64,000 nt of DNA from assembly GCA_023334545.1 (NCBI GenBank), contig JAADVB010000030.1:46714-110713 (forward strand), in the 5' to 3' direction. The translations under genes were made by a program, and so were the position numbers. A model generated the notes under the pieces. That model was not told the origin of the DNA and searched no databases. It saw only the letters and a list, made by a program, of their open reading frames with translations. Below, piece by piece: positions 1 through 64,000 of the stretch (positions within the stretch are counted from its first letter, which is position 1; each line of letters begins with the position of its first letter). The stretch is from Salisapilia sapeloensis CBS 127946 (lineage: Eukaryota; Protista; Oomycota).

Positions 1-2751
1 TTACTGTGGCTCATCAATTGCTGAAGCTCTATCCGGTGCTTTTCACTCTGCGCAGTTAGAGCTCTTTTGTGCTCTCGATCGCGCTGGTACAGCGTATCCT
101 CTAGCGCTACCAATCGCTTTCGCTGCTCTGCAATCGTCTTCCTCGCTTCCTCTTTATCCTTTCTCGCGTCCGTCTTCCCATCAACATAAGCGATTTATGC
201 AGTGTCCATGAAGGAGCTAGGTGGAAACGTACCGAGAGCATGGCGAGGTTCGTCTTCGCGTTGGCGTACTTGAGTCGTAGTTGTTCACGGTCTCGTTGGG
301 AAAAGTCTATAAACGCTCAGCACTGGTCACTAGCTCAAGGTCGAGGCAATGGAAAGTAGTACCGATCTTGTGGATGACATTCTGCCCCATCATCAGCTCC
401 CGGCGACTTCGAACGCCAACGGGACTCGGTCGTCCTTGGTTATCACTACTCCCATCGACGTCTTCAAATACCGATTGGAGAACCATACCATCCTACCGTC
501 GCGTCATGGTCTTAATGTCGACCGATGTACATTACCCAACTTCATAGGACTTACTGCGAATTTGATCTCTCCATTTTCCGTTACTTCCTCTGCTTCGAAC
601 CCAAGCTCATTCAGTGCCGAGATAAAGCGCTGGTTGTAATCCTTCCGAAGACTCTCCATCTGCCGCTTCAGATTATTTACTTCCTCTTGAAGCCGCCGGA
701 TACGACGGTCCTTGTCCGTTCCAGACCCACTGATGTAGTTCACGCGAGGCTATCGAATGACCATACATGAGCTATGCGTCTTACTATAGGACATAAGGAA
801 GAAGTGCCTGGTTTTGAACCGATCGACAACGGTTGGCGAACTGGAGTGTGCTTAAACACTCCTCATAGTGTTCCTTCATGGGGTGGATGGTGGCAATCAG
901 AGTTGTCAAAGAGTTTCCACCTAACGTCCATGTCCATGACTATCCAGTAGCTTTATATCACCCTAGCGAGACGTACCGATGCTGTTCTGGAGTATTCGTG
1001 TAAGCTTTGAGTCTCGATAAGGAATATAGTTGTAGCCACTGCCAGGATCAAGGGACATGATGACTTTGCCCACGGCACTCAGACTGGAGTTGATGTGCAG
1101 CGCTTCCTTCAGTCTCTGACCATCCGACTCGCTCTTCTTTAATCTCTCAGAGCTATACAAAGGTATATCTTCATTCGTTTGTAGTATGAGTAGGCAGGTC
1201 AAATGACGTACCCTGCTAAGTCCACAAGGTGAAGACTTCCGTAGATGACTTCCTCCGTCTTTCGATCTGCGTCAAGACACTAATCAGTGCTTTCTCGACT
1301 GATTTATACACATACATATTACTTTGCTGGAAGATGTGGACGGTGAAGACAGTGTGGGATCTCGAAGACACGGCATTCATCTTGGTCTCGTGCGTCGCCC
1401 GGAGCTTCAGTCCGGACTGGACGATTGCATCGACATCTTCCCGACAAGTCACGGTAACGAGTGCGAGGTCTTTAACAAAGACACTGCCTTGAGCATCCTC
1501 GTGTATTTCAAAGTTGGCTTTTGAAGTAAAGGTAGACGACATGAGAAGTGTATAACGATATTTCTACAAGACATGGATGGTACAAACCTTTTTCATAGTC
1601 GTAATCCTCTTCCGATCGTGCTGGGTTCGATCCGAAACTAATCAAGTAGAGATGAAGGAGAACCGGTATCTAGTAGATGTTCTTCAATATACCTCGACGT
1701 GCTTTCTGTTCGTCGTAATTGCTGCCAATGTAACAAGTTACCATAAATCTTCGATGAGCTAAATGTAAGGAATGTGTTTACCTGTCTGAGAAACCACTCG
1801 GCAGTGCTAGATGTCTGGTGGGAAAACGGTCTTCCAGTCTTCTTCAAATAGCTATTTTATGCTGGTCAATCCTTGTAGCCGCAAAGGTATGAATAGACGA
1901 CTACATACGCTCTAGAGAGATCTCGCACGCGATCGCAGTAGATCTCGAGAAAACTGACGACGAATGTCACTTCCTATAAAGTTTGTGAGAACATTTCTTC
2001 TTAACTACTACTGTGTACGTACGGTCGATCGACTGTCGCCTCGCTTTACCATGTCGAACATGTAGGATATGGAGCGAGGAAGGAGTCCAGCCTTCTCCCC
2101 TGCTTCGCCAAATATACTTTAAGAGCATAGCAAGTGGGTTGTCGATTCGTATTTGTGCAAAGCATTTAGCAAAGGCATACCTGAAAGTTTTCCCGGATCC
2201 CGTTTGTCCATAGGCAAAGCAGCAACTATTGATTCCTTTGAGAGCGTGGTCGACGAGACTCTTACTCGTCTATAGATATGTAATCGCCTTGTCAGAAGAC
2301 ATCAGTTGGACTTAACGGGAACGCTGTACCAAGTCAAAGAGAGTTGCTTGGCTCGTGTCTGTCCAGCATATCTATAGCATGACTGGTAAGCTAGCAAGTA
2401 CGCAGTCGAATCAATGAGGCCGTACGTTGTCGAAGCTAAAGGCATGGTTTCCATACTGCATTCTTTCCGTGTCCTACGCCATCAACAATGTTAGATTTCC
2501 AGTGCAAACGCCCAATGTATAAGAAGGATACTTTAATGACGATGTTCGTCGGGGACTCCTTGCGACGCTCAAACATATCCTCTGGCGCTTGCTCACCATT
2601 AGCACAGGGTCGGGCTCGGACGTACACCTAGTTAGCGCATTCAAAATGACTATGACCAAATGTCCATTTTATTCTTGCACAAATCAAACGATACTTTGAC
2701 GTTGGCATTGTCTAGCAGACGCGTGTAGTCTGTGGTCACCTTGTGGTCCAT
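1..2751 (-). CDS. Kinesin motor protein, N-terminal motor plus coiled-coil tail; multi-exon, runs off the left edge
   Basis: Spliced by hand from ATG 2751: [19 protein letters not shown]|VYVRARP, P-loop [25 protein letters not shown], switch [10 protein letters not shown], switch II VDLAG|[28 protein letters not shown]. Many short GT-AG introns. Confidence 0.93.
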
Positions 2752-3103
2752 CTTGGTGACGCGAGATGATCGAGGCTAAAGTTGGCTTTTCAACATATGA
2801 AACGTCTATACAAACTCTGAATATCAAGCTATCTGTCCTTTAGACCTAGCAGTATGAAAATAGTAACGCAAGGACCAAAGTAGAGGGGGGATGACATCGA
2901 CTGCTAGCCTCCGAGCAGCTCACCAACTTCAAAAATAAATTTGTAGATACACCCCTCTCTAACGTTACACTCACATTTGATATTAAAAAATATGTACAGC
3001 ATTTGTACAGAATACAGTTCGAGATGTATGTATATCCGACAACAAATAACGAAACAGCATCAGAGACCGAGTCCCCCCTCTTTTGCTACCCTCTCATCTA
3101 CCT

Positions 3104-3524
3104 ATGGCTCCTGCAACGCTCTCCGGTGATCCGCGAAAGCCGGATGCGATCAAGACATTCGTGCGGAAGGAAGTTGACCCGGAGTCAGAACCGATGGACT
3201 ATTACTCCTTTGCATCGCTCATACTTGGTCTCGGCAGTTTCATTTTGAAGGTAGGAATCCGTCTCATCTGAAACACAATCTTGCCTTGGCTGTTCATTAG
3301 AAGAAACTAACATGCAGGCGATATCATAGTTGAAAGAATTCGCTTGGTTGTCTCTATTCATGGCCGCAGCCTCGTACGTGAACCTACCGGCATCCGAAAA
3401 GGAGATGCGATCGATCATCATGTCCGTGACACTCGCGACGATGGCACTCGTGTCGAGCTATACGTACCGGCCTCCCCTTATTCCAGGCAGCAAAGCAGCA
3501 GTAGACGCTACTCCAGATCTCTAG
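3104..3524 (+). CDS. WDR83OS: PAT complex subunit Asterix (UPF0139), 2 exons (3104-3250, 3330-3524)
   Basis: N-terminal DPRKP motif followed by hydrophobic helices (DYYSFASLILGLGSFILK|LKEFAWLSLFMAAASYVN...SIIMSVTLATMALVSSY); phase-0 GT-AG intron. Confidence 0.85.
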
Positions 3525-3712
3525 ATCTGTCAGCAGGCTTACCATAGGCTCGACCTATGCTTTTAAACATGGCTTCTCTGTCGTCTTCTCAAATCATCAC
3601 GTTGAAATCGTTCTGTTGCTTAGTCTGTAGCTAATTATAGCACAAGTTCTAGGAACAATAACCTCTCTAGGGCTGAGAGAATGCTTCGCTGCAGATGAAA
3701 GCTTGAGACCGG

Positions 3713-6700
3713 ATGAATTTTAACTTGTCTTCGCATGAACGCAGGTCGCCGCCCAGTCCAATGCCACAGCACAATGAAGTCGATACCAATGACCTGATAC
3801 AGCACCCAGGACTATCTTCTGGTTCCTATCCATCTCATGATCGTGAGAATACATCAAACCTCAAACGTTTCTCCAAGTCACACAGCAAACATCCTTCCCC
3901 CGTAGTCCCTGTCACACTACCTCCACTAGCAGCACTAGACCAGTATCAACAGCGACAGCTTCGCTCCTTCCTTCGCAATTTTTTATCAGATGAAAGTGGG
4001 ACCCTCTGTTCCTCCTTGGATTTGGGCCAGCACGCCATCGACTCTGGCATCGCCGTATCCGACGCTACGGTCCATGAAGTCGTCCACATGCTACCGAAAC
4101 TACAAAGCCTGTCGCTAGCAACGTGTCTGCAGATCACCGACGCCAGTCTTTGGGCGATCGCGAACAAGTGCCTATGCCTCGAGACGCTCTCTCTTTCCAA
4201 GTGCACTCGATTCTCGGAGCTGGGACTTCGTCTCGTCAGTCATGAGTGCCCTCTCCTGCATCTTGACCTCTCAGACTGTCCTCAGGTCAATGATAAGATG
4301 CTTCAGGCCATTGCTGCTGGCTGCTGGTCCTTGGAAGTGTGTCGTCTCCGGCGTTGCGTCTTGGTTTCCGACGCTGGCCTTGTCCATCTCGCCCAATGCT
4401 GTCGCCAACTGCTTGAACTAGACGTCGCTGAGTGCTGTCGAATAGGAGAATTCGGTGATAAGGCACTTGGGGAAATCGGACGGAACTGCTTTCGATTGGA
4501 AACGCTTGATCTCTTTGGCTGTCGGCATGTGCGAGACGGAGGTCTTAGATCGGTTGCTCGAGGGTGTACCAAGCTGAAAACACTACGGCTATCTGGATGC
4601 CGTGAAGTCACAGGTAGGGCGATCCGGGAGGTTGCTCGATGCTGCCAGGCCCTGCATGACCTGTCCCTCGCAGGCTGTGCCAAGACCAGCAATCAAGATT
4701 TACGTGTCCTCGCATCAAATTGCAGAGGGCTCACTGTACTGGACATCAGTGGTAGTGATTTCATCAGCTCTCAAGGTGTTAGATGTCTAGCAGAGGGTTG
4801 TTCAGAACTGACTAAGCTGACACTGGATTACTGTACTCGTATCGATGACACTGCTCTTGAACAGTTTCTCGTCGTAAATGAAAACTTGAAGAGTCAAACG
4901 ACTAATAAACTGGACGTGGCGACTCGAAAGCTTGAGTATCTTTCGGTGGTGTCGTGTCGACGCATTCGGGAACCAGGAGTCGATGTTTTGCTACAAGGCT
5001 GTCCAAACCTGACTACACTGAACGTTTCGGGATGTGATCGAGTGAGTCGAAGATTCATGCAATTTGTCATATCTCGGCTAGAGGTTGTCGAATGGGCCTC
5101 TACTTTCTTTGGTTTCCAGCCCTTACCTCATGCTGACGAAATAGTACGCCAGAGACGCCGAAAAGAAGTTGAACATCGTGCTGCAGTCCTGATCCAAGCA
5201 GCGATGAGAGGTTGCCTGGCGAGAGGAGGTCTTTGGGAGGCCAAAATGAAGTATGTCCAGACAAAGGTGCTGCCACGAATTCAAGGCATGGCGAGAGGAT
5301 TTCTCGTCCGAAGACGTATTTTTCTTGAGCAGGAAGAGAAGAAGGAGAGAGCTGCTGCACGGCAAATAAGCCAGGCGTATCAAGACTATAGACTCCGTGG
5401 GATGCTAGCACGGGCGAAACTTCGACGAAGACTTCAAATGCACTTAGACTTGACTGCGACCGAGATTCAGCGAGTATATCGAGGCCATCGAGCTCGATGC
5501 TTCTATCGTAAGATGCTAGAGGCAAAATTGATTGAGAAGCAAATGGCAGATCGACTTGGTATTCTCGAAGAGCTATGCGCTATCAAACTGCAACGAGCCT
5601 ATCGTGGTCATTGTGGTCGACATCAAGCAGCGCTGGCGAGAACTGCAAAAGAAATGGCAATTCTTCAAGCTCAACGTGAATCTGATGCTATTGCCTTTGT
5701 TCAGCGTGTGTTTCGAGGGCATCGAGGTCGAAAAGAGAAGAGAAGTCGTCTCATGCAGAAATTGTTCGAAGAACGAAAGCAAGCTGGAGCGTGTGCTCTA
5801 CAGAGAGTCGTGCGAGGCCACTGGGCTCGACAAAGAGTCCGCTTTCTTCGTCAGCAGGCATTTGAAAGGCGACGCATGGAAGCAGCGAGTACCATTCAGC
5901 GGTATTGGCGAGGATTATGCGAAAAGCACCTGGCATCCTTGCTACGTGGGCTGCTTAAACTGCATGCTCGTGAAGTTGCAGCTGCTTGTACGATTCAAAC
6001 AGCATACCGAATGCAGCGGTCAAAGGCACTTGCTGATGCAATTCGTCTTGCCCGGGAAGCGGAGCGTCGACGAAAGCACGGTGCCATTCAAATCCAGAGG
6101 TTTGTACGAGGGCATATCGCCCGATCAGAAGTGGAAGCTAGACGAGAGTTACAGCGGCTGCACGTTCAAGCGGCACCTTTGTTTGAGAAAGAAACGAGAA
6201 TCACAGAGCTGGTCCAGCAACGTAGGAAGCAAGTAGAAGACCTCACAAAGAAATGTGCTGCGAACGAACGTGATGAGCATGATTTAACGGACGAGCTTGA
6301 GAAGACGATGCAGATCAAGACCAAATATCACGACTCTAGTCGTATATCGGGTACACCACAACGGTACCTCACGCAATATCTCCAGGTCCAACTCGCCGAT
6401 CAGCTTCGTGCCAAACGAATGGAGATGGCAATGGACAACAGGTCACTAGAAACTGCTGTTGATGCATTCAACGAGGCAAATAAAAAGCTGCGTGTGGTAC
6501 GAAGGCAACTAGAGCCACTAACAGCTGGTGCATTTGAGCATGCCAAGCTAGCCCGTACTCGGCGCTTGCACAATGATATACGATGGCAGCGATACGGAGC
6601 GCTGACTATACAACGTGTCTATCGTGGATATAGACTTCGCGTAGCGCTAGCAGAGAAAGCTGAATACTGGACTGAATCATGGAATGCAAGCACACAAAGT

Positions 6701-6778
6701 ATGGAATACCTCAACACATATACCGGAGACTGTAGACACCGCACACCAATTGGATTAAATCTATTTAAGATGAAATGA
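3713..6778 (+). CDS. Cys-containing (FBXL/AMN1-type) LRR protein with multiple IQ motifs, coiled coil and a WW-like C-terminus
   Basis: 1021-aa ORF; repeats of LxxLxLxxCxxIxD; IQ motifs such as IQAAMRG, IQRVYRG, LQRAYRG, IQRYWRG, IQRFVRG; ends YWTESWNASTQSMEYLNTYTG. Confidence 0.9.
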   Translation: MNFNLSSHERRSPPSPMPQHNEVDTNDLIQHPGLSSGSYPSHDRENTSNLKRFSKSHSKHPSPVVPVTLPPLAALDQYQQRQLRSFLRNFLSDESGTLCSSLDLGQHAIDSGIAVSDATVHEVVHMLPKLQSLSLATCLQITDASLWAIANKCLCLETLSLSKCTRFSELGLRLVSHECPLLHLDLSDCPQVNDKMLQAIAAGCWSLEVCRLRRCVLVSDAGLVHLAQCCRQLLELDVAECCRIGEFGDKALGEIGRNCFRLETLDLFGCRHVRDGGLRSVARGCTKLKTLRLSGCREVTGRAIREVARCCQALHDLSLAGCAKTSNQDLRVLASNCRGLTVLDISGSDFISSQGVRCLAEGCSELTKLTLDYCTRIDDTALEQFLVVNENLKSQTTNKLDVATRKLEYLSVVSCRRIREPGVDVLLQGCPNLTTLNVSGCDRVSRRFMQFVISRLEVVEWASTFFGFQPLPHADEIVRQRRRKEVEHRAAVLIQAAMRGCLARGGLWEAKMKYVQTKVLPRIQGMARGFLVRRRIFLEQEEKKERAAARQISQAYQDYRLRGMLARAKLRRRLQMHLDLTATEIQRVYRGHRARCFYRKMLEAKLIEKQMADRLGILEELCAIKLQRAYRGHCGRHQAALARTAKEMAILQAQRESDAIAFVQRVFRGHRGRKEKRSRLMQKLFEERKQAGACALQRVVRGHWARQRVRFLRQQAFERRRMEAASTIQRYWRGLCEKHLASLLRGLLKLHAREVAAACTIQTAYRMQRSKALADAIRLAREAERRRKHGAIQIQRFVRGHIARSEVEARRELQRLHVQAAPLFEKETRITELVQQRRKQVEDLTKKCAANERDEHDLTDELEKTMQIKTKYHDSSRISGTPQRYLTQYLQVQLADQLRAKRMEMAMDNRSLETAVDAFNEANKKLRVVRRQLEPLTAGAFEHAKLARTRRLHNDIRWQRYGALTIQRVYRGYRLRVALAEKAEYWTESWNASTQSMEYLNTYTGDCRHRTPIGLNLFKMK

Positions 6779-6889
6779 ATATACCTCTCTACTAATCCGT
6801 TTTGCATTACGCTGGCGTGTACTACGACAACAACAAGTAACACTTAAGATGATTCTAATTCGTCGACCAACTTGACGATGTGCGTCCTA

Positions 6890-9800
6890 GTAATACAAAA
6901 CCACAAACAAAGATAACCTGACACTTGACACTAATACAATATCTAGAGAAAATATCACTGACTAAATTAAAAACCAACAAAAATATGACAAAGGCTCTAA
7001 TATGGCCTGTATATTAAAATAATGGAATTATACATTTGAACAAATTAAGCGATTCACATGTAAATACTTTATTTTCAAGTACGAATAAAGATTTAAAATA
7101 AGATAGTTAAACATAAAAACAGAGTGTAAAATGTACTCTATGTAATTAAACCAACAATAACAAGTACATACGAGTATCAAAACGCACAAATGCAACTTTA
7201 AAACAATAAAATACTCTAAATTTAAAACAAACGATTTAGACGTTTCAATCGTACAAGTGATATAAATTACATGCAAATCTTTTATATTAATCTCAATTTT
7301 AAATTTCATCAAACCATACAGTAAAGACAACAGAAAAAACCTTTTTGCAGGTATAAACATACAACCAAAAATATAAAAAAATAAGTTTGTGTTTTTAAAA
7401 CTTAATAAATGCTAGACCTTATTTCGGAAGAAAAGTTGTATAAGATTAAATATTTATCTATATGAAAAACACAATCATTATGAACACATACATAACTTTA
7501 ACAAACAGATAAAAAGTCGCTTTCTGACAATCAAATATGATTTAAACCAAATTTATACCGCGCTTAAAATTGCAAATGTATAGTAAAAAATGTATGTACA
7601 GTGTTAAATATAAATATATTAATATTTTGATCGAAAAGTTAGAAAACGTTTTTGGCAGTTGTTGCTGTTAAATTGTAGCACCTAATTTTTTTTGTAAAAT
7701 AATAAAATTTGTATAAAACGTATAAAAAGCTTATTCATATAGCTATTAATAATAGAGCTTTTTGTACGAAACTGTGTAAAATACTTTGTAAGTATACGTC
7801 ATGTTGACCAAATCAATACAATATTCTGTAGCCTAAGACATGTACCCTCTAAAATTTATGTAAATATACCTGTATAACAAAATTTCTTTCTAATTTATAC
7901 AACATCATTTTACTACTACACATACCAATCATTAAACAAACCATATGTATAAAAATAAAAACATCTGAACAGGGTAATGATATAAATGTTTTGTAATTAT
8001 GCTTGAGAGTAATTGGTTTGTGATATTTCATTTTAAACATATTAAAAAAATGTTAAACATGGCAAAAAGCGCTACTTCATCTACTACGATCCTTATCTTT
8101 TAGCTTTATTTATCTTATTTTTAAACCATAACAAATCATCTCTAAAATAGTTTATTTGGTGCCTTGCAAATTCATAAGCGCTAAAAAGAAATTAAGATCA
8201 ATTATAAGAATATACACAATAAGTTGGCATTAAGACACCTCAAAATATTTTGTAATTAAAACAATTTTAACACGCTTTGTTTATAACAAAATATATGTAT
8301 ACGTTTATTGTTCCATAACAGTTAAATGGTAGGGTTATAAAGAATTTTTAAAATACTTTGTACATTTTAATTAATCGTTTATTATACTCGAGTAGACCCT
8401 TAGATAATTGCTGAAATAATCAACCTTATAATACAATATTATAATGGGGTTTTAACTATAATCATAAAATTTTTTTTGTTAAAATAAAAAACAAATCACT
8501 AATAAGCTAAATAAATTTAATACGAAGCGTTCATATATATTTGACTTATTACAAGATTTTTACATTAATATTAATACAAAACAACTAATAAACGAGTTTT
8601 GTTTGCATTTAGTTCTATACGATTTGAAAGCTTTGAAAAAACGACTTATTAATTTAAATAAAACCAATTTACAAACGACACATTTAATTAAACATACATG
8701 GTCATTGTGAAAATATAAAAATGAAATTACAGAAAGTCTTTCAATGTAGAATGGTTTTTGTTTTATTTACCGTATACTTTTTTTGATATGTTGGCTTATT
8801 TATACTAAACTTATCTTTGTTTAGATATTAAATTAAACTTAAACATGATATAATATAAAGTGCAACGTCTTTTTTGGTGTACTAATGCTTTTACTTTTTC
8901 ATTTTGGTTAGCTAAAAACTACAGGCACACATTGTATTTATACAATTTTCTTGCATTTAAAATGAAACACTTTGTAACATTTTTTTTATGTTCTTTAAAT
9001 ACAGTAAATTTCGTATATACTTGTTTCTAAATATTTATGATTTTTAATAAAGTCCTTTAAATTAATGCAATTGATTTTATATAATAATACTTCTAGAGCT
9101 TTGCTTGTATGTAATACATCATGTTATGTACATGTCACATTTTATGTTGTCATAAATATTCCACATTTTAATTTATTTCTTATTTAGCAAAATTTGAATT
9201 GTTTATCTTCTATGTCTCTTACTGTTTAACCTATTAATTCCTTTTATAAGTTTTATATGTTTTATTATTATGTTTGTTTATGTAATGTTAAAAGATTGGC
9301 AATATCATACGAAATATATATGGTGTATTATTTTAGCAAAGTTGCCTCTTTAAACACAAAATTTTTACTTTTTAAATAAAGTTTAAGATCTATTATGTGA
9401 AATCTAACATTAGTTTACGACACTTAATTTTTACTTTACGAACTTTTATTTTAGTAACATAAACACTATATGTCCGTTGTACAGACTGAAACCATTTATA
9501 ATATGCGATACCTGAAAGTATCGGCAATATTAACTAGCGCTTGCATTTTAAAATATTTATAGATTCTTTTACTTATGTTTGTTCGCATATTTTTATTTGT
9601 ATATTTCATATTTTATTTGACTCTTACTTCAATGTTTATTTGAGTATCATAGCGTTTGTTAATACAACATTGTGAACTTGGTTTTATGAATTTGAAGACT
9701 TTGTATGCAAATAATGACAATTGGAGAAAAAAGTTTGTATTTGATTCATCATAATTAGTAGAGATTTGGTGTTATTATGTGTGTTTGAATCTCTGTTATA
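6890..9800. other. AT-rich (~20-25% GC) non-coding island with gradual boundaries
   Basis: Hand-counted 60-nt lines give 12-25% GC versus 50-65% in flanking genes; no credible intact ORF and no tandem repeat unit visible. Confidence 0.9.
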
Positions 9801-10141
9801 GATGCATTTCATAGAGCAAGTTATGCAAAAAGAGATTTTAAGTGTCTATATTGACGCTAGAAATCGTCTTGTGCTCGTCTTCATCAAGTCTTTAAACAAC
9901 GTCTACGATGTTGAGTTAAAACGATTGAAATGCATTTTATTTATGGTAGAACGACAAATAGAAGCGCCTATACAACATATTTAATCAGGTCTAAAAGCAT
10001 TCACGTCTTAAGTGTAAAGCATTTTGGATGCTCTAGCTGTCGTAGAAGATTAAAAGGCAAACAAATAAAGGTGGTTGTTGATTGAGGAACTATCTGTTGC
10101 TAAAATGATAAGGACGGCTCAGTGCATTGATGAAGCTAAAT

Positions 10142-10218
10142 GCCGGTATGAGCTGATTAGGTAGTGAAAGCAGTAGACTCAATTTGCTTTGCGTGCGGAT
10201 CGCATCCGGTTTTCCGGC
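10142..10218 (+). pseudogene. Degenerate tRNA-like sequence (tRNA pseudogene or SINE head)
   Basis: 77 nt; ends GCCGGTA...TTCCGGC pair in 6 of 7 positions; A-box-like AGCTGATTAGGTAG..AGC; T-arm-like GCGG-ATCGCAT-CCG; the anticodon stem does not pair well. Confidence 0.3.
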
Positions 10219-11467
10219 TTTGCATACTTTTGCGCACAGGTTTTGCTTCTGTTTGACACTAATTTTAGCAAAGAATATGGTCTATAATAGACAAGTACGT
10301 CACTATTATCACTTTAAATGAGCAGACGCATTTGAGTAGTTTGGTACTTTAGCTTTGAATGCACTCATACGTGGCGTCGAATCTTGCTTTGAGCTGGAGC
10401 GTTACGTTGTCGAATTTGAATCGTGCAATTTGTATTTATCGCTCCCGAAGAAAATATTTTCGGGCTTGAAGAGCCTAACTAATGCCGCTTGCTTTCGTAT
10501 ATTCTTCGTGGAAACTGCTCTTGCTTAACATAATGCAGTCAAACCTGTGAAATGCCTAGGCGTGTGCTGATGCAGCATATAAATAAGGTATTTAGTTTTG
10601 TAAGAAAATGTTTATGCTGGATTATTTATCTACTTAAAAGCGTAGCTATCGAGCATCCAACGCGCGCCATTCTCTATCATAGGCCATAGTAGAAGTTAGC
10701 AGCATTGACGATATTATAACTATATCTTTTTCTACATTTACTGCTGCTATGCATAAAAGTATAGTTATACACACAGTATTCGCACCACGAAGTCAGTATG
10801 CTTCATCTCTAGTAAAAATCTACATTGAACCACTAAGCACGTTACCTGTAATAGCAACCCTCCAAATTTGGATAAGGTGTCGCGCAAAGCTTTTGAGTTT
10901 GCTCATCCGCTATTTGGGCAGAAATGATGCTTGAAGACGCGTTCGATGATTACGGAGATAGACATTTCGTTTTGAACCTGATGCTAAATGATCCGTTATG
11001 TGCACTCTCGTATAAAAGTCATGATCTAAACCAATACTGCTCTCGACCAGTATCGTCGAGTAGGTATGCGCCAGTATTAACTATCAGTGTAAAGATGTTA
11101 AAACGAGTTTAATGGTACTACACTTGTTAGAATGTTGGTACTTATACGGAGATAATTGCAGAGTCACCTTTGCCAACACTTACTTCAACAAAATTTACCA
11201 CGAAACTATTTATCCTATATGTGACGGTGCCATATGCGTACTATTATAGCGAAAAGAACCCAAATCAGGACCCAAATCTTGTATACTATCCCATTTGCGA
11301 ATAACACACTAACATCGAAAAGATCAAACGTGTACCCCACTACAAAATATTTGCAAAACGACTCTGGGCAAAAGAGTATACCGTGTATGCTGTCTCGAGC
11401 CTCGAAATTGAACGTTGTACTCGTTATCTGTGCTGTTATCATCCAAGCAGAAGGAAATTAAAGAGCT

Positions 11468-14436
11468 TCAAATTGGTAAAATTGAAAACATTGATCGAAC
11501 CTTCAATTGACAATATACACGCATTTCAAAATATTCTTTCTTGCCGACCAAATCATGCGCAGCTCGTGCTGCCTGACAAAGCTTAGCAATGTCATCAACA
11601 CAGCATCGAGTAGTAAAGGCTGATTCTGTATTTTGCAGGCCGTCTTGCTTGAGAAGCCACACGATGATATCCACACACACCCTACACGAGGCAAACATTA
11701 TCACAGACCACACGGTATTTTCCACGCTTCTGACAAATGGTCTTCGCACATTCGATAATTCCTACTATCATTAATGCTGAAATAATCCAGGAAGATCAAA
11801 ATTGCCCAGTCAACAAAGTTGTTAATGTGGCCTGCAGCTACATGCACAGCGTAATTGAATGGGTGCGCTCGATAGTCATTTTTAGAAAACTTTGACACAT
11901 CCACAAAGTAGGCTTTATCCTCACTGCAGCTGACTCGAAGCTTTCACTGCCGTTATCATCGACTTCAGTGATGGCTAGATTTCTGTCCATCTGCTCCTTC
12001 TGAATCATCTTGACATCTTGCATACGGAGTGGATTTTTGTTGGTGATGCTCTTGTTGTGATTTCTACTCGTCTGATTGCTGTCTGATAAGATTTTAACCA
12101 TTTCTGGGAAATCGTCCTGACTTAGACTGTCATCTTTAGGACGTGTGTGATCCTCGATGTCAGGCTGCTCATTGTCTGTCTATTTTAAAGACAAGTGCAA
12201 TATATTACTAGAGAGATCATTCTCGTCCGCACCATCTCTAGTAGGGTCGTTCTCACTTTCAATGTCTAATTCAGCAGCTGCTTCTTACAGCTTTGCCACA
12301 AAGTCATCCGGGGGACGACAGCCCTTTCAAGAATGCGCTGCACTCTCTCCTTGGCTACATACTTTTTAACGACGTCATCGGAAAAATCTGCAATCGCATT
12401 CAGTACAAGGCCCGGGTCGTTAGATAGCAAAACTGATTCAATAATGTCTTGTATGAGAAAACCTCCAAATAACGCGAGCGCCGAACACGTCAGCGAGATG
12501 GCCATCTCAATCTTCTCTTTTTTTAGCAACCTGTACCTCTATCTTGGGAAACTATCATAAGTTTGTTGAAGTTGCTTTGAAGTATCTGCAGACCGTTTTG
12601 TTTTGCAATGAGGCGCATTGATTTCGAGTTATTTACGATATAGTATCTGCAGACTCTTTTCATTCGCTGTCGTACGCTCTTTAAGCCTTTGAATGGAGGC
12701 TTTGATACATCCCGTCCAATCTGAATTTTCCATATTTTGATCCCTTTTATATAATAAGCATCCATCTGCATGTTTGAAATAAAATCTCGCTCGCACATTT
12801 CCGAAATGATCGTCAGACACAGATTACGATCGTGGTTTTCGTACGCGAATCGTCGCGGAAGCGACATAATTCAGCCGTTTTGAATATATGGCTTTATTGC
12901 CTCAAGCTCGAGCCGACCAAGAGCTAGTTTCATAATGAGACTGTCATCATTCATGCAAATCGAGTAGAACAGTTTCGATTGGAACAACTTCGTTCAATAT
13001 GTTTGGGTTGTGTCATGGGTTTCAATTAGTTTCTGAGCACACTCTACGTACTGAAACGCCATGGTCTTCATAATTTTGCCTCGGAACTTTTCCTTGAGGG
13101 ACTTGTTTTCGACTGCTTCCGAAACAAATTAATGGTAGTTACAACTTTCGTACGGATCTATTCCATAGCGTATCAACCGTTGCAGCGCATCCAGGTTTTT
13201 GAACTTCACAGCTTGTTGCAGTAACGCCGCTTCGTTTAAATGCTTTGCTGTTTTAATCCAGAAGTCGTCGCCGATCCATTTGATGATAGAACCCCTCTTA
13301 TCAGTATCTTCCGTCGTGAATGCCAAGTACAGCACTTCGACTTGATGACCTTTTAAGACGCTAGAAACTTGACGCTTCCATTGGAAGTCCATGAGTCCAT
13401 CTCTAGCTTTTGTGACCTCTTTAGACCGAGTGGTCATATCATTCACTGAGTTTTCAAAGAGTGTCTGGCGCAAGAAACCTTGCAGAGTCTCACGCTTTTC
13501 ACTCTTGAGCGCTTTGTCAAGACTTGTGAACGGTTCCTCGGGGGGCGACAAACTTTTCGAAATTGTGAAGCTTCAGGCACGTTCCTTTGCAGTTTCACCA
13601 TAGCTGTTCTTCGCATTCGGATTTGATCCCCATTCGGTCATGAGTTTTATAACCCCTACATTTTCTTCCAAGACAGCATGATGAAGTGGGATCTCACTAG
13701 TTCCACCGTTCCTATTTACCTCTCCTTCATGTTCTACCAACAACTTTGCCACAGCTAGTTGCTCCTTCTCTGCAGCACGATGAAGCGGAATGTCACCATC
13801 GTCTTCCACCACATTTACATCCGCCCCATGCTCTAGTAGTAACTTGGCAATTTCAGGAAACTTCTTGAGAGAGCAACATGTAACGGCGTGTTCTCATACT
13901 TGATCTTTGCATGCACGTCCGCTTCATGCTGTAAGAAAAGTTTCGCCATCTCCTTGCTTCCGAACTTAGTAGCAACATGGAGTGGTATCCCATCGAATTT
14001 TCTGAATGCATTCACGTCTGCACCGTGTTCCAAAAGCAACTGCGCAACCTGTTTTTGTCTTCACCTGGCAACGTAATGAAGAGCGGTCGAATCCAAATAA
14101 TCTACCTCCCGTATTTCTGCTCCGTACTGCAAGAGAAATTCGATTACTTTGACATGACCTCCTTCCGCTGCCTTATCAAAGGGCGGCGTACACTCATCAT
14201 CGTCATTGGCCCAATTGGCATCCCCTCCTTGATCATTATTCAACCCCTTCTACGTCTCCAGACTTGGCGTACTTCCATAGCCTCTTATCAGGACTTCGAG
14301 AAAGCTTACTGACAGTTCTTTTAACAAGGCTTGATCTTGCTATGACTTGGGACTCGATAGGCAAATGGGAAAATGACGGTTGATGCTTGAAAGCGATGAA
14401 TGAAGGGAGAATAGTGCGCTTCATAGGTGCACCCAT
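11468..14436 (-). pseudogene. Intronless ankyrin-repeat gene (~6 clear repeats plus an unidentified C-terminal region), disrupted
   Basis: Repeats TALHYVAR, IPLHVATKFG, TPLHVAL, IPLHRAA, IPLHHAV, LLEHGADVN. In-frame stops at 14061, 13573, 13129, 12994 and 12871; frameshifts near 14236, 13845 and 12785. The 3' extent below ~12500 is uncertain. Confidence 0.8.
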
Positions 14437-15355
14437 AGAGCATCCTCCTCACAGGATTTGACAAAGCAGCACATTGTTACTAGAGAAATCGCTCCAAACG
14501 TCGAAACTAGTTTTACGCACAGTATAAGCAAGATGACAAGACTAGGATTTTCACATAAAAATCAATTTCTGTCATTGTGCTAATTCTCTTCCATGGTAAA
14601 GCAGAGGACGCGTTTGGATGTAGTTAAAAGCGTCCATAGCTTCATTCTGGGTCTGATACTTTGCACCCAGAACAAAACTGAGAATGGATATTTTCTCTGC
14701 ACATATGCAAGACCGGGGCAAGCGCACGCTAGTGTTCAAGCAGCGATGCGTCAGTAAACTGTGAGAGGTCTGCTGTTGCCTGCATCTTTCGTCGGAACCT
14801 ACTGGTAGGATATGAAGCTAGATATCGACAAAGCTGCCAGAGTTGGTCGGTGTATATCCTTCAATGCCACTTTATGACAAGGTTGAGATGCAGACCGCGA
14901 ATGTTCGGTCATGAGCGTTCCGAGTACACTTCCAGGAATGCATTGACCCTAGCTCAAAGCTCATACGATGCAGTATGCTGTCTAGAGAATACAAGTTACT
15001 GCTTTCTATGATGTAGACATGTAGTACTGGAGCTCTAGTATTCGTTTAGTATTAAAGTAGACTGCCGAAGAGAGTTTGACAGCTACCCATGCAGCATACA
15101 GGTTGCGGATGGGCGATGGGGTCCTTTGAACCTTTTTGCTCCATCTGATCTCTTATGGCCACTTTATGCCATGGATTGGACAGGAAGATCTTTTAGTAGC
15201 TGGACACTAAAAGTCGACCTGGGTACAGCAGACGGAGCCTGCTCTCTCCAAGTCATCCATCTACGTATTGGACTGGATTCTAGTAGCTAGTTAAAACAGG
15301 CAATGGATAAAGAAGACCTAGAGGCTGTAAACGCATGTCATGTATTCAATCGTGC

Positions 15356-18300
15356 CTACTCGTCGTGTTCCGTCTTTTGCTCCGAGACTAGTTTGCGCCG
15401 TCCTCTCTTTCGACGTGTGGCTGCGTCCTGTGTCATTTCAAAGTCAATCTCCTGCGAGTCCATCCGCACTGCGTCCCACGTGTACATGAAGATCGACCAG
15501 ACTTGATCGAGCGCACAAGTCTTTACGTCCAAAGTGATGCGAGGCAGCTCCAGTCGCTGCGTGGCATCTGCAAGCACCGTAGGTTGGCTAGCTTCCTTCT
15601 GCGGTCTGTACGTCTGACAGCGCTCGTTTTCGACGAGGTAGACAGACTTAAGGAAGACTTTAAGACCTAGCAGCATGCCGATCGGAAGCGCATGGAGACT
15701 TTGGAGGCGAGTCGAGTCACGAAGGTTGGGGGCTGTCGAGGCATAGTCGTCGATATCGACGTCCGATAGATCCGGCTCTCTCTCCTGCATGAGCTCCGGT
15801 GCGATGCCAAGGTCTGCGAATTCTTGCTTGAGCGTCTCGAGTAGGTTTCTATCAGATGCAAGAGTAAGGATTCTGGATCCGGAGGTAAGAGAAGAGGTAC
15901 GTACGATGCATGTAGCGTGACGAATCGGTTGATGTGATAAATAAGGAAGAGCGGCTCATCTTCTAGAGCATAAGGGAGGGATGAGAGCAGGTGCGTCAGG
16001 TAGGAGAGGTAGTCTAGTCTCTTGACCGCGTCCTCCGTTGTCGACGGCATTTGCTTGATGGCGAATTGGTTCAGGACTGCCTTGAGGAACAAATTGCGTT
16101 GGGAGCGAGGCGTCCGGAGACAGTTGGAGTAGAGTTGACCAAAGACGCTTCCTCTGCTTGGGTCTTCATCGACAAAGGGAGAGACGAGAGCAAAGGCTTG
16201 CGACTGGAAGGTAAAGGAGCGACGTATGCCGTCCACCGCCGCGGTTGCCAGGAGCTTGGGGAACTTGGCGTGCAGCGTACCTAGCTGGTCCTGCGCCAGC
16301 TCTCGATTGGCAACGACCTTGTCGGAGGCAAGCGCCACGAGTGTCGGGATGCATTCAAAAGGTCCGACGAGTCCTTGTGTCAGGAGTTTCGAGAGACAGC
16401 CAGCAGCCTCCGACCGGACGTGTGTAGATGGGTGGAGTGCGAGAGACAGAATGTTGTGTAGCTGCGCCTGCATGACGCTCCCGACGAGAGACGCGTCTCC
16501 ATCCCGATCTCCTGCCACTTGCTCTCGAGCGTTTCGAGCGAGTCTCTTGGGACTAGATGCGTCCGCCAGTCGTTCCTCTTCGACTTGCAGGAGGTTCTGG
16601 ATGCTCGTGAGACACTGCGTCGCGACGTCCTCCGACCCACTGCGCAGGAGCATTTCTAGTATACGATCTTCATGCGCCTCCAGCAAGAGTCTCGGTCGAG
16701 CGATGAAGAGGAAGCTGAGGCCTTGGACGGCTTTCGTAGTCCACCGGGGCGACGGACTGGACACGAGGTAGGCTGTGTAGACCTTGTAGAGCGACTGAGT
16801 AATGTTGCCAGGCTCGAGGTCGCTCCTGTCTGGCTCTAGGCCTGAGTGTTCGTCTAGGTCGATTGCCGAGACGAACTGACTGGCGCAGAAGAGCGCTCTT
16901 TGGACGGACGCATCGATGCTTGGCGTCATACTGATGGGAGTATCCGATGGCTCAAAGTTCTGGAGGCAGGCGTAGAAGACGTCGAGCATGCTGAAGAGGA
17001 GTGTGGGGGAAGTATTCGTCTTCTTTGGGAGCAGAGCGAGGCACTTGATGGCAGGTCCGACGACGCTCGGAGGTGCTTTGAAGACCAGGTCCTTCATGTC
17101 TGTCTCCAACTTGGTGACGATCCTCGGTGGAATGCGCGTCATGTCGTCGAGTACTTGCTCGAGCATGGAGATGACGACGCTCTGGACTTTGGCTTCATTC
17201 GCTTTGGACAGGTTGTCATCTCCTCCGACGTACACCATGAGCACTCGAACGTGCTTCACCAAGAGACTCGGATTCGCCTCGCTAAAGGCGCATAGAGCCA
17301 AGAGACACGCTAGGACTTGGCTGTCATGTTCGTCGACGCCTAGGAGGGAGAGTGCCGAGCCTTCTTCTAGACGCAAGAGACACTCGACAATGGCGTCGAC
17401 GAGCTGCTGCGGACGAGAGACGACGTTTGGCTTTGGAAACGAGACGTCGATACCGTTCATGACGCGGTCGAGGAGCTGTCCGAGCCACTGGATATTGCCT
17501 ACTTGGTGTGCGACGTGGACGATGGAGGTAACAACGTGAGGCACGTGGTCCGACACATCCGTGTGCTGCTCCTGAGAGCAACGAAAGGCTGCCCATGCAT
17601 TTTGAGGAGAGTCTGCGACTCTTCCTTCGGGCGACATGTAGCTAGAGATAGAGGGCGTGGATGCTTTACCAACGTCTACTCTCGTCCATCCCGGCGGCAG
17701 TTCATCGCACTTGCTGTCCGACGCGAGCGCACTAGTAGACGACAAGAGTTCGGATCGAGATAGATCGGAGCCGAACCATAGCTCTCGGAACATGTCGATG
17801 ACAAAGTCCTTGACTTCCTCCACTTCCAACGGATCTCCGAGTCTCTCCACAAGCGTCCGAGTGCACGCACTCTCCCACTTTCGAATCCTTTCCTCCGTGT
17901 CTCTCGTCAACATGGCCTGGTGGTACGTCGGAGAGAGCAAAAAGGTTCGGAAGAGCTTACAAACGCTCTTGCGGACGCTCACACCCTTGTCTCGAATGCG
18001 ATCCAGTAGCAAGTCGACGTACGACGACAAGAGCACTGGCTGCATGTTCGTATAGGTTCCTACTAGCTCCACGACGGCGTGTCGGACGGACGTGGACGAG
18101 TCGTAGAAGCACTCTCTTACGCAAGAGTGGATGCCGTCGTTGGCCATGAGCATCGGATCGACGTCGACAATGTCAGACAGGACTTTGAGCACTCGAGACC
18201 GGAGACTCGGGCCTGCAGACGACATCGGAGCCACGACATGCGACAAGAGTTTATCAAAGAGCTGGCCCAGAGGTCTGTCTAGCAGCAACTGCATGTTCAT

Positions 18301-20384
18301 CAGAGACAAGACGTCTGGCGTCGGGAGGAGGAGTCTCGATCGACTTGTTCGACTCGACTTTTTGATACTCCAGAGCGACTGCCAGAAGGAGATATTGGAA
18401 GGCGTACAGGTAGGACTCTTCTCCATGTATCGAAGCAGCAGGAGCTTTCGAGCGTCTTCGTGCACTGCATTCGACGTGAACCTACGCTCGAGGTAAACGA
18501 GAACGACATGTTTCCACGCGACGGACTCTGCGTGATCTAGTTGTCGAGGTCTGTCGTCCAGGAGGAAGCGCTCGTGCTCGTCCAGTACAGCCGATACGGT
18601 CGTGTCTCCTCGTATGTCCTCTGTCGTCTGCTTCTGGAAGGTCTTGAGTCGAGCGCAGATCTTGCCCATGGCCTGCAGCGCCGTGGCGACATCCATCGGC
18701 TCCAGTTTCTTCCCCTTGGTCGTCAAGTCGGTGTTGACGACGTGCGCAAGAGATGCGCTCAGGATCTCGAGCAAGAGTTCCGCTCCGGCCCACTCTGGTC
18801 GCGTGCACATGACGAGCAGATCGTCCGTTAGACTGTCCAAGAGTTGTCTGGTCGGAATGTCGCTCTGCTTTTGCTTCTGAAAGAGCTCCGTTAGCAACAG
18901 TCCGACGAGGTTCCGAGCGCCTGCTTGGGCCTTTCCCAGTGCTTCGACATGCCAACTCTGTCCTTGACTGTTACTCGTGCTCTCTGACGTGCTAGTGTCC
19001 TTGTCTAGAGGGATGCAGACGCAGGACTGGACGACAGCCACGAGGAGCATCGATGTCGTGTGGACCGAGAGCTCTGAGTCTGTCAGTTTGGTTTTCCTCA
19101 GACTGCGCTTGGTGGTGGGTTGATGGAGGAAGACGTGGAGGACGAGATTCTGGATCTGTGGAAGGGTGCTTGGATGCCGGACGATGACGCTGCGGAGTAG
19201 CGATAGTCCGTTCTGCTGGAGGATGCCGCTCGAAGAGTTTCTATCTAGCGCAAACAAGTCGACCACGATCCAAGCTAGACGCGTGGCCGTTCGTTCAGGC
19301 ACTTTGACGGCATCTAGGACAAGCGCTAGCCCGTCCATGGTCTCCGAGAGCATAGGTACGACTCCATCGAGAGCCCTTTTCGTTGCATTTGAAAACACTT
19401 TCGGCAGGACAGTCTTGTTATCGCTACGTTGTGTCTTTACTTGCGTCTGGAGCTTCCGAAGGGAGTCCTTGTCAATGACAGGGAGGATGATGCTCTCAAC
19501 GACCCACTTCAACGTGTCGACGCATTGGTCCAAGCTTTCGTCTGATACGACGCGAGGGTCCATGTCCGTCGTGCCCATGATCCGGAGCTTGGCATTGGCA
19601 ATGTCCAGCAACGACTTGGAGGCAGAGACGTCGTCGACGTCGATGAGGACTGTCTTGTTGGTACAAGCTGCGTTTATGGATGCAGCAAGCGTTGTGATGT
19701 TTCTTTCTAGCTGATGACGGAGGTTTTCCATGAGAGACAAGAGAAGGTCAGCGTCGAGTGTCTGGAGCGCATCCTTCTTGGAGAGATACAAGACAGCATC
19801 TTGCAGTGTCTTGGCGTCTTGAGTCGATATGTCGGTGGATGCAGACGGCGTGTCCCATCTGTACTTGGCGATGAGGTCTTGGAGTGTCGTTCCTTGGCTG
19901 TGGGGAGGCTTGGCATGCACTTGATCGTCCGCCACGCCGATAGGGGCGACAGTGTCTTTATTCGAGACACCTCGACGTTTTCTTGTGATGGGAGGAGAGA
20001 TAGTTTCCGGTCGCTTTCGCTTCGGTCTTCGTTTACCTAGAGAGCGCATGAGGACGTGGCTGACTGGATCCAATACGCGTCTACTACCTCGTGTAAATAC
20101 GGTCCGAATCGAGTGTTGCAGGTCCATCGGCATGTCTTCCACCGCAGCGGCATCCATGAACATAGTATCCCGGTCTCTACATCCATAGACATGATAAGCC
20201 TTGCAAAGAACAAAGCAGCAACTAGGTTGACGTACACGAGGTCCGTCTGTGCGCTCTGCAGCGTCGACACCAGTCGCTCTGACGTCGTTTCACTAGTGTC
20301 TGTGCCTGTAGGTATGGGTAGCACTCTCTGCGACTGAGCTCTAGTGCCTGTGTGCAGCAGCAGTTGGTAGAAAGCCGACGCCAT
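15356..20384 (-). CDS. NIPBL: Cohesin loader Nipped-B/Scc2, 3 exons
   Basis: HEAT region with PEWAGAELLLE, LRSRVLKVLSDIVDVDP, DSSTSVRHAVVELVG, DKGVSVRK, QGLVGPFECIPTLVAL and LPYALEDEPLFLIYHIN. Introns near 20236-20178 and 15900-15850 restore frame. Confidence 0.95.
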
Positions 20385-20402
20385 GGCGCTCGTGCGTGGT
20401 CT

Positions 20403-20428
20403 GGCGGGAATGACCGTTTGGCGCGAAA
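20403..20428. promoter_or_regulatory. Two E2F-type sites in the 93-bp bidirectional promoter
   Basis: GGCGGGAAT (20403-20411) and TTTGGCGCGAAA (20417-20428), the reverse complement of the classical TTTCGCGCCAAA double E2F element. Confidence 0.6.
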
Positions 20429-20477
20429 TTCGACTCGAGCATACTCAAGTCAAGTCATTTGGAGCCATCGAGAGAGG

Positions 20478-22225
20478 ATGGACCAAGCGATTGCGGCCGT
20501 CAAGGCCGGTGCGTCCGTACGGGAGGCAGCTCGCAAGTTCGACGTACCTCGAACGACGCTGCAGCGACGTCTTAAGACTGCGGATGTCAAGGTGGAGGCG
20601 AAGGAGGTGGAGGTTGCCACGGCCGGTCACAAGCGTCGGGCACCAGAGATGACGCCGAGAGTGTCCAAGGGGCCGCACAAGGCGATTAATAACAAGATTC
20701 GGATGCTCTTCACGGCAGCAGGGAATGCGATTGAAGAGAAGAGCAACGCGATGCGGAGTGCCGGAGAAGACGTGTATAAGCTCGGTCTCGGCCAGTCTCC
20801 GTTTCCAGTGCCCGAGTGCGTCGTGGATGAACTGCGGTAGACTTTTATTCGATACGATACGTGTATTCTTTACTCAGGCATGGCGACAGAGCGCATGCCG
20901 ATCGACGAGACTACTTGCCAGTGGCGGGGCTAGTGGAGCTACGAGAGGACGTTGCGTCCTGGGCGTCCTCTTCTCTCGACCTCGATCTGGACAAGGACGA
21001 CGTGCTCATCGGCCCTGGCACCAAGGAGCTCCTGTACGTCCTCCAGACAGTCTACTATGGAGACTTACTCGTCCCGAATCCGTCTTGCTCCAGCTACGGT
21101 CCACAGGCTACCATCGCCGGCAGGTAGACTCTGCCCGTGTGTCTTTTAAACTCTTCTACTGACCCTCGTGCCGCCTAGAAACCTCATTTGGCTACCTACG
21201 TACATGAAGGACCGGTGGATCCTCCGACCGGACGTCCTAGAATCCTACTGCCGCTCCGATCCTGGTACATGTCTCGTGTCGATCATGCCGACTGCTTCCT
21301 AAGAGATCGTAGACGCGCCTCGAATGCTCATGCTCAACAGTCCTTCGAACCCGACCGGATGCGCATGCACAGAGAGCGAGGTAGACTAGTTGTTCTCGTA
21401 CGATCAACCGCTTCTAACGTGCTGTAGCTGGAAGCTCTGGCAGACGTGGCGAGACGCTACCGCGTGCTGGTGATTTCAGACGAGATCTACTCGGAGCTGC
21501 ACCACTCGACCAAGCACGTGTCCATCTCTCGGTACTACCCCGAAGGTACGATCGTGTCTGGCGGCCTGAGCAAGTGGTGCGGCGCCGGTGGCTGGCGCGT
21601 CGGCTTTTGGCTGTTTCCCAAGACGCTCGACTGGCTTCGATCAAGTATGCTCGTGATGGCGTCGGAGACGTACACGTCTGTCGCTGCGCCTATTCAGTAC
21701 GCCGCTCGACGAGCGTACGCGCCCGGGTGCGTTGGTATACGCTTGGTATGGTATCGAGTCGTAGCTAACGTGGCTGACAGGTGCGACGAGCTGCAGACGT
21801 ACAAGCGCAGGTGCTGTAAGATCCTCGAGATCGTCGCGCAGTGGTGTGTGTATCAGTTACGCAAGGTGGACTTGGAAGTGCACGCGCCAGACGGCGGCTT
21901 CTACGTCTTTCCCACCTTTGCTCGTCATCGGCAGCACCTGTCCAAGGAAGGCATCTTGACGGACGAGCAGCTCTGCGAGCGCCTGCTGGAAGAGACTGGC
22001 GTGGCTGTGCTGCCAGGGTCGTCGTTTGGGTGCGACCCGAGAGATCTGCACGTGCGCGTGGCGTTCGTGGACTTCAAAGGCGAGTTGGCCATGTACTTGG
22101 TTGACAGCATGGACAGCATCACGATGGACGAACGTGACCGGTTCGTGTCGTCGGTGTGTCCCAAGCTGGATGGCGCGATGCGTCGACTAACGACATGGCT
22201 CACGTCGTTGCGTACGAGACACTAG
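20478..22225 (+). CDS. Pipsqueak/CENP-B-type HTH fused to a class I/II PLP-dependent (aspartate-aminotransferase-like) enzyme; multi-exon
   Basis: Exon 1 runs MDQAIAAVKAGASVREAARKFDVPRTTLQRRLK...GEDVYKLGLGQSPFPVP; then DYLPVAGLVELRE, GPGTKELL, LNSPSNPTG, ISDEIY, SGGLSKW..GGWRVG, PDGGFY, AVLPGSSFG and HVRVAF. Confidence 0.92.
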
Positions 22226-22369
22226 TGTCGGATGGAGGAGGCAGAGAAAAAGGGCGGGAAGCGTTTGAATTGGCCGAAAGGTAGAAGTAACCTTGCTCCG
22301 ACGAGCGATGGCTAATGACACCGAACCCAGGCCACGACTGGCTTTCTCCCCATTTGGCCTTTTCGGACC

Positions 22370-24822
22370 ATGAATACGTCTCCTCTAGCGGCAGGAGAGG
22401 ACACGACCGAGACCAAGCCCAGTCGAATGCACACGCCGAGGAACGGCGCCGAGTCCCCCGGGAGAGGGAGCACCCCGAGCTTTTTCAGGAACGCCACCAA
22501 CTCGTCTTCCCAGCGAACCAACTCGGGCGGAGGCACGGGGACGCCCAAGAGCAAGCACACCAACGCCTCCTTACGACACTTTTCCCTAGGCAGGAGCAAT
22601 AAGCACAACAATGACGCAGGACGGAGCACCAGCGGCGGAGACGCCGCCGACATACGGCACTCGCTAGGCGCCAAGAAGAACAAGAAGAAGAAGGGCGGCA
22701 AGCACGATCAAGGCGCGCCCGTCAGGTCCGGGTCCGCCGGCGCAGAAGGCAGCATCCTCTCCAACTTTTACCCCAAGCGCCACACGCGCAAGGCACTCGC
22801 CGTCACGGCAGCGCTCGCCGCCCAGGGCAGTAGCGACACGAGCTCGGATGGACTCGACGTCCTCCGGATAGAGATCCCCAAGTGGCTGTCGAGGAACGTC
22901 GACACGGACCGCGGCGACGGACACGGCATTATTAACTCGCCAGGCCCGATGGTCCAGGCTGGCCAGCGCTCGTCCACGTGGAACGGCAAAGACACGGACG
23001 ACCAGACGTCTGCGGGCGACGGCAAGCGCTACACGGTCTTCCTCGTCCACGTCCACTACCGCAACGGCCGGATCATCAAGCTCGAGAAGCGCTACAGCCA
23101 CTTTCGAGAGCTCCACAAGGTCCTTCGACGCAAGTACCCTGGCGTAAGCAAATTCTACTTTCCCCCCAAGAAGTTCTTCCTCTCGCTCTCGCTCCACGTC
23201 ATCGAGCAGCGTCGAGAAGCCATCGAGAACTACATGAACGCCGTCCTGTCGCTCAAACCGAGGCCGGACGAACTCTTAGAGTTCCTCACAGACGGACAGG
23301 ACTTTGTCGACGACGACGACGACGCAGACTTTTACGCCAACAACCCCGAGGTCGAGACCAAGCCAGAGCCAGAAGCCTCTCCTCTGGTCTCGGCGCATCA
23401 GCCTAAGCCTCCGTCTCCCCTGGCGCTCCCGACCAAGGACCCGACGACCAAAACGCCTTCGATTGAGCACCTAGAGCCCCACACGCATCGAGAGCAGATC
23501 AAACCCACGGACGAGGCGCACAAGCAGAGGCCGCCTCCACCTGCTACGCCCAGTACGCTGCCGCAGCACGCGCCGGCAGATCGACAGTCGCTCTCGCCCA
23601 CGTACGACGTGAACGCTGTGCCGGCGCCTCGATCGAGCACGAGCAGCGTGGGCGCCACTGGCGTGAACATGACGGACTTTGAGATCCTTAAGATGCTCGG
23701 GAAAGGGTCCTTTGGCAAGGTGTACATGGTGCGGGAGAAGCGGACGAACGAGATTCTGGCGATGAAAGTGCTGCGGAAGGCAGAGCTGGTGAAGCGCAAC
23801 CAGGTGCAGCACACGATGACCGAGAGGCGGATTATGAGCGCTGTAAGCCACCCGTTCGTGGTGGAGCTCCGGTACTCTTTCCAGACGCAGAGCAAGCTGG
23901 TCATGATCTCCGAGTACTGCTGCGGCGGAGAGATCTTCTTCCATTTAAAAAAGTTCCGCTCCTTCTCGGAAGCCATGGTCCGCTTCTACGCCGCGGAGCT
24001 CGTGTCTGCCATCGGACACCTCCACAGCAAGGACGTCATCTACCGAGACCTCAAGCCAGAGAACATTTTGCTGGATGAACAGGGACACGTCCAGCTGACG
24101 GACTTTGGCCTCTCCAAGATGGATTGCACCGAGTTCCTTGGCGCCAAGACATTCTGCGGCACGCCAGAGTACCTGGCGCCCGAGATGCTCATCAGCCGGC
24201 GCCGGAAGACCGAGTACGGCAAGGCAGTCGACTGGTGGTCTCTCGGCACGCTCATGTACGAGATGCTCACGGGCTGGCCGCCCTTCTTCGACCGCAACAT
24301 CGAGAAGATGTGCACCAAGATTATGAAGGCGCCGCTCAAGTTTCCGGCGCACTTTGGCCTCAGCCCCGATGTCAAGGACCTCATTAGCGGGCTCTTGGAG
24401 CGAGACCCGAACAACCGGCTCGGCTGTCGGCCGGACGCCGGCGTCGAGGACATCAAGACCCACGCCTTTTTCAACGACATCGACTGGACGGCCCTCGAGC
24501 GCCGGTCTGTCAAGCCTCCGTTCAAGCCTCGCGTCCGAGGCCCGACGGACCTCCAGAACTTTGATAAGGAATTCACCAAGGAGCTGCCGGACCAGCACTT
24601 TTTACAGGTACGTTTTTTTGGTATATATATGGACATTGCGGGAGACTGATGTGGTGTGCTCTGATTTTATAGCAAGACCGGCGGCTGTCGTCGTCCCCCA
24701 AGAACGAGTTCAACGGCTTCTCGTACACGCGCCAAGTGCGTGGGCTGCCCAAGGAGCTGCGAGGCACCGACGTGCGCTACTCTGGCGACGGCTCCGGCGT
24801 ACGCCCCCTCTCCAATTCTTAA
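22370..24822 (+). CDS. PX-domain AGC kinase (SGK3/Akt-like), 2 exons (22370-24607, 24673-24822)
   Basis: PX segment (YTVFLVHV...KRYSHFRELHKVL...FPPKKFF...IEQRREAIENYM); kinase motifs GKGSFGKV, YRDLKPEN, DFG and TFCGTPEYLAPE; hydrophobic motif EFNGFSY. Confidence 0.95.
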
Positions 24823-25246
24823 AGTAGTTGCCCCGGCGCTTCGAAGGCGTCACTAGTGTGCATATTGAAAGAATTGTAGGAATCAAGTGAAATAACCCTT
24901 TACTTACTGGTTACCACTTCGCCTTTGTTGTATCTTGACAGAGTAGTCGTACGTAGGCTGAATTGCGATAAGGGAATATGCGGGATACTTTGGATCGCGA
25001 AGAGACACTGAATGGAACAAGAATGCTCATTCATCAATAAAACTAGTTCTGACAAAGGTACTGGATCGGAGATGTAGCCTATTATTGTTGATCATGCATG
25101 CGGTCATCATCTGCATTCATATGAGCTCGTAGGAATACAGGATTAAACATTACGACCAAAGAAATGACAACGATACTTTGATAGCGAATTTCAAGGTCGT
25201 GTTATGTCCGTTCTAGTTGTACATTCGAGAGATGGTAAATAGCGAG

Positions 25247-27436
25247 CTACGCGGCAATCGTCGCCGCCGGATAGTCCATGTCCACGTCGCTGACATCGTC
25301 GTCCTGGAAAAACACAGGCAGCATTTCCCGCATCGGGTGCTTAGACGTGTGCTCGGTGAAGTTGTACACGCGCTCCCACGTCCCGTTGACATTGGCATAT
25401 CGATGTCCAATCTCACTCATCTGGTCTACTCGAAAGTCATGAATACCAAGATAAGCAGCAATCAAAGGAAAAGCACATACCGTGGCAAGCGTGGCACAGG
25501 TCATAATCATTGCACAAGAGGCAATTGTAGCGAGGGCCCTGGAAGTCAGTAATACCGCACGAGTCACAGATGAATCCCAAGTGCCTTCCTTCCATGATAT
25601 ACTCTAGCGTTTTCCGTCCGTCTTCTTGACACTTTCGGAAGGCACTTCGGACGCGAAACTTGGGCATGTCCAGTTTCTCCGCCAGCGTTTCAATCTGCCC
25701 CAACGTCGGAGCTCGGATCGGGTGCTGCGCTAGGTGCTGCGCCTGGCTATATTGGTCATCCAGCAGTCCGTCTGTCGTGTCGTAGAGCTTGGCCCACGCC
25801 TGAGGCGTGCTGGGTAAGAAGATGAGGATGTCTCCTACCTGCAACGTGTTCTGCGCATCGTACGGGATGGCGGTAGAGATGACTTTCGGCGCGATCTCCT
25901 CCTTGACCATGGTCATGTCGGCAGAACAAGTCTCTAGCGTCTGTGCGACGACGTCATAGATGGAGCTTATGGAAATGCCAGCGTGCATGTAGAAGCGTCC
26001 GAGGTACTCGATCTGAGACATGCGTACGTTCATCGTCTTGACAAATACGAAACCTTGCTTCTCTGATATGAAAGAGCTCGGTTGGCATGGCAAAGGTTCA
26101 AGCGGCAGGTCGTCATGGACCTTGTCCTCGACGTAGATCTGGCAGAACGAGTAGGCGTCGATATCTACTCCGTCCGCCAGTAGCTTTCCAAACAGAGGTC
26201 GATGCGGATCATTCTCTGGATGCGTCAAGAGCTTCCGAGGTCGTAGCGCCTGTCCGGATGCGATGGGCTGGTTGAAGCACCAGACGTCCGTTTCCGTCGG
26301 GTGGAGGTTGTATGTGCGACAGAGCGCCGTGATGAGGTCGTTCAAGGTGCAGCAAAAGGGCAATTCGAGCGTCTCGGATTGCGTCAAGTCGACGAGTCCG
26401 AGTTCGTGGTGGCGCTTCAAGTGTCTTTCGAAGAGCACTCGGAACGTGATGGTCATGACACGCACGTGCGCCGTGATGGTGAGCGCTCCGGTGGTCGGGT
26501 GGACGTACCCGTTCTCTGGTTTGTGGAGCATCGAGAGCGCTCCGAGGGAGTGGACGCCCCAGTTGTTGAGTTGACGATCAAACTTGTTGTCCTGGAGAGA
26601 GGAATGCCAGGCCAGGCGTTTGGATTCCGACTGGACGTTTTCGACTGCGAGAGAGAAGACGGCGCAGGTGAGCCAGTCAGGTGGACGGCTTGAGAGGTCT
26701 GTGAGGACGAGGTAGACGCTGAGGGCTTTGCCAGCGTACTGCAGTTCGTTGGGGTTTCCACGCGGGAAGATCCAGAGACAAAAGTGGTGTTCTCCAATGG
26801 CGAAAGTGTCCGATATGATTTTCTCCTGCTCGGTCTTGGCAAAGTTGTCGATGCGGACGCTGCATTCGGCTCGGACGTTTCGCTTGTGCTGCTCCTGGAA
26901 GCACGTTCGCCAGCTTCCTCCATACAGGCGCACGAGCTATATGTCTTTCTCAGTCTGTTTATATGTTGGTTGTATGGGGAGATACGTACGTCATAGTCTG
27001 GAGCTCCAGGTAGTTGCGGAAGGAGTTGTAGACGTAGACTCGGCCATCGAAGACGGCAGATCTTTTGCCACACTTGGTGGTCGTACGAGAGTTCGGCGAA
27101 CGTCCGGCAGACGTGTGCGGAGGTAAGGAGAGAGTGTCCGTCTAGCATAGATAGTACGCGATGTACGATCTCCTTTGGCAGTCGGTAGATGAGCGACACG
27201 GGCGGAGGCGGCGCGACGGTGGGCGACGGTGCCGAGAGGATGGTACAGTGCGTCCTCGGGAGTGGCAGGTGGAAGAGTGGTTTGGTCGGCCGAAGGAGGC
27301 TATCCGTGGATCCGACGACTCCTCCAGTGCTGTCAGTGGTGTGCTTGGGTCCGGAGTCGGACGCGACGGAGACGGTCATGTCGGACGAACAGCGTCTAGT
27401 GGTTCTTCTGAGAAGAGTTGGAATTTGAAACGGCAC
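25247..27436 (-). CDS. F-box + MATH/TRAF + two USP7-type UBL domains + UBA-like + ZZ zinc finger, 3 exons
   Basis: F-box LPKEIVHRVLSMLDGHSLLTSAHVCRTF; MATH (FAIGEHHFCLWIFPRGN...LSVYL...NNWG); ZZ CDSCGITDFQGPRYNCLLCNDYDLCHACH. Introns at ~26989-26940 and 25480-25426. Confidence 0.88.
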
Positions 27437-27819
27437 GACACCCTTTCAAGATTTCCAGGACGAGTGGAAATGTGGCCAAGGTGATGCTTTTACGAGTGTC
27501 TAGATACGAGTCGAACTGTTTGGTCGAGTCGAAGATCCGGTCGAGTAGTGGGCGCAGCAGATCCTTCCGAGAAGTAGTCCTAATATCCAGTAAACGTCCT
27601 GGTCATCTCTTTCAGACTCACTTGACGATATTAATGCAATGTAAACTCTTGGTATTGTACATGTCTCTTGTATTTAGTGGCTTCCTGTACGGACGCTAGT
27701 GACTAGAAAGTGGGTGCTCCGTCCGACTCACTCCAAGTAGACGAGTACTCTCTTCGATGGCATTATGTGTATAAAGCAGGCACGAAACGACCAAGTGGGG
27801 ACTTTGGATCACGAGCCGG

Positions 27820-30053
<2,234 letters not shown>

Positions 30054-30378
30054 AGAGACTAGTAGGGCGCAGGCAATGGGACGAGGAGATGAATGCATAT
30101 CACTTTCTTTGCACCTTACTTGTCTTCGTTTCTCGTCTGCATGTGTCGAAGGAGTGGCGGAGGAGGGATATCCACTGCTGTGTTGCAAAGTATGCAACTT
30201 TCTCTACGTACTAGCTGTATGGAAGTCCATTCCTAGCAGCGATGCAGCAGTCGGAAGAGGAAGCGTAGGCTTTCCATAGACCCCCGCTTTTGCAATACTC
30301 TAAAATTTCGTGCCCTAATTTGTCATTCAGGCGGATTGAAGTGAGAGCACAACACAAGCAGCGAAAGAAGCTTTTGGC

Positions 30379-32329
30379 ATGTCCAAGCTATTGCGACAAA
30401 GTGTGCGGCGGAGAGCTACTCGAATCCCCAATCATAGGCTGTATGCGAGCCATGCAGCGTCCGTATCTACCTTGACAAGTGCTAGGAAGGATGCAACCCT
30501 CCCTCTGGTCGTTCGTGCAGCAGACCAAGATGGATCCAAGTGGCTTTCCGTCGCAGCCATGGCAAGTGCCGGCGTCGCGCTTGCTGCTTTCGCAACAGAC
30601 GACCGAGCGTCATTGGAAGCGAAGGACTCCGAGGTAAGTCGATCTAGCAAAGCACGTACAAGTCAAAGCTGATAGGAAGAGCTACTTTAGGAACTTTCGT
30701 ATGCAGAAGCAGTCGAATCGATCCGGGCACAAGTGTCCGAGTTCCGATCTGCACTCAAGAGCAAGCAGTCACACGTCCCGCAGTCATACCCGATTCCAAA
30801 GATCTCCATCTCGCGCATAAAAGCTCCTAACGGCGTGAGCACCATCCGGATCGAGTTTAACTGCCCAACGTTTGTGGACCAAGAGGCCATTCTCGGTCGA
30901 TTCATATCGACTCTAGGCGCCAAGGAGACGATACAAACAGTCCCCGTCACGTCCACCACTATGGAAGGACACAAGTATTCTACCGTCCAGTACGTCTACA
31001 CGTCTGGTTGTGGCTCCTTCCACTTCCTTCGAGACTTGCCTACGACGCTCAAGCAGAGCAGGAGCTTTGTGTTCTACAAGGACCACAGCATGTCGACTGC
31101 AGAAGTGGATGCCGTGGTGGATGCGTACAAGGAGCTCTATGCTCCGACGAACGTCCGTAGGTTCCGTGCCCATAATATGGAGGACCGCAGACGACTTATG
31201 CGGGCTGATCAGACAGAGAAGCAGGGGAAGCAAGGTGGAGGGAAGCAGGAAGCTATCCAGCAGCTGGAGTCTCTCGGTATTGACGTGTATGAGCCGATGG
31301 AAGGCGAGCGGAGTCTCACGTGGGACAGTATTGTACGTCTATTCCTCTCGTACCTCTTGGATGTACCTAACGCTTGATGTAGGCTGGGTACGACGGCGTG
31401 AAGCAGGAGATTCAGGACACGGTCGTGTTGGCTCTGCAGCATCCAGAGCTGTATGACGACATCGCTCGCAAGACGCGCTTCCGGTACGAGAGCAATCGTC
31501 CTCGCGCTGTGCTCATGGAAGGTCCTCCTGGGACAGGGAAGACGCTAAGTGCGAGAGTGATTGCTCAGGAGGCTGGCGTCCCGATGATCCACCTTCCGAT
31601 TGAAAATGTCGTGAGCAAGTGGTATGGAGAGAGTGAGAAAAAGATGGCGTCGATCTTTGACGCTTGTGAAAAGCTCGATGGCGCGATTATCTTTATCGAC
31701 GAGGTAGAGACGATAGGAGGGAGGTTGGAGGTGGAGTGCTAATGATGGACTAGATTGATGCGTTAGCAGGAGACCGGTCTGGCGGGAATATGCATGAAGC
31801 ATCCAGACGCATCCTATCGGTGCTGCTGCAAAAGGTGGAAGGCTTTGCGTCTGCCCAGAAGACAACTGTCATCTGTGCCACGAATCGGTAGCGTCTAGAG
31901 ATCAATAATACTCGACAAGAATTTTTATACGCATGTGAATGAGTAGGAAAGAGGATTTGGACTCGGCACTCCTCAGTCGCTTTGACCTTGCGATCCGGTA
32001 CGATCTGCCAGACGACGCGACTCGGAAGGCCGTATTCGAACGCTACGCCAAGCAACTGACAGATAAAGATCTTACTGATCTAGCTGGAGTATCGGCCGGA
32101 TTATCCTGTCGAGACGTTAAGGAGGTACGTGGTCTAGGTCCTATCTCGTCTTCCGCTACTGACGTTTAACTAGATCTGTGAGTACGCCGAACGCAAGTGG
32201 GCTTCTCGCGTCGTACGAAAGGAAGCACGTGGAGACCTACCGTCGATTGAACTTTACATGGAAGCGGTAAAGATGCACACGCGCGGCTTGTCTCGCGCAG
32301 GAGCGTCGGACGATGTGGTGGAAGCCTAA
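30379..32329 (+). CDS. Single-module AAA+ ATPase with an N-terminal mitochondrial-type presequence; multi-exon
   Basis: Walker A MEGPPGTGKT, Walker B IIFIDE, CATN|RKEDLDSALLSRFD arginine finger; Arg/Ser/Ala-rich N-terminus. Confidence 0.9.
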
Positions 32330-32398
32330 TAGGATGCTCTGAAGGACTGTCGAAAAATGTTTTGACGGGAAATATACCACGATGTATCTCGCGCAATT

Positions 32399-32566
32399 GT
32401 TTAACCCGTGTTTGCAATGAATACCGATTCGGCATGATTGGGTTTCGTATTTTGTAGCTCTATTCATGGTGCTCGAATCAGCAAACTTTGCGTCCGTTGA
32501 GCGTAGCCGATTTTGCTCTGCCACTTGCCATTGGAAACCTAACGGAACACTTTAATGTAGCATTCC
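32399..32566 (+). repeat. Diverged dispersed repeat, copy A (homologous to 63784-63950)
   Basis: Aligns by eye, e.g. TCGAATCAGCAAACTTTGC vs TCGAATCGGCAAACTCTGC and GCCACTTGCCATTGGAAACCTAACG vs GCCACATGCCATTGGAAACCCAACG. Confidence 0.8.
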
Positions 32567-32707
32567 CGCCAAAAAGGAAGTATGAAAGCAACTAATTGTT
32601 CGTCTTGGATCCAACCATGAGGAAATGATCTTCGAGAAGACTTCAAGCCACGCCTGGTTCTCAAAGTGTGCACATTTGAAAAAGCGCGTGAAAGACTTGG
32701 TGAGCTC

Positions 32708-32857
32708 TTCGCTTTACTTGCGCTAGTGAGCTCTTCGCTACTATTTCGGAACAGGCATAGTACAGTGGTGGGCGAAATAATTGAGCGATATTTGTGACTC
32801 GCACTGTACTCCGTCCCACTGAAATGGCGAAGAGCTCAATGTTGCAAGTAAATCGAA
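32708..32857. repeat. Imperfect ~150-nt inverted repeat (fold-back)
   Basis: Nested complementary blocks: TTTACTTGC/GCAAGTAAA, TGAGCTCTTCGC/GCGAAGAGCTCA, ATTTC/GAAAT, AGTACAGTG/CACTGTACT, AAATA/TATTT around a 9-nt loop. Confidence 0.85.
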
Positions 32858-33354
32858 TGACACTTCAACCTGAATGGCTTCTGAGGATACACCATGATAC
32901 GTTCGATTCTATGCCCACCGAAGCATGACAGAGGAGCGAACGATATACGTGAACGGAAACGTAAGAATAAGGTGAACCATCAAAGGCTTGAATATTGGTT
33001 TCTACAACACTTTTGCGCGTTTATTCACATAGTGCCTGAAATACCTCGCCTAATACCCGATTATCCACTCAACGAAGACAGCCTTAAACTAGCTCAAATT
33101 TATAAAAAAGGCTTGCTTTACTTGGTAGAGTGCGTATATTGCACTTTTTCATATTTGCTACGTAGTCTCAGTACTCCAAATGACAACAACCGGGAGTCCC
33201 GACGCTTTTGGATTTATTCGTTCGGAATGTTTTGTATACGTTATAAAACGGAAGAATGGCCGAAAGTTATAAAACTGAGGAACGGCTGTGTGTCTATCCC
33301 TCGACAAGTGTACGAGTATCGAGGCCGTACGTCCGAAACCAGTCAAAAGAAGGA

Positions 33355-34562
33355 ATGGGAACTCGCGTATACATTGGAGGTCTACCCCGCGACGCGACGT
33401 CTCGGGAAGTGCAAGACGCTTTCAGTCGCTACGGCTACGTGTCGAATATTTGGATCGCTCGGAACCCGCCTGGCTTCGCTTTCATCGTAAGTGTTTTCGC
33501 TCGTATGCGCGCCGTCGGGCTTGTCCCGCCAAGGATCGGTCTCGTTCCTACAAACTTCGCGCTCTCGGAGCTAGGACGAACATGATTCTCTACGTACAAG
33601 TCTCTGTGTATACATTTATATACGACGACCACTTGGCGAGCGAGATGGAGCTACGCATCGAATGATCTGCGCGTGACGCTGCGTCGCTTCGTTCGCTCCT
33701 TACATCGCCTCGACGCGCTATTCTGTCTCGATTTCTTCACGCAGTCGTCTCACTCTTCCTCCGTCTCTCCGTACCCACCCTCCATTTACTAGGATTTCGA
33801 AGACCCTCGCGACGCCGATGACGCTATTCGCTCCATGGACGGGCGAGACTTTCTAGGCGGAAGGTATCTCCCTCCTCCCTCATTGCTACCTAGGAACACA
33901 TTCTTATCTAGCCTACAGAATCCGAGTGGAGATTGCGCGTGGAGGAAGCCGTCGCGACAGGGAAGGAGGCGGCGGACGTGGCGGCGGAGAAGAACGCAAA
34001 GGTAGGGTGTGCCAAGTGGAATACCAGTGTACATGTATCAACGACAGGATAGGCCGCAACCCACCGCAGCGGACCGACTTCAAGGTGCGTGTGTCGGACC
34101 TCCCGCGTGGCATTGACTGGCGTAACGTCAAGGACTACCTCCGTACGGGTGGTGAAGTTACGTTCTGTGACATTGAGTCGGACGGCACAGCGTACGTTCT
34201 ACCGGCCTATCGATTCCCCATCGTCTTCTCATCCGCATAATAGAGTGGCCGAGTTCATGACCAAGAACGACATGGACGACGCCATCAAGAAGCTGGATGA
34301 TACCGAGTTCCGTGGCAACTACATTCGCGTCCAGGCCGAGAGCGGCGCCGGCGGAGGCAGCGGTGGCCGTCGCTCTCGCTCCAGGTCTCCCCGTCGCGAC
34401 CGCCGCTCTCGCTCGCGTTCGAACGGGCGTCGTGAGTCTCCTCGCCGCGACCGTCGTTCTCGCTCTCGAAGTGGCGGCGACCGAGAAGCTCGTTCGCCTC
34501 GTCGGTCTCGCTCCAAGTCCCCGGCCGCGAGTTCTCCTCCGCCACGCAAGAACTCGGTGTAA
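33355..34562 (+). CDS. SR splicing factor, two RRMs plus RS domain (SRSF1-like); multi-exon
   Basis: MGTRVYIGGLP...RNPPGFAFI|DFEDPRDADDAIRSMDG; second RRM with DWRNVKDYLR (SWQDLKD-type motif); RS-dipeptide tail. Confidence 0.93.
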
Positions 34563-34823
34563 GGACCGACTGGTTTTTGGACGCGTGCGTTTCGATAGTC
34601 AAGAGAGAGAGAGAGGATAAGAGAAATGTATGCGACTTTGGCATTCCGTACGTCTTGTGATGGTTTATAAGGGTAGAAGAGGAAGGGAACGAAAGACATG
34701 ATGGACCTGCTCGAAAACGATGCTGAGATTTACCTACGGATAGAGCCCAGCCGCGGCGTCTCATACATCAGAGTAGGTCTCGACGTTGCGGAAGACTGCC
34801 CGTGCTAGTTGGATGCCACGACT

Positions 34824-35157
34824 CTAAATATCCTTGCGCTGGAGACCTATCGAGAGCAAGTAAGACAAGGCGTTTCGATACTAGTTGGAAAGGCAAGAAC
34901 GTACCAGGAGGCAGGGACTGCGTGAGCTTGTTAGCCTTCTCGGTGTCCGTGACGCAGAGCGTGTAGAGGTAGCGAGAGCAGCGGATCTTGAACTTGACGA
35001 CCTTGTCGCTCTTCTTGATCTTGACCGAGCGCGCATCCTTTCGGCGCGCTTTTTGCAAAAAGTCGCGGATGTCCGTGATTTGCTTCGGCTACATATACAC
35101 AAGAACACTAGTCAGTCATCTCTCTCCTTGGACATCAGCGACCTAAGGACGCACCAT
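34824..35157 (-). CDS. RPL38: 60S ribosomal protein L38, 3 exons (first coding exon is ATG only)
   Basis: M|[61 protein letters not shown]|GLQRKDI. Confidence 0.97.
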
Positions 35158-35328
35158 GGTGGTAGTGGGCTTGTCTTCTCAACTGCAGCCGAGCGCAGGT
35201 TTTGAATTGGTCTTGGCCAGTCGATTTGACTGGCCCGGAACTGCCATACAAAAACCAAGACCAGCAGCTTGTAGAGCTCTCGTGGCAATTGGTGGAAACT
35301 AGACGACCTCGAGACACCAGTCGCCAAC

Positions 35329-38085
35329 ATGTACGCCGCTCGACGTCGACTGCCGACGCGATTGCTGGCTTCAACAAGGCATGAGCTGTCGTCCGTTTCA
35401 CGACCGTCCGCGAGAGTTGCGTTGAAGCAGTATGGATTTATTCCGGAGAGAACGACGCAGTCGAGATCGCTCTTTGGGCTACGAGAGCTCCTCTTTGGCA
35501 AGTCGGAGGACGCTGCTGTCGAGGCCAACAAGGAGGCCAACAAGCTGACGGAGGAGACAGATGTGGCTAAGCAATTGACACAAGAGAATGTGGACGATCA
35601 AGGCAGTGAGGTCTTGTCGGACGAAGCGCCAGTGACGCAGCAGAGCTTGGCGATCCAAGCGCCCATCTCGTACTCGACTGGCAAGTACGCTCGTATCGCA
35701 TCAGGAGGGATCATGGCTTCCTGTGGCGACACGAGGGTACTAACGACGACTGTGTCCGACCCGAAGCGTTCGGGAGGCGACTTCCTACCGCTTACGGTCG
35801 ACTACCGTATCAAGTACTACGCCACGGGGCTCATTCCGTCCACAGCAACTCGAAAGGAGATGTCTGGCAGCAACGACGAGATCCTCCAGTCGCGCGTGCT
35901 GGACCGAGTCCTCCGTCCCATGTTTCCATCGGACTACAGTGACGAGACGCAGGTCATCTCGACCGTCCAGTCGCTGGACTCGAGTCACGACCCGCTCGTC
36001 GTCGCTATCAACAGTGCCTCTGCTGCGTTGTGTGTCTCGGACATTCCGTGGAACGGACCTGTCGGCTGTGCTCGTGTGGTGGAAGTGGACGGAGAGCTCG
36101 TGGTCCACCCGACGTCGTCCCAACGCGCTGTCGCGACGCTAGACGTCCTCTACGCTGCGAACGAGTACCGTACGATCATGATCGAGGCGAATGGCGACCA
36201 AGTCGACGAGAGAAAGATGCAGCGTGCGCTCGAGATGGCACATGACGCCGTCCAGCCGCTCATCCAGGACCAACTGGAGCTCTTCCGTGCGAGTGGCAAG
36301 GAAAAGAGATCGTACGTCTCGACGGCTGTGGAGAAGGAGGTCATGGACAAGGCGAACGACTTGGGCTATCACGAGGCCAAGGCTGTCCTCAGTCGACCGC
36401 ACGTGGGCAAGCAGGAGCGTCTAAACGCCGAGTCCTTTTACTACGGTAAAGTCACGTCGCAGCTCAAGAAGCATTTCCAGGACCGAGATGTCCCTGATAG
36501 TCAACTGCAGAAGGCTGCGCACGACGTCTTCCAACGGGCTTTGCGTGAAGCGATGCTCGAAAGCACGGACAAGTCGGCGAAGCGATACGACGGCCGGACG
36601 AGCACTCGTGTGCGAGAGCTGGGCTCGGAGATTGAAGTGCTGCCAATGGCGCACGGGTCGTCCGTCTTCTCGAGAGGAGAGACGCAGGTCCTGTGCTCTG
36701 CGACGTTGGGACCACTGGACCGAGCGCTGCGGATGCACTCGGCGCATAAAGACGTGTCGGACTTGGCGTCTGTCAAGCACGCCATGCTGCACTACGAGTT
36801 CCCTCCGTACTGCGTCAACGAGACGGGTCGCGTGGGAGGCGTCAACCGCCGTATGATCGGCCACGGAGCCTTGGCGGAGAAGGCGATCCTGCCGGTGCTT
36901 CCATCTATCACTGACTTTCCCTACACTGTCCGCATGACATCGGAGACGATGGGGTCGGATGGGTCTTCTTCCATGGCCACTGTCTGTGGTGTGTCTCTAG
37001 CGCTCATGGACGCCGGCGTGCCGATCACTTCTCCTGTCGCTGGTATCTCGATCGGTCTCGTCTCGGACGGAGATGCACATGGCAATGCGAAGGACATTGG
37101 CAAGTACAATCTCTTGACGGACATCCTCGGATCGGAAGACCACTTTGGCGACATGGACTTTAAGGTCGCTGGCACGCGAGATGGCATCACAGCGATTCAG
37201 TTGGATGTCAAGCTGCCTGGTATCCCGCTCGACATTCTCTGTGAAGCTCTGCAGAAGGCGAAGATCGCTCGTAAGCATGTTCTACGTCGTATGAGCTCCA
37301 CGATCTCTGGACCGAGGAGTGAGTTGGGTAATGGGCAAGTGCCTGGGCTCGGCATCGAGTTCGAAGTGCCGTTGGAAATGATCCCTGCTATCATCGGTAC
37401 TCGCGGGAAAGTCATTAACGACTTGGAGACGCGGCATCAGGTCAAGATCAGTATCGACCGATCGAGTGGGAAGGTGAGTGTGTCTGGGTCGACGGATGGC
37501 ATTGAAGCGGCCAAGAGTGAGATTATGGCTTTGAAGGGCATGCCGGACGGTATCGATGAGCATGCGAGTGTGTTGTTCCAGGTGGATACGAACAATATTC
37601 CGTTTATCATTGGATCTGGAGGCAAGCACGTGAATGAGCTGAGGGACTTGTACAAGTGCAAGATCAGCGTCGACAGCAAGACGGGGGATGTGAGTGTGGC
37701 TGGTGAAAAGGACCAGGTCGAGGCTGCGAAGAAGGCCATTCTCAACATCCGCGCGCCGTTCAACGTCGGTAACACGTACCAGATGCGTGTTGCCGAGCTG
37801 CTCGACTTTGGTGCCGTCCTCTACACGGTCGACGGTCAGGAGCACCGAGCCTTCGTCCATTCATCGGAGTTGTCGGACGAAACGGTGACGGACATCAAGG
37901 ACGTGCTTCAAGTCGGCCAGGAGATTCGCGTTATGTGTATAGATGCCAAGAGAGGCAGCATGTCTCGAAAGAATGTGCCGGCTGAAGGTGAAGAGGCGAG
38001 TGTGTCCAACTCGAAGCGTCCGGTGGCGTCGCTCGTGTCTGGACGTCGTCGAAGCCGGCCTAGGAAACCTCGTTCGAGCAACTAA
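35329..38085 (+). CDS. PNPT1: Polyribonucleotide nucleotidyltransferase (PNPase), probably mitochondrial
   Basis: DFLPLTVDYR, SRVLDRVLRP, HGSSVFSRGETQ, HYEFPPYCVNE, RRMIGHGALAEKA, SDGSSSMA, DHFGDMDFKVAG, then KH, KH and S1 domains; presequence-like N-terminus. Confidence 0.96.
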   Translation: MYAARRRLPTRLLASTRHELSSVSRPSARVALKQYGFIPERTTQSRSLFGLRELLFGKSEDAAVEANKEANKLTEETDVAKQLTQENVDDQGSEVLSDEAPVTQQSLAIQAPISYSTGKYARIASGGIMASCGDTRVLTTTVSDPKRSGGDFLPLTVDYRIKYYATGLIPSTATRKEMSGSNDEILQSRVLDRVLRPMFPSDYSDETQVISTVQSLDSSHDPLVVAINSASAALCVSDIPWNGPVGCARVVEVDGELVVHPTSSQRAVATLDVLYAANEYRTIMIEANGDQVDERKMQRALEMAHDAVQPLIQDQLELFRASGKEKRSYVSTAVEKEVMDKANDLGYHEAKAVLSRPHVGKQERLNAESFYYGKVTSQLKKHFQDRDVPDSQLQKAAHDVFQRALREAMLESTDKSAKRYDGRTSTRVRELGSEIEVLPMAHGSSVFSRGETQVLCSATLGPLDRALRMHSAHKDVSDLASVKHAMLHYEFPPYCVNETGRVGGVNRRMIGHGALAEKAILPVLPSITDFPYTVRMTSETMGSDGSSSMATVCGVSLALMDAGVPITSPVAGISIGLVSDGDAHGNAKDIGKYNLLTDILGSEDHFGDMDFKVAGTRDGITAIQLDVKLPGIPLDILCEALQKAKIARKHVLRRMSSTISGPRSELGNGQVPGLGIEFEVPLEMIPAIIGTRGKVINDLETRHQVKISIDRSSGKVSVSGSTDGIEAAKSEIMALKGMPDGIDEHASVLFQVDTNNIPFIIGSGGKHVNELRDLYKCKISVDSKTGDVSVAGEKDQVEAAKKAILNIRAPFNVGNTYQMRVAELLDFGAVLYTVDGQEHRAFVHSSELSDETVTDIKDVLQVGQEIRVMCIDAKRGSMSRKNVPAEGEEASVSNSKRPVASLVSGRRRSRPRKPRSSN

Positions 38086-38179
38086 GTAGAGTAGTAGGAC
38101 GAGTAGAATGCAAGACGAGAATAGAAACAAATCATACACCATTTGAGTCCTTACGAAAGAGAGATGCTTATCTATGGAG

Positions 38180-41100
38180 CTAGACGGTTGCTTCCGGTGC
38201 ACCGACGGCAATGATCCGATCGCTCGATGGTCGGCGCTTGCGATTGCGCTTGAGCAGCATCGCACGATCCATCATTTCGTGGTGCCCGGTTGCACGCGAC
38301 GACGTGAGACCGTCGGCGACACTCGGTCTTCCATTAGCCATGGAGGCTCTCGATGACGATACGCCGAGACTTAGTCCATTTGCACCCGATGCTCGGCCGT
38401 TCACTTGGGATACATTCAGCGTCTGGACAGTGGACGTGAAGGACGGGACACTGGTCACTGACCGTCGACGTAACAGGGAAGGTGGAGGCGGTACTTTCAC
38501 TCCAGACGACGTGCGGTACTCGGCACTTTCATCTCGAATCGAGTCCAAAACGTCATCTGTGAGCGTAGCCTTTTCGAAGGCATTCAGGACAAATTGTCTT
38601 AGAGCTGAGCGGTAGTTGTATCGCTCTAGCAGCGCATGAATGTACAGCAAGAGCATAGGCTCTTCAAACAGAGGAGACTTGAGAGCTCGGAGTTTGTTTA
38701 GATTCGAGTGCGCTTCCTTTTGTGTAATGTGGTTACTCAAGTCCGCCACGTAGCGCAGGACTTCCCTCCACTCGGGCGGGACGTTCCGGAGGAGTGTCTG
38801 GAGATTAGACTTGGGTGTCTGTGTCACTGTTCGAGGCATACCTGGCGGTTCACGTGTCGGCCATTTGAATAGTGTGTCTGCGAGATGCGGCACTGCGATG
38901 GATGCGCGTGGATCTCTCGCCGAGTCCCATCCGAGTCGCGAGAGATGGTTGCGGCCGGCAGAGCACCGAGCGATCAGTCCGAGGACGTAGAAGCAGGTGC
39001 CTCGCACAGATACAATCGGCGAGTGCGTCGCGAGCTTTACGATCATATCAACCACGTCTGGTGCGTGGCGCTGGATGAGCTCGTAGCCCTGTGCCGTGGC
39101 TGCAACGTGTCCAAGCGCCCACAGCGCGGCTCGTTTCTCCAGCGGCACCGTCGCAGGGTCTCGTAGACTCTCGATAAAGTCCGGGACGTGCCCAGAGTTG
39201 TGCAGAATGTCGCATCCATTCGACGTCTTGGCCAGCTCTCCGTACAAGTGCGGTGGCAACGGGACGGATCGAGGTCGAAGCGGAAGTAGCTGCAGCGTGA
39301 ACTCAACGGACTTGAGGCGCACGCGTCGCACGCCTGCAGATCCAGTGTCCGTCTCGACTCGAAAGTTCCACACAGCTCGTTCGCCAGGTGCGCAGACAGA
39401 GCAGTCTGGTGACGGCAGCGTCTGGTGGTTGCGCTGGTCTGGCTGGCAGATACTCCAGTCCTTGTTCTCTTCCGCGACGGACTCGGGTGCAGGCATCGAT
39501 GACTCGTTCATGTCAAAGGAGCTGCCGAGTCCGGACTCTGAGCTCCGGTCGGCCGTCGCAGAGGTGGATCGCGTCCGGCTCTTGGACTGCGTGTCGCTCG
39601 AGAAGCCGCCAGAGGACATGACGAACCCACCGCTGCTTTGTGGAGGTGGCTTGGTGAAGCCTCGACGATCGACAGGTTGTGTACCGAGGAAAAGACATGC
39701 CTGGAGCGTCTGCTGGGAGTTCACGATGACTGGTTGAGGGATATTCCGGGCGTCTACGACGATGCCTTTAACGCGAATCGAGTTGGCGCGTAGATCGTCT
39801 TCGTCGATCGGAGTCTCCTCTTCTTCTCGCATCGATCCATCAATGTACGTTTCGAGGATCAAGTTGGATGGAGGACCACTGCCTGGAGGTCCGATGATCT
39901 TCACTTCCATGTTCCACGGCATGCGGTAGATCCAGTCGAGGCCCCAGAGCGACTGTGTCGAACCTTTGGAAGCACCGCTGCCGCGTTTCATCGGTACTTG
40001 AACTGGAATCGGCGTCGGTACGCTCTTGGTGGTGTTGCTCATAGTTGCTGACGATCGATCTCGTCCCGAAACGTCTCGCTGGAGAGCTCGGAAGAGTGCG
40101 TGCTCGACCGTTTGGACGTACGAAATGTACTTTTCTCGTCTCCACATCGATAGTGCGTGAGGTATCCAGTCATCTGTCTCTCGTAAGAAGCTCAGACCTT
40201 CTGGTAGCGACAGGAACTTGAGGAGCAAGGACTCGGCACGCTTGTCCTTGAGCTGCGTGAGCTTCGTCGGTCGCTTCGAGACCATCGCTAAAAGGCATTC
40301 ATGAGTTTCAGCTGCTTCTTCCAAGACACTCAGCGCCGCTCTAGCCACCTCCTCCTCTTGCGTGAGCTGTATGACAAGTGCATCGATGCCCCACTTGGCA
40401 AAGTCAGCTACTTCGGATCGTAGGAGAGCACGTAGGAGACATGTGGCGTAGAGTCTCAAGGCTTTGGACCCCTCCATCATCCACGACAGCAGCAGCTTTC
40501 GACTTCCGCCATCAACTGAATAGTCGAGATTTGCGAGGATGAGACGACAGAGGAAGTCGTGGCCTTTCGTCGTGCCCATGACGTAGAGTCTCTGGAAGAG
40601 ATTGGACTGTTCCATCATCTTCAAACCTTCTTTACTCGAGCTCATGAGTCCCAGGAGCGTAAAGTACTCTCGTAGCATCCTTCGAGAGCAGTATTCTGGC
40701 GAGAACATGCGTTCTTTCAAAACACCAATGTGGGACTCGACGATCGCTGCTTCAGGTCTCGCTTCCAGTTCCAACGCAGTCGAGATCTCTCGCAAGAGCT
40801 GCCCTCGACGATCCGTCTTAAGGAAGAGCAGACCTTCTTGATGATTCAGTAGCAACGTGTACATTTGACATGCAGGTCGTAGGAACGGGACAAAGTCTGG
40901 GATCCACGGCAATTGGGAAAAGTAGCCCTTATTCCCTGGATCGCAGCGGAAGAAACCAGAGAGGCGTTTGAAGAATTTAGTCTTCATGGCTTCCGATAGA
41001 CGCTGTGGATTCGTTAGCGGACCTTCTAATAGCTCTGAGATGATGTCCCAATTCCATTTCGTCCAGTTTTTATCCGTCAGCACGCGAGATCGATTGTGCA

Positions 41101-42833
41101 GCATCTCTTTGAACGTACTATCGTCAATCTGTGCATCCATCGAGAGCTTTAGTTCCTGTACCATGAGTTCTCGAGATGAAGAGCTCGATTTGCGTTGGAG
41201 AGATAGAGAAGATGAGACGGTGGAGGAGGAAGAAGTCGAACGTTGGAGAGGCTGCTGTTGAAATGGAAGTAGCGAAGGACGATTCGTGTCACGTAGTAGC
41301 TCGGATGCTAGTTGTACGCCGTTCACGCCACTACTACCATACGATACGAGTGAGACGCCTCTAGATGCGACGCTCCCAGAGCTCGCACCTACAGCTGTAG
41401 CGAGTTCTCCTAGCATTTCACTTGCTCGAATGGACTTTTCTCGCTGCAGACGTTCGATCAAGCTCTTGGCGTAGTTTCCCAATGGCTGCGTCGTCGTGGT
41501 TGTTAATGACGTAGCCGAGACAAGACCAGGGAGAGCGAGTAGAGAAGCACACTGCTGGTCTGGTAGGAGACGGGAGGACATGCGCAGGATGTCGGAGAGC
41601 AGCTCTACCGCCGGCTCGGCGAGTTCTCGGGAAGGACCGATGCCGAGCGTCAGGAGAGCGTCGAGAATACCACAGTGGATCATACCGAGGAGGATGACGA
41701 CGGTGTAGTTGTCCAAGACATTGAGCTGCGACGTCAGCGGCTGGTTGTCTGTTGCCATGACGCTGATAGGGACGGTCGTGGCACTGCTATCAGTCGACTC
41801 GGTGGATGTCGCGTCGAACGGAGCTTTCTTGTAAAAGATTTCGCAGATCGTCGACAGCACTGCTTTCTGCACGTCTTCTCCAACAGGCTTTACGAGCAGT
41901 TGGATGAGCGACTTTAGACCTTGTGGATTCGATGTGAGCACCACGATGCCTGTCCACGACCGCATCATCTTCACGATGGCATTACGACTGGCCATCCATC
42001 GCTGCCGACGCTCGTTCCCGGCTGGAAGGTCGGTGTCTGTGAATGGCGCCAAGAGCACTTGGCTGTCGATGAACGGATCCACGTACCGTCTAGTGGCTGG
42101 TTCGTTCAGAACCATGAGCATGGTGTATATTAAAGAGTCTGCTACGTCCTGGAAAGAAGGCTCGAGGATGGCGTCTACCAGCACACGGATGCCATTAGCT
42201 TCGGCAACGACCTCGGTGTTGCATAGTGCTAGTTCCCGCAGCGTTTCGAGAGAGATGCGGCGGAGATTGTCGTCTTTGTGATTGGCGATGGCGACGAGGG
42301 AGGCGACGAGAGCTGTTGGCATTTGACTCGCATCGATTTCCATGACGCGACGCACGACTTTGATCGCTTGGACGCGTTCAGCGAGCTGCTTCTGGTCGCG
42401 TTCCATGGCACGCACGACAAAGACGGGGATGTATAAATCGACGAAGCTCTTGACGTTATCTCGACTATTCATGCAGTAGCGAAGGACACGGAGCGCTCCT
42501 TGACGAGTGGAGGTGTCATTATCCGCTGCAAGACGCCGCATGCAGCGCATGACACGGTCCATGGGGAATTCATCTAGAAGCAGCGGATCGTTCTTGAGTT
42601 CCTATGGGTTTACAAGATGTAAGTGACAAGGATGGAGCTTAATGCAGACGTAGAGGACGTACATAGCATAATCGACCGGTGCTTTCGAGTTTCGACTTTC
42701 TATCCAAGTTTCCCCGTTCGATAGCGGTGCAAATGGTTGTCAGACTGCTTTCTCCCGTGGATGAAGATCCAACGGGGGCACTGGACGGAGGGGCCGAAGA
42801 CTGTGCCGATGTCGATCCTCGTTTGGACGACAT
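38180..42833 (-). CDS. RICTOR: Rictor/Avo3 (TORC2 subunit), 2 exons
   Basis: ERVQAIKVVR, RISLETLREL, WNWDIISELL, FFKRLSGFF, REYFTLLGLMSS, WGIDALVIQL, PPHLYGELAKTSNG, KRAALWALGH, SVRGTCFYVLGLIA. Intron 42659-42602 joins RLCY|ELKND. Confidence 0.93.
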
Positions 42834-44621
42834 ACCGACGTTGCTATCTACTATTGGCTCGAGTGCAAACGGTGCTGGTGTTGCAAGCTATCGACTGGCG
42901 TCTAGTGAGGATATGGAGACAATAAGATGCGATCGGGAAGGCTGCGCGGTGGACGGAGCAGGAGCGCGTGCCCTATCGGTCGGGGAATTTGGATCAATTT
43001 GTGAAGTGGATTCAGCTCTTGGTGAAGATGTCCGAGTGTATATGAAACGTGCAGCCAAGTAGCCTCAAATGTCTTTTGACAACGGACACTTGTGCGGAAT
43101 TGTAAATGGACAAATAGAAGTGGGCATGTTTTTATGAGATGGAGCTGGGGAAGAACGGTGGTCTGAAAAAGTGGTGATAGACCACGGACAAGTTCAAGTA
43201 GCTAGCGAAGATGAACTACGGGAAAGGGATGAAGGTTGGAAAATAACTCTTCGGATTAGATTGGTTGTATGGTCTATATGTGTAGAAATTGCAGTCCAGC
43301 AGTTCCTATGCTGATTGCAGCATTTCAGTGGTGGAAAGCTGGGCTTAGTGCTCTTCTATTGCTACGTTACGATGGCAATGGCCAATTGATCCCGCAACAG
43401 AGCCACAACTAGGATACCAGAGTAGATTTGTTCAAATGCAGGTGAAATCTAGAACCGACATCTGTGAGGACGAAGACATGGCTACGTTGATCGTCGCTGA
43501 CGAGTTTGTAGCTAAAGTGACTCCAATCCACGAAATAGAAACCTTTAGACATCCTTCACGTTGCATATACGACGGAAATGCTGCAATCCATGAGATGTTC
43601 GCCATACATCACAGTTTCTTTTGAGCCGTAGAGGACGCTTATAAAAGTCTTCCTCCGTTGAGACATGTACTGCAATCCTACGGCTCTTGTGTACCTTAAC
43701 ACGATTGTCTGAAGCATCGAGGCGTACTCGCTCTATCACCGATCTATCCGTGAGCATCCACATTCAATCCCCTGGCCTTTCGCTTTCTAGCTTGAGGTGT
43801 GTTCCTACAGACTTCAAGTGGATATACTTGAAAGTACGGATAGATCTTCCAGTGAGCTCTCAAGAGGCAAGGAATGACATGTAGAGTCCCAGGACCAACT
43901 CAATAGACACTTTGGAGTGCGCTCTATCTATCCATGTCAAAAATGGACATTCGAAAAACAAAAGTTTTGGTGGTCGACTCGAGATCGCTACTTCGTTGTT
44001 CGCATACTCTGGTGTTCGCTTGATCCGCGACGTTTCGAGATCATACAAAAAGCTAGTGAGCCCAGAATTCGCAACACTTTCCTTACAGTCGGCGCTGTTG
44101 GTTTGAATGACAAGCTTTTTGTATATCTCGGAAGAGTCAAGCCGCCAACACAACATCCTCGAGCGCAAAACCCTAGGTAGCAACTCGAGTCGACCACCAT
44201 AACTTTTGCAAAACGAATTTCTTTTCTTTGGCATTCAGGGATAGAGCATGCTCAACAATGTCTAGCGTGCAAGTCTAGTGTTTACATGCCATTTCATCCT
44301 CTCTGAAAGTCCCCAAGTATATCTACGACCGTCCAAGGTACACTGCACTCGAAGGCTCGATTGCTGCCTGAGAATGCCATGCGCATGTATTCACAGCATC
44401 GAGATATCAATAGCTGTAGCAATGGTGGGGACATACAATGTGGAGAGATGGAGTACAGCCTAAATTAGGATATGTGAAGCAAGTGGAATTAAACGACATC
44501 ATCAATTAATTTCATCGCGATCTTAATGTCAAGTCACATAGTGTAACCTGTTTATAAGCACTATTTTCTCTTAAAAAGAGGGAGGTGAATTTGTGGAGCA
44601 AAGGACAGGAACTCCGCAACG

Positions 44622-45637
44622 ATGAATGCGCTCCGCTTGACTCGTGCGCTACGTGGACCTACGGCGTTTCCACTGCGCAGATGCGCTAGCACGGCTTCTG
44701 CAGCCACTTCTGCTAGTGAATCCTCCTCTGCACTGCCTAATCTTGACCTGGCGCCTGAGAAACCGGAGCCGGAACCTCGTATCATATCTGCTGCCAAGCA
44801 AGGTATAAATGCATGCAAACGAACCTAGGCAAACAGTGCTCTGATCATCGGCTTTCTACGATATATAGCTACGTATGCAGCAGATGGCACTGTGACCATG
44901 TCGAAGCTGTCCTTTAGCAACCAGGACGAGCTCGAAACGCTGACTTTGGACGGCAGTGTCTTTGGCGCAGCGCCTCGTGTGGACATCTTGCACCGTGTCG
45001 TTCGATGGCAGCTAGCTTGCCGTCGTGCTGGTACCACCAAGACCAAGTCTCGATCGGAAGTGAGCGGATCCACGCGTAAACCGTGGCGACAAAAAGGTCT
45101 CGGTCGAGCTCGTGTCGGCGACATTCGGTACGTTCATCTTTTCTTGATGCAGCAACGTAGAAGAGTATCTAATAAAGTTATCTCCTAGTGCTCCGCAGTG
45201 GCGTGGAGGGTACACGGTGCATGGCCCGCAGCCTCGAGACTACTCGTACAAACTGCCGAAGAAGGTGCGTGCGATGGGTCTCCGTGTCGCTCTCTCGACC
45301 AAGCTTCGTGAAGGAAAGCTGGCCATCGTTGACTCGTTGAACGTCGAGGTATGCTCTCTAGGCTACTACTTACCAGCAGTAGAAGGCTAATGTGTATGAG
45401 TAGACGTCCAAGCATAAGGAAATGAAAGAGCTTCTGGACTCTCGTCGATGGGACCACGCGCTCTTCATCCATGGCAGCGAGGTGGACGAGAACTTTGGTC
45501 TGTCGACGCGTAACATGGCGTACGTGGACTCGTTGCCGCAGGAGGCGGTCAACGTGTACTCGATCCTGCAAAAGGACCTCCTCGTCATCACGGCCGACGC
45601 GGTCAAGTACCTCGAGGACCGACTGCACGTGGACTAG
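44622..45637 (+). CDS. MRPL4: Mitochondrial ribosomal protein uL4m; multi-exon
   Basis: [76 protein letters not shown]; mitochondrial presequence. Confidence 0.96.
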
Positions 45638-45699
45638 ACCTGGTCAAACATGTTAGAAGCTGCTTGCCAAACAAAACACTTTTTCGTTTTTTCATTTCT

Positions 45700-46215
45700 T
45701 TATCCTTCCTTGGTGTCATGGCCCATAGCTGCTCGTAGTCGATCTTCCACTGGCACCGGCATGCTCGACTTGACGTCATCCTCGTCCACCGTGTTAGTCG
45801 AGTGGAGTTGTCCGAGAAAGTCTTTCGCAGCGTCTAGTTCATGCAGGAGGACGTCGCGTTGGTGATGCATCCGCTCCACGAGCTCATCCCGCTTCCTTTG
45901 TTCCTTCTGACCGGTGGCAAGCAAGTCTCGCAGGCGCTGCTTGATCTGCCGCGTCTCTTGCTGGATGAGCGCTTGCTCCCTGGACCCTCCGTCCCCTGCG
46001 CTCTCGTACTCGCCGACGGCCATGCGCTCCAAGTGCCATCCCGTGAGCCCTTGGACGCGGCGATCCGGCGCACTTAGATTAAGAATCTCCTTGTAGTTAT
46101 CATCGTTCCGTCGTTGGTTGTACACGTCCTGCAGCTCGTTCCACTTGCCTTCGACGCCGTACTTGGTGTAGACATCGCAGAGTCTGCACAAGTCATCCAC
46201 GGCGCTCTTCTCCAT
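45700..46215 (-). CDS. Hypothetical 171-aa protein with a coiled-coil segment
   Basis: Intact ORF filling the gap between MRPL4 and the TYW gene; protein-like composition; no family recognised. Confidence 0.65.
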   Translation of the reverse strand: MEKSAVDDLCRLCDVYTKYGVEGKWNELQDVYNQRRNDDNYKEILNLSAPDRRVQGLTGWHLERMAVGEYESAGDGGSREQALIQQETRQIKQRLRDLLATGQKEQRKRDELVERMHHQRDVLLHELDAAKDFLGQLHSTNTVDEDDVKSSMPVPVEDRLRAAMGHDTKEG

Positions 46216-46349
46216 GAATAAGTAGGTGCAAAAGCGAGAGATAGAATGGATGTAAACGACACGGTGCTTATTTGTTATTAAGGAGCTTGTCTTGCATGAA
46301 CTTTGAATCGTTCGATGCGAAGGAGTAAGAGTAGAAACAAAAGCAAGGT

Positions 46350-49300
46350 CTAGCTGCAGTACAAGTCCGCGACAACATGGTGGACCTTAGGGGCACTCGA
46401 CTTAACCTTTTCAACATGCGTACACTTGATCGTCCATGTCCGTCCATGGCGTCTTGCGTGTGTCGTCATACTCGATACGAGATGCTCCGTCCATTGCTCG
46501 CGTTCGTCCACAGGCACATTCGCATGGATGTGCATCCATCCGCCACGAGGTTTTAGCGTCTGGACAGCCAACTCCCACGCTTTCTCACTCGACGGCAGCA
46601 TCTCGAGCAAGACACGATCCGCCAACTGTCCAAGCGCTGGCACTGTCTCCTGGTTATCTCCAAGATGGATCTGACATCGATCCGAGACATGGTTCCGGTC
46701 GAGGTTGAAGCGTAGAGCGTCTGACGACTCTGGATTCCACTCGCACGCGTGGACGAACGCCGCTTCGCCATGGATGATGAATGGGAGGGTATAATATCCG
46801 ATGCCACTGAACAAGTCGACGATCGTCTCGCCCTTGCAGTCTAGGGCTCCCATCCGTAGTTTCTCGGACGTGTTGCCAGACGAGAACATGACTTGAGTGA
46901 TATCCCATCCGTAGATAATGCCGTTCTCACGCACTTCGACCCATCCTGGTTTCTGCTTACAACGTGCAGACGGAAGTGCCTTGTGGTTTACATACAGCAG
47001 TTCGACTCGACTTAGACGCTTGTCATTTGGATCCATGAAAGCTTTTCGGGCGACACGCGAGAAGGGAGGACTGACGGAAGCGCATACTTGAGCCCACATC
47101 TTCTGGTCAAAGGCTTTCCATTCCTTTTCAAGGAAAGCGTCTCGAGGGACCATGAGGAAGTCTCCGACGAACTCGTACTTGTCTGGGATCTTATTCTGCA
47201 CTGGCACTGGGACGCGGTGCTTTGTCGCGAATAACAAAATGATGCTGCGTACGATTTCGTTCCGGTTTAAACCGCTTGCTTTCGTGCGTTTGTTCGAAGA
47301 CTTGTCGTCGTCTGGTATGAGCGTTAGGTGTGCAAGTTCCTCATGCTCGTCCTGCGCATTGCTTATATCGGCTGTGACAGGAATGAGGAAGACAGTGCCA
47401 GTGCCTCCGCTAGGTAGTGGCATGTTGGCAGCAATGTTCACGCGACGTGAAGAGTCGTAGACTTGACACCTTTCCAGCAGCGATTTCACTTGTTTTACTT
47501 CATGCTTCTCTGCAAGCGCAGCCATGGGTCTCTTCTCAAGGTTGGTTGTGCTTAGGAGAGCACGGTCTTTCCTAGAGGGCCGACTAGATTTCTTCGAAGA
47601 AGGAGGACGTTCGATCGCATCTAAAGCGCCTGGAGCGATGGAAAGATTGCAGACAAAGGCAGAGGAGTAAAAGTGGTCAAAGCCAAAGTACTGGAAGCCA
47701 CCGCCGAGCAAGTAGGCGCATTCGTTCTGAGGCATCCACGTGCATGTGTGGTAAGCAAAGGCAGCGTTCGGGTGGTTGACTTCTCCGAGTGATATCCATT
47801 CCATCTTGGCTGTATTGAGGATAAAAAGTTTCTGTGTCTCGTTCTCTCCACTCACAAGTGATGCAGGTGTCATGCCACCAGCTACGAGGACGTGTGTCTC
47901 GGACATAGCACATGCTTGTGCTGCAATAAGTCCAGCCGCAGGTCCATCGAGTGGATTTTGGATCGTTCGTTGGTTCCACTCTTCCTTGACAGTATCGAAC
48001 ACGAGGCAAGTGGCTCGACGTCGTTCTGCTTTAAGCTTTTCGTCCTCATCTACTTCATCTGCAGCACGAGAGGAGGACATACCGCCCCAGAAGAGCAGTT
48101 TGGTCTTCTCGATGACGACGCCAATGTGGTCAAAGCGAGGGTAGTCGACCGTGTTATCAATGACTTCCCACGCCAGCTCGTTTCGTGTCATGTCCAGAGC
48201 ATACAAGTCGCCAAAGACAGTCGTCGAGTCACGACCGCCAAAGACGTACATGGTGCTTCCGACCACACACGTCGTGTGTTTCCATCGAGGAGACGGAACG
48301 TCGCCGCGAGCTTCCAGCGCCTTCCACTTCTTCGTCACGGGATTGAAGGAAAAGAGGTCGTCGAACGGTTTCGTCGGCGCTGCTCGACCGCCAAAGATGA
48401 TCATCAGGTCGTTCACGACGACGGCCGAGTGCTGCATACGAGCACGTGGTCCAGACTCGGTTTCTTCCGAGTTGGACCGATGCGCCACTTGCAGCGTATC
48501 GTCTGTGCTGACCGACAGCACCGTCAGGTCAGCTGCACGCTCAGTACTGCCGGAAGACGTCGGTTTCTGTCCACCAAAGACGATGATCTCGTTTTTAATA
48601 CGAACACTCGAGTGTCCGATACGCTGGATCGGTTCCTCCTGGAGCTCTCGGATGTCTGCAATCTTGAACGGCTCCTTTTCTGTCGCGGTGCTACGGTCGC
48701 CTCCACTGCTTTGACTATCACTGCGCTCGCTACTGGTTTCAGCACGCGAGACGCCAAAGCGACGAGCAAAGTCGACGAGCATCTGCTCGGCTCGATAGGC
48801 GTTCGCGTGGAACTTGTCGTTGGTAACGTCGATGATAAAGCGGAGGTAGCTCTCGTCCACGTAGAGCGTGCGCGTATCACATCCGAGCGGGATTTCCATG
48901 GCGTTAGCCGACGTCCGGATGGCACACATGACCTTGTTGTTGCCAACGACGATGCCGGACTCGCGAAAGCCGCAGCCAAAGCCCCATTGGAGCAGTCTCT
49001 GCGCTGCTTCGATGTCTCGACACAAGATGTGCATCGTCAGTGGTTCATGTTTCAGCACCATCTAGGCATTATAAGTATAGGTATAGTACATAAAAGTAGG
49101 AGAAGTGTACCATGCCGGAGGGTGCGTCCAGTGCATGTGGTGACTGGAGTGAGTCGAGGAACTGGTCGAATGTAATCGGGCCATGTTCTGCTAATATCCA
49201 CTTCCCACCAATGTTGGTAGCATTCGAGTCCGTGCTTTTTGGAGTTGAAGGGCCTGGCGCTGGCGTCGTCGAACCAGCAGCCTTATCGGCACAGCTAGCC

Positions 49301-49485
49301 GACGGTGGTGCAGTCATCCCACAGAAGACAGCGATCCGTCCAGAGCACGAGCTATTGACGACATAGTCTTCATGTGCATTGACAAGTTCCACCAGATCGA
49401 CGATATCAGCATCAACCGCCACCTTTCTGTCCGTGGACCCACGTACTCTTCGCAAAGCTTCTCGCTTGAGCTGGTCGAAGAGCAT
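46350..49485 (-). CDS. TYW3: Wybutosine-synthesis fusion TYW3-Kelch-TYW2, 2 exons (49485-49111, 49061-46350)
   Basis: TYW3 NSSCSGRIAVF and KHEPLTMH..GFRESG; Kelch repeats (IFGG, VFGG, FWGG); Met-10-like TYW2 with ENGIIYGWDITQVMFSSGN, VDLFSGIGYY and GGWMHIH. Confidence 0.92.
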
Positions 49486-49648
49486 CTCGCGATGCGCTGG
49501 ACGTTCGTTCCCGAGTGGCGTGACCAATGTCGATGCGTAGGTTATAAATACATTCACTTTTACGAGACGATTGACTAGGAAAGACGTATGAAACGTGCGG
49601 TTTTTATGGGCAGCATTAGGAAACCTTTTAACAGCGTAGCCAGTCGGG

Positions 49649-52600
49649 ATGGAGATACTGGATCGAGTGACTCGGTCGAAGGATGACGAGGTTTGTAGGC
49701 AAGTATATTCACATCGGGTGATAAAGACACTCCAGGCACTAGCGTATGCATTGCCTGTCGAGGTATTCAATAAATATAAGAAAGAACTTGTTGGATCGAG
49801 TCGAGAAGTGCGTGGGAATACGGAGTCACAATGGACTACGCTCACGACGCACATGCTGATGATCGTCAGCAATTCGATTGCTTCTGATCGACCGTCGGAT
49901 CGTCCATCTGCATTCGACCAGCTATGTGCGTCATATTACCATGAAAAGTTCCGAAAGACGAATCCGACGGTCTTCTCCACGACCTGCTTGCCCACGAATC
50001 CTACGGTGCATATCGACCTGGATGTACGTTGGGATCCGACGTATCTACAGGAGTACGCTGCTAGGGTATTTGTTGCACTCCATCTTCTGTACGAAGACAC
50101 CAAGCTTTCTATTAGCGCGACAGGACTGCGAGATGAGTTGGGCAGACTCCTTCGGGGCATGGCTGATCAATTAGGGATGGAGGACTACGTGCTGTACTAT
50201 GATGCAGACCAAGCAAATTGTAGTAGTGATGGAACGACAGTAGGTCATCAAGGCGAGATTGCAGACCAAGTACAAGATCTGACGCAGCATCAGATCCCAG
50301 ACATTCTCAAGTGGATACGCAGGCAGATGCACAAAGCAAACACTGCTTCGTCTTACTATACCACCTTGGACGTACAGTCAAGCGTAGAGAAAAGCGAGTC
50401 ATTCTTATCTGTGACGAGCACTGTACTCCACGTTTTCTCCCTCCTCTTCCCACTACAGCCCTGTGGCCAACAGGAGCAGCTACAGAATACATTGCAGGCA
50501 ATCTACCTCCTTACAGACAATGCGATCTTAAGACTAGAAGACATACCTTTTGGCGTCCGTCTTCCGATTGTCGAGGCCATTCGGACGTTTCGAGAGAACC
50601 CTCCAGTCTCCATTTCGAACAAGATATGTCGGTTCGTATGCAGAGAAGATTTACTAGGAGAGCTTCCACTATCTCTTGGTTCTATTCATTCTACTTCTAC
50701 CATAGCTTCTAGTCCGTCTGTCGAGACGCAGAGTATCCCAGCGCCAGACATGGAGACTGGAGAGGACGGACTAGCCCACGTAACACTCCAGTCGCAGACA
50801 CTCTTCCCGTCCGATCAGCGCATGAAGGAAGTAGCGCGTCTACTTCGCTCCAATCGTCCGCTGTGTCTAAAGCTACAAAAGACGCCGGACGTATCTGACC
50901 AGCAGTTTGTAAAAGACCAGCAAGAACGTCTTTTGCTTTTATGCAGTCGCTCCATCTCCTTGTCTGTGGCAAGAGGGATGGTGACGATGGGTAGTCTAGA
51001 CGTTCAGCAAAGTGGGAACCAATTGCCACGGATTAAAATGCCTCCTCTACCTCTACAAGGTCGGACGCCACCGACGAACGCGATCGTGTCATTGGACGTA
51101 TCGGATAGTGATGAAGACCACATGTGCTGGCCGCAGTTCCATAACGGATGTGCCACTGGTCTTCGACTGCCAGGAGGTGATCTTGATGGGATGGTGAATC
51201 GTCATTGGATCAAGTACCACTTCCCACGCGCTTCTGGCGTGTCGACAAAGTCGTCGAGGGAAGCTCAGGCAGCACATGCAGGATTCCTCTTGGCACTCGG
51301 ACTACGTGGGCATCTGCATAGTTTATCGATGCGAGATGCGTATACGTACGTGGCTGGTGGGAACGAGTATTTGATTATTGGAGTACTGCTCGGCATGGCG
51401 TCGACGGCAGGGCAGTATAGGGAGAAGTCTCTATCAGCCGCGCGTGATGCGATTGAAGACGAGTCGGATGAACCACCGATGCATCGTATGGAAGAAGAGA
51501 GTCGCGGTCATCGGAACAGTCGAGAGGCCGATTGGAAAAGCAATCGACGACAAAGCACTTCTCGTCGAAGGAGTATGAACCCACGAGACAGCTTTGCACC
51601 ATCAGAAGCACCGACGAATCAATCGTCTCATGAGCGAGAAGACTCTTTCGTAGTCGGAACTTCATTTGAGTATGCCTTCGAACGTTCGGTATCCAAGCTC
51701 TTGTGTCTCTACGTTCCTTCTTTACGTCCTCCAGCGACAGCTAGCGACAGTATATCTCCCACGGCACAAGTGGCAGCTCTAGTTGGTCTCGGCATTTTGT
51801 TTAAAAAGTCCGGCCATCGCCTCACGACGGAACTGTTGCTACGTGAGATCACTCGATCTCCAGCGTCTGCCCAGTTCGGCAAGGCAAGTATGACGGCAGA
51901 CCAGTCGGCTGCTTCCTTTGATATGATTGAGGCGTATAGTCTAGCAGCAGGTGCATCTCTCGGTCTCGTGTTGCTAGGTAGAGGAAATCGAGACGGTGGA
52001 GATCCATCGCTGTCGGATTTGGCGCTGGAAATGACGCTACACTCGTACATTCAAGGCGGTGTGCAGCAGCAGGATGTGCAGTCGAGTGGTAGTTGTCTCT
52101 ATCGCAGTCGTGCGTGGACACCAGTGAGCACCGACCTGCACTTGCCACGTCCGTCAGCCGAGAGCTTTGGAAGCGGGAAGCGATTTGGGGGTAACTGGAC
52201 GTCTAATACGAAGCCTCGACGAGAGAGTGCGATGGAACATATTAACACGAGCGTGACAGCGCCAGGGAGCATCTTGGCGCTCTCGTTCATGTACATGCAA
52301 AGCGGGAGTGAGTCGGTGGCGGCGACCTTGGCGTTACCAGACAATTTGCTATCGCTGGATGCTATCCGTCCTGATGTTTTGATGCTGCGCATGGTTGGTA
52401 AGAACCTTGTTCTGTGGCACAATGTGAAGCCGACGATGGAGTGGGTAACGGAGGAGATTCCGTCGGGTCTTGGTGCTGCATTCCAAGCGCTTGATCAGCG
52501 TGACGATACTAGTGCGACTACATCACGACCGATGGCTTCTTCGAACGTAGATAAGAGTGTAGTTTGCAACAGCTATTACCATGCCGTGGCTGGCGGTTGT

Positions 52601-54076
52601 CTTAGCATTGGTCTTCGCTTTGCTGGGACGGGAGATACTAATGCACGAGAGACAATCACCCGCTTTCTATTAGATTTCAGACAGATGAGGCTGCAGAGTG
52701 CGAACAATGGTCGGTTGGAACCTAGTCGAGAGACTGTTGAGAGATGTCTTGGAGCCTGTGCACAAGCGTTGGCACTCGTGGACTGTGGAAAAGGACGAGT
52801 GGAAACGCTGACAGTCCTACGCTCACTCAACCTTCGCCAACGAGCCGACTCTCAGGTCACGTTTGGCAATCACATGGCACTGAGCATAGCGCTCGGCTTG
52901 CTCTTTGTCGGCGGAGGTCGAGGGACCATATCGAGAACGAAAGAGGCGCTGGCGATGCTGTTGATCTCTCTTTATCCGCTGTGGCCACTTGACACTGCAG
53001 ACAACAAGTACCATCTTCAGGCTCTACGGCACTTGTATGTGTTTGCAGTTGACACCTCCCGATTTGTCGAGACGATTGAAGTCGGGTCTGGCAAAAGTGT
53101 CTCGTCCGTCTTGCAGGTCGAACTACGAGAGAGTGAACGACAAGAGACTGGGACAGAATATCGGATGATAAGAACACCAGGGACACTACCGGAACTAAGT
53201 GCTATCAAGCGCATTCGAGTGGAAAGCGACGAGTACTATCCTGTGGAAATTGTCATGAACGTTTCTACTTTGAATCATGCTGATATACGTGATGGATCAG
53301 CTAATACCTCTCGCATTCGATTGTTGTGCGAAAGAAACAAGATCTTGCTCAAAGCACGTAAACCTCATGTGGGTCAATTGTCATCTGCATCCTCTAGCGT
53401 TGGGCAAGAGGAGCAGCTTCGACAGTTTAAAAAGCACTTTGAGCTTTTGAAGCAAGACGGAAATGGTGATACCGTGAGTAAGTGGTGGAATGGACATTGC
53501 AGACGTATCGTAGCGATCGCGGAGGCTTCTCAGCTACCGCTGTTATTCCCGGTGCTGGTGGATGCTGCACAAGCGCTCTTCCGGCTGACGCATCTTCCGA
53601 TCCGGACTGCTATGGATGTATGGCACCTACAACTCTTCTGCGACTATTATCTCGACGTTTACCGATCGAGACAAGGAGATGGGATGACCAGATCTAGAGA
53701 TTTGAGTATGGAACTGGAGTTAGGTCGAGTTTTTAGGAATGGGCTGAACGCAGCGTTGCAATCAACGTGGAGATCTCAAGGAGTCGAAGTGCCGTCCATG
53801 GTTGTTGCTCAAGCCCAGCTCTCGTCTGTCGCTCGGACGAAAGGCCTGCTTTATCTATTAGTTCGATACTATGCTCCAGTCGAAAGCTACGACGCTCCAC
53901 TTTTGACGAATACCTCGTGGCTATCTCGCCTGGAGACTACAGTCAGTGAATGCATGCAGTCGAAGGATCAAGGCAGTACATTCGAAGTGGAGCGATTCAT
54001 CAAAGACGACAACGTTTCAAGACAAGTCAAGCAGACGTGGCTTCAAGTCGCTACCTTTATGTTATACGCAAGCTAA
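49649..54076 (+). CDS. ANAPC1: Anaphase-promoting complex subunit 1, apparently lacking the N-terminal WD40 region
   Basis: DQRMKEVARLLRS, WPQFHNGCATGL, HAGFLLALGLRGHL, GHRLTTELLLREI, YSLAAGASLGLVLLG, TAPGSILAL, GNHMALSIALGLLFVGGG, NKYHLQALRHLYV. Confidence 0.93.
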   Translation: MEILDRVTRSKDDEVCRQVYSHRVIKTLQALAYALPVEVFNKYKKELVGSSREVRGNTESQWTTLTTHMLMIVSNSIASDRPSDRPSAFDQLCASYYHEKFRKTNPTVFSTTCLPTNPTVHIDLDVRWDPTYLQEYAARVFVALHLLYEDTKLSISATGLRDELGRLLRGMADQLGMEDYVLYYDADQANCSSDGTTVGHQGEIADQVQDLTQHQIPDILKWIRRQMHKANTASSYYTTLDVQSSVEKSESFLSVTSTVLHVFSLLFPLQPCGQQEQLQNTLQAIYLLTDNAILRLEDIPFGVRLPIVEAIRTFRENPPVSISNKICRFVCREDLLGELPLSLGSIHSTSTIASSPSVETQSIPAPDMETGEDGLAHVTLQSQTLFPSDQRMKEVARLLRSNRPLCLKLQKTPDVSDQQFVKDQQERLLLLCSRSISLSVARGMVTMGSLDVQQSGNQLPRIKMPPLPLQGRTPPTNAIVSLDVSDSDEDHMCWPQFHNGCATGLRLPGGDLDGMVNRHWIKYHFPRASGVSTKSSREAQAAHAGFLLALGLRGHLHSLSMRDAYTYVAGGNEYLIIGVLLGMASTAGQYREKSLSAARDAIEDESDEPPMHRMEEESRGHRNSREADWKSNRRQSTSRRRSMNPRDSFAPSEAPTNQSSHEREDSFVVGTSFEYAFERSVSKLLCLYVPSLRPPATASDSISPTAQVAALVGLGILFKKSGHRLTTELLLREITRSPASAQFGKASMTADQSAASFDMIEAYSLAAGASLGLVLLGRGNRDGGDPSLSDLALEMTLHSYIQGGVQQQDVQSSGSCLYRSRAWTPVSTDLHLPRPSAESFGSGKRFGGNWTSNTKPRRESAMEHINTSVTAPGSILALSFMYMQSGSESVAATLALPDNLLSLDAIRPDVLMLRMVGKNLVLWHNVKPTMEWVTEEIPSGLGAAFQALDQRDDTSATTSRPMASSNVDKSVVCNSYYHAVAGGCLSIGLRFAGTGDTNARETITRFLLDFRQMRLQSANNGRLEPSRETVERCLGACAQALALVDCGKGRVETLTVLRSLNLRQRADSQVTFGNHMALSIALGLLFVGGGRGTISRTKEALAMLLISLYPLWPLDTADNKYHLQALRHLYVFAVDTSRFVETIEVGSGKSVSSVLQVELRESERQETGTEYRMIRTPGTLPELSAIKRIRVESDEYYPVEIVMNVSTLNHADIRDGSANTSRIRLLCERNKILLKARKPHVGQLSSASSSVGQEEQLRQFKKHFELLKQDGNGDTVSKWWNGHCRRIVAIAEASQLPLLFPVLVDAAQALFRLTHLPIRTAMDVWHLQLFCDYYLDVYRSRQGDGMTRSRDLSMELELGRVFRNGLNAALQSTWRSQGVEVPSMVVAQAQLSSVARTKGLLYLLVRYYAPVESYDAPLLTNTSWLSRLETTVSECMQSKDQGSTFEVERFIKDDNVSRQVKQTWLQVATFMLYAS

Positions 54077-54350
54077 TCCAACGCATTGCTTTGGCAAAGT
54101 CCATGTTTTTTATTTTCTTTTCAAACGTATTCAAATCATCCATCTTTCGTTTCAACGAAAAGATGAGTGCGTAGGTAAATCAGCACATCTCTTTCACTCT
54201 ACACGATCAAGAGCTTTCGATCGATAGCAGGAGAAAGAGTCGATGCCATTATTTTTTATGTTTTTCTGTTTCATTGCCAAAGCGTCTTTCGCATCGTTAA
54301 AGCGAGTGGAAAGTGTCAGCTGGAGTTAGAACTGGCACAAGCAACTCGCC

Positions 54351-56485
54351 TCAACTCGTTTTGGCAAAAGTGATTTTCATTTTACGCCGTTTGCGTGGCG
54401 AGGCGGCAGCTGCAGGAGCTGGCATCGGACGACTCGACAGCTTCCGGCCTTTGCTGGGGTTCGAAGGAGGCGAGACCGACGAAGCTGCCGTCGCCACTGC
54501 ACTTCGAGCAGCAGCCGCGCCATCCTCCTTGGCTTTGTTCATCGCTGTCGCGACCGTCTCTCCTTCCTTACCTGTTGCGACATCCAGCTGCCGTTTCTTG
54601 GGCGTGATCTGCTCCGCCTCACTAGCTGCTGCTGCCACGTCTGATGCTAGATTCGGGCTCTGACCCTCTTCGGTATTGCCTTGGGACGCTCCCATATCCA
54701 TGTCCGCAGCTGACTCTGGCGCAGCTTCGCTTTCCTGTGACTTCATCGGCTCATCTGTCGTCGCGGATGCGGATTGCACAGTAGACGGCGTTTCGGCCGC
54801 TTTCTCCTCCTCCTTCTTCCTGCGTAAAAAGTCTCGACGGATCGTTCGCGCGACAGGCCGTCCGCCCATGTCTTCAAAGACACACTCGGGCAAGTTCTTC
54901 CACAGCATGGGTGTAATGCGGACGTCCATGGTCGGCGTTCGCTTGACCCATCTGTACAGATCGTTGTGCTTAAAGTAGTCGACGGAGCTGTCGATGCTCA
55001 GCTCTCTCGATCTCAACTGGGCACGATCAATGTCGAATCCGACAAAGAAGCAGACGCCATACTTTTCCGACGGCTGCTCTCCGTCCTTGTTCTCTCCGTC
55101 CTGTCCGCACTCGACATTCGTGAGCGGGAACTTCTTCGGAAACGCTCGTAAGCGACAGAGAGGTGGGATGTACGCGAGGCTGTCGATGAGCTTGCGCATG
55201 CGAGACTCGCAAAAGCCTGTCCACGCCTGCTCCTCGTCCTTATTCTCCGTGTAGACGTCGACAGCCAAGTAGTGCTGGTGGACGGCGAAAAAGTCGGACG
55301 GTTCAAAGAGTTTGGACCAGTCCGTTGCACCTTTATTCATAATTTCCTGCACGACTTCCAAAGCGCGTTGAAATTCTTCTTGGAGTACAGCTAGCGTGTA
55401 CGGCGAGACGTTGTAAGATGAGTTCATGGACGGATAGGCAGGTGTGAGGATCGGCATGGACTGGTATCGATTGTTCCCGACGTTGGCGTTCCATACTTCT
55501 AGACCTAGTTTCGCGTCGTATGTTTTACAGAGCTGGATCGCATGCGGCCATTTCCATTTGGCTAAGACCATGAAGAAACGAAGAAGAAGCGTAGATGGCG
55601 CAGCAGTCGGGTAGAGCTGGTTAATGAAACAAACGAGGATACAATAGTTGACACCACCCAAGTACCCCATCTTGTTCGAGTAGATGCCACGGCGTTTCGC
55701 CCATCGACGGACGATGCGCAGGACGCTGATGAAACTGTCGCGATTCGGCGTGAGTTTGATCATGAGCTCCGTGACGCGAGGTCCATTGAGACTCTTCTCC
55801 GTCGCAGTGTCGACACCGACGAGGATCTGGTCGTCGAGAATATTCAAGTTGTCTGGAATCGTCGTGCGAGGGAGGATGGCGATCTGCAGATCGATGTTGA
55901 TCTCTTCATAGTCAAACGTCAAAAGAGGCACCACAGCGCTCTCAATCGCGACGAGGTTGGACACCTACACAGGTACGTTAGAGTGAGCTATACGATAGAT
56001 AGAGGATGCTGAATGGACATGTACCTTGGGGTGTTTCACGAAAATGTCTTTGAGCGACGAGAAAAAGTCCTCTCGAGTCACGTGGCGAGGTGCCTACAAT
56101 GCAGTTAGGACGAATGACACGAGTATATCTTTAAGCTTTAACGTACCACGCAAATTGTATCGATATCTGCACCTGGCTCATTAACACCGAGACGGTAGGA
56201 GCCAGAGACGAGAATTTGTCCGCCAGCTTCGGCCGCGACTTCTTCCGGAACGCCTTTTTCTATGCATACCTGCTTGACCCAGTGTCGAAAGGTAGCCCGT
56301 AGCTCCGCTAAGATCATGGATCGCCTCTTAATGTTGTCCGACGACTCGGTCGGGAAGTGTTCGTCCATGTACTTTTGGAGGAGCTCGGACTGCTCCAAGT
56401 CTCGTGCTTCCGGCTCCGTCGTCCGGATGGCCTTGTACGCCTGTTCCAGGACATGCTCCGGGACTGTAAACGTCGAGCTATTCAT
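54351..56485 (-). CDS. PAP1: Canonical nuclear poly(A) polymerase, 3 exons
   Basis: GSYRLGVNEPGADIDTIC (GS...DxD), INIDLQ, SLNGPRVTE, VRRWAKRRGIYSNKMGYLGG, MPILTPAYPSMNS. Confidence 0.96.
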
Positions 56486-56725
56486 CCTGTCGCGTCCGAT
56501 GGGCGTGCGAGTCGTGCGCTCGCTTTTTGGCCGTTTGGACGGAAAGTTTTTGTGCTCTGGTATACTGAACTCCAGTCATTTGCTGGTCTCGGATTTTCCA
56601 AGTTCGAGGATGACAAACGAGGAAGACTAGTAGATGCAAGAGAACGAGGATGCAAGTAGAGATGGAGAAAGATGAGTGTATTGTGTTGCGTCTCATGGCT
56701 TTCTACCAAGGTCGTGCGGAGAGGC

Positions 56726-57358
56726 TTAGAAAATCGAGAGTTTCACTTCCATCGCGTCGTGCACTTGGAAGTTGCCTTGCGGACGTTCCTTCGGGTCTGA
56801 TATCGAGGATGGAGGATGTTAGTGGAGGTGGGTAGTGTGTGGGAGGTGGAGAGGTACCATCGAGGTAGTCGGCAAAGTCAATGTCTTCGTCTTCGCCAGT
56901 GATCGTGTCCAGACCGGCGTGGGATGATGGTAGTCCAGGCAGTCGCTAGTAAACACACAGCCTTAGTTCCGATGTGATTGATAGACTAGCTATATGCGTA
57001 TGTACCGAGTATTGCTGCATGATGAGCTTCTCCGTGCGTAGTCGCATGGCAGCAGCTTTGCCATACACTTGTTCCACAGTTGTCATCTTCATCTCCCAGT
57101 TGGACTGGCGGTACTGTCCATCCAATACAGTTCTCTCGTCAAAATACGCACGACGTACACCTCGTTTAACTATCATCCTACCGATGTCTGTAGCCTCTGG
57201 ACGTCATGAACTGGTCGAGCGTCCTGGCTGGCACTGTAGAACCCATGACGCAACGCATCCGGCGGTGCGCGTACGAGGGGAAGTGAGTTGGTGTCCTAGT
57301 ACACATGCAGGCGTAAGACTACTTGCAGAGCGCTTATAGAGACACAAGTACGCACCAT
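56726..57358 (-). CDS. POMP: Proteasome maturation factor POMP/Ump1; multi-exon (first coding exon is ATG only)
   Basis: M|DTNSLP...DALRHG...VHDVQRLQTS|YRQSNWEMKM..VYGKAAAMRLRTEKLIMQQYS|RLPGLPSSHAGLDTITGEDEDIDFADYL..HDAMEVKL. Confidence 0.9.
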
Positions 57359-57678
57359 TTTGTCGTTCTTCCTGGAGATCTTTCAAATGGTGTCTAATTT
57401 TATGTGGACTTGTACACTATTTACAAGCAATAATGACTCGACGCGACCGAGATGAGGAGGACGGGTTTAAGCGGTCTCTAGGCGTCAAGTACGACCAAGT
57501 GGCGGGTAGTCAGATTGAAGATGAACGCTTCCAACGTATGCGAGCTGTTCGAGCTCCGAATGTAGCGTCAGCAAGCAGTGTATGATACTTTATGAGTGGT
57601 AAGGAGAATGAAGGCTGAATAAGTGCGTAGCACACACCTGCGACGGATACGACAGAGTCTAATACGCAATCCGCTACG

Positions 57679-58221
57679 ATGGATGCGTTCATGCGGATGA
57701 TGACTGGGAAAGAAGAGCGGAGGATATCGGATCACATTAGCGACCCGAGTCGACCGACGTGGGAGCAGTACAAGAAGGAGAATGCAGACAAGTTAGATTT
57801 GAACGACGTAGGCGAGAAGCAGATGCGAGAGTATAGGAAGAAGCTCGATGCTGCTCGTGAAAGAGCCTTGTCTGGACGTGAAAAGAAGAAGAGCTCTCGG
57901 AAGAAGAAGCGGAGACATCGCTCGTCTTCTAGTGATGATAGCGACGACAGCACTGAGCACAAGCGGTCGTCTCGAAAGAAGCATCGTAGAAAGAAGTATG
58001 TTTAGCTGGTTATATGATGCAGGATAAAACTCATGATAATCTGTAGGAAGCACAAGAGACGTCGATCGGACTCGACTTCGGAATCAGAAGACTCGTCAGA
58101 AGACAAAAGTCACAAGCATCGTCGGAAGAGCAAATCAAAGCATAAAGACAAAGACAAGGAGTCGTCACCCGTTCGACTTTCGTCGTTCTTTAATGCAGGC
58201 TCAGACAAGGACGATGAATAG
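57679..58221 (+). CDS. FAM133-like Lys/Ser-rich protein, 2 exons
   Basis: RPTWEQYK motif and EYRKKLDAARERALSG, followed by a K/S/R/D-rich tail. Confidence 0.7.
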
Positions 58222-58652
58222 TATATTACACTTTACAGCTACCTTTTCTTTGCTGCTTGTATCCCCACGAGCTACGTACCATGAAAAGTCATTCGATCAT
58301 CGGAAGATAGATCAATATGATAGATACACTTTGAACTACTGGCATCGTTGTCTGTACCTACGCATTTATAAAGACTTTAGCTAGCAACGTAGAATAAGCT
58401 GAATACATGTGGTGTAACCAAAGGATCTATTGAGCTTGTAAGAGAACGGTGTGGACAGCTCGTGTAGGGCGAGGAGCAGACGAACATTTCGGGACGAAGT
58501 GATTGTTTCAAGTAGATGTGTCAGAACAGGATGTATAGATGCTTGGTAGATGACAATATACGTACCTCTGCTCGGATCATGATCGCGTCCGATTGAGACA
58601 CGCACGACGTCCTCACGCTCGGGTGAGACCACTTTTGCAGTTGCATGTATAG

Positions 58653-59532
58653 ATGGAAGACGAGATTCAAAAGCGGCATGCAAACTTTCTCAAGTTATTG
58701 AGGCAAGGTGTGCAAGAAAAGATGGAAAAGGAAAGTGAGGAGGATGCGTGTCATGGAAACCAGAGTCGCACATGGCATACGCTATCATGGCGAGATGCGT
58801 ACTCGACTGCACCATACTTTCGTGTGGATGTGAATGGCAAGGAGTTATGCATTCACCAATTGCTGCAGGGAGAGTTAAAAGGACTAGGCACGGGACTTAC
58901 GGTAAGCGTATCTCTCATAATTAACAAGTTCTAGTAACTAACTCTGCTGTCAGGTCTGGCCAGCGGCTTGTGTCTTGACAAAGTATTTAGAACGTCAGAC
59001 AACATTAGACGTCAAGAATAAGTTCGTACTAGAGCTTGGTAGTGGGACAGGTGCAGTCGGTCTCGCGACTGCCATGCTGGGAGCTGACCGCGTCGTGATC
59101 ACGGACGTGCCGGAATTGGCGTTCATTATGCAAGAGAACGCTGAACTAACACAGCGCACACTCCCTTCTACGTCTACTATTCAGGTGGAGAGCTACGATT
59201 GGGGTCAACCTCCTCCTCCGACGATCATTCCAGACCCAACAACGTCTTCTTCGTACCCGGACTTGATCCTCGTCTCTGACTGCGTCCTTCCACGCCTATA
59301 CCCATTGCAACCGCTTGCAGACGCTCTTGATCGTCTGACGAAAGCTCATACGATCATATTCATGTCCTATGAGCATCGACATTACGAAAAGTTTCATCCG
59401 AAAGAAGCTTTCTGGCAGCTTTTACGCGATCGAGGTCTAGTACCTCGTGCGCTCGAAAGCCACGAGTACCATCCTCACTACCAAGCAGAGGACATTGAGA
59501 TCTGGCACGTCACAAGATCTGTAGGAAGCTAA
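58653..59532 (+). CDS. METTL21/Methyltransf_16 family protein-lysine methyltransferase, 2 exons
   Basis: GTGLT|VWPAACVL, VLELGSGTGAVG, VITD, DWG, DLILVSDC. Confidence 0.9.
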
Positions 59533-59575
59533 ATTTTGATTCATACATGCAAATTCTTTCCATCTAACTCGATGC

Positions 59576-62500
59576 CTACAATGTCGGTGGCGCTGCGTTC
59601 TGTAGTGCCAAGCAGTGCAAGTCTTCGTGGTTGCAAGCGTCGGCTGAAACGACATTCTGCGAATGGAGGTACTGCTGGAGGCCTTGTGTAGATAAAAGTG
59701 AGCAGAGGACATCGAGCTCCTGATCCTCTTTACTCATCTGTTTCACCTTTTGCTTTGCTTCCGAACGCTTCGTCTCGACGACTTGCTGCTCATGCTTGGG
59801 CACAATAGTAGTTGATGTTTCCTCCTCCTCTTCACCACCGAAACCTTCACTTATCATAGGCATACCATCGTCGGCATCAATCTGTGCATTATGGAAAGCG
59901 AGGATCGTCTTCTCAGCTGACGTCCGCTGCGTCTCATCATCACTGGTCAAGTGCTCTTCCAGCGTCTGTGCATCTTCCTCTGACAAGGCTCCCGACGCAA
60001 CTAAGAACTCCATTTGCGCACGTAGGATCATAAGCGAATCTTCCTCCGAGTACTCTTCTCCTAGCAGACCTTTTGCAGCTGCCTGCGTAGAGCTGCCCTT
60101 GAAGTGTAAAGTCTCCTTGACACTAGCGTACATGGAGCTCTGGTCCGGCACGACGTCAGCAGCAATGATCTTCTGTGGATTCGAATTGGCATAGGAAAAG
60201 TACTTCATGTAGTTCGACCACCAGTTCTCTCCCTTGGTATCGTCCGATGTGTCTGTCTTGTTCAGTTCCTGGAGAGACCGAGCTGCTTCGGCGCTCACCC
60301 AGCTCCAGAACATACCCCAAGTGACAGGGCCTTCAAACGATTCGTCCTGGATCACTCGCATCGTACTCTCGTATCCTTCCTCCGACACGGCACCTTCCGA
60401 CGCACCAAATAGTTTCGACATGAGTTGCGCACAGTCTTCCTTGGAGATCTCACCTTTCCCTCTCGGGTCGTATTCGTCAAAGAGGATGCGAGCACCGACT
60501 TCCAGACGATCAATATGTTCCTTGGCGTGCGTATGAGATTGAAAGTAGGCGGCAGTGTACCCAGAGTATGCTTTCGAGCCAGCAAACATACCGAGCATAC
60601 CTCCCGCGAGAGCAGCACCAGTCGCTGCAGCAATACCGATGGGACCAGTGATGCCTACGCCAGTCCAGAGACCAATGGCTGATGCGACACCGTAGGCACT
60701 GATGCCAGCGCCAGCCGCCGCAGCAGATCCTGTCACGACGTGTTCTGCTGCTTTCATCCGAAAGTCTTTCATCATCAACCGCTCACTCGTCTCGGACAGA
60801 ATACCCTTGGCTTTACGTTCCATGTGCCTCTTCCGGTACTCAAAGTACTCTTTACCAACGTCCACTAGAATCGACGCGACGGTCAATGGCGCAGCGACAG
60901 ATCCACCTAGGATCGGCGCTCTCGACATGCTCTTCGCAAGTGCTAGTCCACCAGCAGCACGAAGTCCACTGTCCAACGCACCATCTCGTCCGGCCGTCAC
61001 GATCGACCGGAACGTTTCACCTTGCTCCTGCGTCTCCAATGCGTAGTTCTTGACTACTTGCTCCGCGAGTGCCTTGCGTTTGTCTTCCAAAGCGTCTTTC
61101 TTGACTGCTAGAGCTTGCGCAGCGCCACGTGAGAGATGACTCTTCTGGATGTATCCCGTCATATTCCCTTCTTTGTAGTAGACGACTGCTGAGGTCTCTT
61201 TCTCCCTCCACTCCTGGACGGTGCCGAGACCATAAGGTGAGTCGACTGTCGATCCTGGAGGGAAAACAGGTCCGTCGTAGACTATCGGCGTCTGCGTCTC
61301 TGCGTCTGGTTCATCCTGGAAGAACGTCGTCATCTCTTGTGCGATATCGAGGCAGTCAAAGAACTCTTCTTCTGCCATGGCTTCGAGGTTGGCATTATCC
61401 TCTTCCGTCATACAGTCAAAGAACTCTTCCATCATATCGTCTTCAACCTGCCCGACTTTTGCCAACTCTTGCTCATGCGAAGGTCGGATGACAATGCCTC
61501 GTCCATTCGCACCGGAAGCCTTCATAGCTTCTTTCCGATCATGCTCCAGCAACTGCTCGTTCCTGGTCTGTCGCTGCGTCCGATGGTCTTCCAGTAGGAG
61601 CAAGAGGTACTCTGCCGGCATCTTGCGCACTGCATCAGCCTGTCGCCACTTCTTCGACGACTCGCTATACCTGGACCAGGCACTCACCACTAACGCCACA
61701 CTTGCTCCGACAGCGACTGCTCCACCGACCATAGAGATGGATCGCAAAGCACCACTGTGTCTTCCAGCCATATCCGATCGATTCGGAGCAGCCACGTCCG
61801 TCGGTAGCAAGTCATCGGGCTCGACGTACATGATTTTATCCTGCTGCTCAGCTCCAGCGCCTACGGTCCGGGACACACGCACGCGATTCGGAGCGAACAG
61901 GTTTTCGTGATTACCGACCGCAAGGTCGCGATTATGATGATGATGCTTGAGTGGCTGGCCTACGACCGTGGAACTGGAGGAAGTGAAGCGAGAAGTGACT
62001 TTAGAGACGACGGCTGAGCCTGAGTCGAGCACGTCTCTAAACGTCGCGATGGCTTCGTCTAGTGTCATGCCTCGCACCGTCCCGTATCGCATGAGTTCTT
62101 CCGAGAACGACAATCCTTTATTCAGCTCTTCATCATACTCTTCCCGCGCTTTCGGGTCTGATAAGACTTCATATGCTTCTGCAAGGAGTTTAAAGACACT
62201 TTCAGCCGACTCTCTCTCTCGAGGATTGATCGAAGCACCTGACCATCGGTCTGGATGCCATTTTAACGCGAGTTTCTTATAAGCTTTACGAATTTCCTTG
62301 TACGTCGCATGCCGACTGATGTTGAGTCGCTCATAGTAGTCCATGGTCGCATTGATCTGGATGGACTTGGATCGTCTTGCGATCGAATCGACGTATCCGC
62401 TCATGAGGTGCTGCATGATCGAATTACCTGTCAAAGCACCTCCACTCGCTTCTTCGCCTTCATCTAAGATCTTGGCAATTGTATCTGCGTCAGAATGCAT

Positions 62501-63610
62501 TTGATACCCACCTCCTTCTCGATCCATAAAGACATATGTGCCACACGGAATGTAGTTGTAGTCGATCTCTTTAAGCACATTACTCTCTCGTAGCTTTTCA
62601 AATGTCGACTGGAGGATGTTGAGACTCATGCTGACGTATGCCGAGGCGACAGAAGGAGGAGCGTAGTTACCTGCAGCCTCAGCCATACCAGGTAGACACT
62701 GCTGCATGGCAGCAGGAAGGAGGTTTAGAAGCGACTTGGTAGCTTTTGAAATTGTTACTAGACGCTCAGTCGTTTTGGCGAGACGAGCGGCGGATTGAGC
62801 GACGTTCAATACGCCTGGGATGCAGTCTCCTTCGTTCACGAACGTCACGACTCGTCCATTCACATCCAGCAGCTCGATATATGCGGAGAGTTCCTTGGAG
62901 CCAATGTACGGTGCACCAAAGCCGACTGCCATGACGTGTGGCACATTCTCCATTGCTGCCTGTAGTTCCTGTTCATCTACCGTTTCCAGAGCGTTGGACG
63001 AATGCGTGCTGCTACTTGCATTCCCACTCTCAGACTCTTCCGCATCGTCGTCGAGCGCTTCGAGTCTCAGCTGGAGTTTGGACGGTAGATGCTGATAGAC
63101 AAGCTCACACATACCGAGCTGCGCGACGCTGCCACCGATGGAATGACCACATAACAATAGCATCTTGCCACATTTGCGAGCTTCGCTGTACACTGTCTTG
63201 AGGTCCAACGCCTGAGCTCGTTTCCAGAATGGCGTGTGGATCTTGGCTCCACCGAAGCGGTATGTATAAGGTCGAGAGAGCGGGACGGTGGAGCCGAGCA
63301 CGGTTTCGACGACATCCCCCGTGGCGCCTGATTTTAATGCACAAATAACTGATTGCTCTGATTCTAGGACGACATATTCTTTGGTATCAATGAGAACTGG
63401 CAGACGAAGTCGATGGGGTAGAGGAGACGTCCGGATGTGCGTCTCAAGAGCTCTTCGACTAGCATCATTGGCCAATGCATCAGCGTCTGAAGATCGAAGA
63501 GAGCTGGTCGCTGTCACAGCTGCACATAGTACGGCAGCACTGAGTAATTCCGTTTCACTTGAAGCATTCGATTTGCCCGAAGTCCACCAGGAAATGGTCG
63601 AGTCTCCCAT
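59576..63610 (-). CDS. Class-3 lipase + J-domain + FFAT motifs + glycine-rich hydrophobic hairpin + EF-hand-like protein
   Basis: GHSIGG nucleophile, GFGAP, FVNEGDCIP; J-domain DYYERL..IRKAYKKLALKWHPD..FKLLAEAYEVLSDP; EFFDC twice; DPRGKGEISKED. Start placed at MGDSTISWW. Confidence 0.88.
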   Translation of the reverse strand: MGDSTISWWTSGKSNASSETELLSAAVLCAAVTATSSLRSSDADALANDASRRALETHIRTSPLPHRLRLPVLIDTKEYVVLESEQSVICALKSGATGDVVETVLGSTVPLSRPYTYRFGGAKIHTPFWKRAQALDLKTVYSEARKCGKMLLLCGHSIGGSVAQLGMCELVYQHLPSKLQLRLEALDDDAEESESGNASSSTHSSNALETVDEQELQAAMENVPHVMAVGFGAPYIGSKELSAYIELLDVNGRVVTFVNEGDCIPGVLNVAQSAARLAKTTERLVTISKATKSLLNLLPAAMQQCLPGMAEAAGNYAPPSVASAYVSMSLNILQSTFEKLRESNVLKEIDYNYIPCGTYVFMDREGGGYQMHSDADTIAKILDEGEEASGGALTGNSIMQHLMSGYVDSIARRSKSIQINATMDYYERLNISRHATYKEIRKAYKKLALKWHPDRWSGASINPRERESAESVFKLLAEAYEVLSDPKAREEYDEELNKGLSFSEELMRYGTVRGMTLDEAIATFRDVLDSGSAVVSKVTSRFTSSSSTVVGQPLKHHHHNRDLAVGNHENLFAPNRVRVSRTVGAGAEQQDKIMYVEPDDLLPTDVAAPNRSDMAGRHSGALRSISMVGGAVAVGASVALVVSAWSRYSESSKKWRQADAVRKMPAEYLLLLLEDHRTQRQTRNEQLLEHDRKEAMKASGANGRGIVIRPSHEQELAKVGQVEDDMMEEFFDCMTEEDNANLEAMAEEEFFDCLDIAQEMTTFFQDEPDAETQTPIVYDGPVFPPGSTVDSPYGLGTVQEWREKETSAVVYYKEGNMTGYIQKSHLSRGAAQALAVKKDALEDKRKALAEQVVKNYALETQEQGETFRSIVTAGRDGALDSGLRAAGGLALAKSMSRAPILGGSVAAPLTVASILVDVGKEYFEYRKRHMERKAKGILSETSERLMMKDFRMKAAEHVVTGSAAAAGAGISAYGVASAIGLWTGVGITGPIGIAAATGAALAGGMLGMFAGSKAYSGYTAAYFQSHTHAKEHIDRLEVGARILFDEYDPRGKGEISKEDCAQLMSKLFGASEGAVSEEGYESTMRVIQDESFEGPVTWGMFWSWVSAEAARSLQELNKTDTSDDTKGENWWSNYMKYFSYANSNPQKIIAADVVPDQSSMYASVKETLHFKGSSTQAAAKGLLGEEYSEEDSLMILRAQMEFLVASGALSEEDAQTLEEHLTSDDETQRTSAEKTILAFHNAQIDADDGMPMISEGFGGEEEEETSTTIVPKHEQQVVETKRSEAKQKVKQMSKEDQELDVLCSLLSTQGLQQYLHSQNVVSADACNHEDLHCLALQNAAPPTL

Positions 63611-63783
63611 CGTGGCTTCCGTCGAGTCCACGAGAAGCTTGTGCGAGTTGGAAGAGAAGATGAATATCTGATTTTGTAGTACCTGGATTCTGATTGGTAG
63701 AAATGAAACCTCCAATTCTTAAAGGGAAGACGGATGGAAACCTTGTGGCATGGCTCGAGGTACATCTTGGTTGATGCGGAAGA

Positions 63784-63950
63784 TTTACGCCGTATTCACG
63801 TTAAAAACCGATTCCACAAAATTGTGGATTTACTCTTCATTATTTTATCCATGATAATCGAATCGGCAAACTCTGCTGTCGTTGAGAATGGTCGATCATG
63901 TTTGCCACATGCCATTGGAAACCCAACGAGACACTTCCATATAACTTTCC
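63784..63950 (+). repeat. Diverged dispersed repeat, copy B (homologous to 32399-32566), inside ORF 63734-63979
   Basis: Same alignment as copy A; here the frame reading LSMIIESANSAVVENGRSCLPHAIGNPTRHF is open. Confidence 0.8.
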
Positions 63951-64000
63951 GATCAAGCCAGGAGTACAAAATCCAGTGATGGATAGTGATAATGGAAATG

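What the first reader, a model, noticed from the sequence alone, without database searches (positions are those of the whole stretch)
20478..22225. Pipsqueak-type DNA-binding HTH fused to an intact PLP aminotransferase: a possible eukaryotic analogue of MocR/GabR regulators
Seen: the first ~33 aa closely match the HTH_psq/CENP-B-N pattern. They lie in the same uninterrupted exon as a basic NLS-like patch (GHKRRAP) and the enzyme N-terminus (KLGLGQSPFPVP), so the fusion is not a gene-model artefact. PLP residues are all kept (NSPSNPTG, DEIY, Schiff-base Lys in GLSKW, C-terminal Arg in HVRVAF). Known: bacterial MocR/GabR factors join a GntR winged-HTH to a fold-type-I aminotransferase domain to sense amino acids and PLP; psq HTHs occur in pogo transposases and chromatin proteins. 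Inference: an independently assembled metabolite-sensing transcription factor or chromatin-tethered enzyme, perhaps via transposase HTH capture. I do not know this architecture from eukaryotes.
Basis: partly seen in the sequence, partly recalled or inferred. Interest (0 to 1): 0.78.

Follow-up and report, generated by a model that had tools for sequence, protein, structure and literature searches.

The report
Oomycete HTH–aminotransferase fusion gene
This gene joins a small DNA-binding-type domain to a complete amino-acid-converting enzyme; the fusion is real and conserved in all the water-mould (oomycete) lineages sampled, including major crop pathogens, and no paper found describes it.

Summary
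Window 20478-22225 (+) is a six-exon gene for a 497-aa protein. It has a psq-type HTH (Pfam HTH_psq, E 3.2e-10), a poorly conserved linker (disordered in the orthologue model) with a small basic patch, and a complete class-I PLP aminotransferase. HTH, linker and enzyme N-terminus lie in one exon. RNA-derived contigs run from the HTH across the first splice junction into the enzyme.

The architecture is not unique to this genome. PF05225+PF00155 proteins occur in about ten oomycete genera, from Phytophthora to Saprolegnia, mostly auto-named 'HTH psq-type domain-containing protein'. Older models (P. sojae, P. infestans T30-4) simply miss the HTH exon. In P. sojae an 85-nt intron joins it in frame.

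The HTH is under strong purifying selection (pN 0.15, pS 0.74 against P. sojae). The enzyme part keeps 91 of 93 columns invariant across 44 oomycete and bacterial homologues. Its nearest relatives outside oomycetes are HTH-less proteins about 50% identical, from bacterial genomes and metagenomes, which points to an old bacterial acquisition followed by fusion.

It is not a MocR/GabR member, since it lacks a GntR domain, but it may be a convergent analogue. DNA binding and regulation are untested, and I found no paper on the fusion.

One oddity remains: the RNA contigs keep four of the five predicted introns.

The parts
20478..20836 (+). Exon 1 (aa 1-120): HTH, linker and first residues of the aminotransferase in one open frame
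   Evidence: ORF and sequence; gene model; RNA contigs cover 20439/20476/20479 to 20835
20478..20576 (+). psq-type helix-turn-helix, aa 1-33 (three helices; helix 3 is VPRTTLQRRL)
   Evidence: Pfam HTH_psq E 3.2e-10. Invariant A4 V8 R15 A17 R25 T27 L28 Q29 R30 in 21 orthologues. pN 0.15 against pS 0.74 versus P. sojae. AF2 gives three helices at pLDDT 83; the orthologue's HTH scores 91-96
20577..20666 (+). Variable linker, aa 34-63, containing the basic patch GHKRRAP (20625-20645)
   Evidence: Mean pairwise identity among oomycetes is 0.22 and length varies widely. The orthologue's linker has pLDDT below 50. An xKR(S/R/P)A patch recurs in peronosporalean and pythialean orthologues
20667..20702 (+). 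Conserved junction segment KGPHKAINNKIR (aa 64-75), just before internal Met76 (ATG 20703)
   Evidence: KGP(R/H)K(V/A)INxK(I/V)R is conserved in nearly all the orthologues. Short annotated isoforms of other species start at the equivalent Met
20837..20889 (+). Intron 1 (53 nt, GT..AG)
   Evidence: Skipped in RNA contigs of all four runs
20890..21123 (+). Exon 2 (aminotransferase)
   Evidence: Pfam Aminotran_1_2; collinear with orthologues
21124..21178 (+). Predicted intron 2 (55 nt, GT..AG), retained in the RNA contigs; if it is read through, the frame stops at TAG 21125-21127
   Evidence: Model needed to keep the frame and match orthologues; not skipped in contigs
21179..21264 (+). Exon 3
   Evidence: Collinear with orthologues
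21265..21312 (+). Predicted intron 3 (48 nt), retained in the RNA contigs
21313..21380 (+). Exon 4 (contains NSPSNPTG)
21381..21427 (+). Predicted intron 4 (47 nt), retained in the RNA contigs
21428..21726 (+). Exon 5 (SDEIY; GLSKW with the Schiff-base Lys298 codon at 21572-21574)
   Evidence: Pfam Aminotran_1_2 E 1.8e-19 on the ORF; invariant columns kept
21727..21780 (+). Predicted intron 5 (54 nt, in frame if retained), retained in the RNA contigs
   Evidence: the same position appears to be retained in the ORF called on a Bremia-like Logan contig, P0002
21781..22225 (+). Exon 6, to stop codon TAG 22223-22225 (C-terminal small domain, Arg in HVRVAF)

Best explanation
What it is (shown). This is the window organism's orthologue of a gene found across oomycetes. 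The 497-aa protein has three parts: an N-terminal single psq-type HTH, a poorly conserved and variable linker (disordered in the orthologue model), and a complete, bacterial-type class-I (fold-type-I) PLP aminotransferase. The enzyme part most likely entered the oomycete ancestor from bacteria, was fused to a eukaryotic-type psq HTH, and has been kept as a fusion ever since.

How it most likely works (inferred). Class-I aminotransferases are obligate homodimers, so the protein would carry two HTHs on flexible tethers. It could therefore bind paired DNA sites while remaining an active transaminase. That would make it a 'trigger enzyme' or one-component regulator that couples the state of one amino-acid/oxo-acid/PLP pool to transcription, convergent with bacterial MocR/GabR. 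An HTH-less isoform starting at the conserved internal Met probably supplies plain enzyme in at least some species.
For: Fusion is real:
- HTH, linker and enzyme N-terminus share one stop-free exon.
- RNA contigs run from at or just upstream of ATG 20478 (20439, 20476, 20479 in three runs) through exon 1, splice intron 1 exactly as modelled, and continue into the enzyme.
- In P. sojae an 85-nt GT..AG intron joins the upstream HTH ORF in frame to the annotated enzyme.

Conserved:
- PF05225+PF00155 proteins of 478-672 aa occur in Phytophthora, Peronospora, Hyaloperonospora, Plasmopara, Bremia, Globisporangium, Pythium, Lagenidium, Aphanomyces and Saprolegnia.
- The window protein sits inside this clade with 100/100 support.
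- The gene order aminotransferase, then PX-kinase, is shared with P. sojae and with a Bremia-like contig; P. sojae also has an F-box/MATH gene next.

HTH is functional:
- Pfam E 3.2e-10.
- pN 0.15 against a saturated pS of 0.74 versus P. sojae.
- Mean identity is 0.63 in the HTH against 0.22 in the linker.
- Five of the nine invariant residues lie in helix 3, four of them polar or basic: R25, T27, Q29, R30.
- AF2 predicts a confident three-helix bundle, pLDDT 91-96 in the orthologue.
- P. infestans psq-containing fragments bind specific DNA in protein-binding microarrays (PMC11267843).

Enzyme is intact:
- 91 of 93 columns invariant in 44 oomycete and bacterial homologues are kept; the other two are F-to-Y changes.
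- The orthologue model superposes on Thermus aspartate and prephenate aminotransferases at TM 0.91 normalised by target length.

Bacterial affinity: outside oomycetes the best hits are HTH-less proteins about 50% identical, all from bacterial genomes or metagenomes.
Against: - No experiment shows DNA binding, nuclear localisation or regulation for any member.
- The P. infestans Psq fragments that bound DNA in PMC11267843 are longer constructs from different proteins. The aminotransferase-fused HTH was not among them. From my own knowledge, Drosophila Psq needs several repeats to bind DNA.
- The basic patch is only NLS-like and is absent from the Saprolegniales.
- Full retention of catalytic residues contrasts with MocR sensors, which from my own knowledge have generally lost transaminase activity. 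The protein may therefore be first of all an enzyme.
- HTH-less isoforms are annotated in several species.
- In this organism the RNA contigs retain introns 2-5, so a fully spliced mRNA is not demonstrated here.
Confidence: 0.5

Rival explanations
1. Chromatin- or nucleus-tethered enzyme. The HTH, with the basic patch, only places an active transaminase on DNA or in the nucleus, for example to make or remove a metabolite such as 2-oxoglutarate or glutamate locally. It would not act as a gene-specific regulator.
For: All catalytic and PLP residues are kept. The HTH is a single short domain on a long flexible linker. The HTH is conserved across oomycetes.
Against: The polar and basic residues of the recognition helix are invariant, which suggests a specific conserved target and not generic DNA affinity. 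Nothing is known about localisation.
Confidence: 0.2
2. The HTH has a role other than DNA binding. It might mediate protein-protein contacts, act as an intramolecular regulator of the enzyme, or bind RNA. The Pfam class would then mislead about function.
For: The domain is a single psq repeat with no second HTH. Foldseek finds no statistically significant PDB match for the 42-aa model.
Against: The top-ranked structural neighbours, though not significant, include DNA-binding psq/CENP-B/transposase HTHs (LCoR 2cob, Dan 2elh, CENP-B 1hlv, Tc3 1u78), among other bacterial DNA-binding HTHs. The canonical psq signature (PRxTLxRR) is intact.
Confidence: 0.15
3. In this organism the main product is not the full fusion. 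Most transcripts retain introns 2-5 and would encode a 202-aa protein (HTH plus the first third of the enzyme), or would be degraded. Full-length enzyme would be made only under some conditions (regulated intron retention), or the contigs reflect an overlapping unspliced RNA.
For: In all four RNA contig sets intron 1 and both neighbour-gene introns are spliced, while introns 2-5 are kept. With intron 2 retained the frame ends at TAG 21125-21127.
Against: The downstream exons are intact, free of stops and frameshifts, and keep 91 of 93 invariant columns. This requires that they are translated. Contigs drop minority variants and carry no strand information (tool note).
Confidence: 0.1
4. Gene-model artefact: the HTH is a separate small gene or an untranslated upstream ORF, and only the plain aminotransferase is made.
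For: Older annotations (P. sojae, P. infestans T30-4, P. megakarya) start at the internal Met. Many database entries are stand-alone HTH-exon fragments.
Against: There is no stop between the HTH and the enzyme in the window's exon 1. The reading frame is maintained through a highly variable linker in more than 20 species. RNA contigs cross the junction. No uATG lies in the observed 5' leader, and ATG 20478 is in good context.
Confidence: 0.05

Closest known systems
Bacterial MocR/GabR/PdxR regulators (GntR winged-HTH + fold-type-I aminotransferase-like domain)
   Same: An N-terminal HTH, a flexible linker and a C-terminal fold-type-I PLP domain that dimerises; the overall one-component logic (PMC5320631 and PMC4944035 abstracts).
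   Different: The HTH here is psq-type, not GntR. The host is eukaryotic and the gene has introns. The enzyme domain keeps all the residues invariant in its bacterial enzyme relatives and groups with them, not with MocR. It is an independent origin.
Class Ib aspartate/prephenate/aromatic aminotransferases (Thermus AspAT 1bjw, A. thaliana PAT 6f5v, S. mutans 4my5)
   Same: Same fold, TM 0.88-0.91 normalised by target length, with the PLP lysine, Asp/Tyr and Asn motifs and the C-terminal Arg.
   Different: Only about 25% identity. No NCBIfam equivalog reaches its cut-off. The subfamily has a distinctive KLGLGQSPFP motif and its substrate is unknown. None of these enzymes has an HTH.
Phytophthora infestans Psq/CENP-B transcription factors (PITG_00015, PITG_00016, PITG_12296)
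   Same: Oomycete proteins with the HTH_psq domain. Their psq-containing fragments bind (C/T)GTAACA in protein-binding microarrays (PMC11267843).
   Different: They are different paralogues, with the helix-3 region HFAALHRR where this family has PRTTLQRR. The tested fragments are longer than the single HTH here. None carries an enzyme domain. The aminotransferase-fused HTH was not tested.
Other oomycete HTH-enzyme fusions, e.g. P. sojae Ps144890 (CENP-B HTH + short-chain dehydrogenase)
   Same: A CENP-B/psq-class HTH joined to a metabolic enzyme, conserved between P. sojae and P. ramorum (Morris et al. 2009, PMC2705460, supplement).
   Different: The enzyme partner differs. The aminotransferase fusion is not in that list, probably because the P. 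sojae model lacked the HTH exon.
Human LCoR HTH (PDB 2cob), a single psq-type HTH in a transcriptional co-regulator
   Same: Top-ranked structural neighbour of the window's HTH model: rmsd 0.8 A over 33 residues at 33% identity.
   Different: The match is not statistically significant (E 0.7) because the domain is so small. LCoR has no enzyme domain.

Membership tests
Pfam HTH_psq (PF05225) | Score above the curated gathering threshold over most of the 45-position model | tested here: met
   40 bits against 20.4, E 3.2e-10, model positions 5-39. Orthologues carry precomputed PF05225.
Pfam HTH_psq (PF05225) | Three-helix HTH fold | tested here: met
   AF2 gives helices 2-10, 14-20 and 25-41 in the window HTH at pLDDT 83; the orthologue's HTH scores 91-96. 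The Foldseek neighbours include psq/CENP-B HTHs but none is significant.
Pfam HTH_psq (PF05225) | Sequence-specific DNA binding | not testable with these tools
   The only evidence is by analogy with other P. infestans Psq proteins (PMC11267843).
Class I/II aminotransferase (PF00155, fold type I) | HMM match above threshold across the domain | tested here: met
   Exon pieces match at E 1.3e-06 and 1.8e-19. The full orthologue P0316 matches at E 2e-39.
Class I/II aminotransferase (PF00155, fold type I) | PLP and catalytic residues: Schiff-base Lys, Asp/Tyr of the SDEIY motif, Asn of NPTG, C-terminal substrate Arg | tested here: met
   K298, D267/Y270, N239 and R441 are present. 91 of 93 invariant columns are kept.
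Class I/II aminotransferase (PF00155, fold type I) | Transaminase activity and substrate | not testable with these tools
   No NCBIfam equivalog reaches its cut-off. The genomic context of one bacterial homologue is uninformative.
MocR/GabR subfamily of GntR regulators | N-terminal GntR-type winged HTH (PF00392) | tested here: not met
   The Pfam scan of exon 1 lists HTH_psq and other HTH models, with no GntR.
MocR/GabR subfamily of GntR regulators | C-terminal fold-type-I aminotransferase-like domain | tested here: met
MocR/GabR subfamily of GntR regulators | Effector- or PLP-dependent DNA binding as a dimer | not testable with these tools
   Inference only.
Oomycete HTH_psq-aminotransferase orthologous group (uncharacterised; UniProt auto-name 'HTH psq-type domain-containing protein') | Same domain order, collinear sequence including the KGPxK(V/A)IN junction, and placement inside the oomycete clade | tested here: met
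   Alignment; tree with 100/100 support; about 65% identity to all members.
Oomycete HTH_psq-aminotransferase orthologous group (uncharacterised; UniProt auto-name 'HTH psq-type domain-containing protein') | Conserved neighbourhood (PX-kinase downstream) | tested here: met
   A PX-kinase ORF follows at window 22370-24649. P. sojae and a Bremia-like contig have the same order.

The most novel reading that the evidence does not exclude
Oomycetes have a eukaryotic one-component regulator: a catalytically active, bacterially derived aminotransferase whose dimer carries two psq HTHs and binds promoters in response to its amino-acid/oxo-acid substrate or to PLP. It would be a convergent, independently built counterpart of bacterial MocR/GabR, conserved from Saprolegnia to Phytophthora. 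It may also be one example of a wider oomycete habit of attaching CENP-B/psq HTHs to metabolic enzymes.
Probability: 0.3. Interest if true: 0.8.

Novelty: new variant of a known kind. Interest (0 to 1): 0.6.

Why it matters
Direct fusions of a sequence-specific DNA-binding domain to an intact metabolic enzyme are, to my knowledge, common in bacteria and rare in eukaryotes. This one is conserved across a whole eukaryotic class that includes Phytophthora, the downy mildews, Pythium, Aphanomyces and Saprolegnia.

If the protein binds DNA, it would be a simple and tractable case of metabolite-to-transcription coupling in a eukaryote. It would also be an example of convergent evolution with MocR/GabR, assembled from a gene of bacterial type and a eukaryotic-type HTH.

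There is a practical point as well. Several reference annotations (P. sojae, P. infestans T30-4, P. megakarya) miss the HTH exon. Transcription-factor censuses and metabolic reconstructions for these pathogens therefore probably treat this gene inconsistently.

Tried and rejected
1. Length-limited word search with exon 6's ORF. It found only HTH-less models of 453 aa or less and nearly suggested that the HTH is unique to this genome. Repeating the search with the 430-aa P. sojae protein revealed the full-length fusions.
2. Big profile search with the HTH alone. Multi-repeat psq proteins dominated the top of the list. No fusion outside oomycetes and no other enzyme partner appeared among the hits inspected. 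The top-150 list cannot exclude weaker ones.
3. Word search restricted to the HTH of P0123. It returned only members of the family.
4. Bacterial gene neighbourhood, as a clue to substrate. The gene stands alone and the context is uninformative.
5. NCBIfam. No equivalog passes its cut-off. The source names 'aspartate aminotransferase' and 'asparagine--oxo-acid transaminase' are automatic and untested.
6. Foldseek on the 42-aa HTH model. The neighbours are sensible but none is significant.
7. Identifying the organism through the PX-kinase ORF. It is not on record. The organism remains 'an oomycete on a long branch'.
8. Literature searches by domain names, accession numbers and MocR in eukaryotes. 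No paper on this fusion turned up.
9. Transposon origin. The window holds no second HTH copy, and the nearest HTH relatives show no transposase domains beyond one generic Tc5-type hit. I rejected it as unsupported, not as disproved.

Full report
**Observation.** Window 20478-22225 on the + strand opens with ATG 20478 in a good initiation context (A at -3, G at +4). The first 120 codons run without a stop to a GT donor at 20837. Pfam assigns residues 1-34 to HTH_psq at E 3.2e-10, 40 bits against a 20.4-bit gathering score; CENP-B_N matches only weakly. The same exon holds GHKRRAP (aa 50-56) and KLGLGQSPFPVP (aa 101-112). The latter is the start of the aminotransferase core as judged from bacterial homologues.

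**Gene model.** Using the orthologues as a guide, I built a six-exon model: 20478-20836, 20890-21123, 21179-21264, 21313-21380, 21428-21726 and 21781-22225. The five GT..AG introns are 47-55 nt long. The model gives a 497-aa protein that is collinear with all orthologues. NSPSNPTG, SDEIY, GLSKW (Lys298 codon at 21572-21574) and HVRVAF are all present.

**Transcript evidence.** One study holds four small contig sets that match the window exactly.
- The contigs skip GT..AG or CT..AC intervals in this gene and in the divergent neighbour, so they derive from RNA.
- In three runs a single contig begins at or just upstream of the ATG (20439, 20476, 20479), covers the whole HTH exon, skips 20837-20889 exactly as modelled, and continues through the enzyme. 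In the fourth run the HTH exon lies on a separate low-depth contig.
- The HTH is therefore transcribed on the same RNA as the enzyme, and the observed leader contains no upstream ATG.
- Unexpectedly, none of the contigs skips introns 2-5, although the neighbour's two introns are removed.

Read literally, that RNA would end the frame at TAG 21125-21127. The downstream exons, however, are free of stops and frameshifts and highly conserved, so they must be translated. Dominant intron retention, an overlapping unspliced RNA, or an assembly effect cannot be told apart from contigs alone. I record this as unexplained.

**Distribution.** A first search with the last exon's ORF could only see proteins of 453 aa or less. 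It returned a 430-aa P. sojae model without an HTH, plus bacterial enzymes. Inspection of the P. sojae locus showed an upstream ORF with the same HTH (…IEAAIAAVQSGSMSLREAARKFDVPRTTLQRRV…). An 85-nt GT..AG intron (L001 5884-5968) joins it in frame to the annotated start region.

Searching again with the P. sojae protein then found full-length PF05225+PF00155 proteins of 478-672 aa in Phytophthora (many species), Peronospora, Hyaloperonospora, Plasmopara, Bremia, Globisporangium, Pythium, Lagenidium, Aphanomyces and Saprolegnia. Many carry the automatic UniProt name 'HTH psq-type domain-containing protein'. Several species have both long and short annotated products; P. nicotianae, for example, has a 554-aa protein and a 431-aa 'variant' that starts at the internal Met. 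The gene order aminotransferase, then PX-kinase, is shared between the window, P. sojae and a Bremia-like contig.

In a maximum-likelihood tree the window protein lies inside the oomycete clade with 100/100 support. It sits on a long branch, about 65% identical to every other member.

**Is the HTH maintained by selection?**
- Across 21 orthologues the HTH has nine invariant positions. Five are in helix 3, four of them polar or basic (R25, T27, Q29, R30).
- Mean pairwise identity is 0.63 in the HTH, 0.22 in the linker, 0.72 in the junction and N-terminal arm, and 0.80 in the enzyme.
- Between the window and P. sojae, synonymous sites in the HTH are saturated (pS 0.74) while pN is 0.15.
- AlphaFold2 on the Saprolegnia orthologue gives a three-helix N-terminal domain at pLDDT 91-96, a disordered linker (below 50) and a confident enzyme domain.
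- The window's own HTH, which is one residue shorter in the helix 1-2 loop and starts right at helix 1, still folds as three helices at pLDDT 83.
- Its top-ranked PDB neighbours include psq/CENP-B/transposase HTHs (LCoR 2cob, Dan 2elh, CENP-B 1hlv, Tc3 1u78), but none is significant for so small a domain.

**The enzyme part.** It keeps 91 of 93 columns that are invariant across 44 oomycete and bacterial homologues; the two exceptions are F-to-Y changes. The orthologue model superposes on Thermus aspartate aminotransferase and plant and bacterial prephenate aminotransferases at TM 0.91, normalised by target length. The closest solved sequence is a Streptococcus mutans aromatic aminotransferase (4my5, E 4e-38). 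No NCBIfam equivalog reaches its cut-off, so the substrate is unknown. Outside oomycetes the nearest proteins are about 50% identical, lack the HTH, and come from bacterial genomes and metagenomes. No other eukaryote appears among the top hits of a 5.8-billion-protein collection. The simplest reading is an old bacterial acquisition, followed by intron gain and fusion to a psq HTH. This is an inference. Morris et al. 2009 document many such bacterial-origin and fused enzymes in Phytophthora (PMC2705460).

**Origin of the HTH.** A profile of the HTH searched against 1.84 billion representatives gave 2,579 hits at E of 0.001 or better. Multi-repeat psq proteins filled the top of the list. Most of the best single-domain N-terminal hits are fragments or full copies of this same oomycete family. 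Ten other hits scanned with Pfam were plain psq, C2H2 or Tc5-type proteins, or family members. A word search limited to the HTH returned only family members. The window holds no second copy. So there is no support for a recent capture from a transposase, and none against an ancient one. In the census of PMC11267843, psq domains occur in most of the oomycetes sampled and in none of the ochrophyte stramenopiles.

**Mechanism.**
- Shown: a conserved, selected, co-transcribed fusion of a psq HTH to an intact aminotransferase.
- Inferred from established knowledge: class-I aminotransferases act as homodimers, so the fusion should present two HTHs on flexible tethers. This is the geometry that MocR/GabR regulators use to bind paired operator sites (PMC5320631, PMC4944035).
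- Supporting analogy: other P. infestans psq-containing fragments bind a defined motif, (C/T)GTAACA, in protein-binding microarrays (PMC11267843). The aminotransferase-fused HTH was not among the tested proteins.

I therefore favour, at about 0.5, a bifunctional enzyme-regulator. The rivals are pure nuclear or chromatin tethering (0.2), a role for the HTH other than DNA binding (0.15), a mostly truncated or unspliced product in this organism (0.1), and a gene-model artefact (0.05).

**Comparison with known systems.** It works like a MocR/GabR protein might, but it is not a member. The defining GntR winged HTH is absent, and the enzyme domain groups with active bacterial aminotransferases, not with MocR sensors. 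It belongs to Pfam HTH_psq and Aminotran_1_2, and to an uncharacterised oomycete orthologous group. Morris et al. list another Phytophthora fusion, a CENP-B HTH with a short-chain dehydrogenase, which hints at a broader theme.

**Novelty and verdict.** The architecture is visible in public databases under automatic names, so it is not a discovery of this window. I found no paper that describes or tests it. I rate it as a new variant of a known kind (HTH plus fold-type-I PLP domain fusions), with interest 0.6. If it is shown to be a metabolite-responsive transcription factor, it would deserve about 0.8.

Noticed in passing
window 21124-21178, 21265-21312, 21381-21427, 21727-21780: The four downstream predicted introns of the gene are kept in the RNA-derived contigs of all four runs, while intron 1 and both introns of the neighbouring gene are spliced. 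The cause could be intron retention, an overlapping unspliced RNA, or an assembly effect; the contigs cannot decide.
   Followed up: partly
window 20399-20479: RNA contigs of the divergent minus-strand neighbour (the large ORF 15667-20163, plus two spliced 5' introns at 20034-20084 and 20177-20235) end at 20399-20428. Contigs of the HTH-aminotransferase gene begin at 20439-20479. The two transcription units therefore start within about 10-80 nt of each other, which points to a very compact divergent promoter.
   Followed up: partly
L001 5544-6134 (P. sojae, JH159151.1): The reference P. sojae model PHYSODRAFT_471652 (430 aa) lacks the first exon. An HTH ORF at 5544-5883 joins it in frame through an 85-nt intron (5884-5968). 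The P. infestans T30-4 (427 aa) and P. megakarya (421 aa) models are truncated in the same way.
   Followed up: yes
window 20667-20702, compared with L001 5880-5980: The phase-1 intron that follows the (K/Q)G codons of the conserved junction in P. sojae, and by their read-through fragments in several other oomycetes, is absent from the window gene. This looks like intron loss, or gain in the other lineage. The window HTH also lacks the roughly 8 residues that precede helix 1 in other species and is one residue shorter in the helix 1-2 loop.
   Followed up: partly
window 22226-22700: The RNA contigs run without a break from the aminotransferase gene across the 144-nt spacer into the PX-domain protein kinase gene (22370-24649). 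The 3' and 5' UTRs may overlap, or there may be read-through.
   Followed up: no
window 20478-24649; L001 6001-13794; L002 136-3489: The gene order aminotransferase, then PX-kinase, is conserved between the window, P. sojae and a Bremia-like Logan contig, and P. sojae has an F-box/MATH gene next. The upstream neighbours differ: a kinesin in P. sojae, a large Nipped-B-like ORF here.
   Followed up: partly
PMC2705460, supplementary table 1: Morris et al. [quoted passage not shown] HTH-enzyme fusions may be a recurring theme in oomycetes.
   Followed up: no
tree: The window protein is about 65% identical to peronosporalean and saprolegnialean orthologues alike and sits on a long branch (0.49) at an unresolved position within the oomycete clade. 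The source organism is therefore a divergent or fast-evolving oomycete. It could not be identified, because its PX-kinase is not on record.
   Followed up: partly
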